Under the pieces are notes generated by a model. It did not search any database. It saw nothing but the letters and a program-made list of their open reading frames with translations, and had not been told where the DNA came from. The position numbers were made by a program, and so were the translations under genes. A stretch of DNA of 25,625 nucleotides from Candidatus Nanohaloarchaea archaeon. Lineage in GTDB: Archaea > Nanohalarchaeota > Nanosalinia > Nanosalinales > Nanosalinaceae. Every line of letters starts with the position of its first letter. The stretch's first letter is position 1. Location of the stretch: contig JBDGSJ010000017.1 of NCBI GenBank assembly GCA_042217585.1, positions 1 through 25,625 on the forward strand, in the 5' to 3' direction. Below are positions 1 through 25,625 of this stretch, piece after piece.

Positions 1-51
1 TGGCTAAATCGGACTCCGATAGCGGTAGCCTCCGGCAGGATCAACCGGAAT
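1..51 (-). rRNA. rrs: 16S rRNA gene, 5' end only (continues off the left edge)
   Basis: Reverse complement reads ATTCCGGTTGATCCTGCCGGAGGCTACCGCTATCGGAGTCCGATTTAGCCA, the canonical archaeal 16S 5' terminus. Confidence 0.97.
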
Positions 52-335
52 TGCCGTCACATAAATGGACGGGTTGGACGGGATGAAGTTCTCTGAACGA
101 GAACTCCTGCCTCAGGAAACCCTGAACGAGTCTCCGTCTTGGCGGTCCACACTAAAATGAACTACCTCTGTGGTCCGTCTCTCCTGCATCACGCAAAAGT
201 AGTATGCGCTCATTCTGGCCCTCCCGGGCTATACACCCGAGTACTCTCGTACCGGGTAAACTACAACTCCCCGTTAAACCTTATAAAGGGATTGCCGGGG
301 ACTCTCCACGCCAGCGACCTTCTCTGGCGCATGGT
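52..335 (-). other. rRNA 5' leader (external transcribed spacer)
   Basis: Lies between the TATA boxes and the 16S start. Contains hairpins such as ACCCG-GTAC-GAGA-GTAC-T-CGGGT (257-235), AGTTCTC/GAGAACT (about 88-106) and CGCCAG/CTGGCG (309-329). Confidence 0.75.
280..287 (-). promoter_or_regulatory. rRNA promoter P2 TATA box (TTTATAAG)
   Basis: Consensus-like archaeal TATA box on the minus strand upstream of the 16S gene. Confidence 0.65.
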
Positions 336-351
336 GGAAAAGAGCTCAAAA

Positions 352-360
352 TTTTATATA
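352..360 (-). promoter_or_regulatory. rRNA promoter P1 TATA box (TATATAAAA)
   Basis: Second TATA box 73 bp upstream of P2. It also reads TTTTATATA on the plus strand, so orientation is not fully certain. Confidence 0.55.
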
Positions 361-430
361 CGTAAGTAATCCGTGGGGCGATCCGGTCCGCACTGAAGCG
401 ATAAAAGACACCAGACCGAATCTCGGGTAG

Positions 431-1204
431 ATGGGAGAGAAGATCAAGGTAGTGGGGCTGAACTCGGGTTACTTCCTTGGCTACAACGGGAAGAAGGAGA
501 AGTACCTGAAGAACCCCCTGAGAAGCCTGATAGGGAACAGGTCCGCGGAGCGGGAGAGGCTGGACCGCTTCATCGAACTCGTGGAACAGGAGTCGCCGGA
601 CATAGTCGGGCTTGTCGAGATCGACATGGGCTCGATCAGGACCGGCACGGAAGACGGCCAGATCAGCTTCATCAGGAGCCGGCTGGAGGAGAACGGAAAT
701 GGGTACCGGGCGGGCTCCGGCTTCAAGTACAGGGACCTGTCGATCCTGAAGAAAGTCCCCGTGGTCTCATCCATGGCCAACGGCGTGCTGACCGACCGGG
801 GAGAGATACAGTTCCACCACCTGGAGAGAGGATGGAAGAGGCTGATGATAGAGGTGGAGAGGGAGGACCTGTCGGTGTTCATCGTCCACCTGCCCTACTA
901 CCTGTTCGACCGGACCAAGGAGAAACAGATAGAGCAGATCTCGGAGATTATCTCGGAACGGGACCGGTACGTCATCTTCGGCGACTTCAACATAGACGGG
1001 ATGGACGAGCTGGACCTTCTGAGAGAAAGGAACGGGGCAGAAGTGTTCTCGCCCGGCGACACGTACCCGGCGTACGACCCCCGAAACCCCTACGACCTGT
1101 TCATAACCGGTCCAGGGGTGGAGATGGAGAGGCACGAGGTCCTCGATGTCGAGATCTCCGACCACCTCGGGATAAAGGCTGAGATAGAACTGGGGGAGAA
1201 ATAA
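431..1204 (+). CDS. Endonuclease/exonuclease/phosphatase (EEP) family protein
   Basis: Motifs PDIVGLVE, VHL, IFGDFN, TYPA, YDLF and ISDHLG in the expected order. Confidence 0.88.
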   Translation: MGEKIKVVGLNSGYFLGYNGKKEKYLKNPLRSLIGNRSAERERLDRFIELVEQESPDIVGLVEIDMGSIRTGTEDGQISFIRSRLEENGNGYRAGSGFKYRDLSILKKVPVVSSMANGVLTDRGEIQFHHLERGWKRLMIEVEREDLSVFIVHLPYYLFDRTKEKQIEQISEIISERDRYVIFGDFNIDGMDELDLLRERNGAEVFSPGDTYPAYDPRNPYDLFITGPGVEMERHEVLDVEISDHLGIKAEIELGEK

Positions 1205-1215
1205 GGGGAGGACAC

Positions 1216-2433
1216 CTACCTGGCCTCTATGGCGTCGACGAGGCGGCGGACCGCTATCCTGTAGGCGGCCTCCCTGCCGTAGACGGATTCCTCCTCCCTC
1301 AGCTGCCTGAAGTCGGTGTATGCGCCCTGTATGTTGTTCCTGAGCCTCTCCAGGACCTCTTCCCTGTCCCAGTACTCGCCGGTCCTGTTCTGGACCCACT
1401 CGTAGTAGGACACCGTGACGCCGCCAGAGTTCGCGAGTATGTCCGGCACCACCGTTATGTCGCGGTCCTCGAGTATCTCGTCGGCCTCCCTCGTGGTCGG
1501 TCCGTTCGCTATCTCGACGATGTAGTCCGCCGAGACCTCGTCGGCGTTCTCCCCGGTTATCACACCTCCTATCGCCGCGGGGATCAGGAAGTTGACATCG
1601 AGTTCGAGCAGGTCCTCGTTCGAGAGGTCCTCCGCGTGGCCGGAGACCGTGCCTTTCTCCTCGACGTGTTCCACGAGCTGGTCGTGGTCCAGTCCCTCGG
1701 GGTCGTAAGTGCCTCCTCCCCGGTCTGAGACTGCGACCACGTCGACTCCCATCTCCTCCAGCTTCTCGACCGCGGGAGACGCCGCGTTGCCGAATCCCTG
1801 GACCGCAGCAGTCAGATCGCCCGTTTCAAGACCTTCCTCCTCGATCATCTTCTCGATCACGTAGGCCGCGCCGTAGCCGGTGGCGTCGGACCGACCCTCG
1901 CTCCCGAAGGCCTCGACCGGCTTCCCTGTTATGACGGCGGGCACCATGTCTCCCTCGGTCCTCGAGTACGCGTCCATCATCCAGGCCATGTGCTTCCCGC
2001 CCGTGTTCATGTCGGGCGCCGGGACGTCCCGGTCAGGACCTATCAGCGGCGATATGGCCTCGATGTATCTCTCGGAGAGCCTCTTCTCCTCCGACTCTGA
2101 AAGCCGGGAAGGGTTCACTACGACTCCTCCCTTTCCGCCGCCGTAGGGTATGTCCGCGACCGCGCATTTCAGGGACATCCACAGCGAGAGGGCCTTGACC
2201 TCTTCCTCGTTCACGTCGGGTGAGAACCTGATCCCTCCCTTCGCGGGACCTCTAAGGGTGGAGTGCTGGGACCTGTAACCCCTGAACACCTCGGTTGAGC
2301 CGTCGTCCATCTCCACCTCGAAGTTGACCTCGACCGTCCTCTCGTGGTCCTTCAGTCTTTCGTAGTGGTCCTCTGCGTCGATTTTCTCCAGCGCATCCCT
2401 CAAGTTTTTCCTCGCGTCCTCGAGCTCTGTCAT
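1216..2433 (-). CDS. gdhA: Glutamate dehydrogenase (Glu/Leu/Phe/Val dehydrogenase family)
   Basis: RGPAKGGIRF, GGGKGG, DVPAPD, ITGKP, VQGFGNA, EIANGP and PDILANSGGVTVSYYEWVQN. Confidence 0.96.
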   Translation of the reverse strand: MTELEDARKNLRDALEKIDAEDHYERLKDHERTVEVNFEVEMDDGSTEVFRGYRSQHSTLRGPAKGGIRFSPDVNEEEVKALSLWMSLKCAVADIPYGGGKGGVVVNPSRLSESEEKRLSERYIEAISPLIGPDRDVPAPDMNTGGKHMAWMMDAYSRTEGDMVPAVITGKPVEAFGSEGRSDATGYGAAYVIEKMIEEEGLETGDLTAAVQGFGNAASPAVEKLEEMGVDVVAVSDRGGGTYDPEGLDHDQLVEHVEEKGTVSGHAEDLSNEDLLELDVNFLIPAAIGGVITGENADEVSADYIVEIANGPTTREADEILEDRDITVVPDILANSGGVTVSYYEWVQNRTGEYWDREEVLERLRNNIQGAYTDFRQLREEESVYGREAAYRIAVRRLVDAIEAR

Positions 2434-2494
2434 ATTACCTGGTAATACCTGGAGTTTTAAGCCGGTTTGGTTTACCTACGGTAAGCGGGTTACC
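2433..2494. promoter_or_regulatory. gdhA promoter with palindromic TTACC/GGTAA sites
   Basis: Minus-strand CTTAAAA at 2461-2455; TATTACC-T-GGTAATA at 2433-2447; TTACC-TAC-GGTAA at 2472-2484. Confidence 0.5.
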
Positions 2495-2552
2495 GGGAGA
2501 GCGCTCCGCGGATAGGCGGAAGAACCAGAATCAAGAAAGATACAGGGATCAG

Positions 2553-2627
2553 GGCGGAGGGCGGGATTTGAACCCGCGTCCCGACCGCCACAAGGTCGGA
2601 GTATAGACCAGCTAACCTACCTCCACC
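2553..2627 (-). tRNA. tRNA-His(GTG) with encoded G-1, no encoded CCA, no intron
   Basis: Acceptor stem GTGGAGG/CCTCCGC with G-1:C73, anticodon arm CGACC-TTGTGGC-GGTCG, T arm GCGGG-TTCAAAT-CCCGC. Own TATA box (TTTAAAAG) near 2669-2662. Confidence 0.96.
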
Positions 2628-2693
2628 AGTACAGAACTCTATCATCGAATTGACTCTCAAACTTTTAAACTACCTCCGGGGTGAAGGTTGGGA

Positions 2694-2758
2694 AATGTCA
2701 GTGGGTGTTCACGTCATCACTCCCCTTTCGGGGTCAGGCGTAACTCCTCATCATCCGT
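2694..2758 (-). ncRNA. Box C/D 2'-O-methylation guide sRNA
   Basis: Minus strand: box C ATGATGA (2754-2748), guide GGAGTTACGC, D' CTGA (2737-2734), hairpin CCCC-GAAA-GGGG, C' GTGATGA (2720-2714), guide CGTGAACACCCA, D CTGA (2701-2698). A TATA-like GTTAAAAG lies near 2786-2779. Ends are approximate. Confidence 0.9.
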
Positions 2759-2827
2759 GGGATTATTCCGTCTCCACTCTTTTAACCTGTTGCCGTGGAA
2801 AAGAAGGAAGGTGGAGATGTGAGGTCC

Positions 2828-4963
2828 TCAGCTTACCGTCACCTGCGTGTGCATCCCTGAGCCGGGAGAGCCGTGGAACCTGCAGTAAATGCTGTAGGTT
2901 CCTTCCTCGTCAAACCTGAGTTTCATGCTCTCTCCTCTGGAGAGAGTCACGTCGACTTTCCCTGATTCAAGGGTTACGGTATGCCTGCCCTCTGTATTTA
3001 CAAAACTGATGACCTGGCCCTCGCTTATCTTGATGGAATCGCTGGAGAAACGGTAGTTGCTTAGCGTGACGTTCATGTCCGCCGCTTCATCCGTCCTCTC
3101 GACCGGTCCCCCGGACTGTGATGTCCCGGATTCCTGCTCTTCCGTCTCCTGCGGACCCGTGGAGCGGTTTCTCTCTGTCTCTTCTTTCTCTACCTCTTTC
3201 TCGGCCTCGTGGAAACCCGGAAGAGCCATCTCCGAGTTCTTCTCCGCCTTCAGTTCACCGTCAACGTAGAGGTCCACGGATACGTTGTAGGTCCCTTCCT
3301 CGAGCTTGACCCTGTGGGTGTCCGTGAGCCGGGTCAGTGCCTGTCCGGTCGCTCCTTCCGAGGACCTGACCCTGTACTCGAACTTCACGGTGCTTCCAGT
3401 GGTCTCTGTGCTGGATTCGACGGTGTAACCGGTGTTAGGGGCAGTGTATCCCATCGAGGATACGATCACAAGTCCCTTGGACTCTATGGAGAGATCTGTC
3501 TCTCCGACCGATCCGGGGCTTTCAGACGGTCCGCGTCTTTCTCTTGCCTCTTTCTTCTTCTCTTTCCTGTACTCCTCGATTATCTTGAGCCTCTCCTCGA
3601 CGGATTCGGCTTCTCTCAGCCCCTCTGCCATCCCTCGGGCTTCTTCGGCTGATTCCGCCATGTCGGCTCTCTCCGATCTCGCCCTCTCTGCTATCTCCTC
3701 GGGAGCGAGTTTGCCGAAGTTTCTCGTCCTCTCCATCGAGTTCGCGCGGATGGCAAGCTTCTTGGCCTCGAAGTAGTCTCCCTCGCTGTAGGCCTTCTGG
3801 GCATCCACCAATAGTTCACGGGCTTTCTCGGAAGAGGAAGCGTTGATGCCTGATTCGGCGATGTTTATCGTCCTGTTCGCCGCTTTCCTAAGACCTCTGT
3901 TCATCTTCTGGAGATCCTGTCTCCATTCCGGACCTGCCCTGCTGTTCCGGTCCGCCCATTCCTTCCTGTTGTCAAGCGCTGATTCCGCGGCGGATTCCTC
4001 CGGGGGACCTGATATCCTGTCCACCGTCCTGTTGGTCTCGGCCTGGATCCTGTTCGCGATCTGCCGGGCGAACCGGGGTTTGCCTGTCACCTTGATGGTG
4101 TCGGCGGACGAGCTCTCGACCCTTGCGACGGCCTCGGAGATCTGTTCCTCGGAACCTATCACCATGGAGGCCGAGTTCGGGACCACAGGGACCGATATGG
4201 CGTGCCTGAAGTTAGCGGCAGCCACTATGACCAGGGTGGAGATGTTCCTGTTCGTACTGAGGGTCCTGTTCTGTATCCTGTCGGCGAGCCTCTGGATCTG
4301 TTCCCTGTCCGTACCCGAAGGTATCTCCTCGACTTCAACGTTCTCTACACCTATAGCTTCCAGGTCCTGAGTGACGTTCACCGCGTCCGTCGAGTAAACC
4401 TCGACCTCGGTCGCGTTGAGGTCGTTGACCTGCGAGAGGACGGATGCTGAAAGGGTTCCCTCCTTGGAGATCAGTATCGGTTCGTCCTCGTCCTGGACCT
4501 CGTTCCTGACCGCGGCCAGGAGCTTGTAGGAAGAGTTCCAGTAAGCGTTTCCTGCCTGCGGGTACTGTACTATGACCGCTTCATCCGTTCCCTCCGCCCA
4601 GAAGTACTCGGAGACCTGGACCGAGGTCCCGACCTGGGTCATCCCCCAGAGACGGGTCGTGGTGTTCACATGGTTCGAGATCGTCTGCTGGACCTCCTCC
4701 GATACTACCCGGGGTCCTCCGACTATGTAAGCCCTGGAGGCGTTTAACCGCTCCAGTGCGTTCGCCGTCGAATTACTCAGGGAATTCTTCTCTGTAAGCA
4801 GGACCGGTATGCCGAGTTTATCGGCCGGCGCCGCCGATATCATGGCGTCCGGATAGTTCGCAGTGGATGCGATTATAACACTGTCAACGTTTTGTGCGCT
4901 TTGAGCAGAAGCGGCCCCGAGGACCGCCGTTACCGCGATTAAAGCTGTGAGAAGTTTCTTCAT
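2828..4963 (-). CDS. Secreted surface protein with cell-wall-binding repeat 2 (CWB2)-like N-terminus, coiled-coil middle and C-terminal cupredoxin domain (711 aa)
   Basis: Start moved from 5230 to the ATG at 4963 (signal peptide MKKLLTALIAVTAVLGAASA-Q; TTTAAG about 25 bp upstream). CWB2 pattern VIIASTANYPDA..A..A.KLGIPVLLT...YIVGG..VVS. Type 1 Cu ligands in GRHTV and YCRFHGSPGSGM. Confidence 0.85.
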   Translation of the reverse strand: MKKLLTALIAVTAVLGAASAQSAQNVDSVIIASTANYPDAMISAAPADKLGIPVLLTEKNSLSNSTANALERLNASRAYIVGGPRVVSEEVQQTISNHVNTTTRLWGMTQVGTSVQVSEYFWAEGTDEAVIVQYPQAGNAYWNSSYKLLAAVRNEVQDEDEPILISKEGTLSASVLSQVNDLNATEVEVYSTDAVNVTQDLEAIGVENVEVEEIPSGTDREQIQRLADRIQNRTLSTNRNISTLVIVAAANFRHAISVPVVPNSASMVIGSEEQISEAVARVESSSADTIKVTGKPRFARQIANRIQAETNRTVDRISGPPEESAAESALDNRKEWADRNSRAGPEWRQDLQKMNRGLRKAANRTINIAESGINASSSEKARELLVDAQKAYSEGDYFEAKKLAIRANSMERTRNFGKLAPEEIAERARSERADMAESAEEARGMAEGLREAESVEERLKIIEEYRKEKKKEARERRGPSESPGSVGETDLSIESKGLVIVSSMGYTAPNTGYTVESSTETTGSTVKFEYRVRSSEGATGQALTRLTDTHRVKLEEGTYNVSVDLYVDGELKAEKNSEMALPGFHEAEKEVEKEETERNRSTGPQETEEQESGTSQSGGPVERTDEAADMNVTLSNYRFSSDSIKISEGQVISFVNTEGRHTVTLESGKVDVTLSRGESMKLRFDEEGTYSIYCRFHGSPGSGMHTQVTVS

Positions 4964-5087
4964 ATTTATGTAATTTCTGCGGAACCTCTTAAACGTTTCC
5001 TTGAATCCTCGTTCAGTTCTCTCTGTCGTCTGACCTCGACCAGGGCATCGAAACCGTGTTATAGCTGGAGCCCGAAGACTGGATACG

Positions 5088-5657
5088 ATGGGTTCAGTAA
5101 GCTTACCCGAGTCCATCAGTCTATCTGAAGGTGATTCGGGGACCCAGTCCTCCGCGATCGGAAGGAACCTTTCAGTGACCGCGGCTCTTACGGCATCAGG
5201 TATCGCGGGCAGGGTCGCTCTCCAGCACATCCCGAGCGTGGAGACTGTGCTCCCTGTAGCGGTCGCTGTTGGCTTCTACCACGACTGGCGGCACGGCGCC
5301 GCCTCGGGCGTCTCGGGATACTATGTCACGAACTTCCTCGTCTGGGGAGGCCAGGGACCCTGGACGCTTTTCCAGATGGTTGGAGCAGGGATGGCTGGCG
5401 CATCTGGAGGACTGTTCTCGAAGCTCTCCAGAAACGGCAGATCGCTGGCAGCGGCCTTAGCTACCGGCACAGTACTTTTCGAGCTTTCTGTGAACCTGGG
5501 TTCGGTGATATACGTTCCGATGGCTGCCTCGATAGGTCTCGCATATTTCGCGGCCGCAATACCGTACGGTTTAATACATTTAACCAGTTCAATTGGGATA
5601 GGGTTGACAATCCATGGCTTCAACCGACAGATCAGACAGCTTTACAGACAGGATTAA
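5088..5657 (+). CDS. ECF transporter S component, CbrT-like (probably cobalamin)
   Basis: About six hydrophobic segments with RVALQHIPSVE and TNFLVWGGQGPWTLFQM motifs; overlaps a DUF4430 gene. Confidence 0.8.
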   Translation: MGSVSLPESISLSEGDSGTQSSAIGRNLSVTAALTASGIAGRVALQHIPSVETVLPVAVAVGFYHDWRHGAASGVSGYYVTNFLVWGGQGPWTLFQMVGAGMAGASGGLFSKLSRNGRSLAAALATGTVLFELSVNLGSVIYVPMAASIGLAYFAAAIPYGLIHLTSSIGIGLTIHGFNRQIRQLYRQD

Positions 5658-6048
5658 CTGGAAGTACATCGCCGGAGGAGTCCTTGTGCTGGCCTTGCTT
5701 CTAGGAGCTCTGGAACTCAAGAGCCGGACCCCGGCACCTGGACCTGAACAGATGACGGTCAGTGTGACGGTCGAGCGACCTGACGTCACCAAGCAGAAGA
5801 ACGTCAGTTTGGGCGTCAATTCTACAGCTCTCAGAGCACTCAACGAGAGCTTCACCGTGGACTACCGGAGGACTGACCTCGGGGTCTACGTGACCTCGAT
5901 CGACGGCCTCGCGAGCAACAGCACCCATTACTGGGCGTTCTGGGTGAACGGCGATTACGCCAAGAAAGGCGTAGGTAGCTACGTGCTGTCCGAAGGAGAC
6001 AGAGTTACCTTCAACTACACGGCCCTGAACTCCAGCGTAACCGGTTAA
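5614..6048 (+). CDS. Membrane-anchored DUF4430 (transcobalamin beta-domain-like) protein
   Basis: N-terminal TM helix followed by TALRAL, GVYVTSIDG, YWAFWVNG...GVGSYVLSEGDRVTF. Confidence 0.85.
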   Translation: MASTDRSDSFTDRINWKYIAGGVLVLALLLGALELKSRTPAPGPEQMTVSVTVERPDVTKQKNVSLGVNSTALRALNESFTVDYRRTDLGVYVTSIDGLASNSTHYWAFWVNGDYAKKGVGSYVLSEGDRVTFNYTALNSSVTG

Positions 6049-6074
6049 ACCTGAGCAGGTTCCCACCTGCCAAC

Positions 6075-6263
6075 TCATATTTCTTTATTTCCAGGATGGT
6101 AACCCGAGGACTCCAGCGACCTCTTCGCGACCTTCGTGCTGCATCCCTCGTTCTCCCGGCAGAACTCCTCACATCTCTCCGCGACATCCCTGTTGCCGTA
6201 GTGCATGCCGCATATCTCACACTTGAAGGCCTCGATGCCCTCATACTCCTCTTCCTTTACCAT
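6075..6263 (-). CDS. Small Cys-rich, probably zinc-binding protein (62 aa)
   Basis: FKCEICGMHY...CEEFC....C motif; BRE/TATA-like CGAAAAACTTAAC about 25-40 bp upstream of the ATG. Confidence 0.75.
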   Translation of the reverse strand: MVKEEEYEGIEAFKCEICGMHYGNRDVAERCEEFCRENEGCSTKVAKRSLESSGYHPGNKEI

Positions 6264-6304
6264 CTGAACCTTTTTCTTGACTGAACACGGTTAAGTTTTT
6301 CGAA

Positions 6305-7162
6305 TCAGCCTATCCTCTGCACCAGTCCGCGGGCGATCCACCGGTTCAGCAGGATTATCAGACCGTTCAGCAGGTAGAAAATTCCGAAAGTAGCTATCAG
6401 GGACGGTATAAAATGATACCATCTTACGTTGACTATCCTGTCATTTCTCTCCAGTTGCCTGAGTCTTTCCAGGTCACCCAGAACTTCCTTTATTCGCTCT
6501 ATAGCTGAATCCCGGCCGACTTCCTTCCTGAATTTCCTCCAGTCCTTTTCGAGGTTCCTGATCCTCTGGAGACGTTCCCGCTCTCCTACCTCCATCCTCG
6601 CAATCTCCATGGCTCTGGCACTGTACTCCGAAAGAGACCAGTTATCTGCCCCCTTCACTTTTTTGTAGAACTTTACAAGCCTGTCCTCCCTGTAATCCCA
6701 TTTCATCGTCTCGATGTAGTGTTGGCGTGAGAAGAAATAACCGTGTTCAGGAGAGAAAACTATACCCTCGCTCAGGCTCGCGTAGTCCGGATCTAGGGTT
6801 TGCGGCGAGGAAGGACGCAGGAAGAAAAAAGGAAGATCATAATAGAGCTTGACAGCCTTCGAACCATACTTCTGGACAGTGTCAGAGCTCTTCTCATCCA
6901 CCAGCTGGCGGTATTCTGTCCTGAGGGCTTCAGAACCGTTCACCGCTGTCTCGCCGAAAATCTTCTTCTCTGTCTCTCTTAGTACGTCAAGAAAACCCTT
7001 CTTCCCACGCAGGCTTGCCGATCTCTCGCCGTAGGAACTGGCCCTGTAGTTCTCCACCGCGACGGCAGAGAGGACCACGAAAAGAGAGAAAAGCAAGGGT
7101 AGAAACAGCTTCCTCTTCTCGAACTTCACCAATTCAACAATAAGTTCACTGACGCTCCGCAA
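6305..7162 (-). CDS. Hypothetical membrane protein (N- and C-terminal TM helices, charged helical loop)
   Basis: 285-codon ORF filling the gap between neighbours. TM segments LFLPLLFSLFVVLSAVAV and FIPSLIATFGIFYLLNGLIILL. TTG start is uncertain. Confidence 0.7.
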   Translation of the reverse strand: MRSVSELIVELVKFEKRKLFLPLLFSLFVVLSAVAVENYRASSYGERSASLRGKKGFLDVLRETEKKIFGETAVNGSEALRTEYRQLVDEKSSDTVQKYGSKAVKLYYDLPFFFLRPSSPQTLDPDYASLSEGIVFSPEHGYFFSRQHYIETMKWDYREDRLVKFYKKVKGADNWSLSEYSARAMEIARMEVGERERLQRIRNLEKDWRKFRKEVGRDSAIERIKEVLGDLERLRQLERNDRIVNVRWYHFIPSLIATFGIFYLLNGLIILLNRWIARGLVQRIG

Positions 7163-7198
7163 TGCCTGTCTCCCCTGTGATTACCCTTTCTCGTTAGC

Positions 7199-7852
7199 CT
7201 ACGATTGAGGGCTGATCCTTTTAGGGTTATCCGAACTGTTACCTCCTGTTCCACCGGCACCGTCTTCCATCGTCTGATTGCCAGCCCCTGCTCCTGTACC
7301 GGTATCAGGTTCCTGAGCGGTCCTGTTCGTGCCGCCAGGACCCGGAGTCGTTCCGTTGGGACCTCCTGGACCGGGCGTGCTGCCTGGACCTGGAGCAGTA
7401 CCGTTTCCGCCGGCGAAGGCGGGGACATCGCCGGGAATCCTTTCCTGCGCCCTTCTGATGTTCTTCATGGCTGTACTGATGCCTTTCATAGCTTCCTGCG
7501 GCACCCTGCTCTTTACCTGCTGGAGGACCTGTCTTGCCTTGGCCAGACCTTTCGCATCACCTGACTTTGCCCTCTTCGCGACCTTGTTAAGTTGATTCAG
7601 AGCCCTCTTCATGGACTGTGTCTTGTTTTGCCGTGCCATCGCACGTACCTCGGCAGCTCTTTCCACAGCTATACCGCCAGGAGATGCAATTCCGATGGAC
7701 ATCGCGGTATTATCTACAGCAACCTCAAGACCGTAGAGAGCAGAATCGGGTGTCACCCACCCCGGACTCGCCTGGATCTCCTGGGTTTGAGCTGCAGCAG
7801 TGCCCGCCAGCACAAGCACTGAGAACACAATCGCCAGCGTTCTGTTCTTCAT
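7199..7852 (-). CDS. Secreted DUF5667-like protein with Pro/Gly-rich tail
   Basis: Signal peptide ending AGTAAA-Q, PGWVTPDSALYGLEVAVD...ERAAE motif, PGPG repeats. Confidence 0.75.
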   Translation of the reverse strand: MKNRTLAIVFSVLVLAGTAAAQTQEIQASPGWVTPDSALYGLEVAVDNTAMSIGIASPGGIAVERAAEVRAMARQNKTQSMKRALNQLNKVAKRAKSGDAKGLAKARQVLQQVKSRVPQEAMKGISTAMKNIRRAQERIPGDVPAFAGGNGTAPGPGSTPGPGGPNGTTPGPGGTNRTAQEPDTGTGAGAGNQTMEDGAGGTGGNSSDNPKRISPQS

Positions 7853-7932
7853 ACCAATAAGTTAGCCAGGATAGATGAAAAAGGTTTCCCGGGGAGGGAC
7901 TTTTTCTTATACATGGAAAGTAAAAGGAAGAT

Positions 7933-9507
7933 ATGGGCAGTTCGATAGCGTACTTCTCGATGGAGATAGGGATAAAACCCGGGATCAAGACGTACAGCGG
8001 AGGTCTCGGGGTCCTCGCCGGCGACACCCTGAAGGCGGCCGCGGACCACGGACTGGATTTCACCGGGGTGACGCTGCTCTACCGGCGTGGATACATCAGG
8101 CAGGAGCTGGAGAACGGAAGACAGGTCTCCGGCCCGCAGGACTGGGATTACAGCGAGATGCTGGAGGACACGGGTGAGACCATCAGCCTGGAGCTGAGAG
8201 GTCGCAGCGTCGATGTGAAGATATGGAGGTACGTCTACGAGGGGGAGAAAGGTGACACGGAGATACTGTTTCTGGATACCGGCCCGGAATCCAACGCGGA
8301 GGAGGACCGCGAACTCACGTCCCAGCTTTACGTGGGCGACAGGGAGACCCGGTTCTGCCAGGAGGCCCTGCTGGGTATAGGCGGGGTCAGGGCGCTGGAG
8401 AGATTGGGCGTGGAGACGGATTACTACCACATGAACGAGGGCCATTCCTCGCTCCTGACGCTTGAAGCCGACGGCAACATGGTCTTCACCACCCATACAC
8501 CGGTCCCGGCCGGTCACGACACCTTCTCGCCCGAGACGGTCAGGGAGGTCCTCCCGGAGATCTACACGTCAGAGCTGGACACCTCCTCGGACCTGAACAT
8601 GACAGAGCTCGCGCTGGAGCACTCGAGCTACGTGAACGCGGTATCGGACCGCCACGAGGAGGTCATGGAGGAGATGTTCCCGGACTACGACTTCGACGCG
8701 GTGACCAACGGGGTCCACTCCGCGAGCTGGACCTCCCCCGAGTTCAGGGAGCTCTACGACCGGTACATCAACAAGTGGAGGATAGACCCTTCGAGGCTGA
8801 GAAGGGTGGCCTGTGTTCCGGACGGGGAGCTGTGGGAGACCAAGAAACAGGCGAAGCAGGAGCTGCTGGACCGCATAGGCGTCGACGGCGAGGAGAAGTT
8901 CACTGTGGGGTTCGCCCGGCGCAGCACCGGCTACAAGAGGCCCACGCTGATATTCAGCGACGTCCAGAAGCTGGAATCGATCGCCAAGGACCACGGCGGA
9001 CTACGGCTCATATTCGCCGGGAAGGCTCATCCCGACGACTCCCAAGGCAAGGACCTGATAGAGCAGATAAACCGTTACTCGGAGATGCTGGAGAACGTGG
9101 AGGTCCATTTCGTCGAGGACTACGACATGGAGGACGCGCTCTACATGGTCTCCGGAGCGGACCTCTGGCTGAACAATCCGCGGAGAGGGAAGGAGGCGTC
9201 CGGCACCTCGGGCATGAAGGCGGCCCACAACGGCACACCACAGCTCTCTACGCCGGACGGCTGGTGGCTTGAAGGCGAGATAGAGGGCGTCACCGGATGG
9301 ACCATCGGCGAGAACTACGTGGAGGGTGAGGACGAGGACCAGATCGACAGCGAATCCCTTTACAGGAAGCTGGAGAGGATACTCTCGCTCTACCAGAACG
9401 AGAGGAAGAAGTGGCTGGACGTCATGAAGAGCTGTATCGAGCTGAACGCCGCGCATTTCAACACTGACAGGATGCTGAAGGAGTACCTCGCAAGAGCGTA
9501 CCAGTGA
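7933..9507 (+). CDS. glgP: Alpha-glucan (glycogen/maltodextrin) phosphorylase, compact archaeal form
   Basis: YFSMEIG, YSGGLGVLAGD, HMNEGH, FTTHTPVPAGHD, FARR..YKR, AGKAHP and the PLP site EASGTSGMKAAHNG. Confidence 0.95.
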   Translation: MGSSIAYFSMEIGIKPGIKTYSGGLGVLAGDTLKAAADHGLDFTGVTLLYRRGYIRQELENGRQVSGPQDWDYSEMLEDTGETISLELRGRSVDVKIWRYVYEGEKGDTEILFLDTGPESNAEEDRELTSQLYVGDRETRFCQEALLGIGGVRALERLGVETDYYHMNEGHSSLLTLEADGNMVFTTHTPVPAGHDTFSPETVREVLPEIYTSELDTSSDLNMTELALEHSSYVNAVSDRHEEVMEEMFPDYDFDAVTNGVHSASWTSPEFRELYDRYINKWRIDPSRLRRVACVPDGELWETKKQAKQELLDRIGVDGEEKFTVGFARRSTGYKRPTLIFSDVQKLESIAKDHGGLRLIFAGKAHPDDSQGKDLIEQINRYSEMLENVEVHFVEDYDMEDALYMVSGADLWLNNPRRGKEASGTSGMKAAHNGTPQLSTPDGWWLEGEIEGVTGWTIGENYVEGEDEDQIDSESLYRKLERILSLYQNERKKWLDVMKSCIELNAAHFNTDRMLKEYLARAYQ

Positions 9508-9594
9508 AGAACCTCAGGAACCAGGTCGCCCGGAAAAAACCGGTTGCTGGCCCCTCTCCCTGGTTTTTTAATCCCTGTTCGACAATGTTCGGAC

Positions 9595-9921
9595 ATGATC
9601 AACCTGAGCGTGATCTTCTCCGGCCTCGGGCTGCTCATACTGATAGTCGGTCTCTACGAGGCAGTGAAACTCAGGAGGAGCCTGGGCAACCTGAAGAAGA
9701 CGCTCAGGCCGCTGGGGTCCATCTCGATCGGGAAGGCCTGGACCGTGCTCATCGCCCTGATAATCCTTTTCATCGGCGGATACACCGCGTTCATCGCCAC
9801 CATCCTGACCCCGAAGATGCCGATCAAGCCCGAACTCCTGACCGCGCTCGTGTTCTTCTTCGGCGCGATATTCGTGTTCACGGCGGCGTACAGCAACAGG
9901 AAGGCGTTCTCCTCGTTCTGA
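9595..9921 (+). CDS. Small hypothetical membrane protein with 3 TM helices (108 aa)
   Basis: ATG at 9595 about 25 bp after TTTTTAAT; three hydrophobic helices. Confidence 0.75.
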   Translation: MINLSVIFSGLGLLILIVGLYEAVKLRRSLGNLKKTLRPLGSISIGKAWTVLIALIILFIGGYTAFIATILTPKMPIKPELLTALVFFFGAIFVFTAAYSNRKAFSSF

Positions 9922-9939
9922 AATAAGGGGAGGAAGATT

Positions 9940-10773
9940 TTAGAGAGCCCGCGGGTTCAGGAGGTATGTCTCGGGCTCGTCTTCTCCCATGAGGGAGACC
10001 TGGAGGGCCTCCAGAGGTCTTTCCGTGACGTTCGCGGGATGTCTCTGGTTCCAGTTTCTCTCGTTCAGATCCCCGTCCCGGAGGAACCTGACAGCCTCTT
10101 CCTTCATCTTCTCCCCTTCATCGATACTGTAGACTTCTCCGTTGCCGACCTTCAGCGGATCGAACTCCTCCGGCTCGTCGCTCAGGTAGAGTTCTCCTCC
10201 CTTCATCTCCCGGGCGGAGTAAGCATCCACTTCTCCTGCCACGAAAAGCCTTCCGCCTTCTTCAAGCATGAACCCGGCTCCGGGGGCTTCGCCGTTCACG
10301 AGGATGTCCTTGTCGGTGAAAAAGCCGATGTTCCTTATGTCGGTATCGGGGACGGCGAACTGCTCGGCCTCCGACCTGTCGATCAGGGCGTTGACAAAGA
10401 AGGTGTCGCCACGATCCCACGACTCCTTCTCGTCTATCCTGCCCGCGGCCCTGTAAATAGCCTGTGGAGATACGTCTCCGACCATCTCATCTACCAGGTC
10501 CTCCGCCCAGTAGTTCTCAGTGAACCCTGAGTCATCCCACTTCACGTGGTCCGACTTTATCTCGTCTCGGCCGGTCATCTCACGGTAATCTTCCTCCAGC
10601 CTGGTCTTCTCACCGCCGTCCAGCTGACCATATCTTCCCAGCCTCTGGGATATCTCGTATGCATCCATCACCTCCTCGACCTCCCTCTCCACGTCCATCT
10701 CATAGGACTCGAGGTTCTCTTCAACGGTTTCATCCTCAAGGAGACCGCCGGAAAGCTCGTTTTCGATCTTCAT
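9940..10773 (-). CDS. Acidic hypothetical protein with a short GltB/FwdC C-terminal-like beta-helix segment
   Basis: ATG at 10773 with TATTTAAAT about 25 bp upstream; ILVNGEAPGAGFMLEEGGRLFVAGEVDAYSAREMKGGELYL resembles GXGXG repeats. Confidence 0.65.
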   Translation of the reverse strand: MKIENELSGGLLEDETVEENLESYEMDVEREVEEVMDAYEISQRLGRYGQLDGGEKTRLEEDYREMTGRDEIKSDHVKWDDSGFTENYWAEDLVDEMVGDVSPQAIYRAAGRIDEKESWDRGDTFFVNALIDRSEAEQFAVPDTDIRNIGFFTDKDILVNGEAPGAGFMLEEGGRLFVAGEVDAYSAREMKGGELYLSDEPEEFDPLKVGNGEVYSIDEGEKMKEEAVRFLRDGDLNERNWNQRHPANVTERPLEALQVSLMGEDEPETYLLNPRAL

Positions 10774-10887
10774 ATCCCTGTTAAGGAACCCGACATTTAA
10801 ATATGTTGTCATTGTTCGACAACAACTCTCGGAGGAGTAGTCCTGGACCCGGTCGGAACATCCAGAGCACTCTCCCGGAGAAGGTCT

Positions 10888-11068
10888 GAGAGAAATATGC
10901 GGAGGGCGAGGATTCAAACCCTAAGCGACGGTTTCCGGGATCAAATTCCGCCGAGAGAAAACGTGTTTGCGAGGGCAAGGATTCGAATTCTAAAACAGGT
11001 TTTCTGCGTTCGAATCCAGAGTAAAGCAAATTCAAGAGAAAAATTTGCGAGGGCGAGGATTCGAACCC
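10888..11068 (-). repeat. Two degenerate direct repeats of the tRNA-Leu 3' end and its U-rich trailer
   Basis: 10966-10987 matches 11044-11065 at 21/22 nt; 10902-10921 matches 11049-11068 at 19/20 nt. Each copy is preceded on the plus strand by AGAGAAA. Confidence 0.85.
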
Positions 11069-11128
11069 CGGAACCTCTACAGGACAGCGCCCTCAACGCT
11101 GCGCCTTTGACCACTTGGCTACCCTCGC
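11046..11128 (-). tRNA. tRNA-Leu(GAG), no encoded CCA, no intron
   Basis: Acceptor stem GCGAGGG/CCCTCGC-A, anticodon arm CAGCG-TTGAGGG-CGCTG, long variable arm, T arm CGGGG-TTCGAAT-CCTCG. Confidence 0.96.
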
Positions 11129-11295
11129 TTATGTTTGCCGGTATGTTTTAGGAGGGCCGGCGGGCCACAGCGGGCACTACCCTCGCAAAGTGGAGGAGAT
11201 TGGGTGAGCGGTTGGAGGAGTTCTCCCGGTTTGACCCGGGAGACGGGACCACTCTAAGAATGTTGTTCAAAGCCTATTTTTTTAACTGGTTTGTG

Positions 11296-11880
11296 TCAGT
11301 CGTCGCCGACCTTCTTCCGGCAGTAGGGGCAGACGTTCCACTCGGGGTCAAGAAGCTTGCTGCAGTTGTCGCACCGGTCCCGCATCCTGTGACCGCATTC
11401 GGGACACGCCATCCATTCGTCCTCGATGTCGTGACCGCAGTTCGGACAGCTGGAAAGGGACTGCTTTCCGGCACTCCTCATCCTGTTGACCAGCTCCTGG
11501 ACCTCCTTCGGGTTCTCGATGTTGGAGAAACCCATCTCGTCCCCGGAGCTTCCTGCGGTGCTTATGGAGACCTCCCCATAGCCGAAGTAGTTGCCGAAGA
11601 CGCCCTGAGAGAAGGATATGTCCTGGATCTTGTCGAAGCCGATGTTCTGGACCCTGCGGGACAGCACGCCGGTCTTCTCGTAGAGACCCTTGTTGGTGAC
11701 GACGTAGTCAGTGTTCTTGATGTTCAGGTATGCCCCGGCGATTATCAGCAGGCCGACCCCGAAAACCGGTATCATCGGGATGCCGAACAGTATCGCAGGT
11801 ATTATGCTGTGTATCCGTGGTTCGCCGGACCACTCTATCTCCTCTCCCCTGTCCAGGGAGAGCCAGTCGTACTCCGTCAT
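11296..11880 (-). CDS. Membrane protein with bacterial-type PH domain and C-terminal double zinc ribbon
   Basis: TM hairpin, then YVVTNKGL..KTGVLSR....I...KIQDI....G...FGYG.V.I.TAG, then CPNC/CPEC/CDNC/CPYC. Start moved to the ATG at 11880. Confidence 0.88.
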   Translation of the reverse strand: MTEYDWLSLDRGEEIEWSGEPRIHSIIPAILFGIPMIPVFGVGLLIIAGAYLNIKNTDYVVTNKGLYEKTGVLSRRVQNIGFDKIQDISFSQGVFGNYFGYGEVSISTAGSSGDEMGFSNIENPKEVQELVNRMRSAGKQSLSSCPNCGHDIEDEWMACPECGHRMRDRCDNCSKLLDPEWNVCPYCRKKVGDD

Positions 11881-11903
11881 GGTGAAAGAAGCGGTCCTCT
11901 CAC

Positions 11904-12572
11904 TCAAAAGTATTTCCCGTCCTCGCCGAGGACGCATGAGCCTTTTACCACGCCCTCTCCGGCCAGGTAGTCATCGGTCATCTCCCTCGCCTCCTCCGAT
12001 ATGAAGCCCGGTCCTGCCCCTGAAGGATCTATGCGGTCCGTCAGTCTGTCGTAGAGGCCTTCCACGGTATCGACCGCGTCGTAGAACTCCTCTGGCTCTA
12101 TCCCATCCTCCTCGAGCATCCCGTCGATCTCGGGCTCCTCCTCGTACCAGCACGCCCTCAGGACCACGGAATCCTTTCTCAGGCTGGCGGAGAGCCCGAC
12201 GAGCTGTTCTCCGGTCTCCCTGCTGTACACGTCGCCCCCGGACATGTAGGCTTCGTGGCCGAGGTCCTCCAGCTCCTCAACGATCGCGGCGGACCACGCC
12301 TCCATGTATCCTTTCCCTGCCTTCGAGCCGTCGTTCGGGGCCGCGACCATCGCGCATTTCGTGTCGTCGTGATACCACGATAGTCCGCCGTCGCGCCTCC
12401 TGTTCTCGGGGAACTTCGGCCCTGTCATCACCTCTCTCCTGCCGCGGACCACGTTTTTCTCCTCCTCGTGGTCCAGGAAAAGCCTTGTTAGTCCGTCTTC
12501 TCCCCTGATGTGGGCTTCTTCGACGAGTTCTGGTATCTCCTCCGGTTCCTGCACCTTTCTCTCGTAGTCCAT
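11904..12572 (-). CDS. Divergent lipoate-protein-ligase (BPL/LplA/LipB) fold protein lacking the catalytic lysine
   Basis: Aligns by eye with the neighbouring LplA: RRRDGGLSWYHD, IVEELEDLGHEA, GDVY...GEQLVGLSA. ATG at 12572 lies 4 bp after the lplA stop. Confidence 0.7.
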   Translation of the reverse strand: MDYERKVQEPEEIPELVEEAHIRGEDGLTRLFLDHEEEKNVVRGRREVMTGPKFPENRRRDGGLSWYHDDTKCAMVAAPNDGSKAGKGYMEAWSAAIVEELEDLGHEAYMSGGDVYSRETGEQLVGLSASLRKDSVVLRACWYEEEPEIDGMLEEDGIEPEEFYDAVDTVEGLYDRLTDRIDPSGAGPGFISEEAREMTDDYLAGEGVVKGSCVLGEDGKYF

Positions 12573-12576
12573 CCTT

Positions 12577-13317
12577 TCACTCCTGGTATATCCATTCGTC
12601 GGTCCTGTACTTCTCAGCGAGCTCCTCCGCCCTTGACCTCTCCTGATCCGTAAGCCGGTCTTCCTCATATTCCCTGCCGTCCAGAAGCCCTTTCCGGACC
12701 GCCTCCACGGCTTCCTCGAAGGATGCGTCGGATTCCTTCCGGACCGATGTGACTCGCTCTCTGAAATCCCTGATCTCCTTGTCCTCTATCTTTTCCTCCC
12801 CGGGCGTCAGGACCTGGAACATCTCCTCGGGATCCACGTCGTAAAGCAGCGTTCCGCCGATGTATATGACTCCTCTCTCCTTTTTTGCGGTCGCGCCCGA
12901 TATCTTGCCGTTCCCGGTTACGACGTCATTGACGGGTTCGTGTTCCGCTCCGATACCGATTTCCTCGAGTCCGGACGCTATCCTGCCGCATACCCGGCGG
13001 TAGACCTCGTCAAGGTCGTCCGGGTAGAACGACTCCGGCGCGACTATACCCCATGTTATCTCTCCGTCGGACCTCAGGTATGTGGTGCCGCCTCCTCCCT
13101 GCCGCCTCACCACAGCTATATCTCTTTCCTCCACCTCCTCAGTGTCGACCTGCTCCTCTACCTGCTGTGAATAACCTACGTTCACGGTGTCCTGGTCCCA
13201 GCCCGCGAGGAACACGACTGGACGGGGGTTCTCCCTCAGGGACTCCATGAGCGCCCTGTTGAGTCCTGTCTTGAAGTACGGGTCGTACTTCCGGAACGGT
13301 ATTACTCTCCAGCTCAT
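12577..13317 (-). CDS. lplA: Lipoate-protein ligase A family protein, catalytic domain only (LplA-N/LipM-like)
   Basis: VGYSQ, VVRRQGGGGTTY, NDVVTGNGKISG, GGTLLYD. Confidence 0.9.
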   Translation of the reverse strand: MSWRVIPFRKYDPYFKTGLNRALMESLRENPRPVVFLAGWDQDTVNVGYSQQVEEQVDTEEVEERDIAVVRRQGGGGTTYLRSDGEITWGIVAPESFYPDDLDEVYRRVCGRIASGLEEIGIGAEHEPVNDVVTGNGKISGATAKKERGVIYIGGTLLYDVDPEEMFQVLTPGEEKIEDKEIRDFRERVTSVRKESDASFEEAVEAVRKGLLDGREYEEDRLTDQERSRAEELAEKYRTDEWIYQE

Positions 13318-13356
13318 CTGGTACCTTTTTATCCGTCAGAGTTAACCCTGTTTTCC
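13318..13356. promoter_or_regulatory. 39-bp overlapping divergent promoter region between two lplA genes
   Basis: TTTTTAT (about 13327-13333) precedes the ATG at 13357; GTTAAC (13341-13346) precedes the ATG at 13317 on the minus strand. Confidence 0.5.
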
Positions 13357-14373
13357 ATGAAGGGCGAGGCCTCACTGAAGGTGGAGAACGGCAAGCTTGT
13401 CAAACTTGAAGCGGAGCACGACGGAGAAAAGGTCCGGGAAGTGGATATAACCGGCGATTTCTTCATACAGCCACCGGGAGGCCTGGAAGAGCTGGAGAAG
13501 GCTCTTGAAGACCTGGAGCTGGACGTCCACCGGGACGAGGTCCAGAGACTGGCGGAGAACGTGGACGCCGAGCTGATAGGTTTCTCCCCGGAGCACGTGG
13601 CCGAGATATTCGAGGAGGCAGTCGCGCCGGAGTGGAGGATAATCAACGAAGGAAAGTATTCGGAGGCGATGCACCACGCGATAGATGAGGTCCTTACAGA
13701 GAGGATGAACGAGGGCGATATGAGGCCGACGCTCAGGTTCTGGTACCGGGAGAACCCGTCGGTCCCGATTGGGCGTTTCCAGTCATACAGCGATGAGGTC
13801 CAGGAGGACTACATCGAGGACCACGATGTGGAGGTCGTGAGAAGGATAACCGGCGGAGGTGCGATGTACACCGAGCCCGGAGACGTGATAACGTATTCGA
13901 TCTATATACCTGCCGATCGGGTCCCGGACGACACGCAGGAGGCCTACGAGGAGCTGGACCGTTTCGCCGTAGAGACGCTTAACGAGCTCGGTCTCGATGT
14001 GGAGTACCAGCCGCTGAACGACATCGAGCACGAGGACGGGAAGGTCGGCGGAGCCGCCCAGCTCAAGAAGCAGGACGCGGTCCTCCACCACACGACGATG
14101 AGCTACGACCTGAACACGAAGAACATGCTGAAGGCCCTCAGGATCGGGAAGGAGAAGGTCTCCGACAAGGCGATCCAGTCCGCGGAGAAAAGGGTCGCGG
14201 TCATGAGCGACTACATCGACGAGCCCCGGGAGAAGGTCATCGAGGCCATGATCCAGAAGTTCAGGGAGAAGCACGGCGGCGAGGAAGGTTCGCTGACCGG
14301 GGAAGAGCTGGACCGGGCGAGAGAGCTCGCGGACCAGAAGTTCAGCACCGAGGAGTGGAACCGGAAGATGTGA
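13357..14373 (+). CDS. lplA: Circularly permuted lipoate-protein ligase (LplB accessory domain fused N-terminal to LplA)
   Basis: N-terminal KVENGKLV...ITGDFFIQP accessory domain, then IGRFQS, VVRRITGGGAMY, NDI....GKVGGAAQ, VLHHTTMSYD. Confidence 0.92.
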   Translation: MKGEASLKVENGKLVKLEAEHDGEKVREVDITGDFFIQPPGGLEELEKALEDLELDVHRDEVQRLAENVDAELIGFSPEHVAEIFEEAVAPEWRIINEGKYSEAMHHAIDEVLTERMNEGDMRPTLRFWYRENPSVPIGRFQSYSDEVQEDYIEDHDVEVVRRITGGGAMYTEPGDVITYSIYIPADRVPDDTQEAYEELDRFAVETLNELGLDVEYQPLNDIEHEDGKVGGAAQLKKQDAVLHHTTMSYDLNTKNMLKALRIGKEKVSDKAIQSAEKRVAVMSDYIDEPREKVIEAMIQKFREKHGGEEGSLTGEELDRARELADQKFSTEEWNRKM

Positions 14374-14436
14374 CCCGGTGAAAGGTTAAATCCCTGGTCC
14401 TCCAATCTTCAACAGGCGTAAGCCGGTGCGGAAAGA

Positions 14437-17319
14437 ATGGTCCAGTTACCCGATGCCCGCGAGACAGCTGCCTTACTCTCGGCCCTGGCCCTTCTGGGCT
14501 CCATAATCATACTTGCAGGGTCCAGCACCGGCGACCGGTTGACCGGAAGAGCCGGGCCGGCTTCTCTTGAGTCAGGTCTGGGAGGGCAGAACCTCAGGGA
14601 TATCGCCCGGAGGGCGGCAGGTGCCGCGAACACCACTGCCGCAAGGGAACTCCTGAGGAAATACGGGCTGAAAACCCTGAGCTCCTCCAGCCTGAGGGAC
14701 GTGCTGAGCGGAAAAGCGCTGAGAGACCTGGCAAAACTGTTCGGACCGGGAAGCGGCCTCAAGACCGGCGACATCTCTCCCAGGATAGGACAGGCCGGGA
14801 TGAAGCCCTCGGGAGATCTCTCTGGAAGGATAGGAGCAGGCCTCACCTCTGCGAACAACGTCAGCCTCGGAGGCTCTCTGAACCTCTCGACGGAGAAGAT
14901 AATGACTGTCGAGGCCGAGAGACCTGCCTACTGGCGGCAGGGCTCCTACGTCAGCTACACGGGGAAGGGATGGACCCGGCCGGGCGAGAAGCGGCCCTAC
15001 TCCGAGCCGGTTGAGAACTCCTCGGGCGAGAAACTGGTCCAGACCTTCCACCTGAAGACCCGGATTAACTCTCTCGTTGCGGCGTGGAAGCCTCAGAGAG
15101 TCCGGAATGCGGGAGAACTGAAGCTGGCGGGGGACGCCAGGATAATCTCGGAGAAGGGCCTGGAACCAGGTGACAGCTACACGGCAGTCAGCAGGGTGGA
15201 GGACCGCTCCCCTGAGAAGCTGAGGGAGGCGGGAGAGGACTACCCGAGAAGAGTCCTGAGGTACACAGAACTCCCGGACTCGGTCCCGGAAAGGGTCTCC
15301 AGGAAAGCCGCCGAGGTGACCTCGGGTGCGGACAGCAACTACGACGAGGCGAAGATGGTCGAGAACTGGCTCGAATCGAACAAGGAGTACTCCCTGAAGG
15401 TGGACGCACCGAAGGAGGACTTCGTCGACACCTTCATCTTCGAGATGGAGAAAGGCTACTGCGCGTACTACGCCTCGGCGATGACAGTGATGCTGAGGAC
15501 CCAGGGGATACCGGCGAGGTACGTCACCGGGTACACCCCCGGGAAAAAGGTGAACGGAAAGTACGTGGTCCGGTCCATGAACGCGCACGCATGGGTCGAG
15601 GTCTACTTCCCGGGCGAGGGATGGGTCAGGTTCGACCCGACGCCCGCGGCAGAGAGACAGGCACAGGAGAATCAGGCCCTTGGCGGCCCGGGCGCTCAAC
15701 ACCCCGGCAACCGGACTGACCCCGGGAACCAGACAGACGGGCCGGAAAACCAGTCAGCCACCGGGAACGAGACTGAGAGCGGACCGGACATCTCGATAGA
15801 GGACGGTAGGCCGTCGGCAGGCGAGAAAGTGAAGATCCATGCCAGGGCCGGTGGAGAACCGGTCAGCACCCGGGTGGCGGTCGACGGAAGATACATAGGG
15901 AGGACCGGGGACCAGGGAACCATCCGGGCCTCTCTCCCCTTCAGAGACCGCGTGAAGATCTCACTCCCGGAGAGAGGATACAGCGAGGAGTTCGACCTCT
16001 ACTCGCGGATATCTATCACCCTGGAGCCACCAGCCGCCGGCAGGAACTCGAGGATACGAGCCGTGCTGGACGGCAGAGGGCTGGACAGGGCGTCGGTCAG
16101 GCTCGGAGGCGTGTACGAGGGCTCTACCGTGAACGGCTCTCTACGGGTCCAGCTCCCGTGGAGGAGATACGTCCAGGTATCGGTCTCTAAGGGTGAGCTC
16201 ACCAGGTCCGTGAACGCGAGCCTCGACGCGACACCCAGGATAGGACTCACCGGCGAGACCTTGCCCGGTCGAACGGTCGAGCTGAACGTGACCCACGCCG
16301 GAGAGCCTCTGGCAAATGCCTCAGTGAGTTTCAGCGGCGAGAAGATGCGGACAGGAGCAAACGGGACCGTGGACCTGGAGATGCCTTCTGAACCCGGGAA
16401 CTATACTATCGAGGTCAGGAAGAGAGGAGTTGCGGGTTCCATGGAGGTCAGAGTGGAGTCCCTGGACCTCAGGGTCGATCCGTACCTGCCAGTGGCCCTG
16501 CCGGGAAGGTCCGCGACCGTTACCGCCAGCATCGACGGCGAACCCCTGGAAAACGTTTCAGTGATGCTTGAAGGAGAGGAAATCGGTTCGACCGGCCCCA
16601 ATGGCACGCTGAGCACATCCCTGCCTTTCACCGGCTCTGCGACCTACACCGCGCGGACGCTGGGCCTGAGGGCGGAGAGGACCATCTCAGGGATGATGGT
16701 GAACCTGGCGGCCCTGGTGCTATCCGGAGTACTGATTCTCTCTGTATCAGGTTTCGTGGCCTACCGGAGGGGATACGGACCACGTGACCTGCTGTCGCTC
16801 CTGGCCAGTCCGGGAATGCTGGCATCCTACCTTTTCACCGGTCTCAGCTCCGTTTTCCTGGTGCTGACCGGAGGGATGGACTCCGTGGCCTCCTGGCTGC
16901 AGCGGGTGGCAGGGAAACTCGAGAGAGCCGTCAGACAGCTCGTGTCCAGGGGAAGGACCGATGTCGAGTTCCACCCCTTCAGGGCCGCCATGAAAAAGTT
17001 TGAAGGCGCAGTAGAACGGGTGCTCGCGCGTTACAGGACATTGATGAGTCTGCTCGGCACCGGCGGAGCGGGTTCAGGACCGCTGGACCTTGACCGGGCC
17101 TGGAATGTCCTGAAGGACGCGACGTCCCTGGAGAGGTTCACCGGCAGGACCCCGGGAGACGTCGAGAGACACGCCCTCGAGAAGGATATGCTTCCGGAGG
17201 AGCCCGTGAAGTACATAGCCGAGAACTTCCGCAGACAGAAGTACGGACCGGGCTCGGAGCCGGAGATAGAAAAACTTGAGGAGTACTCTGACGAACTCAG
17301 GGGTGAAGAGGAGGGATGA
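14437..17319 (+). CDS. Membrane transglutaminase-like protein (TgpA type) with Ig-like repeats and DUF4129-like C-terminus
   Basis: YWR...Y..Y.G.GW; Cys-His-Asp triad in GYCAYYAS, HAWVEVYFPG and FDPT; repeated G.T...G beta-sandwich units; TM helices; TPGD and QKYG near the C-terminus. Confidence 0.9.
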   Translation: MVQLPDARETAALLSALALLGSIIILAGSSTGDRLTGRAGPASLESGLGGQNLRDIARRAAGAANTTAARELLRKYGLKTLSSSSLRDVLSGKALRDLAKLFGPGSGLKTGDISPRIGQAGMKPSGDLSGRIGAGLTSANNVSLGGSLNLSTEKIMTVEAERPAYWRQGSYVSYTGKGWTRPGEKRPYSEPVENSSGEKLVQTFHLKTRINSLVAAWKPQRVRNAGELKLAGDARIISEKGLEPGDSYTAVSRVEDRSPEKLREAGEDYPRRVLRYTELPDSVPERVSRKAAEVTSGADSNYDEAKMVENWLESNKEYSLKVDAPKEDFVDTFIFEMEKGYCAYYASAMTVMLRTQGIPARYVTGYTPGKKVNGKYVVRSMNAHAWVEVYFPGEGWVRFDPTPAAERQAQENQALGGPGAQHPGNRTDPGNQTDGPENQSATGNETESGPDISIEDGRPSAGEKVKIHARAGGEPVSTRVAVDGRYIGRTGDQGTIRASLPFRDRVKISLPERGYSEEFDLYSRISITLEPPAAGRNSRIRAVLDGRGLDRASVRLGGVYEGSTVNGSLRVQLPWRRYVQVSVSKGELTRSVNASLDATPRIGLTGETLPGRTVELNVTHAGEPLANASVSFSGEKMRTGANGTVDLEMPSEPGNYTIEVRKRGVAGSMEVRVESLDLRVDPYLPVALPGRSATVTASIDGEPLENVSVMLEGEEIGSTGPNGTLSTSLPFTGSATYTARTLGLRAERTISGMMVNLAALVLSGVLILSVSGFVAYRRGYGPRDLLSLLASPGMLASYLFTGLSSVFLVLTGGMDSVASWLQRVAGKLERAVRQLVSRGRTDVEFHPFRAAMKKFEGAVERVLARYRTLMSLLGTGGAGSGPLDLDRAWNVLKDATSLERFTGRTPGDVERHALEKDMLPEEPVKYIAENFRRQKYGPGSEPEIEKLEEYSDELRGEEEG

Positions 17320-17864
17320 GGAAGCGCGACTTCATCTACCTCGTCCTGGGTCTGGGCCTTTTCGGCCTCGCCGCCACCACAGTCCTCGCCCCGGGAGCAG
17401 TGCTCCGGAAGCTACCTCTCATGGAAGCCCTATCCTCTGCCTCAGGACCGCTCTCGCTGGGCGTCCTCGCAGCCTCCAGCCTGGTGGTCCTCATGTACGC
17501 GCTGTGGAGCGCACGGCCATCGGAAACCGACCTGAAGAACCTGGACCCCGGGATACCTCCTGAGACACCGGAAGACGCCGGGGGAGAGTTCGTAGGAGAG
17601 AAAATCGACGAGATGATAGAGGCGGGAGACGAAGAGCACCTCAGGGAACGTTTCAGAGCGACGGCGAAGCAGTTAGCCGGCGAGGAAAGTTTGAGGGACG
17701 GATCATGGACCGGTTCAAGGATAGCAGCCTGCTTCGTGAACGCGGACCTTAAGTACCCGTTGCTGGAGCGGCTGAGGGAGTGGCTGGAGTCGGAGGACCA
17801 GACGCTGGAGCGCAGGACCCGAAAAACCGTCGAGGCGCTGGAGGAGGTGTACAGGGATGAGTGA
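17316..17864 (+). CDS. Conserved hypothetical 2-TM protein of the MoxR/DUF58 cluster
   Basis: ATGA overlap with the upstream gene, two TM helices, G.WT....AA.F and ERLREWL motifs. Confidence 0.8.
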   Translation: MRKRDFIYLVLGLGLFGLAATTVLAPGAVLRKLPLMEALSSASGPLSLGVLAASSLVVLMYALWSARPSETDLKNLDPGIPPETPEDAGGEFVGEKIDEMIEAGDEEHLRERFRATAKQLAGEESLRDGSWTGSRIAACFVNADLKYPLLERLREWLESEDQTLERRTRKTVEALEEVYRDE

Positions 17865-19170
17865 AGCTGTGAGGAACCGGAGCTGGAGGCCCGCTGTCCC
17901 ACTGATGCTGGTCCTGGCCGCGCTGGGCGTGGCGACAGGTTCGACGCCCCTGATCGTCGCGGCGGTTATACCTTTCACGTTCCTGGTCTACGGAGCTCTC
18001 TCGTCCCCGCCCTCGGGGGAGGACCTCGAGGTTTCACGGAGCCTGGAGACGGGCAAGCCCTCGCCGGGGCAGGAGATAGAGGTGACTCTCCGCCTCAGGA
18101 ACACTGGCGGGAGGACGATACCCGACGCCAGAGTTATAGACGGGGTCCCCGAGGACCTCGCCGTGGTGGACGGCTCGCCAAGGGGCTCAGTTGCGCTCAG
18201 GCCGGACGGAGAGACCGAGATAACTTACAGGGTGCTCGCGAAGCGCGGTGAACACTTCTTCGGGCCGGCGGAGGTCGAGCTGAGGAGTCTCAGCGGCGGC
18301 AGTTCCCGGACCTGCGAGAAAGATGTCTCCGGCGAGGAGGAGATGAACTGCTTCGTCGGGCTCCATGAGCTCCCGCTGAGAGACGAGACCGTGGAGTACA
18401 GCGGCGAGATATCCACGGCGGAGGGAGGCTCTGGGGTCGAGTTCCACTCGGTCCGTGAGTACCGTCCAGCGGACCCGCTGAACAGGATCGACTGGAACCA
18501 CCTGGCGAAGGACGACGAGCTGAACACTGTGAACTTCAGGGAACAGCACTCCGCCAGGATAGTCCTGCTGGTCGATGCGAGGGACGTCTCGGACCGCAGG
18601 CCGGTCGTCGGCCACCCAACAGGAACGGACCTTTCCGTGTACGCCGCGGAGCGGATGTTCGACGCGGTCCAGGAGACCCGGCACCAGGCAGGGGTAGCGG
18701 TCCTGGGCATGGAGGACCACGATTTCTCGGAGGACCAGGTCCACAGCGCGTACAGCGTGCCATGGGTGAAGCCCGGCGGTAGAAGTTCAAGAGAGAAGAC
18801 GGAGAACCTGCTCCAGGAGATCTACGGCGCTGAAAAGACCGGAGGCGGCTCTGGAGAGGAGTACGCCCAGGAGCTCTACGGGATGCTTCCCCCCGACTCA
18901 CAGGTCGTCCTGTTCTCCCCCCTGCTTGACGACGAGCTTATCGACACGGTCAAGGTCCTGAACTCGAACGGCCACAAGGTCACCGTCGTGAGCCCGGCCA
19001 TGGCAACGGGTGGCACCATCGGACAGGACCTCGAGTCGCTGGAGCGCGAACTCCGGCTCGACGACCTGAGGCGGTTCTCCCCGGTTATAGACTGGGACAT
19101 CGAAACCCCGCTACAGCTGACGGTCGTGCACGCACTGAAGACCGTCTTCAGGAGGGAGGTGTACCGGTGA
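17857..19170 (+). CDS. DUF58 (vWA-like) protein with N-terminal TM and Ig-like domain
   Basis: GSGVEFHSVREYRPADPLNRIDWNHLAK, VLLVDAR, FSPLLD. Confidence 0.92.
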   Translation: MSEAVRNRSWRPAVPLMLVLAALGVATGSTPLIVAAVIPFTFLVYGALSSPPSGEDLEVSRSLETGKPSPGQEIEVTLRLRNTGGRTIPDARVIDGVPEDLAVVDGSPRGSVALRPDGETEITYRVLAKRGEHFFGPAEVELRSLSGGSSRTCEKDVSGEEEMNCFVGLHELPLRDETVEYSGEISTAEGGSGVEFHSVREYRPADPLNRIDWNHLAKDDELNTVNFREQHSARIVLLVDARDVSDRRPVVGHPTGTDLSVYAAERMFDAVQETRHQAGVAVLGMEDHDFSEDQVHSAYSVPWVKPGGRSSREKTENLLQEIYGAEKTGGGSGEEYAQELYGMLPPDSQVVLFSPLLDDELIDTVKVLNSNGHKVTVVSPAMATGGTIGQDLESLERELRLDDLRRFSPVIDWDIETPLQLTVVHALKTVFRREVYR

Positions 19171-20675
19171 GCCGGCCCGGCGAACTCGGAGACTCGAACT
19201 GGAGGCCCTCGACCACAGGCTCCGTGATAGGGATCCTTGTAACAGCAGGGTTCCTCGCCGCTGTGACCGCGCTCTCCGGCATACAGTACTACGTCGCGGC
19301 CGCGGCCGCCGGCTCGGTGGTCCTCGCGGTGGCTGTCAGACTGGACGATCTCGACACGCTCAGCCAGCTGACCGACTTCCTCTCCGCCCTCCTGATGCTG
19401 CCGGCGAGCTTCGCCATCTTCAACGCCGCAACGGTCGTGAAACCCCTCTATCTCCTGGTGTCGCAGGGGTCTCTCGGCTACATACAGGCCGCCGGATACG
19501 TCCTGATAGTAGCGGGATCGGCGGTAGCCTCCTTCGGGGCCGCCGTCCTGAAATGGGACTCGGAGAGGAGGAAGAGCCAGGTCCAGAGAGCCGCGAGGAA
19601 GCAGATGAAGTTCCTGACCGCTCTGGGAGCTATACTCGCGGTCTTCCTGGTATCGCAGTACATAACGCAGAAGACCGTGCTTTCCTACGGAGTGAAAGCT
19701 ATGGAGTACGTGACAGGGACCGGAACGGAGTACGGCGGAGTCATCGCCGGCGCACTGCTGTTTGCCGCGTACTGGACCGGCAGACTGGCGTGGAGGAAGC
19801 TCCCGTTCAACGAGGCCGTGCCCAGAAGACATGAGGGGACTTACTCGAAACTCGCGACGGTCGAAAAATACTTCGCGTGGACCGTGGTACCCCTCACCGC
19901 CGGAGCTGTCGCCGCTTCGGACCTCACAACCCTCCCTGCGCAGTCCGCGAGATATGCTTCCCTGCTGTCACGTTCAGGTTCGAGGACCGGGCTTCTCCAG
20001 GCTGTCGCGGGGTTCGGCGGCCTCTACCTCGGTCTGAAGTTCCTGAAGTCGCTGAACGAGGAAACGAGGAGGAAGGTTATGGACCTTTCGCCCTACCTCC
20101 TGCTGGGTTCCGCGGCTGTCGCAGGTATAGTGTATGCTCCACAGTCCGCGGTCAACAGGTTGCTGGGCGTCTTACCGGGCGTGGTGGCCTCGGGGTACGA
20201 CGTGCTCGGCAGGGAGCTTTTCCTCGGTATGATCTCTGTCGCGGTCTACCTTCCGCCGGTGCTCTGGCTGGGATCTCTTTACTTCCTCGAGAAGCTGAGG
20301 TTCATGCCTTCCTCGTTCTCCGGGGCGTCGATGTCCGCGGCAGGGATATTCGTCGCCACTATGGGAGCGGGCGTGGCGGGGCTGAACACCGTGGTAGTGT
20401 TCGCCGGGACCGCCCTGACGCTCGTGGCATGGGAGACCGGAAGGCACTCGTCGGTACTGGGATCGCAGATAGGGAAGAAAGGGGTGAAGAGACAGAGCGA
20501 GCTGACCCACGACCTGGCGTCGCTCAGCGTCGGAGCGCTCGCGGTCGGAGCGGCGATCATGCTTACAAGGTTCTCAGGCGATATCTCCGGGCTCGTGAAC
20601 CTGGAGACGCCGGCGGCGGTCCTCGCGCTGGCAGCGGTGGCGTTGCTGGCGACCGTGCTGGAGAGGTCCGGTTAG
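19167..20675 (+). CDS. Polytopic membrane protein of the MoxR/DUF58 cluster
   Basis: GTGA overlap start, more than 12 hydrophobic segments, C-terminal AWE.G.H...LG.QIG......ELTH motif. Confidence 0.82.
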   Translation: MSRPGELGDSNWRPSTTGSVIGILVTAGFLAAVTALSGIQYYVAAAAAGSVVLAVAVRLDDLDTLSQLTDFLSALLMLPASFAIFNAATVVKPLYLLVSQGSLGYIQAAGYVLIVAGSAVASFGAAVLKWDSERRKSQVQRAARKQMKFLTALGAILAVFLVSQYITQKTVLSYGVKAMEYVTGTGTEYGGVIAGALLFAAYWTGRLAWRKLPFNEAVPRRHEGTYSKLATVEKYFAWTVVPLTAGAVAASDLTTLPAQSARYASLLSRSGSRTGLLQAVAGFGGLYLGLKFLKSLNEETRRKVMDLSPYLLLGSAAVAGIVYAPQSAVNRLLGVLPGVVASGYDVLGRELFLGMISVAVYLPPVLWLGSLYFLEKLRFMPSSFSGASMSAAGIFVATMGAGVAGLNTVVVFAGTALTLVAWETGRHSSVLGSQIGKKGVKRQSELTHDLASLSVGALAVGAAIMLTRFSGDISGLVNLETPAAVLALAAVALLATVLERSG

Positions 20676-21623
20676 TCAGACTTCCGGGACCTCGACGGAT
20701 TCGAGCACGTCCCTGACGACCTCGGAGTTCTCCACGTCCTTGACGTTCGCCTCCGCGGTCAGGACCAGCCGGTGCTGCATCACGGGCTCCGCGACCTGCT
20801 TCACGTCGTCCGGGGCGACGTAGCTCCTCCCGTTTATCAGCGCCCGGGCTCTCGAGGCCTCGAATATCCTCTGGACCCCTCTCGGCGAGACCCCCACGGA
20901 AACGCGCTCGTCCATCCGGGTCTGCCTCCCTATCTTGACGATGTAGTCCCTTATCTTCTCGTCGGTGCTGATCTTCTCCGCGACCCTCTGGACGGTCCGG
21001 ACCACACCCCTGTCGACCGCTTTCTCCGCCTGCGGCATCTGGCTGTCCCTGTCGGCCCTGCGGTCCAGCATCTTTTTCTCGCCGTCGTAGCTCGGGTAGC
21101 CCATCGAGGTCTTGACCATGAAACGGTCCCTCTGCGCCTCGGGAAGCGCGAACGTTCCCTCCTGTTCAATCGGGTTCTGCGTCGCGATCACGAAGAACGG
21201 CTCCGGGAGTTCCCGGGTCTCGTCACCCACTGTTACCTGTTTCTCTCCCATAGCCTCCAGCAGGGCGGCCTGGGTCTTCGGCGGCGCGCGGTTGATCTCG
21301 TCCGCCAGCACGATGTTCGAGAAGATCGGTCCCTCCCGGAACTCGAAGCTACCCTCCTGCTTGCTGTAGACATGCGTACCGGTGATGTCCGATGGAAGCA
21401 GGTCCGGCGTGAACTGTATCCTGTTGAAGGAGAGGTCCATCGACCTTGCGAGGCTTCTCGCCGTCAGCGTCTTTCCCGTGCCGGGGACGTCCTGTATCAG
21501 GACGTGGCCCTTCGCCACTATCCCGGTGAGGACAGTTTCAAGGAACTCCTCGTCGGCGATGACCGCGCCAGAAACAGATTCAAGTATATCCGAACAGCTC
21601 TGCGATGCCTCCTCAAGGTTCAT
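20676..21623 (-). CDS. moxR: MoxR-family AAA+ ATPase
   Basis: GHVLIQDVPGTGKT, RIQFTPDLLPSDITG, LADEINRAPPKTQAALLEAM, ATQNPIE.EGTF.LPEAQ.DRF. Confidence 0.96.
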   Translation of the reverse strand: MNLEEASQSCSDILESVSGAVIADEEFLETVLTGIVAKGHVLIQDVPGTGKTLTARSLARSMDLSFNRIQFTPDLLPSDITGTHVYSKQEGSFEFREGPIFSNIVLADEINRAPPKTQAALLEAMGEKQVTVGDETRELPEPFFVIATQNPIEQEGTFALPEAQRDRFMVKTSMGYPSYDGEKKMLDRRADRDSQMPQAEKAVDRGVVRTVQRVAEKISTDEKIRDYIVKIGRQTRMDERVSVGVSPRGVQRIFEASRARALINGRSYVAPDDVKQVAEPVMQHRLVLTAEANVKDVENSEVVRDVLESVEVPEV

Positions 21624-21656
21624 ACAGTTTATAGCTGGACGGAGGTTTAAAGAGAT

Positions 21657-22175
21657 TCAGTACTTCGGGCTTTTCTCCTCCACCCCGTCAAGATGGTTCT
21701 CGTGGCGCGCCATCAGGAAGAAGAGGTCGCTCAGCCTGTTGATGTACGCGAGGACCTGCTGTCTTAGCTGCTCGTGCTGGTCCAGCTCCACTATCCGTCT
21801 CTCCGCCCTCCTCGCCACGGACCGCGCGAGGTGGAGCTGTGAAGCCGCCTCCGTTCCACCGGCAAGCACGAAGCTCCTCAGCGGCGGGCACTCCTCCTGG
21901 TACTCGTCGCAGAGGTCCTCCAGCCGGTCCACGTTCTCTTCAGTGACCTTCGTGTCGGGGTTCCTGTTCGCGAGCTCCGCCTGGAGGATGTGGAGCTCAT
22001 TCTGGACCTCCTCCAGCTCGTCGTGCTTTCTCTCGCAGTGGGCCGCGGCCACACCGACCACCGAGTTGAGTTCGTCGACGGTTCCGTAAGCCTCTATCCT
22101 CTCCGAGCTCTTCGACACCCTTTCGCCCGACGAGAGGTCCGTCCTGCCGCGGTCGCCTTTCCCGGTGTATACCAT
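21657..22175 (-). CDS. pduO: PduO-type ATP:cob(I)alamin adenosyltransferase
   Basis: YTGKGD.G.T, AYGTVDELNS, RSVARRAER, YINRLSDLFF. Confidence 0.95.
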   Translation of the reverse strand: MVYTGKGDRGRTDLSSGERVSKSSERIEAYGTVDELNSVVGVAAAHCERKHDELEEVQNELHILQAELANRNPDTKVTEENVDRLEDLCDEYQEECPPLRSFVLAGGTEAASQLHLARSVARRAERRIVELDQHEQLRQQVLAYINRLSDLFFLMARHENHLDGVEEKSPKY

Positions 22176-22213
22176 GAGTCAGTCTTAACTCCCCGCGATA
22201 ATAATCTTTACCC

Positions 22214-22876
22214 ATGGACGGTCTGGATGAAGAGGAAAGGGAGGCCCTCAGGAGAAAGCTGAGAGAGGAGTTCCCCGAGCACGTCGAGGAGACTGGCGGA
22301 GAGAACTTCCGGATCGAGCACTCCCTCAGGGTCCACAGGTACGTCGTCAAGCTGATGCAGAGGGACGAGATACGGGAGCTGGGACCGGATGGACGAGTGG
22401 TCGAGGCGGCCGCGCTCCTCCACGACGTGGGCAAGGCGGAGGAGGTCGAGGAAGGCGTCATGAACTCCGATGGAGATCGCCACGCCCGGGAGGGCGCACC
22501 GAGGGCCGGCGAGCTGGCTTCCGGAATCCTTGACCGGGCCGGGATAGAGCTCCTGGAGCAGGTGGTCAGGAACCACCACTCGGAGCCGGAGACCGTCGAG
22601 GGAAAGGTACTGCAGGACGCCGACGAGCTGGGGAAGTTCGGGGTCCTCGACGTCTGGCGGATGGTTACCTACGCATCCGAACACGGCGAGACCTTCCAGG
22701 ATGTCAGAGACTACTTCTGGGACCACTACGTGGGGAAGAAAGAGGAGATGATCGAGGACCTCGAGTTCGAATGCTCCAGGGAGGTCGCGCGGCAGAGACT
22801 GGACCGCTACCGGGAACTCGTGGAGGAGATGGAACTGGAAAGAAGAGGAGAGGACATCCGGACAGGGGAAACTTAA
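22214..22876 (+). CDS. HD-domain phosphohydrolase
   Basis: HSLRV, AALLHDVGK, HAREGA, NHH, QDADELGKFG. Confidence 0.92.
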   Translation: MDGLDEEEREALRRKLREEFPEHVEETGGENFRIEHSLRVHRYVVKLMQRDEIRELGPDGRVVEAAALLHDVGKAEEVEEGVMNSDGDRHAREGAPRAGELASGILDRAGIELLEQVVRNHHSEPETVEGKVLQDADELGKFGVLDVWRMVTYASEHGETFQDVRDYFWDHYVGKKEEMIEDLEFECSREVARQRLDRYRELVEEMELERRGEDIRTGET

Positions 22877-22904
22877 ACGCCGCGGCGAAAGGGAAGGTGA
22901 GAGG

Positions 22905-23537
22905 ATGACAAGGACCCCGGTATTCGACATAGGTGACACCCTTCTGCCCTCTGAGAGGATGATACGGGAAACGGTGGAGGAAGCTCTGAGAGACGAGGGG
23001 TACGATGAGATCCCGGATTTCGACATCCACGATTACAATATCTACCGTCCGGAAGAGGTCCGGAAATGGCTGGAGGAACACGGATTCGACTCCAGCGCCA
23101 GGGAGATCACCCGGGAGTACCTGGACCGGAAGCAGGACTTCCTGGTCGAGAACGGGGTCATCGAGGTCCTGAAGCGGTGCGGCGAGGAGTTCGGACCCAT
23201 CGGTTTCATCAGCGACAACGCAGTCGAGGCGAAGGAGTTCTACACCGATCTTCTGGACCGCCAGGGAGTGGATTACAGGGGATTCGTTGTCTCCGCGGAG
23301 GTCGGCGCGAAGAAACCCGACGAGAGGATATTCCGGGCCTTCCTCGATGAGAGGGATGCGGCCGGGGAGGAGTTCGTCTACTTCGGCAACCACCCGGAAA
23401 GGGACGCAGCCTGTCAGGAAGTAGGGATGGAGTTCGTATGGGTCACACGGTACGAGACCTTCACCGGGAGCTACGACGGACCCAGAACCGAAAACCTTGA
23501 ATACAGCACCGTGGAGAGGTTTGTGAGTGAAAAGTAA
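22905..23537 (+). CDS. HAD-superfamily hydrolase (subfamily IA-like)
   Basis: VFDIGDTLL, ISDN, SAEVGAKKPDERIF, YFGNHPERD. Confidence 0.9.
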   Translation: MTRTPVFDIGDTLLPSERMIRETVEEALRDEGYDEIPDFDIHDYNIYRPEEVRKWLEEHGFDSSAREITREYLDRKQDFLVENGVIEVLKRCGEEFGPIGFISDNAVEAKEFYTDLLDRQGVDYRGFVVSAEVGAKKPDERIFRAFLDERDAAGEEFVYFGNHPERDAACQEVGMEFVWVTRYETFTGSYDGPRTENLEYSTVERFVSEK

Positions 23538-23561
23538 TAAAAGAGTGCTGGACCTTCCTGT

Positions 23562-24422
23562 ATGTGTAAGATGATAGCGGACCGCCTGAGCGAGGAGCCA
23601 TCGCTGGCAGAACTGGACGACCTCCTGGAGTCGGACACGGAGTACACAGAGCTCACCGAGGGAACGGAGTCCGACTTCGTGCTGAGGAAGGACGAGGAGA
23701 TACAGCCCCTCAGGGTCCGCGCCGAGCACCCCGAAAAGGACGAATCCGTGGAGCTGGAGAAGCCGGTCCTGACCCAGCCCATAGCCGCCGAACACGCCGA
23801 GAGACGGAACAGGGCGGCGAACTACGACGGGGACGTCGATACGGACCGTGGCGGGAACTGGAGGAAGGTGAGAGCCGAACTCAGGGACCGGAGCTACGTT
23901 CTCAGGGAGAGGGACTCCGGCGAGGTCGACCTCGAGTACTTCATGGACCTCGGCGGCAGAGACATCGAAAGACCGCGGCACTACGTCAGCAAGCGGCCGT
24001 GGAAGGACGAGATGGTGACGATGATGCAGAGGGTCGAGACCTGTTACCGTGCCGCAGTCGAGGCGGTGGAACACGAGCTCCCCGGCGCGGCGAGGTCCGA
24101 GGACCGGCCCGGCGACACCGAGCTCGAGGCTCTGGCCGCAGAGATGGAGGCTCTCGGGGGCGACATAGACACCATCGCGGAGAACTACTACTCCGGCGAG
24201 ATAGAGAGCTCGAACATACTTTCGCCGCTGACCGACAGGGTGGGAAAGAGGCCGGACCGGGACCCGGAGTTCGCGTTCGACGACGATCCCGAGGAGCGGG
24301 ACGGCCGGAACCAGGAGTACATGAAGCTGTACCTGAAGACCGTGGGAGAGCTCGCGGAGGGGCTTTACACCCCTGAGAACGTGCGCAGGGCCGCTGACGA
24401 GGACATGTACTGGCGCGGCTAA
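23562..24422 (+). CDS. Acidic hypothetical protein
   Basis: 286-codon ORF with host-like codon usage and no recognised motif. The start may instead be the ATG at 23571. Confidence 0.8.
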   Translation: MCKMIADRLSEEPSLAELDDLLESDTEYTELTEGTESDFVLRKDEEIQPLRVRAEHPEKDESVELEKPVLTQPIAAEHAERRNRAANYDGDVDTDRGGNWRKVRAELRDRSYVLRERDSGEVDLEYFMDLGGRDIERPRHYVSKRPWKDEMVTMMQRVETCYRAAVEAVEHELPGAARSEDRPGDTELEALAAEMEALGGDIDTIAENYYSGEIESSNILSPLTDRVGKRPDRDPEFAFDDDPEERDGRNQEYMKLYLKTVGELAEGLYTPENVRRAADEDMYWRG

Positions 24423-24466
24423 AGGCTTAATACGCTGGAACACTAATCTCCTTACAGGGGAGAAAG

Positions 24467-24781
24467 ATGGAGATGAAGGAGTTCGAATCCGAGCTGGGGA
24501 AGGTCGCTGTGACCGAGACCCGGCTGGAGAGGAAGCGTTCTGAGTCCGAGGAATGGGACCTCATAGAGAAGAACTTCGACGAGGACGACCTCCTGGACGG
24601 TATAGACTTCGACGAGATAGACGACATCGACTTCAGGAAGGGTTCCATGTACCCCTTCATAAAGGTGAAGCCGGAGGACGAGGACAGGTACAAGCGGATC
24701 TTCTTCAAATCGAAGGAGAAGGCAGAGGACGTTTTCCGCCTTCTCAGGTACCGCTGGCACGTTTTCAACCAGATTTACTGA
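24467..24781 (+). CDS. Small acidic hypothetical protein, possibly PH-like fold
   Basis: 104 aa with host-like codons; beta-strand pattern followed by a C-terminal helix. Confidence 0.75.
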   Translation: MEMKEFESELGKVAVTETRLERKRSESEEWDLIEKNFDEDDLLDGIDFDEIDDIDFRKGSMYPFIKVKPEDEDRYKRIFFKSKEKAEDVFRLLRYRWHVFNQIY

Positions 24782-24817
24782 GGTTTTAATACTCTCAGTC
24801 ACTAAACTTTAGATGTT

Positions 24818-25453
24818 ATGTCGAGTATAATGGCGAAGTGGGTCCCGTTCGTGGGGGAGGACGGTGTCAACCTCCAGGACCTTGACGAATCCGAACTCAA
24901 AGAGGAAAGGACAAAACTGAAGGCGGACATAGAACTGAAGAGGGACAAGCACGAGGGTCTCGCAGAGGACCGCAGAGCCAAGTTCGAGAGGCTCAAGGAG
25001 GTCGACGACGACCTGATGAAGGAGGAACTTGCCCAGGAGATCGCCACGATCGAGGACGAGATGGCAATATACCACAACGAGCACGCCAAGCTGATGGACG
25101 CCCTCCGCGTGCTGGACGGACTGATAGCGGTCAAGAGGAAGCAGCACCTCATGGAGGACCGCGGCATCGTCAACAAGATCGAGGACATGGACCAGGAGGA
25201 ACTCACGGACAAGCTGAAGAGACAGGACGTCCAGGAGATGATAAGACAGGAGAAATGGGACGACCTCGAGGACCTGTTCCGTGGAGACCTCCGCGCCGGG
25301 CACTCCGGGAACAAGCGGGTCCAGGAGATCATCGACCAGGTCGAGGAAGAGGACGAGAACTCCATCGAGGCGGTGATAGAGCAGAGGGACAAGCGCCACG
25401 CCACGCCGCGAGGCAAAGAGAAGGCTGAAGGCAGACTCCAGGAAGAGGAGTAA
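24818..25453 (+). CDS. All-helical coiled-coil protein, ESCRT-III/Snf7/PspA-like architecture (tentative)
   Basis: Long helical hairpin followed by shorter helices and a charged tail. The start may be the ATG at 24830. Confidence 0.7.
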   Translation: MSSIMAKWVPFVGEDGVNLQDLDESELKEERTKLKADIELKRDKHEGLAEDRRAKFERLKEVDDDLMKEELAQEIATIEDEMAIYHNEHAKLMDALRVLDGLIAVKRKQHLMEDRGIVNKIEDMDQEELTDKLKRQDVQEMIRQEKWDDLEDLFRGDLRAGHSGNKRVQEIIDQVEEEDENSIEAVIEQRDKRHATPRGKEKAEGRLQEEE

Positions 25454-25486
25454 AAAACATTTCCCCCACCTATTTTTTCTGTTCTG

Positions 25487-25625
25487 ATGGCTGAAACACC
25501 CGGATTCTTCGTGCTTGAAGGACTCGACGGCGTCGGCAAGACCACCGTCGGAAAAAGGCTCGCCGAGGTCCTCGACGGCGTCTACATGACCACCTCCATC
25601 CCTGACGACGAGAAATCAAAGCTGA
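25487..25625 (+). CDS. Thymidylate-kinase-like P-loop nucleotide kinase, 5' part (truncated by the window edge)
   Basis: Translates as MAETPGFFVLEGLDGVGKTTVGKRLAEVLDGVYMTTSIPDDEKSKL; absent from the supplied ORF track. Confidence 0.8.
   Translation, partial: MAETPGFFVLEGLDGVGKTTVGKRLAEVLDGVYMTTSIPDDEKSKL

What the first reader, a model, noticed from the sequence alone, without database searches (positions are those of the whole stretch)
11904..12572. LplA-fold paralogue without the catalytic lysine, coupled to an intact ligase
Seen: the protein follows its upstream neighbour motif by motif (RRRDGGLSWYHD vs RRQGGGGTTYL; GDVYSRETGEQLVG vs NDVVTGNGKISG), with Q where the conserved Lys sits. The frame is intact, codon usage is host-like, it has three Cys, and it starts 4 bp after the lplA stop. 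Established: this Lys is conserved across LplA, LipB, LipM and BirA; LipB and LipL use a Cys acyl intermediate. Inference: a pseudo-ligase partner subunit or a Cys-dependent acyl/amidotransferase of an uncharacterised type.
Basis: partly seen in the sequence, partly recalled or inferred. Interest (0 to 1): 0.7.

Follow-up and report, generated by a model that had tools for sequence, protein, structure and literature searches.

The report
Split lipoate ligase with tail cysteine
Tiny symbiotic archaea appear to attach the cofactor lipoic acid to their pyruvate dehydrogenase with a two-gene system in which one copy of the ligase keeps the catalytic lysine and the other copy, which lost it, supplies a cysteine at its tail end, an arrangement not found in the papers searched.

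The parts
11904..12572 (-). P0001: Lys-less LplA-fold partner with rebuilt pocket (H35, D61, H68, C73, Q123, R139, C141) and C-terminal tail Cys213
11934..11936 (-). Codon of C213, the tail cysteine (V-K-G-S-C), proposed acyl-thioester nucleophile
   Evidence: 105 of 106 homologues; same tail in single-chain Lys-containing relatives
12204..12206 (-). Codon of Q123, at the position of the catalytic Lys
   Evidence: Q 95, H 8, R 2, K 1 of 106
12577..13317 (-). P0002: pair-type LplA catalytic domain; keeps K138, N130-D131, K176, R188; no LplB domain, no Cys loop or tail; lipoate-site consensus residues replaced by small or polar ones
13357..14373 (+). P0003: ordinary lipoate ligase, LplB domain fused in front of LplA (Lpl(BA)); divergently transcribed; the alternative system, not part of the pair
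   Evidence: NF053751 342.8 bits, below its 550 cut-off; NF053749 LplB on residues 7-88

Best explanation
P0002 and P0001 form a two-gene lipoate salvage system that replaces LplA+LplB and lipoylates the E2 subunit of pyruvate dehydrogenase. The catalytic parts are split over two paralogues. P0002 keeps the Lys and the ATP-side loop and activates scavenged lipoate to lipoyl-AMP (inferred). P0001 takes the place of LplB and delivers its C-terminal Cys213, in trans, as the nucleophile that holds the lipoyl group as a thioester before it passes to the E2 lysine (inferred). The tail is a third location for the family's acyl-carrier Cys, besides the LipB and LipM loops. H68, C73 and C141 in P0001's own former lipoate pocket are probably a metal or structural site (inferred from their joint loss). 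Shown: fold, Lys loss, conservation, gene coupling, co-occurrence with PDH, exclusion pattern of LplB / loop Cys / tail Cys. Not shown: physical complex, position of C213 in space, substrate, any chemistry.
For: Coupling: 19 of 22 phylum genomes with the pair-type ligase have a full partner (18 adjacent, 1 with a hydrolase gene between), the other 3 a short form in the same position ending R-A-C-x-x-x; 18 of 22 metagenome loci with room downstream have it. Sufficiency: 12 of 70 genomes have the pair and no ordinary LplA and no LplB match, all 12 with a lipoyl domain (rechecked by Pfam in 4 of them); 0 of 70 have LipA; 5 of 5 tested have one radical SAM protein of over 520 aa only. Context: pair directly before pdhA-pdhB-pdhC-like genes in L047, L049, L051, L052, L053, L079, L080, L088, one gene before in L048; the 5 such genomes tested have one LplA-like gene and no LplB. 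Loss: G065 (1 contig, 98%) lacks lipoyl domain and E1, has about 700 bp of the ligase deleted and carries the only C213S allele. Tail: of 57 complete LplA-fold proteins read from a second archaeal phylum, 37 have LplB in the locus and no tail, 10 have an x-x-C-[FY] loop insertion, 9 keep the Lys and have a G-x-C-type tail (one reads I-K-G-S-C against V-K-G-S-C in P0001; two lie inside the pdh operon), 1 has neither. The tail proteins have lost the K176/R188 loop; P0002 keeps it. LipB and LipM carry their active Cys on different loops of this scaffold (PMC7253636).
Against: The pair-type ligase has replaced about nine lipoate-site consensus residues (N16K, M17T, D20N, Y/W38A, T74G, H81L, S90G, Q144A/L, H154G), so its substrate may not be free lipoate. 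The short forms lack a separate tail and match the family only weakly (hhalign 5.8%, E 0.0065). P0001's own pocket has invariant H35 and R139, which a mere Cys donor would not need. The quick tree puts the partner next to the pair ligase (support 84-90) and the single-chain tail proteins elsewhere, so common origin of the tails is not shown (not rejected either, p-AU 0.34). G068 and G069 have 99% identical partners with 83% identical ligases, which argues against tight co-evolution. Four metagenome loci keep all or part of the ligase with no intact partner. The G065 orphan is not relaxed overall (dN/dS 0.18). The 57 proteins are the best hits of two searches plus 18 hand-picked regions, and only 7 of the 37 LplB-linked ones were aligned for the loop.
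Confidence: 0.5

Rival explanations
1. Two-enzyme relay without a shared active site: P0002 releases lipoyl-AMP, and P0001 is a stand-alone transferase whose C213 folds into its own rebuilt pocket, with R139 and H35 doing the work of the lost Lys. Works like Plasmodium LipL1 plus LipL2.
For: H35, R59, D114, R139 in 106 of 106 and D61, H68 in 95 and 97 of 106 sit at former lipoate-pocket positions (registers; E. coli pocket identities recalled). P0001 keeps the Y-H-D of motif 1 that P0002 lost. G010 and G011 have a separate Lys-to-Thr, tail-Cys paralogue beside an ordinary LplA+LplB, and G294 a tail protein in tandem with LplA+LplB. LipL2 uses lipoyl-AMP made by LipL1 (PMC8600131).
Against: The short forms have lost H35 and the R-x-x-G-G motif yet accompany the only ligase in three genomes; one clade has lost H68, C73 and C141.
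Confidence: 0.2
2. P0001 is a true pseudoenzyme: a metal- or disulfide-stabilised activating subunit that replaces LplB; no Cys takes part in chemistry.
For: Pair and LplB-dependent system replace each other; H68, C73, C141 are lost together, as a metal site would be; fast divergence and short forms; motif 1, remodelled in P0002, is the LplB interface (PMC3904984).
Against: C213 stays when the other three are lost; the same tail occurs in single chains exactly where a catalytic Cys is needed.
Confidence: 0.17
3. The pair takes lipoyl groups from host-derived lipoyl-lysine or lipoylated proteins: P0001 is an amidase or amidotransferase (His, Asp, Cys, Arg), and P0002's opened pocket accepts a larger substrate than free lipoate.
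For: No LipA in 70 genomes; true GcvH in only 4 of 70 and in 1 of 22 pair genomes, so an internal LipL relay is impossible; remodelled pocket with invariant K16, N20; an alpha/beta-hydrolase gene lies at the locus in G004, G019, G028, G294. LipL needs C150 for an acyl-enzyme (10.1101/419234).
Against: The ordinary LplA+LplB serves 32 related genomes alone, so free lipoate is evidently available; P0002 keeps the ATP-side residues.
Confidence: 0.1
4. The pair is not about lipoate (another acyl group or target), or P0001 is a decaying duplicate.
For: Lipoate-site residues lost in P0002; 10 genomes keep both systems; broken copies exist (L070, L071, L072, L086, G028, G065).
Against: dN/dS 0.12-0.20; 65 representatives under 60% identity keep six invariant residues; sole ligase in 12 PDH genomes; pdh operon context; co-loss with PDH.
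Confidence: 0.03

Closest known systems
Bipartite LplA-LplB lipoate:protein ligase (Thermoplasma acidophilum; PDB 2ars, 3r07)
   Different: Second subunit is another LplA-fold domain, not LplB; P0001 lacks the Lys and the adenylate loop; P0002 lacks the H-D of motif 1, the Q of motif 2 and the H of H-G-T.
LipM and LipB octanoyltransferases
   Same: LplB-less catalytic domain with an acyl-carrier Cys (inferred for C213).
   Different: Cys is on a C-terminal tail, not in either loop; Lys is on another gene; no LipA in these genomes, so octanoyl transfer would not give lipoate.
LipL amidotransferase (Bacillus subtilis)
   Different: No GcvH relay protein in 21 of 22 pair genomes; no match to NCBIfam NF053589; LipL keeps the Lys (recalled).
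Plasmodium LipL1 plus LipL2
   Same: Two LplA paralogues share one lipoylation; one activates, the other transfers; host-dependent salvage.
   Different: Here the genes are translationally coupled, have no C-terminal LplB domain, and one has no Lys and a tail Cys.

Membership tests
BPL/LplA/LipB fold superfamily | Catalytic-domain fold | tested here: met
BPL/LplA/LipB fold superfamily | Pfam LplA-B_cat above its cut-off | tested here: not met
   13.1 bits against 27; 24 of 27 close homologues hit it weakly, best E 7.8e-6
LplA lipoate ligase (P0001) | Motif 2 G(R/K)K(I/L/V)SGx(A/G)Q with the catalytic Lys (PMC3904984) | tested here: not met
   Reads GEQLVGLSA; Lys in 1 of 106
LplA lipoate ligase (P0001) | Motif 1 RRxTGGG..HD | tested here: inconclusive
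   RRRDGGLSWYHD: core R, G, G and HD kept, T to D, third G lost
LplA lipoate ligase (P0001) | LplB domain fused or adjacent | tested here: not met
   None in P0001; none found in 12 pair-only genomes or 5 other genomes
LplA lipoate ligase (P0002) | Catalytic Lys and ATP-side residues | tested here: met
   K138, N130, D131 in 45 of 45; K176, R188 in 41 of 45
LplA lipoate ligase (P0002) | Lipoate-site consensus (motif 1 HD, motif 2 Q, H of HGT) | tested here: not met
   L81, A/L144, G154
LplA lipoate ligase | Forms lipoyl-AMP and lipoylates E2 | not testable with these tools
   Needs an assay
LipM octanoyltransferase | Cys in a loop insertion before the N-D/Y-E motif (position recalled; seen in 10 proteins) | tested here: not met
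   No such insertion in P0002; Cys in that segment in 4 of 106 partners, unconserved
LipM octanoyltransferase | Co-occurs with lipoyl synthase | tested here: not met
   LipA 0 of 70, 0 of 2 other pair genomes; one long radical SAM protein in each of 5 genomes; LipS1/S2 reported absent from Nanohaloarchaeota (PMC10332631)
LipL amidotransferase | GcvH donor in the genome | tested here: not met
   Full-length GcvH match in G006, G008, G015, G026 only; only G026 has the pair
LipL amidotransferase | NCBIfam NF053589 match | tested here: not met
   No family at E up to 1 for P0001
LipL amidotransferase | Cys acyl-enzyme intermediate | not testable with these tools

The most novel reading that the evidence does not exclude
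The pair is a cofactor-theft device of host-dependent archaea: P0001's rebuilt His/Asp/Arg/Cys pocket is a new active site that strips lipoyl groups from host-derived lipoyl-lysine or lipoylated proteins, and the tail cysteine relays them through the opened pocket of P0002 to the symbiont's own pyruvate dehydrogenase; the tail-Cys single chains would be an undescribed third class of acyltransferase beside LipB and LipM.
Probability: 0.15. Interest if true: 0.85.

Novelty: new variant of a known kind. Interest (0 to 1): 0.7.

Why it matters
Tanabe et al. 2023 (PMC10332631, passages seen) state that unknown transferases probably exist and that LplA domains lost LplB several times. This gives two concrete, testable cases: single-chain proteins with a C-terminal Cys, and a split pair in which the family's most conserved residue is dispensable in one subunit. 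It explains how a sixth of the nanohaloarchaeal genomes searched, with PDH but no LplB, LipA or GcvH, could lipoylate E2, and so bears on what these symbionts must take from their hosts. The proteins are annotated as hypothetical and fall below all family cut-offs. A ligase with a naturally opened pocket may also interest protein-labelling work (link recalled).

Full report

CONSERVATION. In 106 homologues (65 under 60% identity) H35, R59, G63, D114 and R139 are invariant; C213 is in 105, C73 in 100, C141 and H68 in 97; position 123 is Q 95, H 8, R 2, K 1. One clade has C141Y together with loss of H68 and mostly C73, but keeps C213. dN/dS for 13 of 15 pairs that gave a value is 0.12-0.20; the 7 pairs with dS under 1 give 0.12-0.19. 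H35, D61, H68 and R139 fall on positions that line the lipoate pocket of LplA (registers; the pocket identities W37, S72, H79, H149 of E. coli are recalled). The loop that carries K176/R188 in ligases is shortened in P0001, so it probably binds no ATP (inference).

THE PARTNER LIGASE IS A SUBFAMILY OF ITS OWN. P0002 splits the phylum's LplA genes into a class at 49-67% identity (22 of 70 genomes) and an ordinary class near 30-36% (42 genomes). The class keeps K138, N130, D131 (45 of 45) and K176, R188 (41 of 45) but replaces about nine lipoate-site consensus residues with small or polar ones. The two genes are thus complementary: P0002 has the Lys and lacks the H-D of motif 1, P0001 the reverse (motifs from PMC3904984, passages).

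GENOMIC EVIDENCE FOR FUNCTION. Of 22 genomes with the pair ligase, 19 have a full partner (one cut by a contig end, one with a hydrolase gene between) and 3 a 120-150 aa form in the same place that ends R-A-C plus three residues; five such short proteins keep a His, the Arg and the Cys, but their homology is weakly supported. LplB was found in 40 genomes, all with an ordinary LplA, and in none of the 12 pair-only genomes, which all have a lipoyl domain; 10 genomes have both systems, 32 only the ordinary one, 16 neither, 9 of these without a lipoyl domain. Five of the 12 are at least 90% complete, one is a single contig; kin are not independent. LipA is in 0 of 70, full GcvH in 4 of 70. In a second lineage of about 1 Mb archaea (record titles 'Methanosarcinales' and 'Nanoarchaeia'; placement not verified) the pair lies directly before genes I read as pdhA, pdhB, pdhC from their motifs (recalled); five such genomes have one LplA-like gene and no LplB. 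There the family is rare (2 true hits in 301 genomes). In 30 metagenome loci, 22 had room downstream and 18 had the partner (some are duplicates); the 4 without it sit beside an ordinary LplA+LplB, and three show short remnants. G065 lacks E1, the lipoyl domain and any LplA; against its relative G066 the ligase is deleted but for a 3' remnant with stops, and the partner carries G126D and C213S, though its overall dN/dS (0.18) is not raised. G028 has a degenerate orphan that keeps only the tail Cys.

WHAT THE TAIL CYS IS. A weak hit led to single-chain proteins that keep the Lys, lack LplB and end in the same tail (K-K-G-A-C-Y; I-K-G-S-C-H; P0001 V-K-G-S-C-V). Among 57 complete LplA-fold proteins read from that phylum (top loci plus 18 chosen regions; one cut protein dropped), 37 have LplB in the locus and end at the W-x-x-x-R motif (three regex hits for a Cys in the last helix were reassigned by eye), 10 have an x-x-C-[FY] loop insertion of the LipM type (one, L177, also ends in an odd Cys), 9 have the tail, and 1 at a contig edge has neither. 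Tail proteins have lost the K176/R188 loop; several sit in or next to the pdh operon; 3 of 3 tested genomes have LipA. LipB and LipM have their active Cys on different loops of this scaffold (PMC7253636, passages), and LipL needs C150 for its acyl-enzyme (10.1101/419234, passages). The simplest reading is that the tail is a third seat for that Cys. The pair ligase is the one LplB-less class with neither loop nor tail, and the gene behind it supplies one. G010 and G011 carry an independent Lys-to-Thr paralogue with a G-F-C tail. Quick trees join the partner to the pair ligase (support 84-90, long branch), which fits tandem duplication and division of labour; a clade with the single chains is not rejected (p-AU 0.34) nor shown.

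MECHANISM. Most likely: P0002 adenylates salvaged lipoate, P0001 binds in place of LplB and its C213 takes the lipoyl group as a thioester and passes it to E2 (0.5). Rivals: free relay with catalysis in P0001's own pocket, like Plasmodium LipL1/LipL2 (PMC8600131, passages; 0.2); non-catalytic metal-stabilised subunit (0.17); transfer from host lipoyl-lysine or proteins (0.1); unrelated or decaying (0.03). All chemistry is inferred; no complex model was available and the model coordinates could not be inspected.

NOVELTY. No Pfam or NCBIfam family covers P0001. Ten searches found no description (see Tried and rejected). PMC10332631 (passages) describes repeated loss of LplB and predicts unknown transferases but the passages seen do not mention this pair; 10.64898/2026.10.01.755906 (passages) has no occurrence of DPANN or LplB; PMC11184557 (passages) was not used. 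Subscription papers and supplements were not seen. Verdict: new variant of a known kind, interest 0.7.

Noticed in passing
L099:1498-2172, L100:1327-2115, L116:1387-2142, L132:1357-2115, L169:2727-3494, L170:2748-3545, L171:2208-3566, L182:2547-3323, L168:3387-4190: Single-chain LplA-fold proteins with the Lys, no LplB and a C-terminal G-x-C tail, several in pdh operons or beside lipA: a candidate third class of octanoyl/lipoyl transferase that deserves its own study.
   Followed up: partly
L135:1825-2652, L136:1935-2765: Independent LplA paralogue with Thr at the catalytic Lys and a G-F-C-F tail, in two nanohaloarchaeal genomes that also have LplA+LplB.
   Followed up: partly
L027:8280-8657, L026:7045-7506, L028:1502-1879: Short 120-150 aa partner forms ending in R-A-C-x-x-x, each followed by a tRNA-like gene region; possibly the minimal functional unit.
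   Followed up: partly
L037:1744-2625: G020 has a third LplA copy in tandem (41% to P0002) with an altered glycine loop (RRQDTGKAM).
   Followed up: no
L005:741-1499, L009:3060-3683, L055:996-2219, L168:5590-6393: An alpha/beta-hydrolase gene recurs at lipoate ligase loci in four genomes; could release lipoate from conjugates.
   Followed up: no
L039:8079-8771 and L040:6594-7286: G068 and G069 partners are 99% identical while their ligases are 83% identical: recent recombination or transfer of one gene of the pair.
   Followed up: partly
window 5088-6048 and 21657-22175: Membrane protein plus DUF4430 gene pair and a cobalamin adenosyltransferase; both recur next to the ligase loci in several relatives (L003, L014, L015, L070, L071; L016, L018, L028, L055), suggesting a cofactor-salvage neighbourhood.
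   Followed up: no
window 11296-11880, 11046-11128, 2552-2626: Bacterial PH domain plus double zinc ribbon gene directly after the partner, then tRNA-Leu(GAG); tRNA-His(GTG) further left.
   Followed up: no
window 14437-21623: Transglutaminase-like, DUF58 and MoxR AAA gene cluster of the usual kind.
   Followed up: no
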